Shown here piece by piece: positions 1 through 64,000 of a stretch of DNA of 64,000 nt. This stretch comes from Anaeromyxobacter sp. Lineage in GTDB: Bacteria > Myxococcota > Myxococcia > Myxococcales > Anaeromyxobacteraceae. The notes beneath the pieces are model-generated. The model had not been told where the DNA came from. It made no database searches and saw nothing but the letters and a program-made list of their open reading frames with translations. The stretch covers positions 672,001 through 736,000 of the forward strand of contig JASGJN010000020.1 in the NCBI GenBank assembly GCA_049840735.1, in the 5' to 3' direction. Every line of letters begins with the position of its first letter. Within the stretch, counting starts at the first letter, position 1. The translations under genes were made by a program, and so were the position numbers.

Positions 1-477
1 CTCGTCGGTGGCCAGGTACTCCTCCACGGCGGCCTCGGAGAGGCTGCGCACCCGGCCGAACAGGTCCAGCTCCCAGGAGAGCCCCAGCGAGGCGGACCAG
101 GTGTTCGCGGTGTAGGCCCGGCCGGTGGTGCTGGCCTCCTCGCCGGCGTGGGCACGGGTGAAGCCGCCCTGGCCGGACGCCTCGGGGAAGAGCGGCGCGC
201 GCTGGATCCGGTACTGGGCCCGGGCCAGCTCGACATTGAGCGTGGCGACGCGCAGGTCGCGGTTGTTCTCCAGCGCCATGGCCACCAGCGCCTGCAGGCG
301 GGGGTCACCGAAGACGTCGCGCCAGCCCAGCTCGCCGGCCGCGGCGCCCGCGCCGGCGGCGTCCTTCACCGGCCAGGCGGTGGCCACCGGCAGCTCGGGG
401 CGCTGGTAGCGGGGGGCCAGCGAGCAGCCGGCCGCGGCCAGCAGCGCCGCCGCGGCGAGGGTCCGGGCGCTACGCAT
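1..477 (-). CDS. RND efflux outer membrane lipoprotein (OprM/NodT/TolC family), 3' end outside window
   Basis: Manual translation from ATG at 477: [27 protein letters not shown] (lipobox), WRDVFGDPRLQALV..ALENNRDLRVA..SWELDLFGRVRSL. Start overlaps the acrB stop. Confidence 0.93.
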   Translation of the reverse strand, partial: MRSARTLAAAALLAAAGCSLAPRYQRPELPVATAWPVKDAAGAGAAAGELGWRDVFGDPRLQALVAMALENNRDLRVATLNVELARAQYRIQRAPLFPEASGQGGFTRAHAGEEASTTGRAYTANTWSASLGLSWELDLFGRVRSLSEAAVEEYLATDE

Positions 478-3400
478 GGGCCGCCTCCTTCTCCGCCGGC
501 TGCGCCGGCTCCACCTGCGTCGCGCGGGCCCGGCGCCGCCGGGCGATCACCACGAAGAAGACCGGCACGAACAGCACCGCCAGCACGGTGGCCGAGATCA
601 TGCCGCCCATCACCGCGTAGCCGATGGCGTTCTGGCCGCCGGCCCCGGCCCCGCTGGCGGTGGCCAGCGGCAGCACGCCCAGGATGAAGGCCAGCGAGGT
701 CATGACGATGGGCCGCAGCCGGAGCCGGGCCGCCTCCAGCGCGGCCTCGACCGCGCTCCGGCCCTGCTCGTGCGCCTCCTTGGCGAACTCGACGATCAGG
801 ATGGCGTTCTTGGCCGAGAGGCCGACCGTGGTGAGCAGGCCCACCTGGAAGTAGACGTCGTTGGCCAGCCGGCCCAGCAGCGTGGCCAGCACCGCGCCGA
901 GCACGCCCAGCGGCACCACCAGCATCACCGAGACGGGGATGGACCAGCTCTCGTAGAGCGCGGCCAGGCAGAGGAACACCACCAGCAGCGAGATGGCGTA
1001 GAGCGCCGGCGCCTGCGAGCCGGAGAGCCGCTCCTCGTAGGAGAGCCCCGACCACTCCATGCCGACGCCAGCCGGGAGCCGGGAGGCAATCTCCTCCACC
1101 GCCGCCATGGCCGCGCCGGTGCTGCCGCCGGCCACCGGCTCGCCCTGGATCTGCACCGCCGGCATGCCGTTGAACCGCTCCAGCCGCGGCGAGCCGTAGG
1201 TCCAGCGCCCGGAGGCGAAGGTGGTGAAGGGCACCATGTCGCCGGTGCGGTTGCGGACGTACCAGCGCTCCAGGTCCTGCGGCTGCATGCGGTAGGGCGC
1301 GTCCGCCTGCATGTAGACGCGCTTGGTGCGCCCCTTGTCGAGGAAGTCGTTCACGTAGGAGACGCCCCAGGTGGACGCCAGCGTGCTGTTGATGTCCGCC
1401 AGCGTCAGCCCCAGCGCCGCGGCCTTGGGCGCGTCCACGTCGATCTTGTACTGCGGGGTGTCGTCCAGGCCGGAGGGGCGCACCTTGGCCAGGCGCGGGT
1501 CCTTGGACGCCTCGGCCAGGAACTGGTTGCGCGCCTGCATCAGCACCTCGTGCCCCACGCCGCCGCGATCCTGCAGCTGCACCTCGAAGCCGGTGGCGTT
1601 GCCCAGCTCGCCCACCGCCGGCGGGGCGAAGGAGAAGACCTGGGCCTGGCGGATGCGCGAGAAGGCGCCCATGGTCCGGCGCACCACCGCGTCCACCTTG
1701 AGGTCCGCCCCCTTCCGCTCGTCCCAGGGCTTGAGCCGGATGAAGGCCACGCCCACGTTCTGGCCGCGGGAGGCCAGGCTGAACCCGGCGATGGTCATCA
1801 CCGAGTCGATGGCGCCCTTCTCCTGCGTGAGCAGGTGCTGCGCCACCTGGTCCAGCACCTGGCGCGTGCTCTCCAGCGTGGAGCCGGGCGGCAGCGTCAC
1901 CTGCGTGTACATGATCCCCTGGTCCTCGCCGGGGAGGAACCCGGTGGGCACGCGCACGAAGAGCAGCCCCAGGACCGCCACGATCACCACGTAGGCCACC
2001 ATGGTCCGGCCGCGCCGGCCCAGCAGGCGCTTCACCAGCCCCTGGTACCAGCCGTTGCCGCGGTCGTAGAGCCGGTTGAACAGGCCGAACAGCCCGCGGT
2101 GCGTCTCGACGTGCCCCTTCTCGACCGGCTTGAGCAGCGTGGCGCAGAGCGCCGGGGTGAGCGTCAGGGCCACGAAGACCGAAAGCGCCATGGCCGAGAC
2201 CAGCGTCAGCGAGAACTGCCGGTAGATGACGCCCACCGAGCCGCCGAAGAAGGCCATGGGGACGAAGACCGCCGCCAGCACCATGGCGATGCCCACCAGC
2301 GCGCCGGTGATCTGCCCATGGAGCGGCGGGTGGCCTCCCGCGGCGGGAGCCCCTCCTCGCTCATGACGCGCTCGACGTTCTCCACCACCACGATGGCGTC
2401 GTCCACCAGCAGGCCGATGGCCAACACCAGGCCGAACATGGTGAGGGTGTTGATGCTGAACCCGGCCGCGGCCAGGACGCCGAAGGTCCCCAGCAGCACC
2501 ACCGGCACGGCGATGGTGGGGATGAGCGTGGCGCGGAAGTTCTGCAGGAACAGGTACATCACCAGGAAGACGAGGAGGATGGCCTCCGCCAGCGTCTTCA
2601 CCACCTCCTCGATCGACAGCCGGACGAAGGGGGTGGTGTCGAGCGGGAAGTCGTACTGCATGCCCTGCGGGAAGAAGGGCGCCAGCTCCTCCAGCCGCGC
2701 CCGCACCGCGGCGGCGGTGTCCAGCGCGTTGGCGCCGGCCGCCAGCCGGATGGCGACGCCGCTGGAGGGCTTGCCGTTGATGTAGGTTTCGATGTCGCTC
2801 GACTCGCCTGCCAGCTCGACGCGGGCCACGTCGCGCAGCCGCACCTGCGAGCCGTCGGGGTTCACGCGCAGCAGGATGGCGCCGAACTGCTCCGCGCTCT
2901 GCAGGCGGGTCTGGGCCGTGATGGTGGCGGTGAGCCGCTGCCCCGGGACGGCCGGCAGCCCGCCCAGCTGGCCGGCCGAGACCTGCGCGTTCTGGGCCTG
3001 GATGGCGCCCGAGACGTCCACCGGCGTGAGCCGGAAGTTCGATCATCTTCTCCGGGTCGAGCCAGATGCGCATGGCGTACTGCGAGCCGAAGACGTTCAC
3101 CTCGCCCACGCCCGGCACCCGCGAGATCTGGTCCTGCACCGAGGTGTACAGGTAGTCGGAGATGTCGTTGCGGGTCATGGACCCGTCGGCGGAGACGAAG
3201 CCGACGATCATGAGGTAGTTGCGGACCGACTTGACCACCCGCACGCCCTGCCGCTGCACCTCCTGCGGGAGCTGCGGCATGGCCAGCTGCAGCTTGTTCT
3301 GCACCTGGACCTGCGCGATGTCCGGGTTGGTGCCGGCGTCGAAGGTGAGCGCCACCGAGGCGTTGCCCGCGTCGTCGCTGGAGGACTGGATGTAGCGCAG

Positions 3401-3622
3401 GTGGTCGAGCCCGTTCATGCGCTGCTCGATCACCTGCGTGACCGTGTCCTCCAGCGTCTTGGCGGAGGCGCCGGGGTAGCTGGCCTGGACGGTGATCTGG
3501 GGCGGCGCGATGGCCGGGTACTGCGAGACCGGCAGCGTGAGGATGGAGAGGGCGCCCGCCATCATCACGATGATGGCGATGACCCAGGCGAAGATCGGTC
3601 GATCGATGAAGAACTTGGCCAC
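470..3622 (-). CDS. acrB: Multidrug efflux RND permease (AcrB/MexB family), with two compensating apparent frameshifts (~3040 and ~2313)
   Basis: [17 protein letters not shown] start, [15 protein letters not shown] and [12 protein letters not shown]. The missing middle ([16 protein letters not shown]) is in the alternative frame 2206..3021. Confidence 0.95.
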
Positions 3623-3630
3623 GGCCGCTC

Positions 3631-4806
3631 CTAGCGCTGCGCCTGCTTCGGACCGGCCTCGACCTCGACCGGCTTCACCTCGGCGCCCGGCCGGACCTTC
3701 TGCAGGCCGTCGACGATCACCTGCTCGCCGGGCTTGAGGCCGGCGCTGACCAGCCAGCTGTCACCCACGGCGCGCTCGGTGGTCAGGCTGCGCCGCTCCA
3801 CCTTGCGGTCGGCCCCCACCACCAGCGCGGTGGGCTGCCCCTTCTGATCGCGCGCGACCGCCTGCTGCGGGACCAGCAGCGCCTGCGGGTTCACGCCCTC
3901 CTCCAGCCGGGCGCGCACGAACATGCCGGGCATCACCTCGCGCTCGGGGTTGGGGAAGAGCGCGCGCAGCGAGATGGAGCCGGTGGTCGGGTCCACCGTC
4001 ACGTCGGCGAACTGGAGCGTGCCGGGCTGGCCGTACTCGTGCCCGTCCTCGAGCAGCAGCTTCACGCGGGCGGCCCCCTTGCCGGCGCTCTGCAGCCGAC
4101 CCTCGGCCAGATCGCGCCGTAGCCGCAGCACCTCGGTGCTGGACTGGGTCAGGTCCACGTAGACCGGGTCGAGCTGCTGGATGGTGGCGAGCAGCGTGGC
4201 CGCGCCCTGCTGCACGTAGGCGCCCTCGGTCACCGCAGAGCGGCCGATGCGCCCGGAGACCGGCGCGGTGACGCGGGTGTAGCCGAGGTTGATCCGGGCC
4301 GTCTCCACCGCGGCGCGGCCCGCCTGCGCGTCGGCCTGCGAGGCGCTGAGGGCGGCCTGCGCGTTGTCCGCCTCCTGCTTGGAGACGGCGTTGTCCGCCA
4401 CCAGCTCGGCGGTGCGCTGCGCCTGCAGCCGGGCGTTGGCCAGGGTGGCCTCGGCGCGCGCCAGCTGCGCGCGGGCCGACTCCAGCGCCGCCTCGTAGGG
4501 CGCCGGGTCGATGAGGTACAGCACCTGGCCCTCCTTGACGTCGCTCCCCTCGGGGAAGAGCCGCTTCAGCACGATGCCGTTCACCCGGGCGCGGACCTCG
4601 GCCACGCGGAAGGCGCTGGTGCGGCCGGGCAGCTCGCGGGTGAGCGTCACGGCCTGCGGGGCCATGGTGACCACGCCCACCTCCACCGGACCGGGAGGCG
4701 GCGGGGGCGGCGCCTGCCGCGAGCAGGCGGCCAGGCTCACCAGCAGCGCTGCAGCGGTGGAGAGGGGGAGTGCACGGGGAACGATGACTCGAACGGGGAG
4801 GGGCAT
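3631..4806 (-). CDS. acrA: RND periplasmic adaptor (AcrA/MexA family) lipoprotein
   Basis: Lipobox LAAC; ELPGRTSAFRVAEVRARVNGI; APVSGRIGRS; immediately upstream of acrB. Confidence 0.95.
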   Translation of the reverse strand: MPLPVRVIVPRALPLSTAAALLVSLAACSRQAPPPPPPGPVEVGVVTMAPQAVTLTRELPGRTSAFRVAEVRARVNGIVLKRLFPEGSDVKEGQVLYLIDPAPYEAALESARAQLARAEATLANARLQAQRTAELVADNAVSKQEADNAQAALSASQADAQAGRAAVETARINLGYTRVTAPVSGRIGRSAVTEGAYVQQGAATLLATIQQLDPVYVDLTQSSTEVLRLRRDLAEGRLQSAGKGAARVKLLLEDGHEYGQPGTLQFADVTVDPTTGSISLRALFPNPEREVMPGMFVRARLEEGVNPQALLVPQQAVARDQKGQPTALVVGADRKVERRSLTTERAVGDSWLVSAGLKPGEQVIVDGLQKVRPGAEVKPVEVEAGPKQAQR

Positions 4807-4827
4807 TCTCAGGCTGTCCTGGGCAAA

Positions 4828-4898
4828 CTGAACTGTACGGTTCAGGGGCCCGCTTATTAGTCGGGTGCGGGTTGACAGTCAACACTGAACGGTTCAGT
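4828..4898. promoter_or_regulatory. Palindromic TetR-type operator sites between acrA and tetR
   Basis: CTGAAC-TGTACG-GTTCAG (4828-4845), GTTGAC-A-GTCAAC (4871-4883, contains TTGACA) and ACTGAAC-G-GTTCAGT (4884-4898), in a relatively AT-rich divergent spacer. Confidence 0.75.
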
Positions 4899-4912
4899 TT
4901 CAAGGGCGTCCC

Positions 4913-5543
4913 ATGACCCAACCCCTCGAGAGAGCCAGCGAACTTTCACCTGCGAAGCGCCAGCAGATCCTGGCGGGCGCCCGCCGGGCGTTCGCCGAGC
5001 TGGGCTACGAGCGCGCCAGCGTGGACCGGATCGCGGCCCAGGCCGGGGTCTCCAAGGCCACGGTCTATAACCACTTCGAGGACAAGCGGGCCCTGTTCGT
5101 CGCCTCCATCTCCGAGGAGGTGGACAGCATGCGTGGCGAGCTGCTGGCGCTCATCGCCAGGCCGCCTTCCGAGCTCACCGAGGCGCTCCAGCAGATCGGC
5201 GAGCGGGCCGTGGCCATCCGGCTGCAGCGGGCCACCGACTGCCTGTTCCGGAGCACCATCGCCGAGGCCCGCCGCTTCCCGGAGATCGGGCTGCACCTCT
5301 TCGAGCGCGGGCCCAAGGCCTTCCACGACGCGCTCGGCCAGCTCCTCGCGCGCCACCGCGACCAGGGCCGGCTGGAGCTGGACGACCCCTCGTCGGCGGC
5401 CATCCAGTTCTCGATGCTGTGCCAGGGGGACCTGGTGGTCCGGGCACAGCTCGGGATCCCGGTCGCGCCGGAGGAGGTCCGCGCCAACGTGAAGGGCGCG
5501 GTGGCCACCTTCCTGCGGGCCTTCGCTTCCGCCCGCCGCTCGA
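4913..5543 (+). CDS. TetR/AcrR family repressor; true stop probably masked by a 1-nt insertion
   Basis: HTH ASVDRIAAQAGVSKATVYNHFEDKRALF and C-terminal ..AVATFLRAF. Removing C5541 from in-frame T-C-GATC gives TGA at the expected length of about 209 aa. Confidence 0.88.
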
Positions 5544-5610
5544 TCCCCTCCCCGCTTTCACGCTGCGGCCGCAGGGCTGCCGCTGCTGGCGGGCGCGCTG
5601 CGGCCGGCGG

Positions 5611-6396
5611 TCACCCCGCCCACTTCGCGATGGCGGCGGCGATGCGCGAGGCCAGGTCGCGGACCGTCCGCACGTGCGGGTGGAAGGCCGGCCCGATGGG
5701 CGCCCTGCGGGCCTTCATGATCAGCTCCTGCAGGTCCAGGTGGAGCCGATTGGCCTCGCGGTGGGCGGCCAGCAGCTCCTCGGGCGTGGCCGCGCCGCGC
5801 TCCAGCAGCCCGGTGAGCCGCCCCCGGGCGACGGCGATCTCGCCCGAGAGGTCCAGCATCCTGTCCAGCCGGCCCACCTCCACGCGCAGCGTGCGCCCCT
5901 GCCCGTCCACCTGGGCGCCGGGCACCGCCACCGCCGCCTCGGAGGCGGCCACCGCCGCGGCGCCGCGCTGGTGCGGCGCCTCCGCCGCGCTGCGGGTCGC
6001 CTCGGCCAGCCGGGCGCGGAAGGCCGTCACCGGCTCGCTGGGGCCGGTCCTGCCGGCCGCGCAGGCGTGGATGGCCGCGCGCAGCACGTCCACCGACTGC
6101 AGCAGCAGCGTCACCATCGCCGCGGTGGCGGAGAGGTCGTGCTTGCGCAGCCGCTCCAGCACCTGCTCGAGGTCGTGGGCCAGGGCGCGGGAGGCGTCGA
6201 AGCCCACCAGCGCCGAGCCGCCCTTGAGCGTGTGGGCGTCACGGAAGACCGCGTGGAGCAGCTCGTCGTCCCGGGGCCTGGCCTCCAGCGCCACCACGCC
6301 CTGCTCCATGCGGGTGAGCACCTCCTCCGCCTCGGCCAGGAAGGCGGCGATCAGCGCTCCCCGGTCGATCGCGAACGCTTCCCCTGTAGCGCTCAC
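5611..6396 (-). CDS. Truncated CheA: Hpt (P1) plus dimerisation (P3) only
   Basis: FLAEAEE..FRDAHTLKGGS (phospho-His intact), LRVEVGRLDRMLDLSGEI, RTVRDLA then stop. GTG start overlaps the cheD stop. Confidence 0.8.
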   Translation of the reverse strand: MSATGEAFAIDRGALIAAFLAEAEEVLTRMEQGVVALEARPRDDELLHAVFRDAHTLKGGSALVGFDASRALAHDLEQVLERLRKHDLSATAAMVTLLLQSVDVLRAAIHACAAGRTGPSEPVTAFRARLAEATRSAAEAPHQRGAAAVAASEAAVAVPGAQVDGQGRTLRVEVGRLDRMLDLSGEIAVARGRLTGLLERGAATPEELLAAHREANRLHLDLQELIMKARRAPIGPAFHPHVRTVRDLASRIAAAIAKWAG

Positions 6397-6894
6397 AGCT
6401 GCTTCACCCAGGCCGATCCGTCGTCGGAGTGGAAGATGAGCTTTCGGCCACGCTCGCCGCCCACGTCGTGCTGCAGCACCGGGATGCCGGCCTCCTGCAG
6501 CAGCTGGAAGGCCAGCTGGGCGTTCTCGCCGCCCAGGTTGCGCTGGCGGAACACCCCCATGACGCTGGCCCCGCCGAACACCTTGGCCCGGAGCGCGTGC
6601 CGGCGCGCCCCCGCCCGGACCAGCTCGTCGATCAGCCCGGGGACCGCCACGCTGCCGAACCGCGGGGAGCGCTCGCGCGCCACGTGCAGCGGCAGCAGGA
6701 AGTGGTTCATCCCGCCGAATCCTGCGCTCCGGGTCGAAGACGCAGGCGGCCACGCAGGAGCCGAGCACGGTGATGATGGCGCTGGGCCGGACCGCGACCG
6801 CGAGCTGGCCGGCGTTGAGGTAGAGCTTCTCCCGGCCGCCCGCGTCCGGGGCACCGCCGTCCCGCCGGATCGCGGACGTGTCCGGCCCGGTCAA
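6393..6894 (-). CDS. cheD: Chemoreceptor glutamine deamidase CheD, apparent +1 frameshift ~6718
   Basis: ITVLGSCVAACVFD in one frame; GGMNHFLLP, AKVFGGA and DVGGERGRKL in the next. Junction reads GATTC where GATC restores the frame. Confidence 0.9.
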
Positions 6895-7532
6895 GCGGCC
6901 CGCTCCGCCGCGCGGCGCAGGTGCAGCGCCTGCCCGCCGTGGATGGCCAGCAGCTCGAGGACCACCAGGTCGGCCTCCCGCAGCTCCGGCTTGTGGACCA
7001 GCAGGCGGTAGATGGTGATGAGCCCCACCACGCGCCCCTCGGCCAGCAGCGGCACGCAGGCGGTCAGCTCGTCCTCGCCCGGATCCGGCGCGCCGTCGCG
7101 CGCGGCCACCCAGGGGCGGCCTGCGGCCGCGACCCGGCCGGCGGTGCCCTGGCCCATGGCGATGCGCTCGGGGTGGCCGCCGCCCTCGCGGCCCAGGGCG
7201 CGCAGCAGCCGCAGGCTGCCGTCCTGCAGCGCGTAGATGCCCAGCTCCCCCGAGCCGATCACGTCGATGACCACCTCCTGCATGGCCTGCAGCAGCTCCT
7301 CGACCTGGGCGGCGCCGTGGATGCGGATGAGCGTCGCGACCTGCTGCACCAGCTCGTCGGCGCGATCCATCGCCTCGACCAGCGCGTCCCCGAGCTGCCC
7401 GTTCTCCTCCTCCAGCGCCCGCACCCGGGCCCGGAGGCGATCGACCTCGGCCGCGAGCCCGGCGGGCGCGCGCGAGACCTCGAGCAAGGCTCCCTCGGGC
7501 TTGCCGGCCACGGCCGCGCGCTCCTCACTCAC
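6891..7532 (-). CDS. Coiled-coil plus GAF domain protein
   Basis: N-terminal heptads (LRARVRALEEENGQL); GQGTAGRVAA..ACVPLLAEGRVVGLITIY GAF-like; overlaps both neighbours. Confidence 0.8.
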   Translation of the reverse strand: MSEERAAVAGKPEGALLEVSRAPAGLAAEVDRLRARVRALEEENGQLGDALVEAMDRADELVQQVATLIRIHGAAQVEELLQAMQEVVIDVIGSGELGIYALQDGSLRLLRALGREGGGHPERIAMGQGTAGRVAAAGRPWVAARDGAPDPGEDELTACVPLLAEGRVVGLITIYRLLVHKPELREADLVVLELLAIHGGQALHLRRAAERAA

Positions 7533-7893
7533 CCAGGCAGCTCCGGACCTTGCTGAGCAGGTCGAGCGCGTTGATGGGCTTGGTGACGTAGTCGTTGCAG
7601 CCGGACGCGTACCCCGCCTCGACGCTCTCCAGCTCGCCGCGCGTGGTCACCATGATGACCGGGATGCCCTTGGTGGCGTCCTGCTCCCGCAGCCGGCGCA
7701 CCGCGCCGAAGCCGTCCAGGCGCGGCATCACCACGTCCATGAGGATCAGGTCGGGCTTCTCGGCCACGGCCTTCTCCACGCCCTCCTGTCCGTCCCGCGC
7801 CTCCAGCACGTCGAACCGCTGAGCGAGGATCATCTTCTCCATCAGCAGGACTGTGGTGGAGTCGTCCACGAGCAGGATCTTCTTGCGGCCCAT
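7525..7893 (-). CDS. Single-domain response regulator (CheY-like)
   Basis: KILLVDDS, PDLILMDVVMP, IMVTT, YVTKP: all canonical receiver residues present. Confidence 0.93.
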   Translation of the reverse strand: MGRKKILLVDDSTTVLLMEKMILAQRFDVLEARDGQEGVEKAVAEKPDLILMDVVMPRLDGFGAVRRLREQDATKGIPVIMVTTRGELESVEAGYASGCNDYVTKPINALDLLSKVRSCLGE

Positions 7894-7927
7894 CAAAGCC
7901 CTCCTTGGCGCGGGGCGACCCTCGTGC

Positions 7928-7943
7928 TGCAAGCGCGGAACCA
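7928..7943 (-). promoter_or_regulatory. Sigma54 -24/-12 promoter candidate for the receiver-GAF-cheD-cheA' operon
   Basis: Minus strand reads TGGTTC-CGCGC-TTGCA (GG-N10-GC), 35 nt upstream of the ATG at 7893. Confidence 0.6.
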
Positions 7944-8200
7944 GCGCGGTCGCGCCGGACGCGACACCGGACGGCGAAGGGAAATCCCGTGTCGCGCCGC
8001 CCGTGTCCGCTGGGTTGCGACGGCCTGTATCCGTTGTCCGACCAGCCTCCGCGGTGCACGCAGACGCGGGTCCCGGGTGCCCCCCCCGCCGATTCCCTCA
8101 CCCTGGGGTGATCTCGAACCCGGCGCCGGGCGCCGGCCGGGTCACCACCTCCAGCGCCGGATCACTCAGGCTTTCAGGACCGCGCCGGCGAGGCCCGCGG

Positions 8201-8216
8201 TGGTACGTGGCTTGAA
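8201..8216 (+). promoter_or_regulatory. Weaker sigma54-like promoter candidate for the divergent cheA-like gene
   Basis: TGGTAC-GTGGC-TTGAA: correct spacing, but GA instead of GC at -12. Confidence 0.35.
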
Positions 8217-8348
8217 CGGTTCGCCCCCGACGCAGTTCCGCAGGGATCATGCTGAGGGGGCAGCGATGACGTGGCCCGGCAGTCCCAAGGTGGCCTTCGA
8301 GCTCCTCATCGCCTTCCCGGCCCTCGCGCTCGTCGGAGGGTCCTCGCG

Positions 8349-10187
8349 GTGACACCGACGCCCGAGCCGCCGCTCCCCGCCGTCTCGGCCAGCCCCGAGG
8401 CGCTGGTCGGGTTCTGCGTGCATGCCGCCGAGGCGCTGGACGCCGCCGACCTGGCGCTGATCGCGTGGGAGTACGACCAGGAGCGGCAGGACCTGCCCAC
8501 CCTGCTGAAGGAGACCTACGAGTCGCTGCGGGCCCGGTCGATGGCGCTGGGGCTCGAGGGCGTGGCCTCGGTGGGACGGCTCTCCCACGGCGTGGTGACG
8601 GCCTGGAACGACCTGCGCCTGCCGCTCTCCGGCGGCGTGATGGACACGCTCTACGAGTCGGTGGCCTGCCTCCGCGGCTTCCTGGTCGGCGTCTACGCGC
8701 ACCTGGAGGGCGGCGAGCCGCTGGCCGCCACCACCCCCCGCTGCGAGCGGGTGGCCAGGAGCCTGCGGAGCATCCTCGACGGTGAGCCGGCCGTGGACGC
8801 CCCCCTCCCGCCGGTCGAGCCGGGCCAGCGGGTGGGCGAGATCCTGGTCTCGACCTTCGACGTGCCGGAGAGCGCCATCGAGCGGGCGCTGCAGGGACAG
8901 GTCAGGTCCGGGCGGCGCCTGGGCGAGGAGCTGGTGGCCTCGCACCTGGTCGAGGCGTCGGTGGTGGCCCGCGCGCTCCGCGCCCAGGCGCTGGTGGCGA
9001 GGAACAGCGACGCCGGGGCCCTCGCCGAGACCGTCAAGGTGGACCTGCGCCGCCTCGACGGGCTGATGGAGGCGCTGGGCGAGCTGGTGGTGGTGGAGTC
9101 CACCATGCGCAACGTGGGCGAGTTCCGCCAGGCGCAGTCCGAGGCCGCGCGCCGCTGCCTGTCCCAGCTGGCCAAGATCACCCGCGAGCTGACCGACGCC
9201 GGGACCCGCCTCCGGCTCCACCCGGCGCACGAGCTGTTCAGCCGCGTGCTGCGGACCGTCCGCGAGACCGGCCGGCGCACCGGCCGCTCCGTCACCCTGG
9301 ACCTCCAGGGCCAGGCCACCGAGGTGGACCGGCTGGTCGTCGAGCAGCTGACCGAGCCGGTGCTGGCGCTGGTCCGGGCGGCCGTCGCCTACGGCGTGGA
9401 GCCCCGCGACGAGCGGGAGCGGATCCACAAGCCCTCCCGCGGCACGGTGCAGCTGCGGGCCCGCACCGAGGCGGGCAACGTGGTGCTGGAGATCTCCGAC
9501 GACGGCGCCGGGATCGAGCGGGAGGCGCTGCTGCGCGCCGTGGGCGAGCGCGGGCTGGCGCTACCCCCCGGGGCGCGCGACTGGCCGCTGGAGACGCTGC
9601 TCTGCCACCCCGGCGTCTGGCCGCCACCCGGCGACCCCGACGGCGCCGGGGCGCTGCTGCCCTTGGATCAGGTCAAGGCGCGCGTGACCGCGCTGCGCGG
9701 GCGGATGACCGTCCAGAGCACGCCGGGCCAGGGCACCACCTTCCAGCTGGTGCTGCCGCTCACCCTCACCACCCTCGACGCCATGCTGGTGGCGTGCGGC
9801 CGCGAGCGCTTCCTCATCCCCACGCTGTCGGTGGTCGAGTCCATCCGCCCCACCGCCGGGATGGTGGCCACGCAGGCCGGGCGCACCGAGGTCCTCTCTC
9901 TGCGCGGCTCGGTCCTGCCGCTGGTGCGGCTCTCGAAGGTGCTGGAGGTGGAGGGCGCCCGCGGCGAGCCCACCGACGCGCTGGTGGTGGTGGTGGAGCT
10001 GGAGGGCGCGCGCCTCGGGCTGCTGGTGGACGACGTGGTGGCCCAGCAGCACGTGGTCATCAAGCCGCTGGGCGAGGGGATGGGCCGCCTGGCCCACTAC
10101 TCCGGCGCCGGCATCCACGGCGACGGCCAGATCGGCCTCATCCTCGACGTGCGCGCGCTGTTCAAGGACCGGCGGGGAAGCCCGTAG
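8349..10187 (+). CDS. CheA-like protein with degenerate Hpt and ATPase motifs, tandem MshEN-like motifs and CheW-like (P5) domain
   Basis: GGAGGG RBS before GTG 8349; TVKVDLRRLDGLMEALGELVV, ISDDGAGI, GTTFQLVLPLTL, LVDDVVAQQHVVIKPLG, GDGQIGLILDV. Confidence 0.85.
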   Translation: MTPTPEPPLPAVSASPEALVGFCVHAAEALDAADLALIAWEYDQERQDLPTLLKETYESLRARSMALGLEGVASVGRLSHGVVTAWNDLRLPLSGGVMDTLYESVACLRGFLVGVYAHLEGGEPLAATTPRCERVARSLRSILDGEPAVDAPLPPVEPGQRVGEILVSTFDVPESAIERALQGQVRSGRRLGEELVASHLVEASVVARALRAQALVARNSDAGALAETVKVDLRRLDGLMEALGELVVVESTMRNVGEFRQAQSEAARRCLSQLAKITRELTDAGTRLRLHPAHELFSRVLRTVRETGRRTGRSVTLDLQGQATEVDRLVVEQLTEPVLALVRAAVAYGVEPRDERERIHKPSRGTVQLRARTEAGNVVLEISDDGAGIEREALLRAVGERGLALPPGARDWPLETLLCHPGVWPPPGDPDGAGALLPLDQVKARVTALRGRMTVQSTPGQGTTFQLVLPLTLTTLDAMLVACGRERFLIPTLSVVESIRPTAGMVATQAGRTEVLSLRGSVLPLVRLSKVLEVEGARGEPTDALVVVVELEGARLGLLVDDVVAQQHVVIKPLGEGMGRLAHYSGAGIHGDGQIGLILDVRALFKDRRGSP

Positions 10188-10291
10188 CCGGCCGCGACCC
10201 CGTCTCGCGACGTCCCCTCCCGTCGTTCACCCCGGGGAGGTAACACCACAGACCTGCTCCACCCTCCCCCGCCCGGCGCATGCTCCGCCGC

Positions 10292-12415
10292 ATGAAGCAG
10301 ATCGTGAGCATCAGCCTGGGCGCGAGCGCCGGCGACTACGACTTCACCACCACCTTCCTCGGCCAGTCCTTCCGGATCCGGCGCTTCGGCACCGACCACG
10401 ACCTGGCCCGGGCGCACGCGCTGCTGGCGCGCTGGCAGGGCGAGTGCGACGCCATCGGCCTGGGGCGCGTCAGCGACCACCAGCTGGTCGGCGCGCACCG
10501 CCTGGAGGACTCCACCACCGCCGCGCTGGAAGCGGCGGTCAGCGAGGTCCCGGTCACGACCGGCGCGCGGCTGCGCTCGGTGCTGGACGAGTGGGCCCTC
10601 CGGCACATCCAGTCCCAGGAGCGCCAGTACTTCACCAACGCGCGGGTGCTGTTCCTGTCCGGCCTGGACGACTACCGCATCGCGCAGGTGCTGGCCGAGT
10701 ACACCGGCAACATGCGCTTCGCGGACCCGCTGCTGCAGCTGGGCGTCCCCAAGCTGCTCGGCTCGCTCTCCGAGCTGGAGACCTACGCCGGCCTCACCGC
10801 GCGGGCCCAGCGCTACCTGCCCCGCCCGCAGCTCGACGCGAGCCCGGACCTGCGCGCGGCCTGGAACCGGCTGGTGCTGCGCAAGGCGCTGCAGAAGGCC
10901 TCGGTGATCGTGGCGCCGCACTGGGACCTGACCGGGTTCGGGCTGGAGGAGCTGGGCGGCAAGGTGGTGCTCACCTCGGCCGTGCCGGACGAGTGGCTCA
11001 AGCGGCTGGGCGAGCGCGGCGTGGACGTGGTCATCGACCGGACCCCGCAGCTGCTGGAGCGCGTGGTGGGGCTCAACGTGCTGGAGGCGCTCATCATCGC
11101 GGCGCTGGACAAGCGCTCGCGCGACGACGTGCTCCACGACGACTACCTGGAGCTGTTCGGCTCCATGGCGCTCGAGCCGCGGATCCTCTTCCCCTCCGGC
11201 CGGACCCGCCGCGTGAACCGGTTCGCCTTCGTGATCGACCCGCTCTCCAAGGAGTACCTGAAGACCGTCAAGGCGGTGGACCTGGTGTCGCGGGTGGCGC
11301 CGGCCCCGGTGATGAACGCGCTGGAGAAGCTGATCGCCTATTCGCCCCCCTTCGTCTACTCGCACGTCACCGGCATCCGCTCCCCCACCGGCGTGGAGGC
11401 CGAGGGCTGGCTCATCACGGTAGGCGGCACGCCCAAGGAGCTCTTGGCCCACAGCCCGGAGTTCACCTACCGGCGGCTGCTGGACGCCGCCCGCATGGCG
11501 GAGCGGCTGGGCGCGCAGATCATGGGGCTGGGCGCCTTCACCAAGGTGGTGGGCGACGCCGGCGTGACCGTGGCGCGACGGGCCCGCATCCCCATCACCA
11601 CCGGCAACAGCTACAGCGCCTCGGGCGCGCTCTGGGCGGCGTCCGACGCGGTGAAGCGGATGGGGCTCCTGCACCGCAACGGCGGCGGGAAGGTGGCCGG
11701 CAAGGCCATGGTGGTCGGCGCCACCGGCGCCATCGGCTCGGTCTGCGCCCGCCTGCTGGCCATGGCCTTCGAGGAGGTCTACCTCGTGTCGCCGGAGCTG
11801 GCCAAGCTGCTCACGGTCAAGGAGACCATCCTGGCCGCCACGCCCGGCGCGCGCGTGCACCTCTCCAGCAAGGCCGGCGAGAACCTGCGCGACATGGACG
11901 TGATCGTCACCGCCACCTCCGGCGCCGGGAAGAAGATCCTGGACATCATGAAGGTCAAGCCCGGCTGCGTGATCACCGACGTGGCGCGCCCGCTCGACCT
12001 GCCGCCCTCCGAGGTGGCCAAGCGCCCCGACGTGCTGGTCATCGAGTCGGGCGAGATCCAGCTCCCGGGCGAGGTGCGGATGCGCGACATCGGGCTGCCG
12101 AAGGGGGTCGCCTACGCCTGCCTGGCCGAGACCATCGTGCTGGCGCTGGAGGGGCGCTTCGAGACCTTCACGGTCGGTCGCAACATCCAGTGGGAGAAGG
12201 TGAAGGAGATTTACAAGCTGGGCCTCAGGCACGGCATGCGGCTGGCGGCCATCTCCGGCGTGAACGGCGTCTTCTCCGACGCCGACATCCAGCGCGTCCG
12301 GGAGCTGGCGCTCCAGGCGCGGGCCGGAGCGACCGGACAGGACCCGGCCCAGACCCCGCCGCCCGCGGCGGTGACCCAGCCCGCGGGTGAACGGCTGGCC
12401 GCCGCCAGCCCCTGA
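10292..12415 (+). CDS. Two-domain oxidoreductase: uncharacterised N-terminal domain fused to an acyl-ACP-reductase-like (COG5322-type) Rossmann domain
   Basis: GLGAFTKVVG, ITTGNSYS, VVGATGAIGSVCARLL, AYACLAET, GRNI..GLRHG. Alternative start at 10280. Confidence 0.75.
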   Translation: MKQIVSISLGASAGDYDFTTTFLGQSFRIRRFGTDHDLARAHALLARWQGECDAIGLGRVSDHQLVGAHRLEDSTTAALEAAVSEVPVTTGARLRSVLDEWALRHIQSQERQYFTNARVLFLSGLDDYRIAQVLAEYTGNMRFADPLLQLGVPKLLGSLSELETYAGLTARAQRYLPRPQLDASPDLRAAWNRLVLRKALQKASVIVAPHWDLTGFGLEELGGKVVLTSAVPDEWLKRLGERGVDVVIDRTPQLLERVVGLNVLEALIIAALDKRSRDDVLHDDYLELFGSMALEPRILFPSGRTRRVNRFAFVIDPLSKEYLKTVKAVDLVSRVAPAPVMNALEKLIAYSPPFVYSHVTGIRSPTGVEAEGWLITVGGTPKELLAHSPEFTYRRLLDAARMAERLGAQIMGLGAFTKVVGDAGVTVARRARIPITTGNSYSASGALWAASDAVKRMGLLHRNGGGKVAGKAMVVGATGAIGSVCARLLAMAFEEVYLVSPELAKLLTVKETILAATPGARVHLSSKAGENLRDMDVIVTATSGAGKKILDIMKVKPGCVITDVARPLDLPPSEVAKRPDVLVIESGEIQLPGEVRMRDIGLPKGVAYACLAETIVLALEGRFETFTVGRNIQWEKVKEIYKLGLRHGMRLAAISGVNGVFSDADIQRVRELALQARAGATGQDPAQTPPPAAVTQPAGERLAAASP

Positions 12416-12508
12416 CGTCCGCCGCGCCAGCACCTCCGCCGCACCCCGGAGTGTTCACCCGGAGGAACGATGGACCGGCGGTGAACCGTCCGGTTCACTG
12501 GGCGGACC

Positions 12509-14873
<2,365 letters not shown>

Positions 14874-15027
14874 GCGCTGCTACCGCGCGCGCGTCCTTCG
14901 CCTCCGCGACCGTGCGCGGGCGCCACGCCCAGGACCCGACCGGGCACACCGGCAGTGCGGGTTGCGAACGGGCGGGCCGCCCCCTATCTGCCATGGCTGC
15001 CTGGCCGGCGCCGGGCGGGAGGCGGAC

Positions 15028-15336
15028 ATGGCCGAAGGGACGAAGGCGGGCGAGGCGCGGCGCACGGCGGCGGCGGGGCTGGGCTCGATGGGCAAGGGCG
15101 TGCAGGCCGCGGTCGATTACTTCGAAGGCACCACGCAGGCCGTCGCCGACGGCGTGCGCACCTTCCAGGACCGCTTCGAGATGAAGAGCATCCTGGACCC
15201 GGGCGCCGAGACCGGGCTGGTGGGGGCGCTCCTCACCGGCTACGCCCGCTACTTCGAGGGAATGGCCAAGGTCTCCTCCCAGGCGGCCGACAAGTTCAAG
15301 GCCGGCGAGGGGCAGAAGGCCGGCGAGGCGCGGTGA
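15028..15336 (+). CDS. Small hypothetical protein (102 aa, predicted helical)
   Basis: GGAGG RBS, typical codon usage, stop overlaps the next start (GTGA). Confidence 0.7.
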   Translation: MAEGTKAGEARRTAAAGLGSMGKGVQAAVDYFEGTTQAVADGVRTFQDRFEMKSILDPGAETGLVGALLTGYARYFEGMAKVSSQAADKFKAGEGQKAGEAR

Positions 15337-16550
15337 GCGCCCGCCCCTACCCCTACGCATTCCACGTCGCGCTGGACGGCAACGGGCTCAACGGGCTCGA
15401 GGGCATGGCCGGGGTCTGTCTGTTCCTCTACGACCCCGAGGATCACCGCTACGCCTACAAGGTGAAGTACTACGACGGCGTCTCGGCCGGCCACGCGGTG
15501 AGCGTCAACCCGGACCGCACCGTGGGCTTCCTGGGCAACGCCGGGCAGCAGCTGCTCTTCTACGACGCCCGCACGCTGGAGGAGCTGCAGCGCGTCTCCA
15601 CGCTGCGCTTCGAGGCCAGCGAGACCACGCTGCGCGGCTCCACCCACGTGGTCTGGCTCGACGCCCACCGCTTCATCACCGCCATCGGCGCGCACCTCTG
15701 GCTGCTGGACCTGCGCGACCTGTCGCGCGGCGAGCGGCTGGCGCCGCACCGGGTGCGCCTGCCGCACGGGATGAAGAAGACCGCCTCCGGGCGATGGGTG
15801 GCCTACGGGTCGATGGACCACCCGCACCTGGGCGAGGCGCGCGAGGTGGGGCTGCTCGACCTCGGAACCGGCGAGACGCGCCGGGTGGAGCTGCCCACCA
15901 CCTGCTGGCACCTGGCCTGCCATCCGCGCCGCGACGTCTTCTACCCGATCTCCTTCCGCGTCCACCCGCAGGGCGGCCGGGACTGGCACGAGTGGGCCAT
16001 GGCCTTCCTGAAGGAGTACGCCTACGAGATCGACGCCGGGACCGGGCAGGTGCTCCGGCACTGGAGCGCCGGCCGGGAGACGCCGGCGCACATCAACTCC
16101 GACGTCTGCGTCTCGGATCGCGAGCTGATCTTCTGCAATGGTGGCAGCCAGACGGTGGTCTGCGTGGACCTGGAGACGCTGGCCTCGCACCGGCTCATCG
16201 ACGAGCGGCCCGGGGCGCTCGAGACGCTGGCCCGGCCCAGGCAGGTGGCGACGCAGGTGTTCGACGCCTTCGCGCGCGGCGGCGTGTTCGAGAGCGCGCG
16301 CCACTTCGTGGGCGCGCTGCGGGTGAGCCGGGGCTCGCTGCTCGACTCCGTCTACGCCTGCCAGCTCTCGCGGGATCAGCGGCTGCTGTTCACGGCGAAC
16401 CGAGGGCTGAACCACGTCACCGTCTACGACTACCCGTCGCTGACGCTGAGGTTGAGGGTGCCGATGCCGGGGCTGCAGGCGTTCGCGCCGGGAGTGGGGA
16501 AGGCGGCGGATCCGAGGCTGGGGTTCCATCACAGCGTGCTGGTCGGGTGA
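15333..16550 (+). CDS. Hypothetical beta-propeller-like protein
   Basis: Repeated blade-like segments (HAVSVNPD..GFLGN, PHGMKKTASG, CQLSRDQRLLFTANRGLNHVTVYD); translationally coupled to the upstream gene. Confidence 0.7.
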   Translation: MSARPYPYAFHVALDGNGLNGLEGMAGVCLFLYDPEDHRYAYKVKYYDGVSAGHAVSVNPDRTVGFLGNAGQQLLFYDARTLEELQRVSTLRFEASETTLRGSTHVVWLDAHRFITAIGAHLWLLDLRDLSRGERLAPHRVRLPHGMKKTASGRWVAYGSMDHPHLGEAREVGLLDLGTGETRRVELPTTCWHLACHPRRDVFYPISFRVHPQGGRDWHEWAMAFLKEYAYEIDAGTGQVLRHWSAGRETPAHINSDVCVSDRELIFCNGGSQTVVCVDLETLASHRLIDERPGALETLARPRQVATQVFDAFARGGVFESARHFVGALRVSRGSLLDSVYACQLSRDQRLLFTANRGLNHVTVYDYPSLTLRLRVPMPGLQAFAPGVGKAADPRLGFHHSVLVG

Positions 16551-16603
16551 CGGGGGCGGGCGGCGTTGACGGTGCCGGCGGGATGGTGCCGGTCGCGGGG
16601 ACG

Positions 16604-16676
16604 GGGCCGGTCGCGGGCCTGCCGGCGGGACAGGGCCGGTCGCGGGCCGGTCGCGGGCCTGCCGGCGGGACAGGGC
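16604..16676 (+). repeat. 33-bp direct repeat with 40-bp period
   Basis: GGGCCGGTCGCGGGCCTGCCGGCGGGACAGGGC at 16604-16636 and 16644-16676. Confidence 0.85.
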
Positions 16677-16873
16677 GCTGGGGTGGCCCCTGCCCCAGCG
16701 CCGCGGGCGGTGCCGTGCTGAGGGGAAGTGGTGCGGGGCTGGGGACGGGGTGGGGAGTGGGGTCGGGGTTCCAGACGGCGCGGGGGGCGGCGGTGAGGGT
16801 CCGGCGCGACGAGGGTCCGGCGAGGTGGGTCAGGTCATCCTTGTTTGCGCTCACTTGGAGTCCACTGCCAGTT

Positions 16874-16901
16874 ACTTTCGCCAGCGAATGCGCCCTTGGA
16901 G
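16874..16901 (+). repeat. Left copy of a direct repeat bracketing the HNH gene
   Basis: ACTTTCGCCAGCGAATGCGCCCTTGGAG; the last 21 nt are identical to 18546-18566. Confidence 0.9.
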
Positions 16902-17336
16902 GGAGGCGGGGCCGATGGGCGGGGGTGGGTGGGGCGGGCTGGGGGCGGGGCGAGGGGCGGCGGCGAGGGGCGGGGTCAGGTCATTGCTGATGTGGTTTCC
17001 GAACGCGTCACCAGTCGCTCGCGGTGAGCCTGTCGAACCGCGCGTCGAACGCGGTGATGCGAACGGTGGCAGGCACTTTCGCCGGCGGAAGCGACAGATG
17101 GGGCGTGTCGCAGTCTTCGCTTGACGTGAAATCGGCACAGGGCGCTCTCCGCGGTGCAGGGCCGCTGGGAATGGCTCTCCTGCAGCGCTCTCCGCTGCTG
17201 CTGGGGCGCGCGGGGAGGTGCGTGGGGGAGCGGAGATGGGCCCTCGAGATCTCGCCTCTGGCGAGCCGCCAGGGGCCTCGGCGAGCGGCCCGAAAACCGC
17301 GGTTACGATGGCTGCATCTGCTGGAGGTGCACGCCC

Positions 17337-18590
17337 ATGGCCGCTCGACTCGCTGCGCTGGACAACAGCTCCCTCGTCGCCCACGTGAAGTCGCTCGCTG
17401 CGGACGAGCGAGGGATCAAGGTCGACTCGCTGCTTGCGCTGGCGGAGGTGGAGCGGCGGAAGTTCTACCTGGACCTGGGCTATCCCTCTCTCTGGGCGTT
17501 CTGCCGGGAGGAGCTGCACCTCCCGGAAGGCGGCGCCTATCGCCGCATCGCGGCCATGCGGCTGCTGTCCCGCTTCCCCTCCCTCGAGACGCCGCTGCGC
17601 GAGGGGCGGCTCTCCCTCACCACGCTGGGCATGCTGCGCGAGGTGCTGACGGAGGAGAACCTGGAGGCGCTGGTCGGAGACGCGGCCTTCAAGTCGAAGG
17701 CCGAGGTGGAGCGGCTGGTCGTGACCATCCAGCCGCGCGAGGCGCCGAAGGACGGCGTGCGCCGCCTCTCCTCCTCCTCCTCGACCCCCGCGGCCTCCCA
17801 GCCTCGTCCGGTGGATCCAAAGGGTGTGACTGCACCGGCGAGCGCGCTGGTCGAGGCGGCTCCCGTCCGGCCTCAGGAACCGGCCGCTTCCACGGCGCCC
17901 ACCTTCGCGCTCTCGGCGCCCTGCCCCTCCCCCACCCGTCCCGAGCTCCACCCGGTCAACGCGGAGCAGTGGTCCATGCGCGTCACGCTCGACGAGGCGG
18001 CACACGCCGACCTCGAGACGCTTCGCGAGCTGCTCTCGCACAAGATCCCCGACGGCAACCTGGCCGACGTCCTCAAGGAGGCGCTCCGCTGCGCGGTCGA
18101 GAAGCACGCGAAGCGAAAGGGTGCGGTCGAGCTGGCCAGGGGGCCTGCGCCCGCGGCTTCGGCACCCCAGGCCTCCGCGCAGTCTGATACCCCGGCGCCG
18201 GCGGCGGTGTGCGAGCTCGCTCCGGTTCCGGCCTGCCCCGCCGACCCGCTTCCGCTCTTCGCCACTGCCTACCGCTTCGACCCTCGCACCGTCACGGCCG
18301 ACGTCCGGCGCGCGGTCTGGGCGCGCGACGGCGGCTGCTGCTCCTACGTCTCCACGGACGGGCGCCGCTGCTCCAGCCGCTGGCAGCTGGAGCTGGACCA
18401 CATCGACCCGGAGGCGATGGGTGGACCGCCGACCCTCCCCAATCTTCGGCTGCGCTGCCGGGGTCATAACCTCTGGGCGGCGGTGCAGGCGTTCGGGCGC
18501 GAGCACATGGCCGCCTTCGTCCCCTCCCTCTCCCTTTCACTTCCTCCAGCGAATGCGCCCTTGGAGTGTGACGACCGGCCGGGCCGGTAA
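17337..18590 (+). CDS. HNH endonuclease with DUF222-like N-terminal region
   Basis: GGAGG RBS; LAEVERRKFYLDLGYPSLWAFC..AYRRIAA; RRAVWARDGGCCSY..RC..LELDHI..GG..NLRLRCRGHN. Confidence 0.88.
   Translation: MAARLAALDNSSLVAHVKSLAADERGIKVDSLLALAEVERRKFYLDLGYPSLWAFCREELHLPEGGAYRRIAAMRLLSRFPSLETPLREGRLSLTTLGMLREVLTEENLEALVGDAAFKSKAEVERLVVTIQPREAPKDGVRRLSSSSSTPAASQPRPVDPKGVTAPASALVEAAPVRPQEPAASTAPTFALSAPCPSPTRPELHPVNAEQWSMRVTLDEAAHADLETLRELLSHKIPDGNLADVLKEALRCAVEKHAKRKGAVELARGPAPAASAPQASAQSDTPAPAAVCELAPVPACPADPLPLFATAYRFDPRTVTADVRRAVWARDGGCCSYVSTDGRRCSSRWQLELDHIDPEAMGGPPTLPNLRLRCRGHNLWAAVQAFGREHMAAFVPSLSLSLPPANAPLECDDRPGR
18539..18566 (+). repeat. Right copy of the direct repeat, inside the 3' end of the HNH ORF
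   Basis: ACTTCCTCCAGCGAATGCGCCCTTGGAG, 26/28 identical to 16874-16901. Confidence 0.9.
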
Positions 18591-18628
18591 CGCACCCCGT
18601 GCGTCCTCCTCCGGCCGGGCAGGTGACC

Positions 18629-19690
18629 TCACGCGGCCCGCGCGTCCTCCTCCGCCAGCACGGCCAGCACCTCCGGCGACGGCGCCAGCGTGAGGCGCAG
18701 CGTGCGGGTCATGTGCGGGCTCCGGAGCAGCCAGGCCACCGCCTCGGCCAGGGCGCGCCGCGCCGGCCGCGGGGACCAGCCCAGCGCCGCCAGGCGGGCG
18801 TGGTCGTACCAGTAGAACCGCCCGACGGTGCGCGCCTGGTCCCTCGTCACCAGCGGCCGCGTCCCGCTGAGCCTGGCCCAGGCCTCCGCGGTGGTGGCCG
18901 CCAGCAGCGAGGAGAGGTGCCCGGCGTGCAGCCGCGGGCCGCCCACGCCGGACAGCTCGCCGACGATCCGGTGCAGCAGCGCCCACTCGAGGTTCTCGCT
19001 GCCGGCCAGGTAGCGCTGGCCGGGCTCGCCGCGCTCGGCGGCCAGGACGTGCGCGGCGGCCACGTCGCGGACGTGGACCACGTTGCAGCCGCCGGGGAAG
19101 GTGGTCCGCAGCGGGTCGCGCAGGTAGTCGAGGAGCACCGCGGTGCTGGGCACGACCTTGAGATCGTGCGGCCCCACGGTGATGGTGGGCAGCACCGCCA
19201 CCACCTCCACCCCCAGCTCGCGCCCGGCCTCGAAGGCTTCCCGCTCCTGCGCGGCCTTGACGTGGAAGTAGGGCGGCGCCGGCTCCTCCTCCGGCAGCTC
19301 GCAGGCCTCGTCCCGCGGCACGGTGGTGGTGCTGGAGCCGAGCGCCACCGAGGAGGACGTCACCACCACCCGGCGCACGCCGGCGGCGGCCGCCGCCTCC
19401 AGCACGTGGCGCGTGCCGTCCACCGCCACGGCGCGCAGCGGCTCCGCCGCCACGCCGGAGTAGGCGAAGACCGCGGCGGCGTGGAAGACCACCTCCTGGC
19501 CCCGGGAGGCGGCCGCCAGCGAGGCCGGCTCCAGCACGTCGCCCACGGCCTGCTCCACCGGCACGCCCGCCAGCGCGCGCAGGTCGGCGCCGGGGCGGAC
19601 CAGCGCCCGCACCGCGTGCCCGCCGGCCACGAGCTCGCGGACCAGGTTGGAGCCCACGAACCCGTTCGCGCCCGTGACCAGCGCCTTCAC
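18629..19690 (-). CDS. NAD-dependent epimerase/dehydratase (dihydroflavonol reductase/HpnA-like SDR)
   Basis: KALVTGANGFVGSNL, VFHAAA, VVTSS, YFHVK (YxxxK), NVVHVRDVAAAH. GTG overlaps the upstream stop. Confidence 0.88.
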   Translation of the reverse strand: MKALVTGANGFVGSNLVRELVAGGHAVRALVRPGADLRALAGVPVEQAVGDVLEPASLAAASRGQEVVFHAAAVFAYSGVAAEPLRAVAVDGTRHVLEAAAAAGVRRVVVTSSSVALGSSTTTVPRDEACELPEEEPAPPYFHVKAAQEREAFEAGRELGVEVVAVLPTITVGPHDLKVVPSTAVLLDYLRDPLRTTFPGGCNVVHVRDVAAAHVLAAERGEPGQRYLAGSENLEWALLHRIVGELSGVGGPRLHAGHLSSLLAATTAEAWARLSGTRPLVTRDQARTVGRFYWYDHARLAALGWSPRPARRALAEAVAWLLRSPHMTRTLRLTLAPSPEVLAVLAEEDARAA

Positions 19691-21785
19691 GGCCCCCTCC
19701 GGCGGCCCAGGTCGGCCTCCAGCGCGTCGCGGAGCTGCGCCAGGAAGGTCCGGACCTCCGGGCCTCGGCGCACCGCCACCTCCGCCGCCCAGCGCAGCGC
19801 CCGCGCCGGCCGGCCCGCCACGCCCGGCTCGTCGGGCGCCGGCGTGAAGTGGCTGAAGCCGTCGGCGTCCACCTGCGGCGGCGGCGAGGCCGTGGCCCCT
19901 GCCGCCGAGCGCGCCAGCGCCTGCACCGCCCGCGCCGCGCTCCGCGCCGCCGCGCCCACCGCGGCCGCCGGTCCGCCGGCCGGCTCCGGCCCCTCGGCGG
20001 CGCGGCCCACCCGCAGGTCCTGCCCCTCGTAGCGGGCCTGGAAGTTGGTGAGCGTCTCGCGGAAGTAGGCCAGGTACTCCCGCCCCACCAGCGGATCCTT
20101 CACCTCCGGCCAGAGCTCCAGCCGCAGCGCCTGCCACGCCGGCGGCAGCGCGAAGGCCTGCCGCGCCAGCACCGTCACCCGCGTGCCGCTCCCCTCGGCG
20201 GCGAAGGTGACGATGCCGTCGTCGTAGCGGGCCGAGCCGTTGTCGCTCGCCACCGTGCGCCAGAAGATCCGCTGCTCGCGCTCGCCGTACTGAATCCGCT
20301 CCAGCTTGCCCACGTCGATGGGCTGGCCGCCGGAGAGGACCAGCCAGTTGGGCTGGGGCAGGTAGCGGGTCCGCTCCGCCTGGTGGATGATTCGCCCGGC
20401 CTCGTCGCGCGCCACCGCCACGCTGCGGCCGCCCATGTAGTCCTTCATGCACTGCACGGCCCGGGCGATGTCCACCCGGGCCGTGAAGGCCTCGAACGGC
20501 ACCGGCACCACCTGTCCGTACTCGAAGAGCACCGAGCCCTCCAGATACCGCCAGCGCAGCCCGCCCTCGTCCGGCGGAGTGGCCCGGATCAGCGCCTCCA
20601 GCGGCAGCAGGTAGCCCGGGACGGCCTCGTAGTCCTCCGGACCGTAGGCCGCCAGGTCCAGCGCCAGCGGCACCTCCTCGCGCGGCAGCGCCTCCTTGTC
20701 GGCCAGGGTCCGCCAGGCCGAGCGCCCTTGCCCGACCGCCGCGACAGCGTGGTTGACCCAGGCCAGCGCGGCGCCCGCCAGCGCGCTGCCGTCGGCAGCC
20801 GCCGCCAGCCGATCACCGGCCCGCTGCGCCAGCGCTGCCAGCGGCCCGGCCAGCGCCGCCGTGTCCCCGGCGTCCCGCCGCGCCCGGAAGGACTCGGCCA
20901 GCCAGGGGTGGACCGGCCGGAAGCCCGCGAAGGGCGAGAGGTCGCCCACCAGCTCGCGCCGCCCCGGGAGCCCCTCAGCCGCCAGGGCGCGCGCGCTGAG
21001 CCGCGAGACCTGCGGGTCCAGCCCCATCTTCACCGCGGCCACCCAGTCCACCAGCAGCAGGTCCCGCCCGGCGATGAGCGTGCGCGTGGGCAGGAGCCGC
21101 TCCGGCGAGGCCACCAGGCCATCCGCCGAGGTCCAGGCGTCCACCACCGTGAACCCCACCGGCGTGTGGCGCAGCAGCTCCAGGCACTGATCCCAGGGCC
21201 TCTGGCGCTGCCGGTCGTGCCGGTGGCCTTGCTGCGGCAGCGCCGCCAGCAGCCCGTGCAGCGCCAGCGCGTAGCCCTCCTCGTCGTGCGTGCGCGCCTT
21301 GGGGAAGGCGATGCGCAGGTCGGCCTCGAGCCAGGCGCGGGCGAGGAGGCTCCCCTCGAGCACACAGCCTGGTGGGAAGGGCGCGGGGAGGAGGTCCTCG
21401 GAGAGATCCACCAGGTCGTAACGGAACCCGTCGGGCGTCTCCCCGATCAGCCCGGCCCGCGCCGCGCGCGCCGCGAACCCACCCTCGGCCGCGCCGGCCA
21501 GCGCCACGCCGGTGAACCCGCGCTGCCCCAGCCCGTCCACCAGCGCCTCCAGCAGCGCCGGATTCGGCTCCCGACGCCGTCCCGCTCCAGGGTGGAGAGG
21601 TCCGGCAGGATCAGGATGTGCAGCGCCTGCGGCGGCGCGCCGGAGCGATCCAGCAGCGCGAGCAGCGCCTCCCCCAGGCCACCCCGCCCCACCGCGGCGC
21701 CCAGCGCCGCCGGCCCGTCCGCGCCTGTCGCGATCGCCACCCGCCCCGGGCGCTCCCCGGCGCCCTCCCCGCCCTCTCGCCGCAT
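19687..21785 (-). CDS. DUF362-like protein with C-terminal START/SRPBCC-like region, apparent frameshift ~21563
   Basis: ILILPD..(D)PALLEALVD, ADLRIAFPKARTH..LALHG, VVDAW..DG, AGRDLLLVDWVAAVKMG. The N-terminus lies in ORF 21447..21785. Confidence 0.65.
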
Positions 21786-21937
21786 GGTGCTCGCCTCCGA
21801 TCCGCTCGCGGCGAACCCGCGAGCGATCGGCCGGGCTTCCGGCCGCTCGATCCCCTGCTACTTACTCCCAGTGGATCGAACGGCTGCCGCCCGGAGGGAG
21901 CGCCGCGTTGGCGGGGCGCCGCCAGGGCTGCGGCGGA

Positions 21938-23218
21938 TCAGCGCCGCTTCTTCTTGATGCTGATGTCGGCCAGCACGGCGAGGATCAGCACCACGCCCTT
22001 GATGCCGTACTGGACGTTCGAGTTCACGTCCATCATCTGCAGGCCGGTGCCGAGCGACTGCATGATGAGCGCGCCCACCACCGCGCCGAAGACGGTGCCC
22101 TCGCCGCCCAGCGTGGAGGTGCCGCCCAGGATGCAGCTGGCGATGACGTCCAGCTCGTAGCCGCCACCTGCGCCGGTGGTGCCGGAGCCCACGTAGGCGG
22201 CCAGCGCCACGCCGGAGACGCCCATGAGCGCCCCCATGGTCACGTAGACCCGGAAGATCGACGAGCGGATGTCGATGCCGGACAGGCGGGCCGCCTCCCG
22301 GTTGCCGCCGATCGCGTAGGCGTAGCGGCCGAAGCGCGTGTTGGTGGAGATGTAGCTCATGAGCAGCACGACCACGCCCAGGATCAGCACCAGCACCGGG
22401 ACGCCGCGCAGGCCGGGCATCGCGTCGGCCTCGAACACGCGGTTGACGATGAGCACGTAGACGAAGACCAGGACCGAGAAGATGCCCGCCCTGACCAGCG
22501 CGCCGGGGAGCGATCCCAGCGCCACGCCGTACTTGGCCTTGCGCGCGCGGGCCGTGAAGACCCGCACGAACAGCGCCGCCGCGACCACCACGGCCAGCAG
22601 GTAGCCGACCCAGGGCGGCAGCAGCCCCTGCGCGAGGTACTTGAACGTGTCGTTGGACGAGATGAAGAGCGACTTGCCCTGCGTGACCAGCAGGATGCCG
22701 GACTTGAAGATGTACATCCCGCCCAGCGTGACGATGAAGGGCGGAACGGCGAGGCGGGCGATGATGTACCCCTGGTAGACGCCGAGCAGCACCCCCAGCG
22801 CGACGCCGATCACCGTCACCACGGTCGCGACCACCACGACCTGCGCCCCCTCGGAGGCGTTGGGCATGAGCGCCAGGACCCACCCGTCCACCACGCCGTG
22901 GTAGAGGAGCGCGGCCGTCACCACCGAGACGAAGCCGGCGCCGTAGCCGACCGAGAGGTCGATGCCGCCGGTGACGATCACGAAGACCATCCCGCAGGCC
23001 ATGATCCCGATGATGGCCATCTGGGGCAGCGTGTTCTGGATGTTGCTGGCGCTGGTATAGGCCGGCGCCGCGATCCCGAAGCCGATCCAGATCAGCACCA
23101 GCGCCATCACCAGGATGTACGACTGGAGGTCACGGGTCATGGCCCCGACCAGCGCCCCCAGCCGCCCCGCGCGCTGCACCCCTGCCCCGTCCGCCTTGAG
23201 GTCTGTCGTGTTGAGCAT
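21938..23218 (-). CDS. Monosaccharide ABC transporter permease (XylH/GguB-like)
   Basis: IVTGGIDLSVG, PPFIVTLGG, TRFGRYAYAIGGNREAARLSGI, YELDVIASCILGG. Confidence 0.93.
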   Translation of the reverse strand: MLNTTDLKADGAGVQRAGRLGALVGAMTRDLQSYILVMALVLIWIGFGIAAPAYTSASNIQNTLPQMAIIGIMACGMVFVIVTGGIDLSVGYGAGFVSVVTAALLYHGVVDGWVLALMPNASEGAQVVVVATVVTVIGVALGVLLGVYQGYIIARLAVPPFIVTLGGMYIFKSGILLVTQGKSLFISSNDTFKYLAQGLLPPWVGYLLAVVVAAALFVRVFTARARKAKYGVALGSLPGALVRAGIFSVLVFVYVLIVNRVFEADAMPGLRGVPVLVLILGVVVLLMSYISTNTRFGRYAYAIGGNREAARLSGIDIRSSIFRVYVTMGALMGVSGVALAAYVGSGTTGAGGGYELDVIASCILGGTSTLGGEGTVFGAVVGALIMQSLGTGLQMMDVNSNVQYGIKGVVLILAVLADISIKKKRR

Positions 23219-23229
23219 GCCGCGCTTTC

Positions 23230-24762
23230 CTATGCGACCTCGACGCCTGTCGCCCTGGCCATGATGCGCTCCTGGTTCGCCCCCTGGATCTCGAGGATCC
23301 CGTTGGAGCGCCCCTCCCACATCACCAGCACCCGATCGCTCATGCCCAGCACCTCCTCCAGCTCGGAGGAGATCATGATGATGGAGAACCCGCTCTCCGC
23401 CAGCTGGTTCATGAGCTTGTAGATCTCGTACTTCGCGCCCACGTCGATGCCGCGCGTCGGATCGTCGAGGATCAGGATGCGCGGCTCGGACATGAGCCAC
23501 TTGGAGATGACGACCTTCTGCTGGTTGCCGCCGGAGAGCGACTCGACCGGCACCTGCACGGTGGGCGCCTTGATGGAGAGGCTGGTCCAGTACTTGAGCA
23601 CCGCCGCCAGCTCCCCGTCCGCGTCGATGCGCATGAAGCCGGAGAAGCGGTCCAGGTTGGGCAGGCTCATGTTCTGCAGGATGGACTGGCGCAGCACCAG
23701 CCCGCCCGTCTTGCGGTCCTCCGGCACCAGCCCGATCCCCTGGCGCATGGCCTGGCGCGCGCTCCGGATCTCCACGCGCTTGCCGTCCAGCTCGACGGCC
23801 CCCTTCGTCACGTGCCCCAGCTCGCCGAAGAGGGTGGTGACGAGCTCGGTCCGGCCCGAGCCCATCAACCCGGCGATGCCGAGGATCTCTCCCCGGCGCA
23901 GCTCGAAGCTGACGCCCTTGAGCACCTCGCGCCTGGGGTTCAGCGGATCCACGGCGTGCAGGTCGCGGACGCGCAACAGCACCTCGCCCGGGCGCCGGTT
24001 GCCCTTGGGGAAGCGCTCCTTCATCTCGCGCCCCACCATCAGGCTCACCAGCTTCTCCACCGTGAGCCCGCTGGTGGGCTGGGTGGTGACCAGCCGCCCG
24101 TCGCGCATCACCGAGACGGTGTCGGTGGTCCGGAAGAACTCGTCCAGCTTGTGCGTGATGTAGAGGCAGGTGACGCCCTGCTTCCGGAGCTCCTGGAGGA
24201 TCTCCATCAGCTTGTCCACCTCGGCCTCGGACAGCGCGGAGGTGGGCTCGTCCAGGATCAGGACCTTGGCCTCCTCCGAGAGCGCCTTGGCGATCTCGGT
24301 CATCTGCTTCTGCCCGACGCCCAGGTTCTCGACCACGTCGAACGGGGAGATGGGCAGCTTGTAGCGGGCCAGCAGGGCCGCCGTGTCGGCGTAGAGCTTG
24401 TCCCAGTCGATGCCCGGGCCGCGGCGCGGCTCCTTGCCCAGGAAGATGTTCTCGCCCACCGTCAGCTTCGGCACCAGGGTCAGCTCCTGGTAGACGATGG
24501 CGATCCCCTCCTCGATGGCCTGGCGGATGGCGTGCTCGCCCAGCCGCAGCTCGCGCCCGTCGTAGGTGATCGTCCCCTCGTACGTTCCGTGCGGGTAGAC
24601 GCCGCACAGGATCTTCATGAGGGTGGACTTGCCGGCGCCGTTCTCGCCGCAGAGGCCGTGGATCTCGCCGCGCCTCACGCGGATGGAGACGTCGCTCAGC
24701 GCGGTGACGCCCGGGAACTTCTTGGTGACGCGGGAGATGTCGAGGAGGACGTCGGAAGCCAC
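23230..24762 (-). CDS. Monosaccharide ABC transporter ATP-binding protein (XylG/GguA-like)
   Basis: GENGAGKST, LILDEPT, LSGGNQQK; two ABC halves. Confidence 0.95.
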   Translation of the reverse strand: MASDVLLDISRVTKKFPGVTALSDVSIRVRRGEIHGLCGENGAGKSTLMKILCGVYPHGTYEGTITYDGRELRLGEHAIRQAIEEGIAIVYQELTLVPKLTVGENIFLGKEPRRGPGIDWDKLYADTAALLARYKLPISPFDVVENLGVGQKQMTEIAKALSEEAKVLILDEPTSALSEAEVDKLMEILQELRKQGVTCLYITHKLDEFFRTTDTVSVMRDGRLVTTQPTSGLTVEKLVSLMVGREMKERFPKGNRRPGEVLLRVRDLHAVDPLNPRREVLKGVSFELRRGEILGIAGLMGSGRTELVTTLFGELGHVTKGAVELDGKRVEIRSARQAMRQGIGLVPEDRKTGGLVLRQSILQNMSLPNLDRFSGFMRIDADGELAAVLKYWTSLSIKAPTVQVPVESLSGGNQQKVVISKWLMSEPRILILDDPTRGIDVGAKYEIYKLMNQLAESGFSIIMISSELEEVLGMSDRVLVMWEGRSNGILEIQGANQERIMARATGVEVA

Positions 24763-24784
24763 GCGCGCTCCTGGGGAGGGGGAC

Positions 24785-24813
24785 GGCCCGGCCCCTCGCT
24801 GCGGGGCCGGGCC
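24785..24813. other. Intercistronic hairpin between the binding-protein and ATPase genes
   Basis: GGCCCGGCCCC / GGGGCCGGGCC 11-bp stem; typical position for a stabilising stem-loop (function inferred). Confidence 0.55.
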
Positions 24814-24827
24814 TGGTTCAGCTCAGC

Positions 24828-25874
24828 TTACATCGGCGGGGCGTTCGGGACGTCCTTGTAGACGCCCTGGTACGGCTGGAAGCCGGAGTCCACCACCAGC
24901 TTCTTGAGGTTCTCCTTGGTGACCTGGAAGACCTGCAGGAACTTGCACTGCACGTCGCCCTTCATCGCCTTGTTGCCGGTCAGCTCGGCCAGCTTGAACG
25001 GCTTGAGGCCGAGGTTGGTGTCACCCTTGGCCAGCTTGGCGGCCAGCTCGGTGGCCAGCGGGGTCAGCTGGCGGGTGTCCTTCAGGATCGTGACGGTCAG
25101 CTCGCCGCGGGCGATGGAGTTGCAGCCCGCCTCGGTGGCGTCCTGGCCGGAGATGGGGGTCTTACCGGCCATGCCGACCGTCTTCATCGCCTCGAGGGCG
25201 CCCAGCGCGGTGCCGTCGTTGGAGGCGACCACGGCGTCGAACTTCTTGCCGGTGGCGGTCAGGATGTTCTCCATGACCTTCTTGGCGTTGGCCGGGTCCC
25301 AGTTCTCGACCCACTGATCGGCGACGATCTTGATCTTGCCGGAGTCGATGAGGGGCTTGAGGACCTCCATCTGGCCGGCGCGGAACAGGTGGGCGTTGTT
25401 GTCCGTCGGGCTGCCGCCCAGCAGGACGAAGTTGCCCGAGTTCTTCACCGCCAGCACGCCCTTGGCCTGGTTGCGGCCCACGTCGACGTTGTCGAAGGAG
25501 ACGTAGGCCGCGATCTTGCTGGTCTTGATCAGGCGGTCGTAGGCGATCACCTTCACGCCGCGGGCCGCGGCCTGCTCGACGGCCGTGGCGGCCGCGTCGC
25601 CGTCCTCGGCCACCACGATGATGACCTTGGCGCCCTGGGTGACCATGTTCATGATCTGGTCGTTCTGGAGCTTCGCGTCGTGGTTCGCCTCCTGCGAGAT
25701 CACGTCGAAGCCTGCGGCGGACAAGAGCTTCGTCATCTCGTCGCGCTCACGCGGCCAGCGCTCCGTCGCGAAGTCGGAGAAGGACAGGCCGATCTTGTCC
25801 TTCGCCGCCGCGATGCCCGGTGCCACCAACGCGATCATCGTGATCGCGAACGAAAGGAGAGTGGTCCTCTTCAC
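24828..25874 (-). CDS. Sugar ABC substrate-binding protein (XylF/ChvE-like)
   Basis: Signal peptide; ERW..ERD, IAYDRLI, GSPTDNNA, ASNDGTALG, SGQDA. Confidence 0.92.
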   Translation of the reverse strand: MKRTTLLSFAITMIALVAPGIAAAKDKIGLSFSDFATERWPRERDEMTKLLSAAGFDVISQEANHDAKLQNDQIMNMVTQGAKVIIVVAEDGDAAATAVEQAAARGVKVIAYDRLIKTSKIAAYVSFDNVDVGRNQAKGVLAVKNSGNFVLLGGSPTDNNAHLFRAGQMEVLKPLIDSGKIKIVADQWVENWDPANAKKVMENILTATGKKFDAVVASNDGTALGALEAMKTVGMAGKTPISGQDATEAGCNSIARGELTVTILKDTRQLTPLATELAAKLAKGDTNLGLKPFKLAELTGNKAMKGDVQCKFLQVFQVTKENLKKLVVDSGFQPYQGVYKDVPNAPPM

Positions 25875-26147
25875 GAGTTACCTCCTGGTGAGATTGCAGC
25901 CGTGACTTGGGGTGAAGCGAGCAGCACGCATCCCCGGTTGAATCGGAGGCTCGCAGACATCCCCGCGCGGCCTTCGATTGCCGCGAAGCATAGACCCGCA
26001 CCGGCCCGCCGTGGAGGCGGAGGTGTCCCTCCGCGGCGGTCAACCCTTCAGGGGCTCCGGCGGCTGGTTCGCCCCGGAATCCGGCCGTCTGGCGCGCGGG
26101 AGGGTCCCGTCGATCGCGCCCTCCCGGGAAATCGTAAGGAATCTGGA

Positions 26148-27674
26148 CTAATTCGGCTCCGCGCCCGCCGCCGGGTCCAGCCCGACCGGCGCCCGGAGCT
26201 CGCCGGCCGCCTCGAGGCCGGGCCCGACCGGGAGCAGGACCGTGAAGGTGGTCCCCTGCCCCGCCGCGCTCGCCACCTGCACGTAGCCGCCGCCCTGGCG
26301 GACGATCCCGTAGGCCGTGGAGAGGCCGAGCCCGGAGCCGTTGCCGCCCGGCTTGGTGGTGAAGAAGGGCTCGAAGAGGTGGGCCTGCACCTGCTCGTCC
26401 ATCCCGCAGCCGTCGTCCCGCACCTCGACGGCCACGTACGCACCCGGCGGCGCCAGGTCGGGGCCGCAGGGCGTCGGGGCGGCCAGCACCCGCTCGCGCA
26501 CCGCCAGCACCACCGTGCCGGCCTCGCCGATCGCGTCGCGCGCGTTCAGCCCCAGGTTCATGATCACGTGGCCGAGCTGGTCCGGGTCGGCCAGGGCCTG
26601 CCGGCTCCCCTCCGCCTCCACCCGGAGCACGGCCCCCGCCTTGAAGGTCCTGCGCAGGAGCCCGGCCGTCTCGCGCACCAGCGCCGGGGCGTCCACGCGG
26701 CGCAGGGTCGCCGGCTGCTTGCGCGCGAAGGAGAGGAGCTGCCGCGACAGGCCCAGCGCGCGGCCATAGGCGACCTCGATCTGCTCCGCCGCCTCCCGCT
26801 CGGCGGGCGTCCCGCGGCGCACCTCCGGGAGCCACGCGCCGATCACCGCCAGCAGGTTCTTGAGGTCGTGGACCACGCCGCTGGCCAGCCGGCCCACCGC
26901 CTCCAGCTTCTGCGTCTGGCGGAGCCGGTCCTGCAGCGCCGCCCGCTCGTCGGTGAGCCGGACCACGCGCTCCCGCTCCTCCTCGAGGAACCAGACCACC
27001 ATGGCCAGCCCCAGCGCCGGCGCGGCCAGCGCGCCCAGCAGCGGGGCCGCGTAGAAGAGGAGCGCCGGCGAGCCGCCCCAGACCGCGCGGTAGCCGACCG
27101 CCACCACCACCGACAGCTCGGAGACGCCCATGAGCGCCGTGCCGAGCGCGGTGGCCCAGGGGCCCGGTCCGCGGGCGGGGCGCACCCGCAGGATCCAGCC
27201 GGACGCGGCCAGCAGCGCGCCCCCGGCCAGCAGGCTGCGCAGCGCCACGTTCACCAGCCCGCGCATGGGCGGCGCCACGCCCGGCGCCGCCGTGAGGATC
27301 ACCGGGATGCTCCCCAGCACCGCCAGCCCGCCCAGGGTGAAGCCCCGGGCGCCGCGCCCCAGCGCGCGGCCGGCGCGCAGCTCCCAGGCGCCGATCACCA
27401 CCAGCGCCGCCGCCCAGTGGAGCACCACCGTCCCGGCCATCCAGACCGCCACGCGCTCCCAGTCGTCGCTGGGCAGCTCACCCAGCTGCAGCGCGAGGAA
27501 GCCGCCCGCCTGCGCCCCGGCGTAGCAGATCCACGCCACCGCCCAGGTGCCGACGTGCGGGCGGCGGTAGCGCCGGTGCAGATCGCCCAGCACCGCCGCC
27601 AGCAGCAGGCTGACCGCGAACTTGAGCCCCAGGCCGACCAGGACCAGCGCGGTGGGGACGTTCAGGGTGGCCAT
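26148..27674 (-). CDS. Multi-TM sensor histidine kinase (orphan)
   Basis: About 7 hydrophobic segments; QKLEAVGRLASGVVHDLKN, NARDA, DDGCG, FEPFFTTK, GSGLGL. Confidence 0.9.
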   Translation of the reverse strand: MATLNVPTALVLVGLGLKFAVSLLLAAVLGDLHRRYRRPHVGTWAVAWICYAGAQAGGFLALQLGELPSDDWERVAVWMAGTVVLHWAAALVVIGAWELRAGRALGRGARGFTLGGLAVLGSIPVILTAAPGVAPPMRGLVNVALRSLLAGGALLAASGWILRVRPARGPGPWATALGTALMGVSELSVVVAVGYRAVWGGSPALLFYAAPLLGALAAPALGLAMVVWFLEEERERVVRLTDERAALQDRLRQTQKLEAVGRLASGVVHDLKNLLAVIGAWLPEVRRGTPAEREAAEQIEVAYGRALGLSRQLLSFARKQPATLRRVDAPALVRETAGLLRRTFKAGAVLRVEAEGSRQALADPDQLGHVIMNLGLNARDAIGEAGTVVLAVRERVLAAPTPCGPDLAPPGAYVAVEVRDDGCGMDEQVQAHLFEPFFTTKPGGNGSGLGLSTAYGIVRQGGGYVQVASAAGQGTTFTVLLPVGPGLEAAGELRAPVGLDPAAGAEPN

Positions 27675-27712
27675 CCCCGGACTCTACACGCACCGTACGT
27701 GGCCGGGCCGCG

Positions 27713-27747
27713 CAAAGAGAAGGGGCAGGCCCGGTGAGGCCTGCCCC
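27713..27747 (-). terminator. Intrinsic terminator of the YccA-like gene
   Basis: GGGGCAGGCC / GGCCTGCCCC stem followed by TTCTCTTT on the minus strand. Confidence 0.7.
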
Positions 27748-27779
27748 CGATGCCGCTCGCGTCAGCGGGTCGAGCGCGC

Positions 27780-28493
27780 TTAGCGCCGATCGCCCAGCAG
27801 CCGGAGGATGGCCAGGAACAGGTTGATGAAGTCCAGGTAGAGCGAGAGCGCGCCGTTCACGGCCAGCGAGGCCGTCCCGTTGCCCGCGCGGGCGAAGGCC
27901 CGGAGCTTCTGCGTGTCGTAGGCGGTGAGGCCGGTGAAGACCACCACCATGGCGCAGGAGACGACGAAGCCCACCATGTCCGAGCGCAGGAAGATGTTCA
28001 CCACGCTGGCGATCACGATCCCGATGAGCCCCATGAACAGGAAGGTGGACCAGCCGGAGAGATCGCGGCGGGTGACCGTCCCGAAGACGCTCATGGCGGC
28101 GAAGGTCCCGCCGGTGATGAAGAAGGCGGAGGCGATCGAGGACTGCGTGTAGACCAGCAGCAGGATGGAGAACGTCACGCCGTTGAGCGCGGCGTAGAGG
28201 GTGAAGAGCCCGCCGGCCACCGGCGCGGAGACCCTGTGCGCGGCGGCCGAGATGGCGAAGACCAGCGCCATCTGGGCGATGAACAGCCCGATCATGAGCG
28301 GGCGGGCCCACGGCTGTGCCCAGAGGCTGCTGCCGGCCACCGCGTAGGCGACCAGGCCGGTGACCACCATCCCGACCGTCATCCAGCCGTAGACGGCGTT
28401 CATGAAGCGGCGCTCGACGTCGCTCGCGCCCTGGACGATGACCTGGGCCGCGGCGGGACGCTGAGGGAAGCGAGAAGAGGTGTCGAATGGCAT
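27780..28493 (-). CDS. Bax inhibitor-1/YccA family membrane protein
   Basis: [34 protein letters not shown]. Confidence 0.93.
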
Positions 28494-28975
28494 GCGGCGA
28501 TCATAGCCGCGGGTCGGCCCGCCGTCATGCGGCATCGGAACCGCCCCGGGCTCCGAGGATCGACGTGTTTTCCGGGGGTTGCCTCCGGGATGAGGATCCC
28601 GGGGCCTCGGGGAGGCCAGGTTGCCGCACCTGGGACGTGGGCGTGGACGCGGGGACCTGGAGGAGCCACCCCCTTGCGCCCCCCCTGCCCTCGCTGGCCT
28701 GCTCGCCGCCTCCTCGATCGCCCGAGCGCACGAGCCGCCCGACAGACACCGCCCGACCCGGCCGTCGTCCCGGACCAGCTCGAGGCCGGCAAAGCCCGGT
28801 TCCCCAAGGCTCTCCTTCCCCATGTGGCCGTCCGACGCAGTGCCCTCCCAGGGCGCCCATGTGCGGCGGTGCGCCATGCGTGGACGGCCACGGCTTGTGT
28901 AAACTAGCCGGCTCCACTGACCCCGAAGGCACGGCGGCCCACGGCCGACCGACCGAGCGAGCGAGCACGCAACCG

Positions 28976-30376
<1,401 letters not shown>

Positions 30377-30389
30377 GGAGGACGACACC

Positions 30390-30976
30390 ATGGCCCAGTT
30401 CACCACGCTCACCGCCCGCGTCGTCGTCCTCCCGGTCAACGACATCGACACCGACCAGATCATCCCGGCCCGCTTCCTCAAGGTGACCGACAAGGCCGGC
30501 CTCGGCGCCAGCCTCTTCGCCGACTGGCGCTACCAGGCGGACGGCAGCCCCAAGGCGGACTTCGTCCTCAACCAGCCCGCCTCCCAGGGCGCGCAGGTGC
30601 TGCTGGCCGGCGACAACTTCGGCTGCGGCTCCTCCCGCGAGCACGCGCCGTGGGCGCTGACCGGCTTCGGCTTCCGCGCCGTGATCAGCACCTCCTTCGC
30701 CGACATCTTCCGGAACAACGCGCTCAAGAACGGGCTGCTCCCGGTGGCGGTGGACGCCGCCACGCACGCGAAGCTCAAGGCGCAGCTGGCCGCGAAGCCG
30801 GACGCGCAGGTGACGGTGGACCTGGCGTCGCAGACCCTGACGCTGCCGGACGGCAGCACCGCCACCTTCCCGGTGGAGGCCTTCTCCAAGACCTGCCTGC
30901 TCAACGGCGTCGACGAGCTGGGCTACATCCAGCGCTTCGAGGACCGCATCACCGCGTACGAGCAGCGGGCGGCCCG

Positions 30977-30980
<4 letters not shown>
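30390..30980 (+). CDS. leuD: 3-isopropylmalate dehydratase small subunit
   Basis: [28 protein letters not shown]. Confidence 0.97.
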
Positions 30981-32524
<1,544 letters not shown>

Positions 32525-32543
32525 CCCAGAACGAGGAGACAGC

Positions 32544-33602
32544 ATGAGAGCCAGCATCGTGGTCCTGCCGGGCGACGGCATCGGACCTGAGGTCACCGCC
32601 GAGGCCGTGAAGGTCCTGGAGGCCATCGCGCGCCGCTTCGGCCACCAGCTCACCTTCACGCAGCACCTCATGGGCGGCTGCTCCATCGACGCCCACGGCA
32701 CCGCCCTCACCGACGAGGTGCTGGCCGCCTGCAAGGCCTCCAGCGCGGTGCTGCTGGGCGCGGTGGGCGGGCCGAAGTGGGACGACCCGTCGGCCAAGGT
32801 CCGCCCGGAGCAGGGGCTCCTGGGGCTGCGCCGCGGGCTGGGCGTCTTCGCCAACCTGCGGCCGGTCCGCGTCCACCCGCGGCTGCTGGAGGCCTCGCCC
32901 ATCAAGGCCGACCGGCTGGAGGGCGTGGACATCCTGGTCATCCGCGAGCTGACCGGCGGCCTCTACTTCGGCGCCAAGGGGCGCGACCGCAAGGACGGCC
33001 ACGAGCGCGCCTTCGACACGCTCGAGTACCAGGACTTCGAGGTCCGCCGCGTGGTGGACCTGGCCTTCCGGCTGGCGGCCGCGCGCAAGAAGAAGGTCAC
33101 CAGCGTGGACAAGGCCAACGTGCTCGAGTCCTCCCGCCTCTGGCGGCAGGTGGCCGTGGAGGTGGCCAAGGGGCACGCCGGGGTGGCCCTCGAGCACATG
33201 CTGGTGGACACCGCCGCCATGCGGCTGGTGACCAGCCCGAAGACGCTGGACGTGGTCGTCACCGAGAACATGTTCGGCGACATCCTCACCGACGAGGCCT
33301 CGGTGCTGGCCGGCTCCATGGGCATGCTCCCCTCCGCCTCCATCGGCGACGGCGGGCCGGGCCTGTACGAGCCCATCCACGGCTCGGCCCCGGACATCGC
33401 CGGCAAGGGGATCGCCAACCCGGTCGGCACCATCCTCTCGGCCGCGATGCTGCTCCGCCACTCGCTGGGGCTGGCCGAGGAGGCCCGCGTCATCGAGGCC
33501 GCCGTCGACGCGGCCATCGAGGACGGCGCCCGCACCGGCGACCTGGGCGGCACGCTCGGGACCCGCGCCATGGCGGACGAGATCCTGAAGCGGCTGGGGT
33601 AG
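32544..33602 (+). CDS. leuB: 3-isopropylmalate dehydrogenase
   Basis: [51 protein letters not shown]. Confidence 0.97.
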
Positions 33603-33688
33603 CGCCCGCCTCGCGAACAATCGGTCACCGCGCCGTCGAGCGGGGCCGAACCGGACCGGGCAGGGTGCGCTCGACCAAGGAGCGCACC

Positions 33689-34126
33689 ATGTCCATCTCC
33701 CTCCGTCGCCTCACCCTCCCCGCGACCGTCGCCGTCTTCCTGCTGGCCGCAGCGGCCCTCCTGGTCTACGCCGCGCGCGCCGCCGCCGACGACCGCGGCC
33801 CGCCGCCCGGCCCGCCCCCGGAGGCCTACCAGGCCTGCTCCGGCAAGGCCCAGGCCGCCACCTGCCAGGTCGGCTTCGGCGATCGCAGCGAGTCCGGCAC
33901 CTGCGAGGCCACCCGCGAGGGCGACCTGGCCTGCCGCCCCGCCCGCGGCGGCCGCCGCGGCCCGCCCCCGGAGGCCGTCGCCGCGTGCAGCGGCCTCGTC
34001 TCGGGTGACGCCTGCGCCCTCACCGTCGGCGGCGACACCCTCGACGGCACCTGCGGTTCGCCTCCCGACGGCGGCCAGCTGGCCTGCCGGCCGGCCAGGA
34101 TGCCGCCACCGCCGGAGGGGCGGTAG
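33689..34126 (+). CDS. Small exported Cys-rich tandem-repeat protein
   Basis: AAGGAG RBS, signal peptide, two copies of GPPPEA..AC.G...C...GTC...LACRPAR (4 Cys each). Confidence 0.8.
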   Translation: MSISLRRLTLPATVAVFLLAAAALLVYAARAAADDRGPPPGPPPEAYQACSGKAQAATCQVGFGDRSESGTCEATREGDLACRPARGGRRGPPPEAVAACSGLVSGDACALTVGGDTLDGTCGSPPDGGQLACRPARMPPPPEGR

Positions 34127-34229
34127 GCCGCCCGCCTCGGGCGCGCCGCGCGAGCAGCCCGCTGCACGCGCCCGAGGCAAACGGTTGCGCCGCGCGGGCC
34201 GGGCCCGCGAGATCCCACGGAATCGGCCC

Positions 34230-34245
34230 TGGCCCGCCCCTTGCT
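34230..34245 (+). promoter_or_regulatory. Sigma54 promoter candidate for eat-eutBC
   Basis: TGGCCC-GCCCC-TTGCT, 36 nt upstream of the ATG at 34281. Confidence 0.65.
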
Positions 34246-34280
34246 CTCCCGTCCGCGTCCAGCAGCGGAGGGAGTTCACC

Positions 34281-35804
34281 ATGAGCGAGGCGAAGACGGT
34301 GGGGTCGGTCAGCTACGCGACCCGTGACGAGGCGTACTTCGAGGGGCGGCAGCTGAAGCGGGTGGCCGGACCCTGGAAGCTGTGGGCCATGGGGGTGGCG
34401 GCGGTCATCTCCGGCGCCTTCTCCGGCTGGAACTTCGGCCTGGGCGTGGGCGGCTTCTGGGGCCTGGCCATCGCCACCCTCCTCATCACCGCCATGTACC
34501 TGCTGCTCTGCCTCAGCCTGGCGGAGATGGGCACGGCGCTGCCGCACACCGGCGGCGCCTACTCCTTCGCCCGCACCAGCATGGGCCCATGGGGCGGCTT
34601 CGTCACCGGGCTGGCCGAGAACATGGAGTACGTCTTCACGCCGGCGGTGATCGCCTTCTTCGCCGGCTCCTACCTCAAGGCGGTCTTCGCCGGGACGCCG
34701 CTGGGCGCGCTGCCCGATCCCCTCTGGTGGGCCCTGCTGTACGTGGTGTTCATCACGCTCAACGTGCTGGGCGCGCACCTCTCCTTCCGCTTCGCCTTCG
34801 TGATCACGCTGGTGGCCATGGGCGTGCTGCTGCTCTTCTTCGGCGCCGCGCTCCCCCACGTGGACTTCGCGAAGAACCTGTTCGACATCCCGCCCGCCCC
34901 CGGCGGCACCCCCGCCCTGCCCTTCGGCCTGGGCGGCATCCTGATGGCGCTGCCCTTCGCGGTCTGGTTCTACCTGGGCATCGAGGAGCTGCCGCTGGCC
35001 TCGGAGGAGACCAACCACCCCGAGCGCGACCTGCCCCGCGGCATCATCGGCGGGATCCTCACGCTGATCGTGATCACGCTCTTCACGCTGGTGCTCAACA
35101 CCGGCCTGGCGCCCGGCGCGGCCAAGCTCTCCACCAGCGGCGAGCCCATCCTGGACGGCTTCCGCACGCTCTTCGGCGACGGCTCGGCGCGGCTGCTGGG
35201 CCTGGCCGCCACCGCCGGCCTGGTGGCCAGCTTCCACGGCATCATGTACGCCTACGGCCGGCAGATCTACTCCCTCTCCCGCGCCGGCTACTTCCCCACC
35301 TTCCTCTCCCTCACCCACCCGAAGCACAAGACGCCCTGGGTGGCGCTGGTGGGCGGCGGCGTGGTGGGCTACGCGGTGATGCTGGCGCTCTGGTTCTTCT
35401 CGGCCGACGCCACCGTGTACATCGGCACCAAGCTGCTCTGCATGGCGGTCTTCGGCGCCATGATCTCCTACGTGCTGCAGATGGCCTCGTTCGTGATCCT
35501 CCGGCTCCGCTTCCCGGGCCTGGCGCGGCCATTCGTGAGCAAGCTGGGCGTGCCGGGGGCGGTGGTGGCCGGCGCCATCGCGCTGGTGACGCTGGTGACC
35601 CTCTTCGTGGTGGATCCGGTCAACTACCGCTCCGCGGCCATCGGCGCCTGCGCCTGGTTCGCGGGCGGGATCCTCTACTTCGCGCTGCACAGCCGGAAGC
35701 GGCTGGTGCTCTCGCCGGAGGAGGCCTTCGCGCTCCGCGCCTCCGGCAGCGGCGGCGCGGTGCCGGAGGGCGTGCCGGCGGCCCACGAGCCCGACGCCGC
35801 CTAG
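34281..35804 (+). CDS. eat: Ethanolamine permease (APC family)
   Basis: GVAAVISGAFSGWNFGL, PHTGGAYSFAR, FAVWFYLGIE, ASFHGIMYAYGRQIYSLSRAGYFP; upstream of eutB. Confidence 0.88.
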   Translation: MSEAKTVGSVSYATRDEAYFEGRQLKRVAGPWKLWAMGVAAVISGAFSGWNFGLGVGGFWGLAIATLLITAMYLLLCLSLAEMGTALPHTGGAYSFARTSMGPWGGFVTGLAENMEYVFTPAVIAFFAGSYLKAVFAGTPLGALPDPLWWALLYVVFITLNVLGAHLSFRFAFVITLVAMGVLLLFFGAALPHVDFAKNLFDIPPAPGGTPALPFGLGGILMALPFAVWFYLGIEELPLASEETNHPERDLPRGIIGGILTLIVITLFTLVLNTGLAPGAAKLSTSGEPILDGFRTLFGDGSARLLGLAATAGLVASFHGIMYAYGRQIYSLSRAGYFPTFLSLTHPKHKTPWVALVGGGVVGYAVMLALWFFSADATVYIGTKLLCMAVFGAMISYVLQMASFVILRLRFPGLARPFVSKLGVPGAVVAGAIALVTLVTLFVVDPVNYRSAAIGACAWFAGGILYFALHSRKRLVLSPEEAFALRASGSGGAVPEGVPAAHEPDAA

Positions 35805-35818
35805 AGGGCACGGCCCCC

Positions 35819-37213
35819 ATGCCCAGCCTCTCCGCCACCGTCGGCCGCACCCGCTTCACCTTCGCCGACCTGAAGGAGGTCATGGCCAAGGCGTCGCCAC
35901 CGCGCTCGGGCGACGCCCTGGCCGGCCTGGCGGCGTCCTCCGCCCAGGAGCGGGTCGCGGCGCGGACGGTGCTGGCGGACCTGCCGCTGACCCGCTTCCT
36001 GGCCGAGCCGCTCATCCCCTACGAGGAGGACGAGGTCACCCGGCTGATCGTCGACTCGCACGACGCGGCCGCCTTCGCGCCGGTGAAGGACCTGACGGTG
36101 GGCCAGCTGCGCGAGTGGCTGCTGGCCTACGAGACCGGCGCCGCCGAGCTGGCGGCGCTGGCCCCGGGGCTCACGCCGGAGATGGCCGCGGCGGTGACCA
36201 AGCTGATGCGCAACCAGGACCTGGTGCTGGTGGCGAGCAAGTGCCGGGTCACCACCCGCTTCCGCAACACCATCGGCCTTCCCGGCCGGCTGTCGGTGCG
36301 GCTGCAGCCCAACCACCCCACCGACGATCCGGCCGGGATCGCCGCCTCGGTGGTGGACGGGCTGCTCTACGGCTGCGGCGACGCCGTCATCGGCATCAAC
36401 CCGGCCACCGACTCGGTGGCCTCGATGGAGGCGCTGGTGCGGCAGCTGGCCGAGCTGATCCAGCGCCACGCCATCCCCACCCAGTCCTGCGTGCTGGCGC
36501 ACGTCACCACCGCGCTGCGGGTGATGGCGCGCGGCGCGCCGGTGGACCTGGTGTTCCAGTCGGTGGGCGGCACCGAGGCCACCAACCGCAGCTTCGGCGT
36601 CTCGCTGGCGCTGCTGGACGAGGCCCACCGCGCCGCCCTCTCGCTGGGGCGCGGCACGCTCGGCCAGGACGTCATGTACTTCGAGACCGGCCAGGGCTCC
36701 GCGCTCTCCGCCGAGGCGCACCACGGCGTGGACCAGCAGACCTGCGAGGCCCGCGCCTACGCCGTCTGCCGCCGCTTCTCGCCGCTGCTGGTCAACTCGG
36801 TGGTGGGGTTCATCGGCCCCGAGTACCTGTACGACGGCAAGCAGATCCTGCGAGCCGGGCTGGAGGACCACTGCTGCGGCAAGCTGCTGGGGCTGCCCAT
36901 GGGCGTGGACGTCTGCTACACGAACCACGCCGAGGCGGACCAGGACGACATGGACACGCTGCTCACGCTGCTGGGCGCCGCCGGCTGCACCTACGTCATG
37001 GGCGTCCCGGGCGCCGACGACGTGATGCTCAACTACCAGTCCACCTCGTTCCACGACAGCCACTACCTGCGCCAGGTGCTGGGGCTGCGCCCGGCGCCTG
37101 AGTTCGAGGCCTGGCTGCAGCGGGCCGGCATCACCGACCACCGCGGCCGCCTGCGCCCCATCCCGCGGGGCCACCGCCTGCTGGGCGGCGGCGCGCCGGA
37201 GGTGCGGGCGTGA
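35819..37213 (+). CDS. eutB: Ethanolamine ammonia-lyase large subunit
   Basis: RSGDALAG, RLQPNHPTDD, YFETGQGS, VGFIGPEY, CYTNHAEADQ. Confidence 0.96.
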   Translation: MPSLSATVGRTRFTFADLKEVMAKASPPRSGDALAGLAASSAQERVAARTVLADLPLTRFLAEPLIPYEEDEVTRLIVDSHDAAAFAPVKDLTVGQLREWLLAYETGAAELAALAPGLTPEMAAAVTKLMRNQDLVLVASKCRVTTRFRNTIGLPGRLSVRLQPNHPTDDPAGIAASVVDGLLYGCGDAVIGINPATDSVASMEALVRQLAELIQRHAIPTQSCVLAHVTTALRVMARGAPVDLVFQSVGGTEATNRSFGVSLALLDEAHRAALSLGRGTLGQDVMYFETGQGSALSAEAHHGVDQQTCEARAYAVCRRFSPLLVNSVVGFIGPEYLYDGKQILRAGLEDHCCGKLLGLPMGVDVCYTNHAEADQDDMDTLLTLLGAAGCTYVMGVPGADDVMLNYQSTSFHDSHYLRQVLGLRPAPEFEAWLQRAGITDHRGRLRPIPRGHRLLGGGAPEVRA

Positions 37214-37989
37214 GCCGGCTCGTCCCCGACCCCTGGACCGGCCTGCGGGCCCTCACCGGCGCGCGGATCGCGCTGGGGCGCGCGGGCGGGTCGCTGCCCA
37301 CCGCCGAGCTGCTGCGCTTCTCGGCCGCCCACGCCGCCGCGCGCGACGCGGTCTGGTCGGCGCTCGACCTCGAACGCCTGGAGGCCCAGCTGGCGCCGCT
37401 GGGGCTGCCTCTGCTGCGGCTGCGGACCCAGGCCCCCGACCGCGCCACCTACCTGCGCCGTCCGGACCTGGGCCGCCGCCTCGACCCGGGCAGCGCGACC
37501 GCGCTGGCCGCTGCCGCGCCGCCCGGTGGCTGCGACGTGGCGCTGATCCTGGCCGACGGCCTCTCCGCCACCGCCACCCAGGCCCATGGCGCCGCCCTGG
37601 CGGCCGCGTGCGTAGCCGGCCTGCGCGGCGCTGGGCTCTGCGTGGGACCGCTGGCGCTGGTGACGCAGGCGCGCGTGGCGGTGGAGGATTCCATCGGCGC
37701 CGCGTTGAGAGCGCGCGTGGCGTTGATCCTGGTGGGCGAGCGCCCCGGTTCCGGCTCCCCGGACAGCCTGGGCGCCTACCTGGTCCACGCCCCGCGCGCC
37801 GGCCGGACCGACGCGGAGCGGAACTGCGTCTCCAACGTCCGTCCGGAGGGGCTGCCGGTGCCGGCCGCGGCCGAGCTGCTCTGCTGGCTGGTGCAGGCGG
37901 CGCTGGGGCGCGGGCTCTCGGGGGTGGAGCTCAAGGATGAGCGGGGGCTGGCGGCGGCTGTGACGGCACCGGCGCTCTGCGCCGGGTGA
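37210..37989 (+). CDS. eutC: Ethanolamine ammonia-lyase small subunit
   Basis: ARIALGRAG, YLRRPDLGRRL, ADGLS, GERPG, DAERNCVSN. Confidence 0.95.
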   Translation: MSRLVPDPWTGLRALTGARIALGRAGGSLPTAELLRFSAAHAAARDAVWSALDLERLEAQLAPLGLPLLRLRTQAPDRATYLRRPDLGRRLDPGSATALAAAAPPGGCDVALILADGLSATATQAHGAALAAACVAGLRGAGLCVGPLALVTQARVAVEDSIGAALRARVALILVGERPGSGSPDSLGAYLVHAPRAGRTDAERNCVSNVRPEGLPVPAAAELLCWLVQAALGRGLSGVELKDERGLAAAVTAPALCAG

Positions 37990-38037
37990 ACCCGGCAGCT
38001 GATCGCTGGGCGTGGTCGCCTGACCGGCCTCACGGCC

Positions 38038-38979
38038 TCACAGCTTCACCGCGCCGGTCGGATCCCACCACACCTTCCCCTTGCCGCGCGCCGCCTCCAG
38101 CGCGCGCGCCCGCAGGGCTTCCAGCTCGACCGTGCTCATGGGCGCCGCCCGCGCGGCGGCGTCGAAGGCGGCCTCCTGCTCGTTCTCGAAGCTGAGCCCC
38201 AGCAGCGCCACGTCGGGATCGAGCGTGAGCGCGTAGCGGACGCAGTCCTCCACCGTGAGCCGCGGCAGCGTCGCCTCCGCTGCGTCCTGGCCGCCGGAGG
38301 AGAGCTTGCCGCGCGGGCGCGCGGAGAGCGGCCGCTGGTAGCCCTCCGTGTCTCCCAGCAGCTTTCCGCCGCCGAACACCTTCATGCCCAGGGTGCCCAC
38401 CCCCAGCTGCCGGGCGCGGGGCAGGATCCCGGCGGTGAAGCGCGGGTCGCCCAGCGGGCCGACCGGGAACATGAGGGCGTCGCACAGCCCGGAGTCGAGC
38501 GCGGCCGCCAGCACGTCGGGGTGATGCGAGGAGATCCCGCGCCAGCGCACCCGCCCCCGGGCCGCCTCCTCCGCCAGCTCGTCGAACGCGCCCCCGGCCG
38601 CCGACAGGCGGCGCCAGGTGGGGAGGTCCGGGACGGCGTGGAACAGGGCCAGGTCGATGGACGGCCACCCCAGCCGCTCCAGGCTGGCGTCCAGCTGCGG
38701 TCCGACCGGCGCGCCGAGGTCGTCCACCTTGTCCACCAGCAGCACGCCCTCACGCCGGCCTCGCAGCGCCTCCCCCACGATCTCCTCGGAGTAGCCGTCC
38801 TCGTACATCGGGGCGGTGTCCACCACGTTGACGCCCCGGTCGAGGGCCCGGCGGACCACACCCACGCAGCGATCCTTCGGGACGGCCCGGTCGGCCACGT
38901 CGCCCTGTCCGACGGCGGTGACGGGGAACGGGATGCGGCCCAGAGGGCGGCGGGGCTGGAATGGGGAGGGGGTGGACAT
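38038..38979 (-). CDS. Aldo/keto reductase
   Basis: ALDRGVNVVDTAPMY..SEEIVGEAL, SLERLG..IDL..FH, GISSH. Confidence 0.88.
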   Translation of the reverse strand: MSTPSPFQPRRPLGRIPFPVTAVGQGDVADRAVPKDRCVGVVRRALDRGVNVVDTAPMYEDGYSEEIVGEALRGRREGVLLVDKVDDLGAPVGPQLDASLERLGWPSIDLALFHAVPDLPTWRRLSAAGGAFDELAEEAARGRVRWRGISSHHPDVLAAALDSGLCDALMFPVGPLGDPRFTAGILPRARQLGVGTLGMKVFGGGKLLGDTEGYQRPLSARPRGKLSSGGQDAAEATLPRLTVEDCVRYALTLDPDVALLGLSFENEQEAAFDAAARAAPMSTVELEALRARALEAARGKGKVWWDPTGAVKL

Positions 38980-39100
38980 GACCTCTCTCTACACCTGGCG
39001 CAGGGGTGGTGCGCGCGGTGGCGAGGCAGCCGCAGCCGGGTTTTCCCGCGGCTCTGCCGGGGGTATGCGGCCTGCGGCCGCGGTATACTCCGGGTCGCGC

Positions 39101-42002
39101 ATGTCCCACCCCCCGCTCGATCGCATCGAAGCCCCCCCCGCCGGGCGCCCGGCCCGGGTCCGGAGCTGCGGCCTGCCGGTCGCGACCGTGCTGGAGTCGC
39201 TCGCCGCCGGGGTCACCGTCGATCACCTGGTGGCTCGGCATCCAGGGCTGGAGGCCGCCGACGTCCCGGCCTGCCTGGCCTGGGCTGCCCGGCAGGCGGC
39301 CCGCGCGCAGGACGCCGCGCCGCCCCCGGCCCCACCGCCCTCGGCCCCGGACGACCGCTTCTCGGCGCTGTTCGAGCTGGCTCCGGTGATGATGAGCGTC
39401 TCGGAGCTGGAGACCGGACGCTTCATCGCCGTCAACGAGGAGTCGCTGCGGCTCTCCGGCTACACGCGGGAGGAGCTGATCGGGCGGACCTCGCTGGAGA
39501 TCGGCTGGCTCTCGGCGGCGGACCGGCAGCGCCTCCTGGACACCTTCCGCCAGCGGGGCCGGGCCGACGGCCTGGAGGTGACGCTCCACCGCAAGGACGG
39601 CAAGCCGCTCAAGGTCCTCTACTCCGGGAAGGTGCTCCACCACCAGGACGGGCCGCAGATCATCTCCATCACGCTCGACATCACCGATCGGACGCGGATG
39701 GAGCAGGCGCTGCGGGAGAGCGAGGAGCGCTTCCGCATCCTGGCCGAGAACTCGACCGACATGATCTCGCGCCACGCGCCGGACGGCACGTACCTCTACG
39801 TCTCCCCGGCCTGCCGGCGGCTCACCGGCTACGCGCCGGAGGAGCTGGTGGGGCGGTCGGCCTACGCGTTCATCGAGGAGGCCGACACCGCGGCCGTCCG
39901 CGCCGACCACGGCCTCATCGTGGGCGGGAACGCGGTCCCGACCACGCTCTGGCGGTTCCGGCGCAAGGACGGCGGCAGCGTCTGGCTCGAGACCACCTCC
40001 CGGACCGTCCGCGACCCCGCCACCGGCGCGGTGCAGGAGATCCACGCCGACACGCGGGACGTGAGCGACCGCAAGCGGGCCGAGGCCGAGCTGCAGGCCC
40101 GCGGCGACTTCATCGACCGGATCCTGCGGCGCGCGCCCATCGGCTTCGCGGCGTACGCCCTGGCCGATGGGCACGCCCACTTCGTGAGCGAGCGCTTCGA
40201 GGAGATTCTACGGCCTGCCGCACGGCGCCGTCACCTCGCGCCGGCGCTTCTTCGAGCTGATCTTCCCCGACCCGCTCCGGCGCGCCGAGGTGGAGGCGCG
40301 CTTCGACGCGGACGTCGCCTCCGGCGACGCGGCCCGGCTGCGCTGGGCCGACCAGCCCATCACCCTCGCCTCCGGCGAGGTCCGGTACGTCACGGCCATC
40401 AACATCCCCATCCCCGAGCAAGGGATGATGGTCGCCACGGTGCAGGACGTGACCCGGCAGGTCCTCGCGCAGGAGGCGCTGGAGGACAGCGAGGCCATCC
40501 TGCGCAGCGCCGTGGAGAGCGCCCCGCTGGTCCTGTTCCTGCTCGACACCGACCTGAACTTCCGCCTCTCCATCGGCGGCGGCCTGAGCAGCCTGGGCCT
40601 TCAGCCCGGGCAGGTGGTGGGCATGCGGCTGGTGGACGTCTACCCGGAGCTCCCGGACGCGCTGACCGGCGCCCGGCGCGCGCTGGAGGGGCAGTCGTCC
40701 ACCTTCTTCATCGACGCCCGCGGGTTCACCTGGGACCTGCGCTACACGCCGCTGGTGGGCGCGAACGGCAAGATCAAGGGCGTGGTGGGCACGGCCTTCG
40801 ACGTGACCGACCGGCTCAAGGCCGAGCTGGACCGGACCCGGCTGCAGACCCAGCTCATCCAGGCCCAGAAGATGGAGGCCGTCGGGCAGCTGGCCGGCGG
40901 CGTGGCGCACGACTTCAACAACATCCTCACCGCCATCCTCTCCAACGTCGAGCTGATGCGGGAGGAGGCCGGCCTGGGCCGCGCGGCCCTGGCGGACCTG
41001 GCCGAGCTGGAGGCCGACGCCCGGCGCGCCGCCAGCCTGACCCGCCAGCTGCTGCTCTTCAGCCGGCGGCAGCCCATGCAGCCCCGCCCCATCGAGCTGA
41101 ACGCGCTGGTGGGCGACCTGCTCAAGATGCTCCACCGGCTCATCGGCGAGCAGATCGTGCTCGACTTCGCCGGCAGCCCGGGCGACCTCTGGCTGCAGGC
41201 GGACGGGGGCATGCTGGACCAGGCGGTCACCAACCTGGTGGTCAACGCCCGCGACGCCATGCCCTCGGGTGGGGAGATCCTCCTGCGCCTGCGGGCCGTG
41301 GAGGTGCAGGCGCCCGCGCTCCACCACCCGGAGGCCCGGCCTGGCCAGTTCGCCTGCCTGGAGGTGACCGACAGCGGGCACGGCATGGACGCGGAGACCG
41401 CGCGCCACGCCTTCGAGCCCTTCTTCACGACCAAGGACGTGGGCAAGGGCACGGGGCTGGGGCTGGCCACCGTCCACGGCATCGTGCAGCAGCACCGGGG
41501 CTGGGTCGAGCTGGAGACGCGCCCGGGCGCCGGGACCACCTTCCGCGTGCTCCTGCCGCTGGCCGAGGCGCCGCAGGGGCTGGGCGCGGACGAGCCCGCC
41601 GACGCGCCCCACCCGCCCGGCACGCTGGAGCGGCTGCTGGTGGTGGAGGACGACGCCAGCGTGCGGCGCGTGCTGGTGCGGTCCCTGGAGCGCCTGGGCT
41701 ACCGCGTCCGCGCCGCCGCCAGCGGGGTCGAGGCGCTGGAGCTGTGGCGGAGCGGGGGCGCCGACCTGGTGCTCACCGACGTGATGATGCCCGGCGGCCT
41801 GAACGGCCTGGAGCTGGCGGAGCGGCTGCTGGCGGAGGAGCCGCAGCTGCGGGTGGTGGTGATGAGCGGTTACAGCCCGGAGCTGACCCAGCCCGAGGCC
41901 TTGCGCCGGCGCGGCGCGGTCTTCCTGGCCAAGCCGCTCGACACCGGCGTGCTGGCGCGCACCGTGCGCGAGCTCTTGGACGGGCCGGTCCGGGTGGGGT
42001 GA
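39101..42002 (+). CDS. Hybrid histidine kinase: DUF433-like N-terminus, about 4 PAS domains, HisKA/HATPase, receiver; apparent +1 frameshift ~40206
   Basis: GLPVATVLESLAAG..HPGLEAADVPACLAWA; PAS/PAC motifs; QKMEAVGQLAGGVAHDFNN; VVEDD..LTDVMMPG. Junction GATTC. Confidence 0.88.
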
Positions 42003-42097
42003 ACCCGGCGGCCGACGCGCGGGCTCGACCGGCTCACCCCCGAGCGGACACGCCAGGCCTTTCCCGACGCCCGCGGCCTTCCCCCTGCGCGCACGCT

Positions 42098-42138
42098 GAA
42101 GAAGCGGCGGCCCGGTCACGAGGGTGACCGGGCCGCCG
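42098..42138 (-). terminator. Terminator hairpin downstream of the amylase
   Basis: Perfect 15-bp stem CGGCGGCCCGGTCAC / GTGACCGGGCCGCCG followed by CTTCTTC on the minus strand. Confidence 0.75.
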
Positions 42139-42162
42139 GACGACCGTGCTGCCGGGGTGCTG

Positions 42163-45100
42163 CTACTTCAGGTAGGTGCCGTCCACGCCGATCTTCCCGG
42201 GGGCGGGGTTGCCCGACTGGCTGAGGACGTAGACGCGCGCGTTACCCTTGCCGCTGCAGGTGATGGTGAGGCTGCCGCCGGTCACCGTGGCCGAGGCGCC
42301 GGTGATGGCGTCGACGTAGGTGCCGTTGGGGATGCCGGTGAACGTCGCGTCGCCGGAGACGGTGACGAGCGCGAACGAGTCGACCGAGCCGCTGGTGTAC
42401 CGGCGCTTGAAGGCCATGCCGCCGCTGCTCACGCCCTCCGTCGAGTACTGGCCCATCTGCAGCGCCGGGACGGCGCGGCGGATCAGGTTGAGCCGGCGGA
42501 TGTGCTGGGCCAGCGGGTGGCTCAGGGTGGTGGCCACGTTGCCGGAGGCGCCGCTGTACTGGCCGAAGCCGGTCACCGTCAGGCTGCCCGTGATCTTGTC
42601 ACCGAAGTAGGCGCGGCCGGTGGTCGACAGCGGCGCGTTGGGGCCGACGTCGATGGGCATGCCCTTCTGGAACTCGATCTCGCTGCCGTAGAAGATGGTC
42701 GGGACGCCACGGAAGGTGAAGATCAGCGAGAGGTCCTCGGCCCAGCTGTCCTGGGGCTGGGCGTACCGCTGGTTCTCCGGGGCGCCGTCCGGCGCGTAGT
42801 CGTGCGAGTCGACGTAGGTCACGTTCCAGGTCGGGTCGCTGTAGTACTGGTCGCCACCGAGCGCCATGGAGAACGCGTCGCGGGCGTAGGTGAAGCTCCA
42901 GTGCATGGGGAAGTCGATCACGTCCAGGCCGGAGCGACGGCTCCAGTCCGGCGCGTGGTAGGTGTTCCCGCTGAGCAGGTGGTTGTTGCTGGTGGGCTGG
43001 GTGCCGACGTTGGTGTTGTCGTTCCAGTTCGCCAGCACCGAGGCCTCGTTGGTCTGCCGGTTGCCCCAGGGATACGACACCGTCTCCTTCCAGGTGAAGA
43101 AGGGCGTGGAGATGGCGGGGATGCCGGAGTTCCAGACGTTGCGGTAGCGGGTGGCCACCTCGCCGAAGACGAAGAAGTTGTCGCCGCCGCGGGCCTTCCA
43201 GGCCGGGATGAACACCTTGTTGAAGTCGAGCCGCGAGACGTGCTTCACGGTGTCGACCCGGAACCCGTCCACGCCCATGTCGATGTACTTGTTGTACGCG
43301 TCGACCAGGTACTGCTGGACGGTGGGGTTCTCGGTGTTCAGGTCCACGCAGTCGCCGGCGATCTGCCCGGTCTGGACGGTGTAGCTCTCCCAGCTGAGCG
43401 ACTTCTCGTGGTGGTAGATGAAGTTGGTGTCGTTGGCGTCCTCCTTCATCGCGTTGATGCGGGCGGAGTACTGCGCCGCCGGCGTCAGCGTGTCGTAGTT
43501 CGCCGGCAGCCAGGGGTTCGAGAGCTTGGTGAGCGCGGCCGAGATGGCCTCGTTCAGCCCCGTGGGCGCGTTGCGCTTGAACATCGGGAAGAGGTTCTCC
43601 TCACCGAAGTTGCCGGTGTGGTTCACCACGATGTCCTGGATGATCTTCATGCCGCGCGCGTGCGCCTCGTCGATGAGCCGCTTGTACGACGCCTCGGCGG
43701 TCTCGCCGCGCGACTTGGTGGCGTAGCGCGGGTCGACCTCCTTGTGGTTGATGGCGTGGTAGCCGTGGTAGTCGTACCCGCTCGAGTTCTTCACCACCGG
43801 CGTGATCCACACCGCCGAGAAGCCCAGCGCCTTGATGTAGTCGAGCTTCTGGATCAGGCCCTCGAAGTCACCGCGGTAGCAGGGATCGGTGTCCGGGTTC
43901 TTGGCGGTGGCGTCGTCCCAGCAGTGCACGTTGTTGCTGGCGTCGCCGTCGTAGAAGCGGCTGGTGATGACGAAGTAGATGGTCTCGGCGCGGAAGTCGG
44001 TCCGGACCGGCGCGGTCCCGGCGTAGAAGTTGAAGGACGCGGTGGCCTGGTTCCCGGCGCCGTCCACCACCAGGAACTTGAAGTTCACGGTGGAGGTGAT
44101 GGTGAAGCTCCCGCCGGTGAGGCCGGCCGAGGCGTTGCCCGACACGTAGAGCGTGGACGAGGTGGTCGGGGTGGAGCCGTCGGTCGTGTAGTAGGCCCTG
44201 GTCGTCGCCGTCTTGTTGTCGGTGACGGTGAAGGAGACCGTGCCGGAGGTGCCCACGTAGCCCTCGGCGCGGCTGGCCACGATGCTCGGCTTCACCACGT
44301 CGGCGTTGGGGTCGATGGTGTAGGCGAAGCCGTAGACCGAGCCCGCCACCGCGTTGCGGTTGACGCCGAACGCCTTGATGGTCATCGAGGCGCCCACGTC
44401 GATGGGGGCGGTGTACCGGGTCGAGGCGGTGGTGGGGGTGGTGCCGTCGAGCGTGTAGTAGATGACGTCGTCGGTGTTGCTGCTGGTCAGCCGGACGTTC
44501 TGCGCCGCGACGTAGAGCCCGGGCGCCAGGTCGGCGTCGATGACCGGGACCTTGGGCGCCTCCGGGTTCTGGTCGTACCACTTGTTGTCGGTGAAGTACC
44601 AACCCTCGCCCGTGCGCGACAGGTCCCCGGTCTGGTGGCCGGCGCCGTCGTTGAACACGATGCTGGCGCTGGTGGCGCCGGGGATCGTGTACTTGTACCA
44701 GTCGCTCCCCTCCGAGGTCATGGTGTTGCCCGGCCAGGTGGTGGCGGTGATGGAGGTCGGGACCACGTTCCAGTAGTGGATCCTGAGCGTGGTGCCCCAG
44801 GTCGACGGGCGCTTGAAGTGGACCGTGAGGCCGGTGTCGGTGGTGTTGCTGACCGTGACGCTGCGCGCGGCCGAGGTGGCGTTGTTGGCCGCCGCGTCGT
44901 AGGCCTTGGCGGTCAGGGCGTACGTGCCGTTGGCGATCCCGGCGGTGTTCCAGCTCAGGCTGTACGGGGAGGCGGTGGCGGTGCCGATGAGCGTGGTGCC
45001 CGCGTAGAACTCCACCTTGGTCACGCCCTTGTTGTCGCTGGCCGTGGCGCTGACCGTGACGGCGCCGGTGAGGATGGCGCCGGCCGCGGGCGCGGAGAGC

Positions 45101-46401
45101 GCGACCGTGGGGTTGGTGGTGTCCGGGGTGGTGTTGCTGACCGTGACGCTGCGGGCGGCGGAGACGGCGGAGTTGCCGGCCGCGTCGTAGGCCTTGGCGG
45201 TCAGGCTGTAGGTGCCGTTGGCGTCGCCGGTGGTGGTCCAGGTGATGGTCCAGGGCGAGGCGGTGGCGGTGCCGAGGAGCGCGGCGCCGGCGTAGAACTC
45301 GACCTTGGTGACGCCCACGTTGTCGCTGGCGGTGGCGGTCACGGCCACGGCGCCGGTCAGCGTGGCGCCGGCCGCCGGGGCGGAGAGCGCGACCGTCGGG
45401 ACGGTGGTGTCACCGCCGGTCTTCACCACGGTGTAGGCCTTCGTGCTGTCGTTGAACGTGACGCGGTAGGTGCCCGCTCCGCCGGTGACGGCGATGTCCC
45501 CCTCGCCGGCGCCGGCGACGCCGTCCTTGCCGTTGTCGCCGAAGTTCGTGGCCCAGTTGGCGTAGACGTCGAACTTGAAGCGGTCGTCGGCGGCGCCGGA
45601 AAAGGTCACGTCGGCCTGCCAGGTGTAGGTGGCGACCTTGACCATGTCGGTCGCGCCCCAGCTGTTGCAGGTGCCGCGCAGGTACATCGACGGGTAGAAG
45701 GAGGCGTAGGAGGAGTTGCTGACGGTGGCCGTCACGGCGCTGGAGGTCGCGACGTTGCCGGCCGCGTCGTAGGCCTTGGCGGTGATGGCGTAGGAGCCGT
45801 TGGCCAGGCTGGTCGAGTCCCACGAGACGCTGTAGGGCGAGGTCGTGTCGGTGCCGATCACCGTGGTGCCGGCCAGGAAGTCCACCTTGGCGACGCCCAC
45901 GTTGTCCGAGGCGGTGGCGCTGAGCGTGACCACGCCGGTGAGCGTGGCGCCCGCGGCCGGCGCGGTCAGCGAGACGGTCGGAGCGGTCGCGTCGCCCGCC
46001 TTCACGACCGTGTAGGCCTTGGTCGAGTCATTGAAGGTGATGGTGTACGAGCCCGCGCCGCCGCTCACCACGATGTTGGCGCCGCCGGAGTCGGCGTAGC
46101 CGTCGTTGTTGTTGTCGCCCCAGTTGGTGGTCCAGTTGCCGGCCACGTCGAACTTGAAGGACTCGCTGGTGGTGCTCCCGAACGTCACGCTGGCGGCCTG
46201 CCAGGTGTTGTTGGCCACCAGCGACATGGCCGTGGTGCCCCAGCTGTTGTTCGTGCCGCGCACGTACATGGTCGTGTACGAGCTGGAGTAGGCGCTGGGC
46301 AGGATCGGCCCGCCGCCCTCATCCACCGGCTGCCCCCCTTGCTCCGTCCCACCGCAGGCGGCGAGCGCCGCCACGAACAGCACCCCGATCAACTTGCGCA
46401 T
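42163..46401 (-). CDS. Multimodular lipoprotein alpha-amylase (GH13) with starch-binding and Ig-like modules
   Basis: Lipobox LAAC; 2x MY.RGT.NSWG..FKFDV modules; 3x PTV.L.AP..ASDN.GV.KV.F Ig-like; YYTLDGTTP-type modules; catalytic DIVVNH, GFRVDTVKH, FGEV, VDSHD. Confidence 0.92.
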   Translation of the reverse strand: MRKLIGVLFVAALAACGGTEQGGQPVDEGGGPILPSAYSSSYTTMYVRGTNNSWGTTAMSLVANNTWQAASVTFGSTTSESFKFDVAGNWTTNWGDNNNDGYADSGGANIVVSGGAGSYTITFNDSTKAYTVVKAGDATAPTVSLTAPAAGATLTGVVTLSATASDNVGVAKVDFLAGTTVIGTDTTSPYSVSWDSTSLANGSYAITAKAYDAAGNVATSSAVTATVSNSSYASFYPSMYLRGTCNSWGATDMVKVATYTWQADVTFSGAADDRFKFDVYANWATNFGDNGKDGVAGAGEGDIAVTGGAGTYRVTFNDSTKAYTVVKTGGDTTVPTVALSAPAAGATLTGAVAVTATASDNVGVTKVEFYAGAALLGTATASPWTITWTTTGDANGTYSLTAKAYDAAGNSAVSAARSVTVSNTTPDTTNPTVALSAPAAGAILTGAVTVSATASDNKGVTKVEFYAGTTLIGTATASPYSLSWNTAGIANGTYALTAKAYDAAANNATSAARSVTVSNTTDTGLTVHFKRPSTWGTTLRIHYWNVVPTSITATTWPGNTMTSEGSDWYKYTIPGATSASIVFNDGAGHQTGDLSRTGEGWYFTDNKWYDQNPEAPKVPVIDADLAPGLYVAAQNVRLTSSNTDDVIYYTLDGTTPTTASTRYTAPIDVGASMTIKAFGVNRNAVAGSVYGFAYTIDPNADVVKPSIVASRAEGYVGTSGTVSFTVTDNKTATTRAYYTTDGSTPTTSSTLYVSGNASAGLTGGSFTITSTVNFKFLVVDGAGNQATASFNFYAGTAPVRTDFRAETIYFVITSRFYDGDASNNVHCWDDATAKNPDTDPCYRGDFEGLIQKLDYIKALGFSAVWITPVVKNSSGYDYHGYHAINHKEVDPRYATKSRGETAEASYKRLIDEAHARGMKIIQDIVVNHTGNFGEENLFPMFKRNAPTGLNEAISAALTKLSNPWLPANYDTLTPAAQYSARINAMKEDANDTNFIYHHEKSLSWESYTVQTGQIAGDCVDLNTENPTVQQYLVDAYNKYIDMGVDGFRVDTVKHVSRLDFNKVFIPAWKARGGDNFFVFGEVATRYRNVWNSGIPAISTPFFTWKETVSYPWGNRQTNEASVLANWNDNTNVGTQPTSNNHLLSGNTYHAPDWSRRSGLDVIDFPMHWSFTYARDAFSMALGGDQYYSDPTWNVTYVDSHDYAPDGAPENQRYAQPQDSWAEDLSLIFTFRGVPTIFYGSEIEFQKGMPIDVGPNAPLSTTGRAYFGDKITGSLTVTGFGQYSGASGNVATTLSHPLAQHIRRLNLIRRAVPALQMGQYSTEGVSSGGMAFKRRYTSGSVDSFALVTVSGDATFTGIPNGTYVDAITGASATVTGGSLTITCSGKGNARVYVLSQSGNPAPGKIGVDGTYLK

Positions 46402-46851
46402 ACTTCTCCTTCACCCCCGAAGGACCTGCACCCTCGACGAACTTCCCCGATCGGCAGCTGCAGCCGAGGCGCGAAACGCTAGAAAAGCGGGCGCTGGTTC
46501 ACAACGCGCGCAGGTCTGCGTCTGAGCGTGCAAAGCGCGCCCATGAGCGCACATGCGCGGACGGTGTGCGTGCGCCACGGACCTCGACAAGCCCAGGGAT
46601 TTCCACCTGCTTTACGGACGGTCGCTCCGCTCCGGGAAAACCCTGTACCTTCGATCCCCGAGCCGATGTAACCCTTTCGAGGGAACCCATCGTAAATGCA
46701 AAATCTCGAAGTCAGGGCGTCGGACAAATGACCGTTTCGTACGCAGGAGCGGCCTCGGTCGCGGGCAGGGCCGTGAACGCTCACCCGGGGGTCACCGGCC
46801 GCGGCCCGAGCGGTGCGCGCCGGACCAGTACTCCGGGTGTAGCGTCCGGCC

Positions 46852-48177
46852 ATGCCTCCCGCCCCGCTCCGCCCGCGCGTGCACGTGGTGCTGGTCCCCG
46901 GCTTCGCCGGCTTCGACGCCCTGGGCCAGCTCGAGTACTACGCCGGCGTCACGCCGCTGCTCCAGCCCTGGCAGGCGGCCCACCCGGACGCGCCGCCGGT
47001 GGTGCTGCACTACTTCGACAACCTGCCCACGGCGGGCGTGGCCACCCGCGCCGCGCGGCTGCTCCGGTTCCTGGCCCGCCGCCACGCGCGCGGCGAGATC
47101 CAGGACGGCGAGCGGATCGCCCTGATCGGCCACTCCACCGGCGGACTGGACATCCGCCGGCTGCTCCGGGACCTGGCCGCTGGGGCTGGCTGCCCGGTGG
47201 ACGGCGACCGCCAGGACGCGGTGCGCGTGGACGCGGCGGCGCTCCTGGCGCACCTGGAGCGCGTGGTCTTCCTGTCCGTCCCGCAGCGCGGCACGCCGCT
47301 GGCCGACCTCGTGCGCCGCCTGCCGCTCGCCTGGGCCATCGCGCAGGCGCAGCTCTGGGTCAAGGCCGGCCGGCTGCACCTGGCCAACGACCTCGAGGAG
47401 GCCGCCGCGCGCTGGCTGGGGCGCGGCGCGCGGGCCGACCTGGTGCTCGCCGCGGCCGACGCCATCTCGGAGATGGACGCCGCCGCCGTGGCCGGCGACC
47501 CCTCCCGGCGCGCCGAAGCCCACGAGGCGGCGGCGGCGCTCGACCTCTACCTGACGCTGATCGGCTCCGACCTGGCGGCCATCGAGGACCTCACCGCCGT
47601 CCCGGGCCCCGCCTCCGCCAGCCCGGCCCACGCCAGCGAGCCGGCCCGCGCGGCGGAGCGACAGGCCTGGGCCGCGCACGGGCTCCGGACCCGCTCGTAT
47701 GCCACGCGGGGGCGCCGGCCCTTCACCTTCGGCCCCGGCGAGGCGGTGCCGCCCTGGGATTTGCTGAGGCCCTCGACCTCCCCCTGGGCGCGCCTGGCCG
47801 CGGGCGCGGCCGACGAGACCGACCTGGTCTATCGCTGCGGCTACCGCGCCTGCGCTGGCGCTCCCGATGCGGCCCCGCCCATCCCCGAGCCGCTCCGGGC
47901 CACGTCGTTCGAGGACGGCGCGCAGGTGGCGCTCGAGCCATGGGACGGCGACGGGATCGTCGGCACGGCCTCCATGCTCTGGCCGGACGGGCCGGAGACC
48001 CGGCTCGTGGCCGCCGACCACGGCGACGTGATCGGCCACTTCCGGCTGGTGGAGGAGCCGGAGGGGCCGCCGCTGCGGCGCTACCACACCTACGACCTGC
48101 TGCGGTCCGGCTCCGGCTTCACCGCGGACGCGTTCCGCAGGCTCTGGGGCGAGGTGCTCGACTTCTGCGTCTCGTGA
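46852..48177 (+). CDS. Alpha/beta hydrolase (lipase/esterase-like)
   Basis: VLVPGF, nucleophile GHSTGG, DGIV, DHGDVIGHF. Confidence 0.82.
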   Translation: MPPAPLRPRVHVVLVPGFAGFDALGQLEYYAGVTPLLQPWQAAHPDAPPVVLHYFDNLPTAGVATRAARLLRFLARRHARGEIQDGERIALIGHSTGGLDIRRLLRDLAAGAGCPVDGDRQDAVRVDAAALLAHLERVVFLSVPQRGTPLADLVRRLPLAWAIAQAQLWVKAGRLHLANDLEEAAARWLGRGARADLVLAAADAISEMDAAAVAGDPSRRAEAHEAAAALDLYLTLIGSDLAAIEDLTAVPGPASASPAHASEPARAAERQAWAAHGLRTRSYATRGRRPFTFGPGEAVPPWDLLRPSTSPWARLAAGAADETDLVYRCGYRACAGAPDAAPPIPEPLRATSFEDGAQVALEPWDGDGIVGTASMLWPDGPETRLVAADHGDVIGHFRLVEEPEGPPLRRYHTYDLLRSGSGFTADAFRRLWGEVLDFCVS

Positions 48178-48211
48178 CGGGCCGCGGCGGACCACGCTAA
48201 GAACAGGTCCC

Positions 48212-50353
48212 ATGGCGCACGCCCAGAGCCCCTCCCCCGCCGCCCCCGCCGCCCCGGCCGTCGCGCCCGAGCCGCCGGATCCCTTCGGGTGGCTGGAGGA
48301 GGTCGCCGGCGAGCGCGCGCTGGACTGGGCCCGGGCGCGCAACGCGGAGAGCGAGCGGGCGCTGGGAGGTGCGGCGCGCGCCCCCCTGGAGCAGCGCCTG
48401 CGGACCATCCTGGACTCGCAGGAGCGGATCCCCGAGGTGGAGCGGCTGGGCGACAGGCTCTACAACCTCTGGCGCGACGACAGGCACCCCCGCGGCCTCT
48501 GGCGACGGACCACAATGGCCGAGTACCGGAAGCCGAGCCCGGCCTGGGAGGCCGTGCTCGACCTCGACGCGCTGGGGGCGGCGGAGCAGGAGAGCTGGGT
48601 CTGGAAGGGAGCCGACTGCCTGCGGCCGGAGTACCGGCGCTGCCTGATCTCGCTCTCGCGCGGCGGGAGCGACGCCGTGGAGGTGCGCGAGTTCGACCTA
48701 ACCGCGAAGGCGTTCGTGAAGGACGGCTTCGCGCTCCCCGAGGCCAAGACCACCTGCGCCTGGGTGGACCAGGACACGCTCTTCGTCGAGACCGACCTGG
48801 GGCCGGGCTCGCTGACCACCAGCGGCTACCCGCGGGTGGTGAAGCGCTGGCGGCGCGGCACGCCGCTGGCCGCGGCCGAGACGGTCTACGAGGCCCGCAG
48901 CGAGGACGTCTGGGCCTTCGCCTACCGCGACCACACGCCGGGCTTCGAGCGGGACCTCGTCACCCGCGGCATCACCTTCTTCTCCAGCGAGACCTTCCTC
49001 CTCCGCGGCGGGGCGCTGGTGAAGCTGGAGAAGCCGGACAGCGCCTCGGCCACCCTCTGGCGCGAGTGGCTGCTCCTGCGGCTGCGGGACGACTGGACCG
49101 TGGACGGCGCCACCTACCCCGCCGGCGCGCTGCTGGCGGCACGCCTCGACGCCTTCCTGGCCGGCGAGCGGCGGCTGGAGGTCCTCTTCCGCCCCAGCCC
49201 GCGCACCTCGCTGGCCGGGCTGGTCCCCACCCGCCACCACCTGCTGCTCGACCTGCTGGACAACGTCCGCGGCCGGCTGGAGCGGCTCACGCCGAGCCCG
49301 CAGGGCTGGGCGCGCGAGGCCGTGGGCGGGCTCCCCGAGGTGGCCAGCGTCGGCCTCCGCGCCGTGGACGAGCTCGAGTCGGACGACGCCTGGCTGACCC
49401 TGGACGGCTTCCTGGCGCCCACCACGCTCTCCCTGCTGGCCCCCGGGCGCGCCCCCGAGCCGCTCAAGCAGCTGCCGGCCTTCTTCGACGCCTCCGGCCT
49501 GGCCGTGGCGCAGCACGAGGCGGTGTCGAAGGACGGCACGCGCGTGCCCTACTTCGAGGTCGCGCCCGCCGGCCGGCCGCTGGACGGCACCACCCCCACC
49601 CTCCTCTACGGCTACGGCGGCTTCGAGGTCTCGCTCACGCCCTGGTACCCGGTGCGCGCCGGCGCGGCCTGGCTGGAGCGCGGCGGCGCCTTCGTGGTGG
49701 CCAACCTCCGCGGCGGTGGCGAGTTCGGCCCCGCCTGGCACCAGGCCGCCCTGAAGGAGAAGCGGCCCCGCGCCTACGAGGACTTCATCGCGGTGGCCGA
49801 GGACCTGGTCCGGCGCGGGCGCACCTCGCCGCGCCGGCTCGGCCTCATGGGCGGCTCCAACGGCGGGCTGCTGGTGGGCAACGCGCTGGCGCTCCGCCCG
49901 GACCTGTTCGGCGGGGTGGTCTGCGACGTGCCGCTGCTCGACATGCGGCGCTACAGCCGGCTGCTGGCCGGCGCCAGCTGGATGGGCGAGTACGGCGACC
50001 CCGACCGGCCGGACGAGTGGGCCTTCATCCAGGGCTTCTCGCCCTACCACCAGGTGCGCGAAGGCGTGCGCTACCCGCCCACCTTCTTCCTCACCTCCAC
50101 CCGCGACGACCGGGTCCACCCCGGCCACGCCCGCAAGATGGCGGCGCGGCTGCTGGCCATGGGGCAGGACGTCCTCTACTTCGAGAACATCGAGGGCGGC
50201 CACGGCGGCGCGGCCGACAATGCCCAGCTCGCCCGCCACGACGCGCTGGTCTACACGTTCCTGTGGCAGCGGCTGGCTGGGGAAGAGCTCACCCCCGCTC
50301 CAGCGTCCGGGCCTCCTCGGCCAGGCCCTGCACCACCGAGTGGAAGCTCTTGA
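48212..50353 (+). CDS. Prolyl oligopeptidase (S9A)
   Basis: DPFGWLEE, YGYGGF, NLRGGGEFG, GGSNGG, DDRVHP, GGHG. Confidence 0.95.
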   Translation: MAHAQSPSPAAPAAPAVAPEPPDPFGWLEEVAGERALDWARARNAESERALGGAARAPLEQRLRTILDSQERIPEVERLGDRLYNLWRDDRHPRGLWRRTTMAEYRKPSPAWEAVLDLDALGAAEQESWVWKGADCLRPEYRRCLISLSRGGSDAVEVREFDLTAKAFVKDGFALPEAKTTCAWVDQDTLFVETDLGPGSLTTSGYPRVVKRWRRGTPLAAAETVYEARSEDVWAFAYRDHTPGFERDLVTRGITFFSSETFLLRGGALVKLEKPDSASATLWREWLLLRLRDDWTVDGATYPAGALLAARLDAFLAGERRLEVLFRPSPRTSLAGLVPTRHHLLLDLLDNVRGRLERLTPSPQGWAREAVGGLPEVASVGLRAVDELESDDAWLTLDGFLAPTTLSLLAPGRAPEPLKQLPAFFDASGLAVAQHEAVSKDGTRVPYFEVAPAGRPLDGTTPTLLYGYGGFEVSLTPWYPVRAGAAWLERGGAFVVANLRGGGEFGPAWHQAALKEKRPRAYEDFIAVAEDLVRRGRTSPRRLGLMGGSNGGLLVGNALALRPDLFGGVVCDVPLLDMRRYSRLLAGASWMGEYGDPDRPDEWAFIQGFSPYHQVREGVRYPPTFFLTSTRDDRVHPGHARKMAARLLAMGQDVLYFENIEGGHGGAADNAQLARHDALVYTFLWQRLAGEELTPAPASGPPRPGPAPPSGSS

Positions 50354-51560
50354 ACTGCTCCATGCGGGCGGACGGGAGCCGGCGCCGGATCTCCGCCGCG
50401 ATGCGCGGGACCTTGGCGGTGCCGCCGGTGCAGCAGACCACGGTGATCTGCGCCGGCGTCACCCCGGCCGCGCGCACCGTCTCGTCAAGGCAGGCCAGGA
50501 TCCGCTCCACCTCGCGCGCGCTGGCCTCCTCGAAGCCGTCCCGCGTGACCGGCTCGGCCACCTCGATGCCCGGGTGGCTGAAGCGGACCTCGGCCGACCG
50601 GCGCGTGGAGAGGGTCCGCTTGCCCTGCTCGATGGCCTCGAAGAGCTGGAAACCCAGCCCATCCTCCACCAGCACCGTGAGCTGGTCCATGCGGCGCCGG
50701 TCCTCGCGCGAGAGCGACCAGCGGCGCACGTCGGCCAGGAAGGCGGCCACGTCCCGGCGCTGCAGGATGGTGAGGTGCGCCGGCGAGCAGAGGTTCGAGA
50801 CCACGCCGTGCGGCATCTGCAGCACGTTCTGGCCGAACGGCGTCCGGTAGCGCACCTCGGCGCCGAAGTGGCGGGCCACCTGGGCGCGCATCAGCGAGGA
50901 GTCGAGCGCGTCACCGGCCACCGCCACGCCGCCCACCGCCAGCACGTCGCTCCGCTCCACCGCCCGCGGCCCGATCCGCAGCACCGTGAAGTCCGAGGTG
51001 CCGCCGCCGAAGTCGCCCACCAGCACCAGCTCCTCGCGCTCGGCCGCGGCCCCGAAGGCGCGCGCCGCCGCGACCGGCTCGGCCAGGAAGTCCACCTGCT
51101 CGAAGCCGGCCAGCCGGGCGGCCTCGCGCAGCCGCCCCTCGGCGAAGGCGTCGTCCTCGCCGTCGAAGTGCACCGGCCGCCCCAGCAGCGCCCGCCGCAC
51201 CTCCGCGCCGAAGTGGGCGTCGGCGCGCTGGCGCATCTCGCGCAGGAAGGTGCTCACCAGCTCCTCGGAGGAGATCATCCGCCCGCGGATGACCGTGCCG
51301 CGGAAGGAGCGCGAGCCCAGGTGGCGCTTGATGGAGCGCAGCAGGCGGGCCTCGCCGTCGTGGTCCTGGAAGGTGCGCAGCGCCTCGGCCCCGACCGCCA
51401 GCCCGCCCTGGTCCGGGAAGCAGAGGATGGAGCGCAGGACGGTCGGATCCGACGCCGCCGGATCGAGCGGCACCGGGTCGAAGACCTGGTCGGCGCTGGC
51501 GGCCGCCAAGAGCGAGTTGCTGGTGCCGAAGTCGATGGCGTAGCGGGTCGGGGCGGGCAT
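50289..51560 (-). CDS. Hsp70-family protein (YegD-like, ATPase domain only)
   Basis: AIDFGTSNS, GRPVHF, EPVAAA, DFGGGTSD, TGGTAKVP. Confidence 0.9.
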   Translation of the reverse strand: MPAPTRYAIDFGTSNSLLAAASADQVFDPVPLDPAASDPTVLRSILCFPDQGGLAVGAEALRTFQDHDGEARLLRSIKRHLGSRSFRGTVIRGRMISSEELVSTFLREMRQRADAHFGAEVRRALLGRPVHFDGEDDAFAEGRLREAARLAGFEQVDFLAEPVAAARAFGAAAEREELVLVGDFGGGTSDFTVLRIGPRAVERSDVLAVGGVAVAGDALDSSLMRAQVARHFGAEVRYRTPFGQNVLQMPHGVVSNLCSPAHLTILQRRDVAAFLADVRRWSLSREDRRRMDQLTVLVEDGLGFQLFEAIEQGKRTLSTRRSAEVRFSHPGIEVAEPVTRDGFEEASAREVERILACLDETVRAAGVTPAQITVVCCTGGTAKVPRIAAEIRRRLPSARMEQFKSFHSVVQGLAEEARTLERG

Positions 51561-51783
51561 CGGGGGGCATGCCGATAACCCGATGGCGCCGCCCCCGCAA
51601 GCGGGGGCCGCCGCAGGCGAGCGCAGGAGCCCTCCGCCCCGTCCGGGGACGAACTGTCGCACCGCAGGCAGGAAACCGGACCATCCACCGGAAGTGCGTC
51701 ATCCTGACTCCCCTGCAGCCCGGTCACGCGGCGTGGAAGGACCTGCTCCACGGATCAGGCGCTGCGCACACCCGGAGGTCCAC

Positions 51784-52521
51784 GTGGCGGAGCGAAACCT
51801 CACCTCTGGCGACTGGACGAGCATCACCAGCGCGAGCGCGCTCGAGAAGGCCTACGACCTGGCCGACGCGCGCGCCGCCTGGGCCATCGACTGGTACGAC
51901 GGCCACATGCGCTGGCGCGGGCGGGCGGCGCGCTGGCTGCGCTTCGTGGCGCTGCTGCTGGTGGGCCTGGGGACCATCTTCCCCATCGGAAAGGGGTTCG
52001 TGCCGGGGCTGAAGGACGGCGCGCTCAACGACCTGGGGTACCTGGCGCTGGCGCTGGGCGGCGCGCTGCTCGCGTTCGACCACTTCTTCGGCATCACCAC
52101 CGCGTACACGCGCTTCGTCACCACCGCCCTGGCGCTGCGCGACGCGCGGCTGCGCTTCCAGGTGGACTGGCTCCGGCTGCTGGCCCAGGCGCGGTCCGGC
52201 AGCGGCTCGGCGGCGACGCGCCAGGCGGCGCTCTGGGCCCGGCTGCGCAGCTTCGTGGAGGCGGTGCTCACGCTCATCGACCGCGAGACGCAGGCCTGGG
52301 TGGTCGAGTTCCGCTCCAGCCTGAGCGAGCTGGAGAAGCTGGCCCGGCGCGAGCCGGACCGGCACGGCGAGGAGGACGACGCGCCCGGCGCCGCGCCCGC
52401 CGCCACGCCCGCGCCGGCGCGGCTCCAGCCGGGACCGGGCGAGGCCACGCCGCCGGAGGACGCGCCCGTCCACCTGGTGGCCCCGGACGGCTCCTTCCCG
52501 CACCCGGACGCGCGGCCATGA
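51784..52521 (+). CDS. SLATT (SLATT_2-like) two-TM domain protein
   Basis: GGAGG RBS; AIDWY..RR-like basic patch, TM1, LGYLALALGGALLAFDHFFG..AYTRF, helical ETQAWVVEF tail, then Pro/Ala-rich end. Confidence 0.8.
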   Translation: MAERNLTSGDWTSITSASALEKAYDLADARAAWAIDWYDGHMRWRGRAARWLRFVALLLVGLGTIFPIGKGFVPGLKDGALNDLGYLALALGGALLAFDHFFGITTAYTRFVTTALALRDARLRFQVDWLRLLAQARSGSGSAATRQAALWARLRSFVEAVLTLIDRETQAWVVEFRSSLSELEKLARREPDRHGEEDDAPGAAPAATPAPARLQPGPGEATPPEDAPVHLVAPDGSFPHPDARP

Positions 52522-53381
52522 GCGCGCAGTGGGCGGTCTCCTGGCACCACGTCCGGCTGGGCATCCCGGGCCTGTGGCGGCAGGAGCTGGTGGGGCGCGA
52601 CACCGGGGTGGCGCTGCTCGACACCGGCCTGGCCGCGCCGCCCGGGCTCGACCGGAAGAGCTTCGAGTACCTGGACTCGGCGGGCGGGCTCATCGGGCCG
52701 GGCGATCCGGAGGGGCACGGCACCAGCTGCGCCAGCGTGATCGCCGGCTACCGCGGCGGCGCGCTGGGCATCGCTCCGTACACGCGCATCCACAGCCTGC
52801 GGGTGCTGGGCCCCGGCACCTCCACGCGCGACGTCGAGGCCGCCTTCGGGTGGGCGCTGGAGCAGCCGGAGATCGACGTGGTCTCCTGCAGCTTCAGCAT
52901 GCCGGTGCTGAGCCAGCGCGCCGCCGAGCTGGTCCGGGCGTTGAGCGCCGCCGGCAAGGTGGTGGTGGCCGCCGCCGGCGACGCGCAGGTGGCCAACCCC
53001 TTCCCCGAGGGCGCCCCCAAGACCATCACCGTGGCGGCGGTGGACCGGGACGGCAAGCCCCTCCCCGGCGCGCGCACCGGCGCCTTCATCGACGTCTCCG
53101 CCCCGGGGCTGGACCTGCCGGTGGTCACGCCCGGCGGCGCCCTCGGCCGCTTCAGCGAGTCGTCCGCCGCGGCGGCGGTGGTGAGCGGCGTGGCCGCGCT
53201 GATCCTCTCCAGCCGCCCGCGCGGCCCGGAGCGGCAGGCGCTGGCGCTCAGCCTGGAGAGCCTGATCAAGCGGACCGCCTGGGCGCTGGGGGGCGGACCG
53301 CAGCCGGCGGTGACGCCTGGCGCCGCGCCGGGGATCATCCGCCCGGCGGCGCTGCTGGCCGCCGCGAAGGAGCTGGTCTGA
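52518..53381 (+). CDS. S8 subtilisin-like serine peptidase, no signal peptide
   Basis: VALLDTG (Asp), GHGTSCAS (His), ESSAAAAVVSGVAAL (Ser region), DVSAPG. ATGA overlap with SLATT. Confidence 0.85.
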   Translation: MSAQWAVSWHHVRLGIPGLWRQELVGRDTGVALLDTGLAAPPGLDRKSFEYLDSAGGLIGPGDPEGHGTSCASVIAGYRGGALGIAPYTRIHSLRVLGPGTSTRDVEAAFGWALEQPEIDVVSCSFSMPVLSQRAAELVRALSAAGKVVVAAAGDAQVANPFPEGAPKTITVAAVDRDGKPLPGARTGAFIDVSAPGLDLPVVTPGGALGRFSESSAAAAVVSGVAALILSSRPRGPERQALALSLESLIKRTAWALGGGPQPAVTPGAAPGIIRPAALLAAAKELV

Positions 53382-53401
53382 TGCACACGGGAGGAGTCGT
53401 C

Positions 53402-55489
53402 ATGCGTGGCTTCCGGAACATGATCCTGCTGGCCCTGCTCGCCCCCGCCGCCGCCTTGGCCTCCGAGGCGCCGCCCGCGCCGTCCGCCATGCCCTCCCCC
53501 GAGGAGCTGGCGCCGCTCCTCATCCCCGAGCTGCCGGCCCGGCAGACCACGCTGGCCGGCGATCTGGACCGGGCCTGCCAGGTCCTGTCCGGCGAGGCCG
53601 CGCGCGCCCGGCTCGCCTCCCGCGGGAGCCAGCGGATCCTGGCCTCGGCCGAGGCCAGCCTCACCTACGCCGGCCTGCGCCACGCCTGCGACGCCGTGCT
53701 GGGGGTGGCGCCGGCCTTCACCGAGGAGGACATGGCGGCGCTGGAGGCCTTCCAGCGCGCCCCGTCGCTCTACCGCGAGGCGCTCCAGAAGGAGTTCCAG
53801 GACCAGGGTGGCGAGCCCCAGGGGCCGACCGCGCTGGCCACCTCGCTGGGCGGGCTGGCCGCCAACGTGGTGAACGGCCTGGCCGACTTCCTCTACGACC
53901 GCGCCAAGCTGGAGGCGGCCACCTACCTGCGCCAGCAGCTCACCGCCGAGCTGTGCCAGGAGGCGCGCCGGCCCTTCCTCCCCGCCACCTGCGCGGCGTT
54001 CGAGTCCGCCGACCTGACCATCTCGCTGGGCGCCATCGGCTCCTATCTGGTCTCGGCGGCGCGCAGGGACCTGCGCCAGCTCCCGGACACCGCCCTGGTC
54101 TACGGCCTGCATGCGCTGCCCCCGGAGCAGCGGGCCGGCCGAGACCTGCTCTTCGGCGGGCGCCTCGGGCTGGCCTACTACTGGGCGGTGGCCGGCGGGC
54201 GGACCCCGCTCGACGTGGGGCGCTCCCTCCACGCCCTGCGCCCGGCGCACGTGCCCGCCCCGGAGCTGCTGGAGGCCCTGGTGCTCACCTCGCAGCTGGT
54301 GGACGCCATCACGCAGCAGGCCGGCTGGGAGAAGCTCGAGCCGACCCGCTTCCCGACGCTGGCGCGCTGCCACGTGGCCGCGGTGCTGCTGACGGTGCGC
54401 GGCATGCCCGCCGACGAGGGGCGGCCGCTGGACCTCTCCACGGCCGAGCGGTTCAGCAAGGCCAGCCGCCAGGCCGGCGCCGTGCTGGACCTCGTCGCCG
54501 ACCTGGCCGCGCTCAAGGGCGAGGCGGACCGGCTGGCCGACGCTCTCCGCGAGCGCACCCGGCCGGCCGCGGCGGCCGACTTCTCCAGCATGGAGGACGT
54601 GGCGAAGGCCCCGGTCGGCGGGACCGCCACCGGCCGCGACTACGCCGTGCTGGCCACGCGCTTCCTGGGCGTGGTGGTGCGCGACGGCACCGCGCTGGCG
54701 GGCAGGCTGGGGCCGGCGGCGCCGGACGAGCCGCGGCTCCAGGCGCTGCCGCACGTGGCGGGGTTCGGCGAGCAGCTGGTGACCGCGGTGGACGCACAGC
54801 AGTACGACCCCAGCGCCATGGCCGTCGCGGCGGTCTCCCTGCTGGAGGGGCTCGACGCCGAGCTGGCGCGCGCCCACCTGCCCCGGGTGCTGAAGCTGCC
54901 CGAGCCCGTCCGCCAGGCCGTCCCCTTCATCGCGCAGCTGGCGCAGGCGAAGTCGGCGGACGAGGCGCGGGCGGTGATCGAGGCCGCGGCGGTGCCGGCC
55001 GGCGCCTACCGGGACCGGTATCGCAAGCCGGTGGTGGCGCTCGGCTCCTTCGTGGGCGTCTCCGGCGGCGCCGAGGCGGTGAAGCTGCACGGCACGGAGT
55101 GGAGCGGCGTGGCCGGCCCCTTCGCGCCGGTGGGGCTCACCGCCACCTGGCCCAGGTGCGGCGGCGCCTGCCACCTGGGCGTGATGGTCTCGGTGCTCAA
55201 CGTGGGCGCGCTGGTTTCCACCCGCTTCCAGGCGGACACCAGCACCTCCGGCGGGGAGACGAAGACGGTGGGCAACGACACCACCGTGGAGTGGGCCAAC
55301 GTCCTCACGCCGGGCGTGTTCGGCACGGTGGGGATCGGGCGCAGCCCGTTCACGCTCGGCGCCGGGCTGCAGGTCCTGCCGGCCCGGCAGGTGGAGATCA
55401 CCGACGGCAGCGGCACGCGCAGCAGCACCACGCCCGCCGTGCAGGGGCTGGTCTTCCTGGGCGTGGACGTGCCCATCTTCGCGTTCTGA
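53402..55489 (+). CDS. Large exported hypothetical protein with helical body and C-terminal beta-rich segment ending in Phe
   Basis: GGAGGAG RBS, signal peptide ..PAAALA-SE, C-terminus GLVFLGVDVPIFAF. Alternative ATG at 53381 overlaps the S8 stop. Confidence 0.8.
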   Translation: MRGFRNMILLALLAPAAALASEAPPAPSAMPSPEELAPLLIPELPARQTTLAGDLDRACQVLSGEAARARLASRGSQRILASAEASLTYAGLRHACDAVLGVAPAFTEEDMAALEAFQRAPSLYREALQKEFQDQGGEPQGPTALATSLGGLAANVVNGLADFLYDRAKLEAATYLRQQLTAELCQEARRPFLPATCAAFESADLTISLGAIGSYLVSAARRDLRQLPDTALVYGLHALPPEQRAGRDLLFGGRLGLAYYWAVAGGRTPLDVGRSLHALRPAHVPAPELLEALVLTSQLVDAITQQAGWEKLEPTRFPTLARCHVAAVLLTVRGMPADEGRPLDLSTAERFSKASRQAGAVLDLVADLAALKGEADRLADALRERTRPAAAADFSSMEDVAKAPVGGTATGRDYAVLATRFLGVVVRDGTALAGRLGPAAPDEPRLQALPHVAGFGEQLVTAVDAQQYDPSAMAVAAVSLLEGLDAELARAHLPRVLKLPEPVRQAVPFIAQLAQAKSADEARAVIEAAAVPAGAYRDRYRKPVVALGSFVGVSGGAEAVKLHGTEWSGVAGPFAPVGLTATWPRCGGACHLGVMVSVLNVGALVSTRFQADTSTSGGETKTVGNDTTVEWANVLTPGVFGTVGIGRSPFTLGAGLQVLPARQVEITDGSGTRSSTTPAVQGLVFLGVDVPIFAF

Positions 55490-55503
55490 GCGGGGCGCCC
55501 GGC

Positions 55504-56790
55504 TCAGCTCGTCGGCGGACCGAAGCTGCGCTCGAACAGCGCCCGGATGGCCTCGCGGCCGGCCTCGTCCAGCGCGCGGGTCCCGGCGCCGGCGAACCGC
55601 TCCTGCGTGATCACCGGCGGCGGCTCGGCCTGCCAGTCCTGCCCGTCCCAGCGCAGCCAGCAGCGCTGGTCCAGGTCGAACAGGTGCACCGGCCGGTCCC
55701 AGTGACGGGCCAGCTCCACGGCCCAGCCGGTGCCGCCGTGGGCGGTCCGGTCCTCGCCGACGGTGCCCACCGCGAAGACCTCGCCGGCGGTGCTCACCTG
55801 GTGCCAGATGGCCTGCAGCACCGGGCGCAGCTCGGGCCGCCCGGCCAGCGCGCGGTGCAGGTGGGCCTCGACGTAGACCGCGCTCACGTCGCCCAGCCGC
55901 AGCTCGTCCCCGGTCAGCTCGACCTGCCCGCGGGTCCGGACCGGGGCCTCGCGGCCGGCGAAGGTGTAGTTCACCTCCTGCACGCCCCAGCGCTCGGCGC
56001 AGGCGCCGAAGGCCGCCTCCGCGCCGGCGGAGCCGAGGGCCAGCAGCGTGCACTCCTCCGGGCGCAGCGCCGGCTCCGGCCCCAGGTCCTGCCCCGGCGA
56101 GCGCAGCGCCCCGGCCTCCACCACCAGGTGCACGTCCGAGCCGGGGTAGCGGTCGAAGTCCTTCACCAGCGTGAGCCGGGCCTGGGGGCCGTGCGGCTCC
56201 AGCAGCAGGGCCACGTCCACCAGCCCGGCGCAGCCGTCGGAGAGCGGCGCCGGACGCGCCGGCCCGGTCCGCTCGTGCGGGAGCGCCTCGCGGGCGGTCA
56301 TCCAGGCCTCCGCGCCGATGCGGGCCGCGGCGGCCTTCACGGTGCGGAGCACCTCCTCCGCCCCGGGCTCGTCCCAGCCGAAGCCCTCCACCAGCAGCGT
56401 GGTGGGGTCGTGGCCGGCGCTGGCGCGGAACGCGGCCAGGGCCTCGTCCAGCGCCCGGGCGCAGTCGCCGTCCATCGAGGACCAGATGAGCCGGCGGCGG
56501 ACCACGCCGTCGCGCACGCCCTCCCGGTCCTTGAGGTCCACCCGCCGCGCCAGCTCCTCGAAGTGGGCGTCGTAGCGGGTGCAGACGTGGTCCACCGGCT
56601 GGCGGACCGCCAGGTGCAGCACGGCCCGCCCGCGCAGCAGGGCGTCGAGCCCCAGCTGCACCAGGCAGGCCGATTTGCCGATCCCTGCAGGCGCCAGGAT
56701 GACCCCCAGGTGACCCTTGCCGAGCCCGCCGCGGATGCTGCGGTCGAGGATCCGCAGCGGGCTCTGGAGGATCGCTTCCTGGCGGAGCAT
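55504..56790 (-). CDS. KaiC/RecA-like P-loop ATPase fused to a SLOG-like domain
   Basis: LDRSIRGGLGKG..APAGIGKS; C-terminal LGSAGAEAAF, GGTGWAVELA..RPVHLFD, FAGAGTR. Confidence 0.72.
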   Translation of the reverse strand: MLRQEAILQSPLRILDRSIRGGLGKGHLGVILAPAGIGKSACLVQLGLDALLRGRAVLHLAVRQPVDHVCTRYDAHFEELARRVDLKDREGVRDGVVRRRLIWSSMDGDCARALDEALAAFRASAGHDPTTLLVEGFGWDEPGAEEVLRTVKAAAARIGAEAWMTAREALPHERTGPARPAPLSDGCAGLVDVALLLEPHGPQARLTLVKDFDRYPGSDVHLVVEAGALRSPGQDLGPEPALRPEECTLLALGSAGAEAAFGACAERWGVQEVNYTFAGREAPVRTRGQVELTGDELRLGDVSAVYVEAHLHRALAGRPELRPVLQAIWHQVSTAGEVFAVGTVGEDRTAHGGTGWAVELARHWDRPVHLFDLDQRCWLRWDGQDWQAEPPPVITQERFAGAGTRALDEAGREAIRALFERSFGPPTS

Positions 56791-56806
56791 GGCGCCAGCG
56801 GCGGCC

Positions 56807-58891
56807 CTACTTCTTGGCGGCCGCCTTCTCCTTCTGGGCCTTGAGCATCAGCTCCTCGGCCATGGCCGCCGGCACCGGCAGGTAGCGCGAGAACTCCATG
56901 CTGAACTCCGCCTTGCCCTGCGTGGAGGAGCGGAGCGTGGTGGAGTAGCCGAACATCTCGGCCAGCGGGACCTCTGCCTCGATGCGGGCCAGGCCGCCGT
57001 CGTCCTGCGAGCCGATGATCATGGCGCGGCGCTGCATCAGCGTGCCCAGGATGCCGCCGGAGAACTCCGCCGGCCCCTCGACCACCACCCGCATGATGGG
57101 CTCGAGCAGGCGCGGCTTGGCGCGGTCGAAGCCCTCGCGCCAGGCGCCGCGGGCGGCCTCCTGGAAGGCGATGTCCGACGAGTCGACCGCGTGGCTGGCG
57201 CCGTCGTTGATGACGACGCGCACGTTGACGACCGGGAAGCCGAGCAGGCGGCCCTTGCCCTGCATGGAGCGGAAGCCCTTCTCCACGGCGGAGATGAACT
57301 CGCGCGGGATGGCGCCGCCGACCACGTCGTCCACGAACTCGAACTGCTGCTCGCACGGCTCGAGGTAGCCGCACACGCGGCCGAACTGGCCGGAGCCGCC
57401 GGTCTGCTTCTTGTGCGTGTAGGCGAACTCGGCGCGCTGGCTGACGGTCTCGCGGTACGCCACCTGCGGCGGCGACACCTCGACGACCGCGTTGTACTCG
57501 CGCTTCATGCGCTCGATGTAGACCTCGAGGTGCAGCTCACCCATGCCGCGGATGATGGTCTCGGCGCTCTCCTCGTCCACGCCGGCGCGGAAGGTCGGGT
57601 CCTCGCGGGTGAACCGCCGAAGCGCCTTGGCCATGTTGGCCTCGCTCTTGGCGTCCACCGGCTTGATGGCGAGCCCGATCACCGGCTCCGGCACGTGCAT
57701 CGAGGTCATGTTGATCTTGACCGTGCCGTCGGTGAAGGTGTCGCCCGAGTTGCACTCGATGCCGAACATGGCGACGATGTCGCCCGCGCCGGCGGCGTCG
57801 ATGTCCTCCATCTCGTCCGAGTGCATGCGGACGAGGCGGCCGACGCGGTGGTCCTTCTTGGTGCGCATGTTCGTGATGAACATGTCGCGCGCCAGCTTGC
57901 CCTGGTAGATGCGCAGGTAGGTCAGCTGCCCGTAGCGGCCGTCCTCCAGCTTGAAGGCCAGGGCCACCGTCGGCTTCTGGGTGTCGATCACCAGGCGGAC
58001 CTTCTCCTCGTCCTTGGTGAGGTCGTGCCCCTCGTTGACCACCTCGGTGGGATCCGGGAGGTAGTCGACCACGCCGTCGAGCAGCTTCTGGACGGCCTTG
58101 TTCTTGTAGGCCGAGCCCATGAAGACCGGCGTGAGCTTGAGCGAGAGCGTGCCCTTGCGGATGGCGGCCTTGATCAGGTCCTCGGTGACGCGCTCCTCGA
58201 GGATGGCCTCGGTCAGCTCGTCGGAGAACATGGAGGCGGCGTCCAGCATCTCCTCGCGCGCCTTCAGGGCCTCCTCCATCATCGCGGCCGGGATCTCGGA
58301 CTCGGTGATCTCCTCACCGTCCTTGCCGGAGAAGCGGACCGCCTTCATCTTGACCAGGTCGATCACGCCCTCGAACTTGTCCTCGAGGCCGATGGGGAGC
58401 TGCATCAGCACCGGGTTGTGCTGGAGCTTCTCGCGGAGCTGGTCCTTGACCCGCAGCGGGTTGGCGCCGGAGCGGTCGCACTTGTTGACGAACGCCAGGC
58501 GCGGGACGTTGTAGCGCCGCATCTGGCGGTCCACGGTGAGCGACTGGCTCTGGACGCCGGCCACGGCGCAGAGCACCAGGATGGCGCCGTCGAGCACGCG
58601 CAGGGAGCGCTCCACCTCGATGGTGAAGTCGACGTGCCCGGGGGTGTCGATGATGTTGAAGTGGAGCCCCTTCCACTCGCAGTGCGTCGCGGCGGAGGCG
58701 ATGGTGATGCCGCGCTCACGCTCGAGCTCCATCGAGTCCATCTTGGCGCCGACGCCGTCCTTGCCCTTCACCTCGTGGATGGCGTGGATCCGGTTCGTGT
58801 AGAACAGGATCCGCTCCGTCAGCGTGGTCTTCCCGCTGTCGATGTGGGCCGAGATGCCGATGTTCCGGAGCTTCGAGAAATCCGTGTACAC
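56807..58891 (-). CDS. fusA: Elongation factor G (outside the str operon)
   Basis: [53 protein letters not shown]. Confidence 0.97.
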
Positions 58892-59320
58892 GTCTTACCT
58901 CCACCAGCGGGGGCGGACCGACCAACATGGCCGAATCGGTTGCGCGGCAGCGCTCGCCCGGATGTCCAGCGGGCCAGCATTCGACACCGCTCGCGTCGCG
59001 CCCTTCGCTGCTGGCCGAGACCACCGGTTTGCGGCGAAGGGTGCGAAAACCAGCGCCTTTCACCCACCTCTCCGGGCGTGGCGCGCGCGCACCCTGGCAC
59101 AAACGATCGCGTAATGCAACTCACCCCCCGCCGGCAGCGGCGGGCACGCCGGGTGGCGGGGCCCGGCGGGCGGGAAAACCGAGCGGCGGCGCCAGTATCC
59201 CGCCTCGGCGAGCGGACCGGGGAGGCGGCCGGCAGCTCGGCCCCCGGCACGGCCGCCCGGAGTTGGGCGGAGGGGCCGCGCCCGGCCTCGTGGGCGCGTC
59301 GCGGGGCTCACGAACGACGA

Positions 59321-59343
59321 GGGCCCGGCCAATGGCCGGGCCC
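59321..59343 (-). terminator. Hairpin downstream of the cold-shock gene
   Basis: GGGCCCGGCC-AAT-GGCCGGGCCC perfect 10-bp stem, 30 nt after the stop; weak U tract. Confidence 0.55.
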
Positions 59344-59373
59344 CCGGGCGCCGCTGGATCGCTACTGCGCGAT

Positions 59374-59577
59374 CTAGAGCGGGCGGACGTTCGCGGCCTG
59401 CAGCCCCTTGGGGCCGCGGGCGACGTCGAACTCCACCTTCTGCCCCTCGGCGAGCGTGCGGAAGCCGTCGGCCTGGATGGCAGTGTGGTGGCAGAAGACG
59501 TCCTCGCCGCCGCCGTCCTGCGTGATGAAGCCGAAGCCCTTCGCGTCGTTGAACCACTTCACGGTACCGGTAGCCAT
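59374..59577 (-). CDS. cspA: Cold-shock protein
   Basis: [37 protein letters not shown]. Confidence 0.96.
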
Positions 59578-59852
59578 GTGTCGATGATGCTCTTTTCTCT
59601 CTGTTTACGCTCGGCAGTGAGTGCCGCGCGCGACTGCGCCCCCGCCGGAGCGGACAGGGATGCGTGGGTGTAGCCGAAATGAAGCCGCATGTCCAACCAA
59701 CGCCCCGGATGACCGCATGCGGTCCAGCGGAGGCGGGTCCCCGGACCCTGCCTGCGGACTTCCCAGGCGCGACCTCGACGTGTAACTTGATCGTTCGCGA
59801 AGACCTCCGTTCTCCCGACGGTCGCCCCCCGCGATGGGAAGGGCTGACCTTG

Positions 59853-60158
59853 GTGAAGAAGTTCACGACAGGGATGCTGGTACGCCACACCACGCTCGGC
59901 GTGGGGCGGGTCGTCGCAGTGGAGAAGACCGCGGTCCACGTCTACTTCGCCGGCGCGGAGACGCGGCAGGCCAGCAAGCTGAGCCTGGCGGTCGCCGGCC
60001 CGCTGCTCGAGCCGGATCCGGGCGCGCAGGACGAGCGCCTGGAGGGGCTCCCGGGGTTCTCGCTGGATCCGGTCAGCGGTCGCTACGTGGCCGAGAAGGT
60101 GCGCGGCGAGGCCAAGCCGCGGAAGAAGAAGGCCAAGGCCAAGACCGCGGAGAGCTGA
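59853..60158 (+). CDS. Small protein with SH3/Tudor-like N-terminus (resembles PcrA C-terminus/DUF3553) and Lys-rich tail
   Basis: FTTGMLVRHTTLGVGRVVAV..VHVYF; tail KPRKKKAKAK. Start may be TTG 59850. Confidence 0.65.
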   Translation: MKKFTTGMLVRHTTLGVGRVVAVEKTAVHVYFAGAETRQASKLSLAVAGPLLEPDPGAQDERLEGLPGFSLDPVSGRYVAEKVRGEAKPRKKKAKAKTAES

Positions 60159-60214
60159 GCCCTCCGTCCAGCCTGCTATCCTCCTGGCGTGCGGCCAGGG
60201 GAGGAGCGGCGCCG

Positions 60215-62437
60215 GTGATCCACGTCTTTCGCCTCGGTCCGATGGCGGCGTCCGGCGGCGCCTCGACGTACACGTACGTCGGCGTCAGCGAGGGCGGCGA
60301 GCCCCGCGTCCGCGAGGCCCCCAGCGACGAGCTCGGCATCGGGAGCCTGGCCGGCGAGGCGCTGGGCCAGCCGCTCTCGCTCGAGCCGGCGCTGGCCGAG
60401 GTGGCGCAGCGGCTGGGACACACCAGCGGATTGCTGCCGCCCGAGGTGCTCAAGCTGCGCGCCATCGTGGCCTTCGAGCTGGCCAGCGGCATCCAGCAGG
60501 GCGCCTCGCGGCGCGACGCGGTGGCCGCCTTCCTGGAGGGCGCTGCCGCCTTCTGGAGCGCGCGCTCCTGGGAGGTGGTCGCGCCGGAGGAGCGGCTGGC
60601 GGTCGCCTTCCTGGAAGGGCACGGCGAGGTGGACGGCGAGCTCTCGGTGGTGGGCGGCGACGGAATGCGCCACCCCGGCGTCGCGCTCTGCGACGCCCGC
60701 GCCGCGCTGGAGGAGCTGGCGCGCCTGGAGGGCGACGCCCGCGCCGAGGCGGCGCTGCGCCTGGCCAACCTCACCGTGGACATGGAGCGCGACCCGGCCT
60801 GGGCCACCGAGGCGCTGGAGGAGGGGCTGGGCCTGCCGCGGGTCCCGGCGGTGACCCGCAACCGGGGCGGGCCGGCGCCGGTGGTCACGCAGGACCTGGT
60901 GGTCGCGGCGGCGCTGCTCCAGGCCATCGCGGCCTTCACCAGGCTGGAGGAGGAGGGGGGCGTCGCGGAGGGGCTGGCGCAGGCGGCGGGGATGAAGGTC
61001 ACGGCGCGGGTCCGGCCCTCCGGCCAGCTGCCGGCCAGGCCGGTCGAGGGGCTGACGCCGGTGAGCGCCGCGCCCGGACCGGCGCCCACCGCAGCGCCGG
61101 AGCCCAAGGCGGCGCCTCCACCCGCCGTACCCAGGGCCGAGCCCGGGCCGGTGGAGCCCGCCGAGCCGCAGCCGCAGCCCACGCCGGCGAGCCCGTCGGC
61201 CGCCGGGCCCCAGCTCACGCCTGCCCCCTCTCCCGAGGAGCCGAAGCTCGCGCCGCTCGCGTCCGCCACGGCGGCGGCCCCGGCCACGCAGGCGCCCAGC
61301 GCCAGCCCGGCCCCCGCGGCCGGCGAGCCGCCCTCCCCTGCCGGGCGCGAAGGCTGGCTGGCCCGCGCCCTGCGCTCGCTCCGCCGCGGAGGATCCGGCG
61401 CGCCGGCAGCGGCGCCTGCGCACCTCGCGCCGCGCGCGCCTCCCCGCCCTGCCCGCAGCGCGCCCGCCGCGCGCCCTCGCCCGTCCGCGCCGCCTCCTCC
61501 GTCCGGGCCGGCCGCCGTCGAGGGCGATCCCTTCGCCCCCTTCGCGCAGGCCCTGCGGCTCGAGCTCCCCTCCCCGCCTCCACCCCCGCCCCCCGGCGAC
61601 GAGGCCGCGCTGGCCGAGCTGGCCGCGCACCTCGTCGAGGGAGCCGGCGCCGCCGCGGCGCTGGTCTCCTTCCCGGCCATCGCGCTGCAGATCGTCGAGC
61701 GGGTCCACGATCCGAAGGCAGACGCGCGCGGCGTGGCCGGCTTCGTGTCGCGAGACCCCGCCCTCTCCGCCGACGTGGTCTCGGTCGCCAACTCGGCCGC
61801 GTTCCGCGGCGTCTCGGAGATCGAGTCGGTGCACGACGCGGTGGCGCGGCTGGGGCTGGCCGAGGTGGGCCGGGTGGCCAGCGCCGTCGCCGCCCGCAAG
61901 GTGCTCGCGCCGGGGAAGGGAGCGGATCCCGCCGCCGCGGAGCTCTTCATCCGGGCGGTGGCGGTGGCGACGGCGGCCTCGTCCGCCGCGCTGCGGCAGC
62001 GCGGGGCCCGCACCGACCACGTCTGGCTGGGCGGCCTGCTCCACGACGTCGGGCGCGCGCTGGCGCGGCAGCTCCTGGCGCAGGTGTCCTCCGGCCCGGG
62101 GGCGCACCTCACCCCGGTGGCCCTCACGCACCAGGTGGTCGAGCGCGTCCACGTGCAGGTGGGCGTGGCAGCCATCCGGCGCTGGGCGCTGCCGGCCTAC
62201 CTGCTGGAGATGTGCGCCCACCACCACGACGAGGCCATCCCGGCCGAGCAGGTGGACCTGCACCTGGTCCGGCTGGTCTCGGCCCTCGCCAGCCTGGGCG
62301 ATCCGCTCACCGCGGCCCGCTCCGCCCGCGAGCTGGTCCAGAGCGCGGCCGCCTTGCAGCTGGGCCCGCCCGCCGTGCGCGCGCTTGCCACCGAGCTCAA
62401 GGCGGCGGACGCGCGCGCCCGGACGCTGGCGGGCTGA
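60215..62437 (+). CDS. HDOD domain protein with uncharacterised N-terminal domain and Pro/Ala-rich linker
   Basis: GAGGAG RBS; SFPAIALQI, RDPALSADVVSVANSA, AVARLG, GGLLHDVG, WALP, AHHH. Confidence 0.82.
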   Translation: MIHVFRLGPMAASGGASTYTYVGVSEGGEPRVREAPSDELGIGSLAGEALGQPLSLEPALAEVAQRLGHTSGLLPPEVLKLRAIVAFELASGIQQGASRRDAVAAFLEGAAAFWSARSWEVVAPEERLAVAFLEGHGEVDGELSVVGGDGMRHPGVALCDARAALEELARLEGDARAEAALRLANLTVDMERDPAWATEALEEGLGLPRVPAVTRNRGGPAPVVTQDLVVAAALLQAIAAFTRLEEEGGVAEGLAQAAGMKVTARVRPSGQLPARPVEGLTPVSAAPGPAPTAAPEPKAAPPPAVPRAEPGPVEPAEPQPQPTPASPSAAGPQLTPAPSPEEPKLAPLASATAAAPATQAPSASPAPAAGEPPSPAGREGWLARALRSLRRGGSGAPAAAPAHLAPRAPPRPARSAPAARPRPSAPPPPSGPAAVEGDPFAPFAQALRLELPSPPPPPPPGDEAALAELAAHLVEGAGAAAALVSFPAIALQIVERVHDPKADARGVAGFVSRDPALSADVVSVANSAAFRGVSEIESVHDAVARLGLAEVGRVASAVAARKVLAPGKGADPAAAELFIRAVAVATAASSAALRQRGARTDHVWLGGLLHDVGRALARQLLAQVSSGPGAHLTPVALTHQVVERVHVQVGVAAIRRWALPAYLLEMCAHHHDEAIPAEQVDLHLVRLVSALASLGDPLTAARSARELVQSAAALQLGPPAVRALATELKAADARARTLAG

Positions 62438-62440
62438 GCG

Positions 62441-63604
62441 TCACCGCGCCGGCAGCGGCACCGTGACCCTCACCCGCGCGCCGCCCAGGCCGCCACGGTC
62501 CAGCGTGAGCTCGCCCCCCACCCGGCGCGCCCGCTCGCGCATGCCCAGCACGCCGAGCGTCTCCGGCTGCCCGGCGACGCCCGCGCCGGCGGGCAGCCCC
62601 GCGCCGTCGTCCTCGATCTCCAGGACCACGCTCCCGCCGGCGGGCCGGAGCCGCACCTCCACCCGGCGGGCCCGCGCGTGGCGCGCCACGTTGGTCAGCG
62701 CCTCCTGGGCGATCCGGTAGAGCGCGGTCGCGACCTCGGCCCGCAGCGGCGGCAGCTCCTCCGCCAGGTCCACCGCGCAGGCGAGCCCGGTGCGGGCCTG
62801 GAAGCTGCGCAGCTCCTGGCGCAGCACCGCGTCCAGCCCCAGCCACTCCAGCGCCGAGGGGCGCAGGTGCGAGGCGATCCGTCGGACCGCCGCCACGGCG
62901 CGGTCCACCAGCGCCAGGGTGTCCACCGTGCGCTCCACCAGCCCGGGCGGTGCGCAGGGCAGCTCGTCCACCTCCCGCTCGATGGCCTGCAGGTTCACCT
63001 TCATCCCCGTGAGGAGCTGCCCCATGTCGTCGTGCAGGTCCCGCGCGATGCGCGCCTGCTCCTCCTCGCGCACCGAGTCGAGCCGGGCCGCCAGCTCCTG
63101 CAGCTCCCGCCGCGAGGCCTGCAGCTCCTGGGCGCGCGCCCGCGCCTCGGCCTCGCGCGCGGCCAGCTCCCGCTCGGCGCGCTTCTGCTCGGTGATGTCC
63201 AGGATGGCGCCGAAGAGCGAGCGGGTCACGCCGGCCGCGTCGCGCTCAATGGTGATCTGGGTGGAGAGCACCACCCGCTCCTCGCCGGAGGGGTGGACCA
63301 GCCGCAGCTCGAACGGCTCCACCCGACCGCCGGCCAGGGCCCGCTCAATCATGGCGGTGTGCAGGGCGCGGTCGCCGGGGTGGACCAGCGCGTGGGCGGC
63401 CGGGTGGCTCGGGGTGAAGGTCTCCGGGGCCTGGCCGAAGATCCGGTAGAGCTCCTCGGACCAGGTGACCACGTCGCTGGCGAGGTCCCAGCGCCAGCTG
63501 CCCAGGTGCGCTGCGGCCTGGGCGCGCGCCAGGTCGCGCTCGCGGAGGCGCAGCGCCTCCAGCAGCTGCTCGGGGGTCTGCGGCAGCGCAGCCATCACGG
63601 CCAT
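62441..63604 (-). CDS. PAS sensor histidine kinase (HisKA_3, UhpB/NarX type)
   Basis: LGSWRWD..WSEELYRIFG; EEQARIARDLHDDMGQ; YRIAQEALTNVARHA; DDGAG; GMRERA. Start uncertain. Confidence 0.9.
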   Translation of the reverse strand: MAVMAALPQTPEQLLEALRLRERDLARAQAAAHLGSWRWDLASDVVTWSEELYRIFGQAPETFTPSHPAAHALVHPGDRALHTAMIERALAGGRVEPFELRLVHPSGEERVVLSTQITIERDAAGVTRSLFGAILDITEQKRAERELAAREAEARARAQELQASRRELQELAARLDSVREEEQARIARDLHDDMGQLLTGMKVNLQAIEREVDELPCAPPGLVERTVDTLALVDRAVAAVRRIASHLRPSALEWLGLDAVLRQELRSFQARTGLACAVDLAEELPPLRAEVATALYRIAQEALTNVARHARARRVEVRLRPAGGSVVLEIEDDGAGLPAGAGVAGQPETLGVLGMRERARRVGGELTLDRGGLGGARVRVTVPLPAR

Positions 63605-63759
63605 GGTGACGGACCATCCGGCCGCCGTCCACGCACCGAGGGAAGAGCCCGCAGCGTCGCCTGGAGGCGCCTGCCGCACCCGGCGCGACCCCGCACGGGT
63701 CGGGTCCCCTGCTCGTGGTCGTTGCCATTTCGGGCGGTTGGGGCGAGCCTACGCGCCTC

Positions 63760-64000
63760 ATGGAACTTCCGATCCGGAGTCTCGCCGCCCGCGGTGTGGG
63801 GTTCGGCACCAGCGGCGTCCGCGCCACCGTCGACGCGCTCACCGACGAGGTCTGCTACGCCTACGCGGCCGCCTTCCTGAAGGTGCTGGCCCGGCGGGGG
63901 CCGGTGCGCCGGGTGGCCATCGGCCACGACCTGCGGCCGAGCAGCCCGCGCATCACCGCGGCCTGCGCCGCCGCCTGCCGGGACGCCGGGGCGGAGGTGG
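63760..64000 (+). CDS. Phosphomannomutase/phosphoglucomutase, 5' part only
   Basis: Manual translation: GVGFGTSGVRA..AYAAAF..VAIGHDLRPSSPRI; runs off the window. Confidence 0.85.
   Translation, partial: MELPIRSLAARGVGFGTSGVRATVDALTDEVCYAYAAAFLKVLARRGPVRRVAIGHDLRPSSPRITAACAAACRDAGAEV

Follow-up and report, generated by a model that had tools for sequence, protein, structure and literature searches.

The window analysed here, 64,000 nucleotides of an Anaeromyxobacter sp. contig (JASGJN010000020.1, positions 672,001 to 736,000), carries three co-oriented open reading frames on the + strand at 51784..55489 (ORF scan of the window), encoding a SLATT_2 protein, an S8 subtilase and a third protein, which we call ORF3. 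The genes and their features, numbered within the window, are as follows.

51784..52521, + strand: SLATT_2 gene, 245 aa, GTG start with GGAGG six bases upstream
52351..52518, + strand: disordered P/A/G-rich C-terminal tail of SLATT, about residues 190-245, with a positive-inside pattern
52489..52497, + strand: Gly-Ser-Phe of SLATT, residues 236-238, candidate binding or cleavage site, shared with three unrelated upstream proteins
52518..53381, + strand: S8 subtilase gene, 287 aa
53402..55489, + strand: ORF3, the third gene, 695 aa, start behind GGAGGAG
53402..53461, + strand: predicted Sec signal peptide, about residues 1-20 of ORF3, called from the sequence with no dedicated predictor
53483..55024, + strand: predicted periplasmic helical domain, residues 28-541 of ORF3 (AF2 model, conservation)
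54575..54583, + strand: Ala-Asp-Phe of ORF3, residues 392-394, candidate second site in a flexible loop at the tip of a long helical hairpin, where close relatives have G-[SDGN]-F
55031..55486, + strand: six C-terminal amphipathic beta strands of ORF3 (model)

The preliminary description of this DNA had joined the three genes by tight stop/start junctions. Both the ATGA at 52518 and the TGATG at 53379 are present, and ORF3 read from the latter would have 702 aa; as the 695-aa form begins at 53402, however, subtilase and ORF3 are probably separated by 20 nt and do not overlap. The assignments made at that stage, SLATT_2, an intact Peptidase_S8 and an exported protein of 695 aa, were confirmed, the first two by profile matches. 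The GC3 of the trio is 0.98, similar to that of the host genes, indicating that it is not a recent low-GC island, and no sigma-70 promoter or terminator match was found at the locus. Many genus relatives keep the YegD-like Hsp70 and KaiC-like/EF-G genes of the flanks, which, where both lie on one contig, are mostly about 12-39 kb apart; the trio was not found in these relatives.

Judged by sequence comparison, the conserved unit is the subtilase together with ORF3, and SLATT is a swappable third component of this core. In 20 distinct loci ORF3 is immediately preceded by a subtilase gene, which upholds the earlier view that the genes belong together. Nineteen of these ORF3s were placed in a tree and all fall within one clade of 24 rows (SH-aLRT 99); the twentieth (L077) is outside that tree and was identified separately. 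The identities of subtilase and ORF3 pairs correlate (Spearman 0.61, 18 pairs, Mantel p 0.0005), indicating co-inheritance and not contact. SLATT occurs at one of 72 ORF3 loci, the window's own, and beside none of the other 71, so that the idea of a conserved trio had to be abandoned. Seven other SLATT_2 loci were examined and showed neither a subtilase nor ORF3 nearby, and no SLATT relatives were found in viral contigs.

The association of ORF3 with proteases extends to several classes, namely subtilase, trypsin, caspase-like and zincin. An adjacent co-oriented peptidase gene was called strictly at 33 of 72 ORF3 loci, or at 44 of 72 in a hand tally with weak or motif-only calls, counts that overstate independence as the loci are mutually related; in the control, a peptidase was the best Pfam hit in 0 of 59 genes at least three genes away. 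This recalls the protease-effector modules (gasdermins, Pepco, EACC1, MBL), in which one partner family likewise occurs beside proteases of several classes. Six-frame checks supplied the protease genes at L077, L139 and L141, and at 28 of the 72 loci there is no co-oriented adjacent peptidase (three of them have a divergent one and one a convergent one, and several are at contig ends). Three ORF3 members form a single chain with a peptidase domain: P0106 is a lipoprotein-trypsin-ORF3 chain (Pfam 9.3e-10), and P0061 and P0090 are lipoprotein-like HExxH domain-ORF3 chains (motif by eye). ORF3, through which the module had been suggested to be possibly triggered, is not an accessory but the constant partner of the protease. 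In the trypsin-linked membrane proteins of L061, L062 and L064 a split-off prodomain was considered and rejected (hhalign probability 0.4%).

Members of the ORF3 family were found in 28 of 401 and 33 of 301 genomes of social Myxococcota, with a patchy spread (1 or 2 of 91 family relatives). A further order-level search gave no additional subtilase locus (2 of 89, both known already), and no ORF3 relatives were found in plasmids or viral contigs. Housekeeping genes surround most subtilase-ORF3 loci, and obvious defence neighbours are missing from most ORF3 loci. Conflict genes are seen at some: SIR2-STAND at L007, a TIR/STAND/TPR-S trypsin at L004, patatin and a kinase-STAND at L057, a gasdermin-like gene directly upstream at L119 and Shedu at L130. 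The housekeeping surroundings, as well as the abundance of the family in the social Myxococcota, would suit a non-defence module for envelope signalling or maturation: cutting of ORF3 would adjust a surface or developmental role, with SLATT as no more than a membrane tether. As the distribution is patchy, partners are frequently swapped and pore-former genes (SLATT, gasdermin-like) occupy the upstream slot, we consider this quite improbable.

The ORF3 family is unnamed and comprises about 2,000 sequence clusters, some of them from Bacteroidota. ORF3 matches no Pfam or NCBIfam profile, PADLOC gave no match for any of four ORF3 proteins tested, and structure searches with the whole protein returned no clear fold match; the profile and PADLOC results speak for the families listed in those collections. 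The N-terminus is hydrophobic in 95 of 115 family members, and the signal peptide has no lipobox Cys. The modelled helical domain (AF2, pLDDT 85.6, pTM 0.85) contains two pairs of conserved Cys, C59/C96 and C185/C197, as well as a disordered loop around residues 131-157; searched alone, it had no Foldseek match at E 0.001 and its best VIA Z was 7.5, on a generic hairpin. By sequence profile, the matches were designed helical bundles only. Inspection by eye of the 131-157 loop for a cut site specific to each protease class showed that [TS]-x-Q-[GS] is common in subtilase-linked members, and no matching pattern was seen in trypsin- or caspase-linked ones.

The monomer model has six long strands per chain, with a mean hydropathy of 2.1-3.4 on one face versus -0.5 to 0.6 on the other, for all six; 66 of 128 family members end in F, as does the window's ORF3, and 20 in L. 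A predicted signal peptide, amphipathic antiparallel strands and a terminal aromatic residue, the marks of outer-membrane barrels, are all found in ORF3, which we predict to be anchored in the outer membrane by a small barrel or as one subunit of an oligomeric barrel, with its helical domain in the periplasm as strand parity indicates. Residues 533-691 show weak structural likeness to OmpW (Z 6.3, rmsd 5.2, 123 aligned). With the eight-stranded barrels OmpW, PagL and OprF, ORF3 shares such likeness, amphipathic strands and the terminal Phe, whereas the six strands of the model and the large N-terminal helical domain set it apart. Conserved inward-facing aromatics and Gly in the strands suggest a filled barrel without a channel. 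A complex prediction of subtilase with ORF3 scored 0.01 against a mark of 0.32 and is uninformative either way.

The subtilase (Peptidase_S8, Pfam E 1e-24, triad D35/H67/S216) has no signal peptide or prodomain. It is a bare catalytic domain without a sensor domain, about 270-310 aa in all aligned members, and no longer forms were found, although such a search is weak evidence. All 19 aligned subtilases have an intact triad, and the subfamily signature C124-x-F126 is present; none of the 19 has Gly at residue 127, where thermitase does, suggesting that the cleft is narrowed. As the oxyanion position is also Asp in the window's enzyme (Asp in 7 of the 19 aligned members), proteolytic activity may be low or narrow. 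The enzyme had been described as cytoplasmic, an assignment that does not follow from its lack of a leader: Myxococcus xanthus PopC is leaderless as well, collects in the periplasm and exits via the barrel protein Oar, according to the available part of the published account (PMC6434023). The two cases resemble each other in tying a leaderless subtilisin-like protease to an outer-membrane barrel in the same bacterial order; in that part of the account PopC is a 50.8 kDa protein with an N-terminal extension and Oar a TonB-dependent transporter, and neither feature is present at this locus.

The PopC precedent and the gene order, protease then ORF3, which is the passenger-then-barrel order of the fusions, raise the thought that ORF3 is an export or display platform, possibly an oligomeric barrel, that moves the protease across the outer membrane or holds it there, the membrane protein aiding the leaderless enzyme over the inner membrane. 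A filled six-stranded barrel would offer no channel, however, the helical domain is placed in the periplasm and the partner proteases are structurally unrelated, and we hold this to be distinctly unlikely.

SLATT domains are predicted pore formers and are normally gated by nucleotides (see also PMC7159879). The window's SLATT matches two SLATT_2 profiles above cut-off, PF18183 of Pfam (E 2.4e-20) and NF033633 of NCBIfam (E 1.4e-35), and has two hydrophobic TM segments near residues 48 and 80. In these respects it is a true SLATT_2 protein like the effectors of nucleotide-signalling systems (type VII Thoeris ThsH, CBASS, DRT10; GAP1 systems). Unlike them, it ends in the GSF tail and lacks the usual C-terminal domain (most SLATT_2 relatives examined have a beta-sandwich-like domain at this position), and a profile scan that included both flanking genes found no signal-making enzyme (TIR, CD-NTase/cyclase, reverse transcriptase, SLOG) or GTPase in the operon. 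Our literature search found no paper that pairs SLATT with S8. The final 60 residues of SLATT are 57% P/G/A/S/T, and the tail is likely cytoplasmic, in a different compartment from that predicted for the ORF3 loop.

In the window's subclade the slot before the subtilase is held by four unrelated membrane proteins, SLATT included, which show no BLAST similarity to one another and each end in a disordered tail. Gly-Ser-Phe lies 8-12 residues from the C-terminus in 4/4 of them, a motif that was spotted by eye in the same four proteins on which it is scored; in the host genome it was counted at 5 of 4,423 ORF ends and, among tails rich in P/G/A/S/T, in 1 of 278, a background that probably includes SLATT itself. 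Eleven of 19 close relatives carry a related motif, G-[SDGN]-F, in the hairpin-tip loop of ORF3, versus 1 of 109 others, and a looser form is found in 15 of 16 versus 15 of 112, a contrast that is inflated by the much shorter loop outside the close clade (median 24 residues, against 45 within it). The window's own ORF3 has ADF and not GxF here. GSF tails and a similar loop motif within one subclade suggest that the subtilase likely binds or cuts both of its neighbours. The motif common to four unrelated upstream proteins lends circumstantial support to that part of the earlier proposal in which the subtilase engages the SLATT tail, yet a cut after GSF would free just 5-9 residues and leave most of the tail in place.

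It is conceivable that SLATT is a chance insertion before a two-gene cassette, and the tail motif a coincidence or a signal for coupling at the RNA level. The trio is seen once, six of the seven other SLATT_2 loci have no visible defence partner, and the GSF codons lie 20-29 nt before the subtilase start in DNA that is near-identical across the four. Yet the motif is in the frame of the upstream gene in 4/4 cases (a chance of 1 in 27 were the frame free), two of which carry synonymous changes, and a matching motif is present in ORF3 and ATGA coupling at the SLATT-subtilase junction, which makes this explanation very unlikely. An RNA hairpin behind the GSF codons was sought and rejected, as the four have no shared structure (z 1.64, 0.34, -1.30, 0.10).

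A leaderless hydrolase followed by a gene with a signal peptide is the usual effector-immunity layout, and the order of subtilase and ORF3 fits it. ORF3 might accordingly be an envelope-anchored inhibitor or immunity protein for an exported weapon protease that has no prodomain to restrain it, the G-x-F loop and the tail being substrate-like baits that keep the enzyme inactive on both sides of the inner membrane. One family beside several protease classes has a parallel in the potempins of Tannerella forsythia, an outer-membrane-anchored family in which each member sits by a cognate KLIKK peptidase of differing class (available part of PMC9890683). As described there, potempins are lipoproteins of 98-132 residues encoded upstream of secreted peptidases, an arrangement not found for ORF3, a predicted integral barrel of about 700 aa (550-1,000 aa in the family) that is usually downstream and sometimes fused. 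Fusion of protease and ORF3 in a single chain also argues against inhibition, which would moreover leave the SLATT pore domain without a role, and we judge it unlikely.

Based on these data we tentatively propose, as a possible reading, that a leaderless subtilase works with a conserved, predicted outer-membrane partner and a swappable inner-membrane protein, and would bind or cut G-x-F in both. The subtilase would be held at, or act on, the cytoplasmic tail of SLATT, which would then open the inner membrane; the protease would enter the periplasm and cut the hairpin-tip loop of ORF3, and the cut ORF3 would alter or breach the outer membrane. In sum, the locus would provide an envelope or self-killing response that is gated by proteolysis and serves in conflict between organisms, a two-membrane role in defence or lysis being our leading guess. 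Against this, SLATT is found at a single locus and just 4 of the 20 subtilase-ORF3 pairs follow a tail-bearing membrane protein, so that in most cases no inner-membrane pore partner of the core is visible. The bolder notion of a new envelope-level immune or killing module, in which a widespread outer-membrane family, held by a six-stranded barrel of a size below that of all natural ones described, is armed by any protease adjacent to it, unrelated inner-membrane pore formers are recruited to that protease via a three-residue C-terminal tag and both membranes are opened in sequence, is unlikely.

Among bacterial gasdermins, 43 of 50 adjoin a protease (10.1101/2021.06.07.447441), MBL clades associate with trypsin, caspase or S8, and Pepco is activated when its charged, Pro-rich C-terminal tail is lost (PMC12642450). 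The constant partner here differs from these and from EACC1 in being exported and predicted to reside in the outer membrane, its subtilase lacks a sensor domain, and we found no sequence or fold likeness between them and ORF3. The protease-activated defence effectors in the work cited operate from the cytoplasm, on DNA or by forming pores (10.1101/2021.06.07.447441, PMC12642450). If our proposal is true, the logic of activation by proteolysis would extend to an exported outer-membrane family of about 2,000 sequence clusters with neither a name, a profile nor a solved fold, and a pore domain that is normally nucleotide-gated would have been rewired to a protease via a short tail tag. Known outer-membrane barrels have 8-26 strands, according to the available part of PMC6340704, and if the model holds ORF3 would be a natural six-stranded membrane barrel, below that size range. 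The GSF motif offers a precise and cheap experimental handle on the function of the locus.

The three genes under study and two neighbours of separate interest are arranged as follows.

42163-46401 (-): 1,412-aa lipoprotein-like, multi-module alpha-amylase-type gene (by eye), GC below that of its surroundings
51784-52521 (+): SLATT_2 gene (Pfam, E 2.4e-20; NCBIfam, E 1.4e-35)
52518-53381 (+): S8 subtilase gene (E 1e-24); D35, H67 and S216 present, no leader and no prodomain
53402-55489 (+): ORF3, encoding an exported protein without match in Pfam, NCBIfam or PADLOC
55504-56790 (-): KaiC/RecA-like ATPase with an unrecognised domain fused at its C-terminus; adjoins an EF-G gene, an arrangement kept across the genus

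Profile and ORF data bear out the preliminary description of an SLATT_2 gene, an S8 subtilase gene and a third gene of 695 aa. The layout of the trio also stands, but not the TGATG overlap ascribed to the 695-aa ORF3, as that start yields 702 aa, whereas the 695-aa form starts at 53402 with a ribosome-binding site ahead. The codon usage of the trio is that of the host, which shares its order with a Myxococcus record (genome G287, locus L080). The genes flanking the trio are kept in many genus relatives in which the trio is absent; ORF3 and SLATT_2 each occur in 1 of 91 other genomes of the host's family, not in the same one.

The conserved core is a protease and a predicted outer-membrane partner, and we consider this pairing real. 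We gathered 72 distinct ORF3-family loci, excluding a few weak or second matches, near-duplicates (L016, L017, L022, L032, L079, L080, L127 and sub-loci) and fragments or doubtful matches (L143, L150, L152, L153); this context survey covers the family outside its Bacteroidota majority. By hand tally the window's subtilase subfamily lies immediately upstream of the ORF3 homologue at 20 of the 72 loci and a trypsin (Pfam E 1e-6 or better) at 10, with a C14 caspase upstream at one locus and downstream proteases at one trypsin and one CHAT protease locus. In total, a strict-level peptidase adjoins ORF3 homologues at 33/72 loci; at 11 more a trypsin, zincin or papain-like neighbour was called on a weaker match or on a motif only, which brings this to 44/72. 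Related loci are not independent, and so neither are these counts. The peptidase is divergent at three of the 72 loci and convergent at one, and none is visible at 24, several of which reach a contig edge. As controls, 59 of 113 genes drawn were scanned, each from a different locus and three or more genes off; none had a peptidase as its best match (0/59), and S9 appeared as a weak second match in one esterase. Moreover, three family proteins are fusions in which a lipoprotein-like leader is followed by a peptidase domain and then the ORF3 family part, the peptidase being a trypsin in protein P0106 and, by eye, HExxH in P0061 and P0090. At least four protease classes are paired with the family. 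In a quick 59-row tree, from which 11 rows were omitted as partial or distant, all subtilase-linked members fall in one clade (19 of 24 rows, SH-aLRT 99).

The SLATT gene lies outside this core. A trio of SLATT, S8 protease and exported protein had been proposed as one system, and its conservation is not supported: SLATT adjoins 1/72 ORF3 loci, and none of seven further SLATT_2 loci from the phylum has either partner within about 6 kb. One of these seven comes after SIR2 and STAND genes and the rest stand alone; in six a folded C-terminal domain replaces the tail (by eye; one weak Pfam hint). At L161, L162, L163, L164 and L165 (Myxococcales), SLATT_2 with a C-terminal beta-sandwich-like domain stands alone among housekeeping genes, with no signal-making partner nearby, and in a genus relative (L146:3140-8591, G018) a SIR2-like, STAND-WD40 and SLATT_2 operon resembles a defence system.

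In the window's subclade (L001, L007, L008, L009, L011, L114) a tightly coupled membrane protein precedes the subtilase at four loci: SLATT (2 TM), a 423-aa protein (4 TM), a 343-aa protein (5 TM) and, at L009, a partial protein of which 90 residues are seen. BLAST among the four gave no similarity, and yet all end in a P/G/A/S/T-rich tail carrying Gly-Ser-Phe (GSF) 8-12 residues from the end, a motif picked out post hoc from these four sequences. GSF occurs in the last 15 residues of 5 of the host's 4,423 ORF ends and in 1 of 278 similar tails, and is absent from ten further genes that precede the subtilase, from two other SLATT_2 proteins and from the tailed SLATT relatives P0007 and P0008. 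As its codons lie 20-29 nt ahead of the subtilase start, they are possibly an RNA signal; however, at 4/4 loci they keep the reading frame of the upstream gene, synonymous changes are found at two of the four, and no RNA fold common to the four appears. The nine GSF-coding bases recur once at L008, in non-coding repeat DNA. A second layout of membrane protein, protease and ORF3, with trypsin as protease, is seen at L061:11402-12235, L062:6787-7566 and L064:6570-7349, where the membrane protein lacks GSF and has at its C-terminus a Pro-rich linker together with a small conserved domain.

A related motif, G-[SDGN]-F, lies in a flexible loop at the tip of a long ORF3 helical hairpin in 11/19 same-clade members versus 1/109 others; the window's ORF3 reads ADF there (residues 392-394), and the loop is shorter outside the clade. 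A second candidate cut site is ORF3 residues 131-157 (about 53792-53872), a loop modelled at low confidence. Subtilase-linked members carry a [TS]-x-Q-[GS] motif in it, and an amphipathic Gly-rich segment comes after.

The ORF3 family numbers 1,982 clusters at E 0.001, its Atlas clusters being from Bacteroidota, Myxococcota and Pseudomonadota; the names of ten members looked up are none or 'hypothetical', except for one fusion named for its peptidase. The AlphaFold model is confident (pLDDT 84.6), with a helical domain (~30-541) followed by six long strands (544-694), all amphipathic across 128 sequences. The N-terminus is hydrophobic in 95/115 members and the last residue is mostly Phe or Leu. 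The beta domain is weakly similar to small barrels (OmpW, Z 6.3, rmsd 5.2, 123 aligned) and aligns over 89/90 residues with entry BBn6 (Z 5.7, rmsd 3.0), from its name presumably a six-stranded design. Known outer-membrane barrels are described as having 8-26 strands (PMC6340704), in contrast to the six predicted here. As the strand number is even, the helical domain of the model would be periplasmic, in agreement with conserved Cys pairs.

Since the Gly that follows the Ser-Leu cleft strand in thermitase is a larger residue in 19/19 subtilase members, their sequences point to a narrow specificity. Subtilisins generally prefer large hydrophobic residues at P1. Based on the apparently narrowed cleft and this preference, we think that the subtilase binds or cuts G-x-F in both its neighbours, the SLATT tail and the ORF3 loop. 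As the tail is likely cytoplasmic and the loop likely periplasmic, a tail-first order would be simplest: the subtilase would engage the SLATT tail, go through or past the inner membrane and then act on periplasmic ORF3. PopC, also leaderless, enters the periplasm of myxobacteria through an undescribed route (PMC6434023); by analogy, periplasmic access need not require SLATT, which would account for the 16 subtilase-ORF3 pairs without a tailed partner. Lysis is our tentative choice for the outcome of the module; inhibition is unlikely, export more so, and signalling the least likely of these.

Conflict-type neighbours occur at a minority of loci (L004, L007, L057, L119, L130). Directly upstream of the L119 homologue is a gasdermin-like gene (7346-8089, minus strand; Atlas 0.98, that family being carried by 12-33% of cluster members), for which a Pfam scan gave no match, and Shedu is found near L130. 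Kinase, S8 and C14 caspase genes lie within about 8 kb of the L119 gasdermin-like gene (L166:11346-19997). The L004 conflict island (L004:6605-18967, G068) holds a TPR-S/TRAF-binding trypsin, a small membrane protein, the ORF3 homologue, a trypsin-lipase fusion, and TIR and STAND genes. In one branch (L134, L135, L136, L137, L138, L140) the gene after ORF3 encodes a small Cys-rich, lipoprotein-like product (150-280 aa) whose conserved part has no Pfam match.

By analogy, the module would work most like protease-effector modules, i.e., gasdermins (10.1101/2021.06.07.447441) and Pepco, EACC1 and MBL (PMC12642450); the main text of the latter mentions neither SLATT, signal peptide nor periplasm. 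It is apparently a member of none of these systems, since its protease has no sensor and no known effector was recognised in it by Pfam, NCBIfam or PADLOC. SLATT is known from earlier work as a pore former gated by nucleotides (PMC7159879; 10.64898/2025.12.03.692087; 10.64898/2026.04.29.721553), and the window's operon has no signal enzyme. Among envelope families, the potempins come closest, as one family that serves many classes of protease (PMC9890683). In the partial texts available we found no paper on this pairing, an unnamed family being hard to find by words, and supplementary tables of conflict-system papers may list it. The module is apparently undescribed, and its build differs from the trio of the preliminary description: a protease and a predicted outer-membrane partner, to which SLATT is a tagged, swappable extra.
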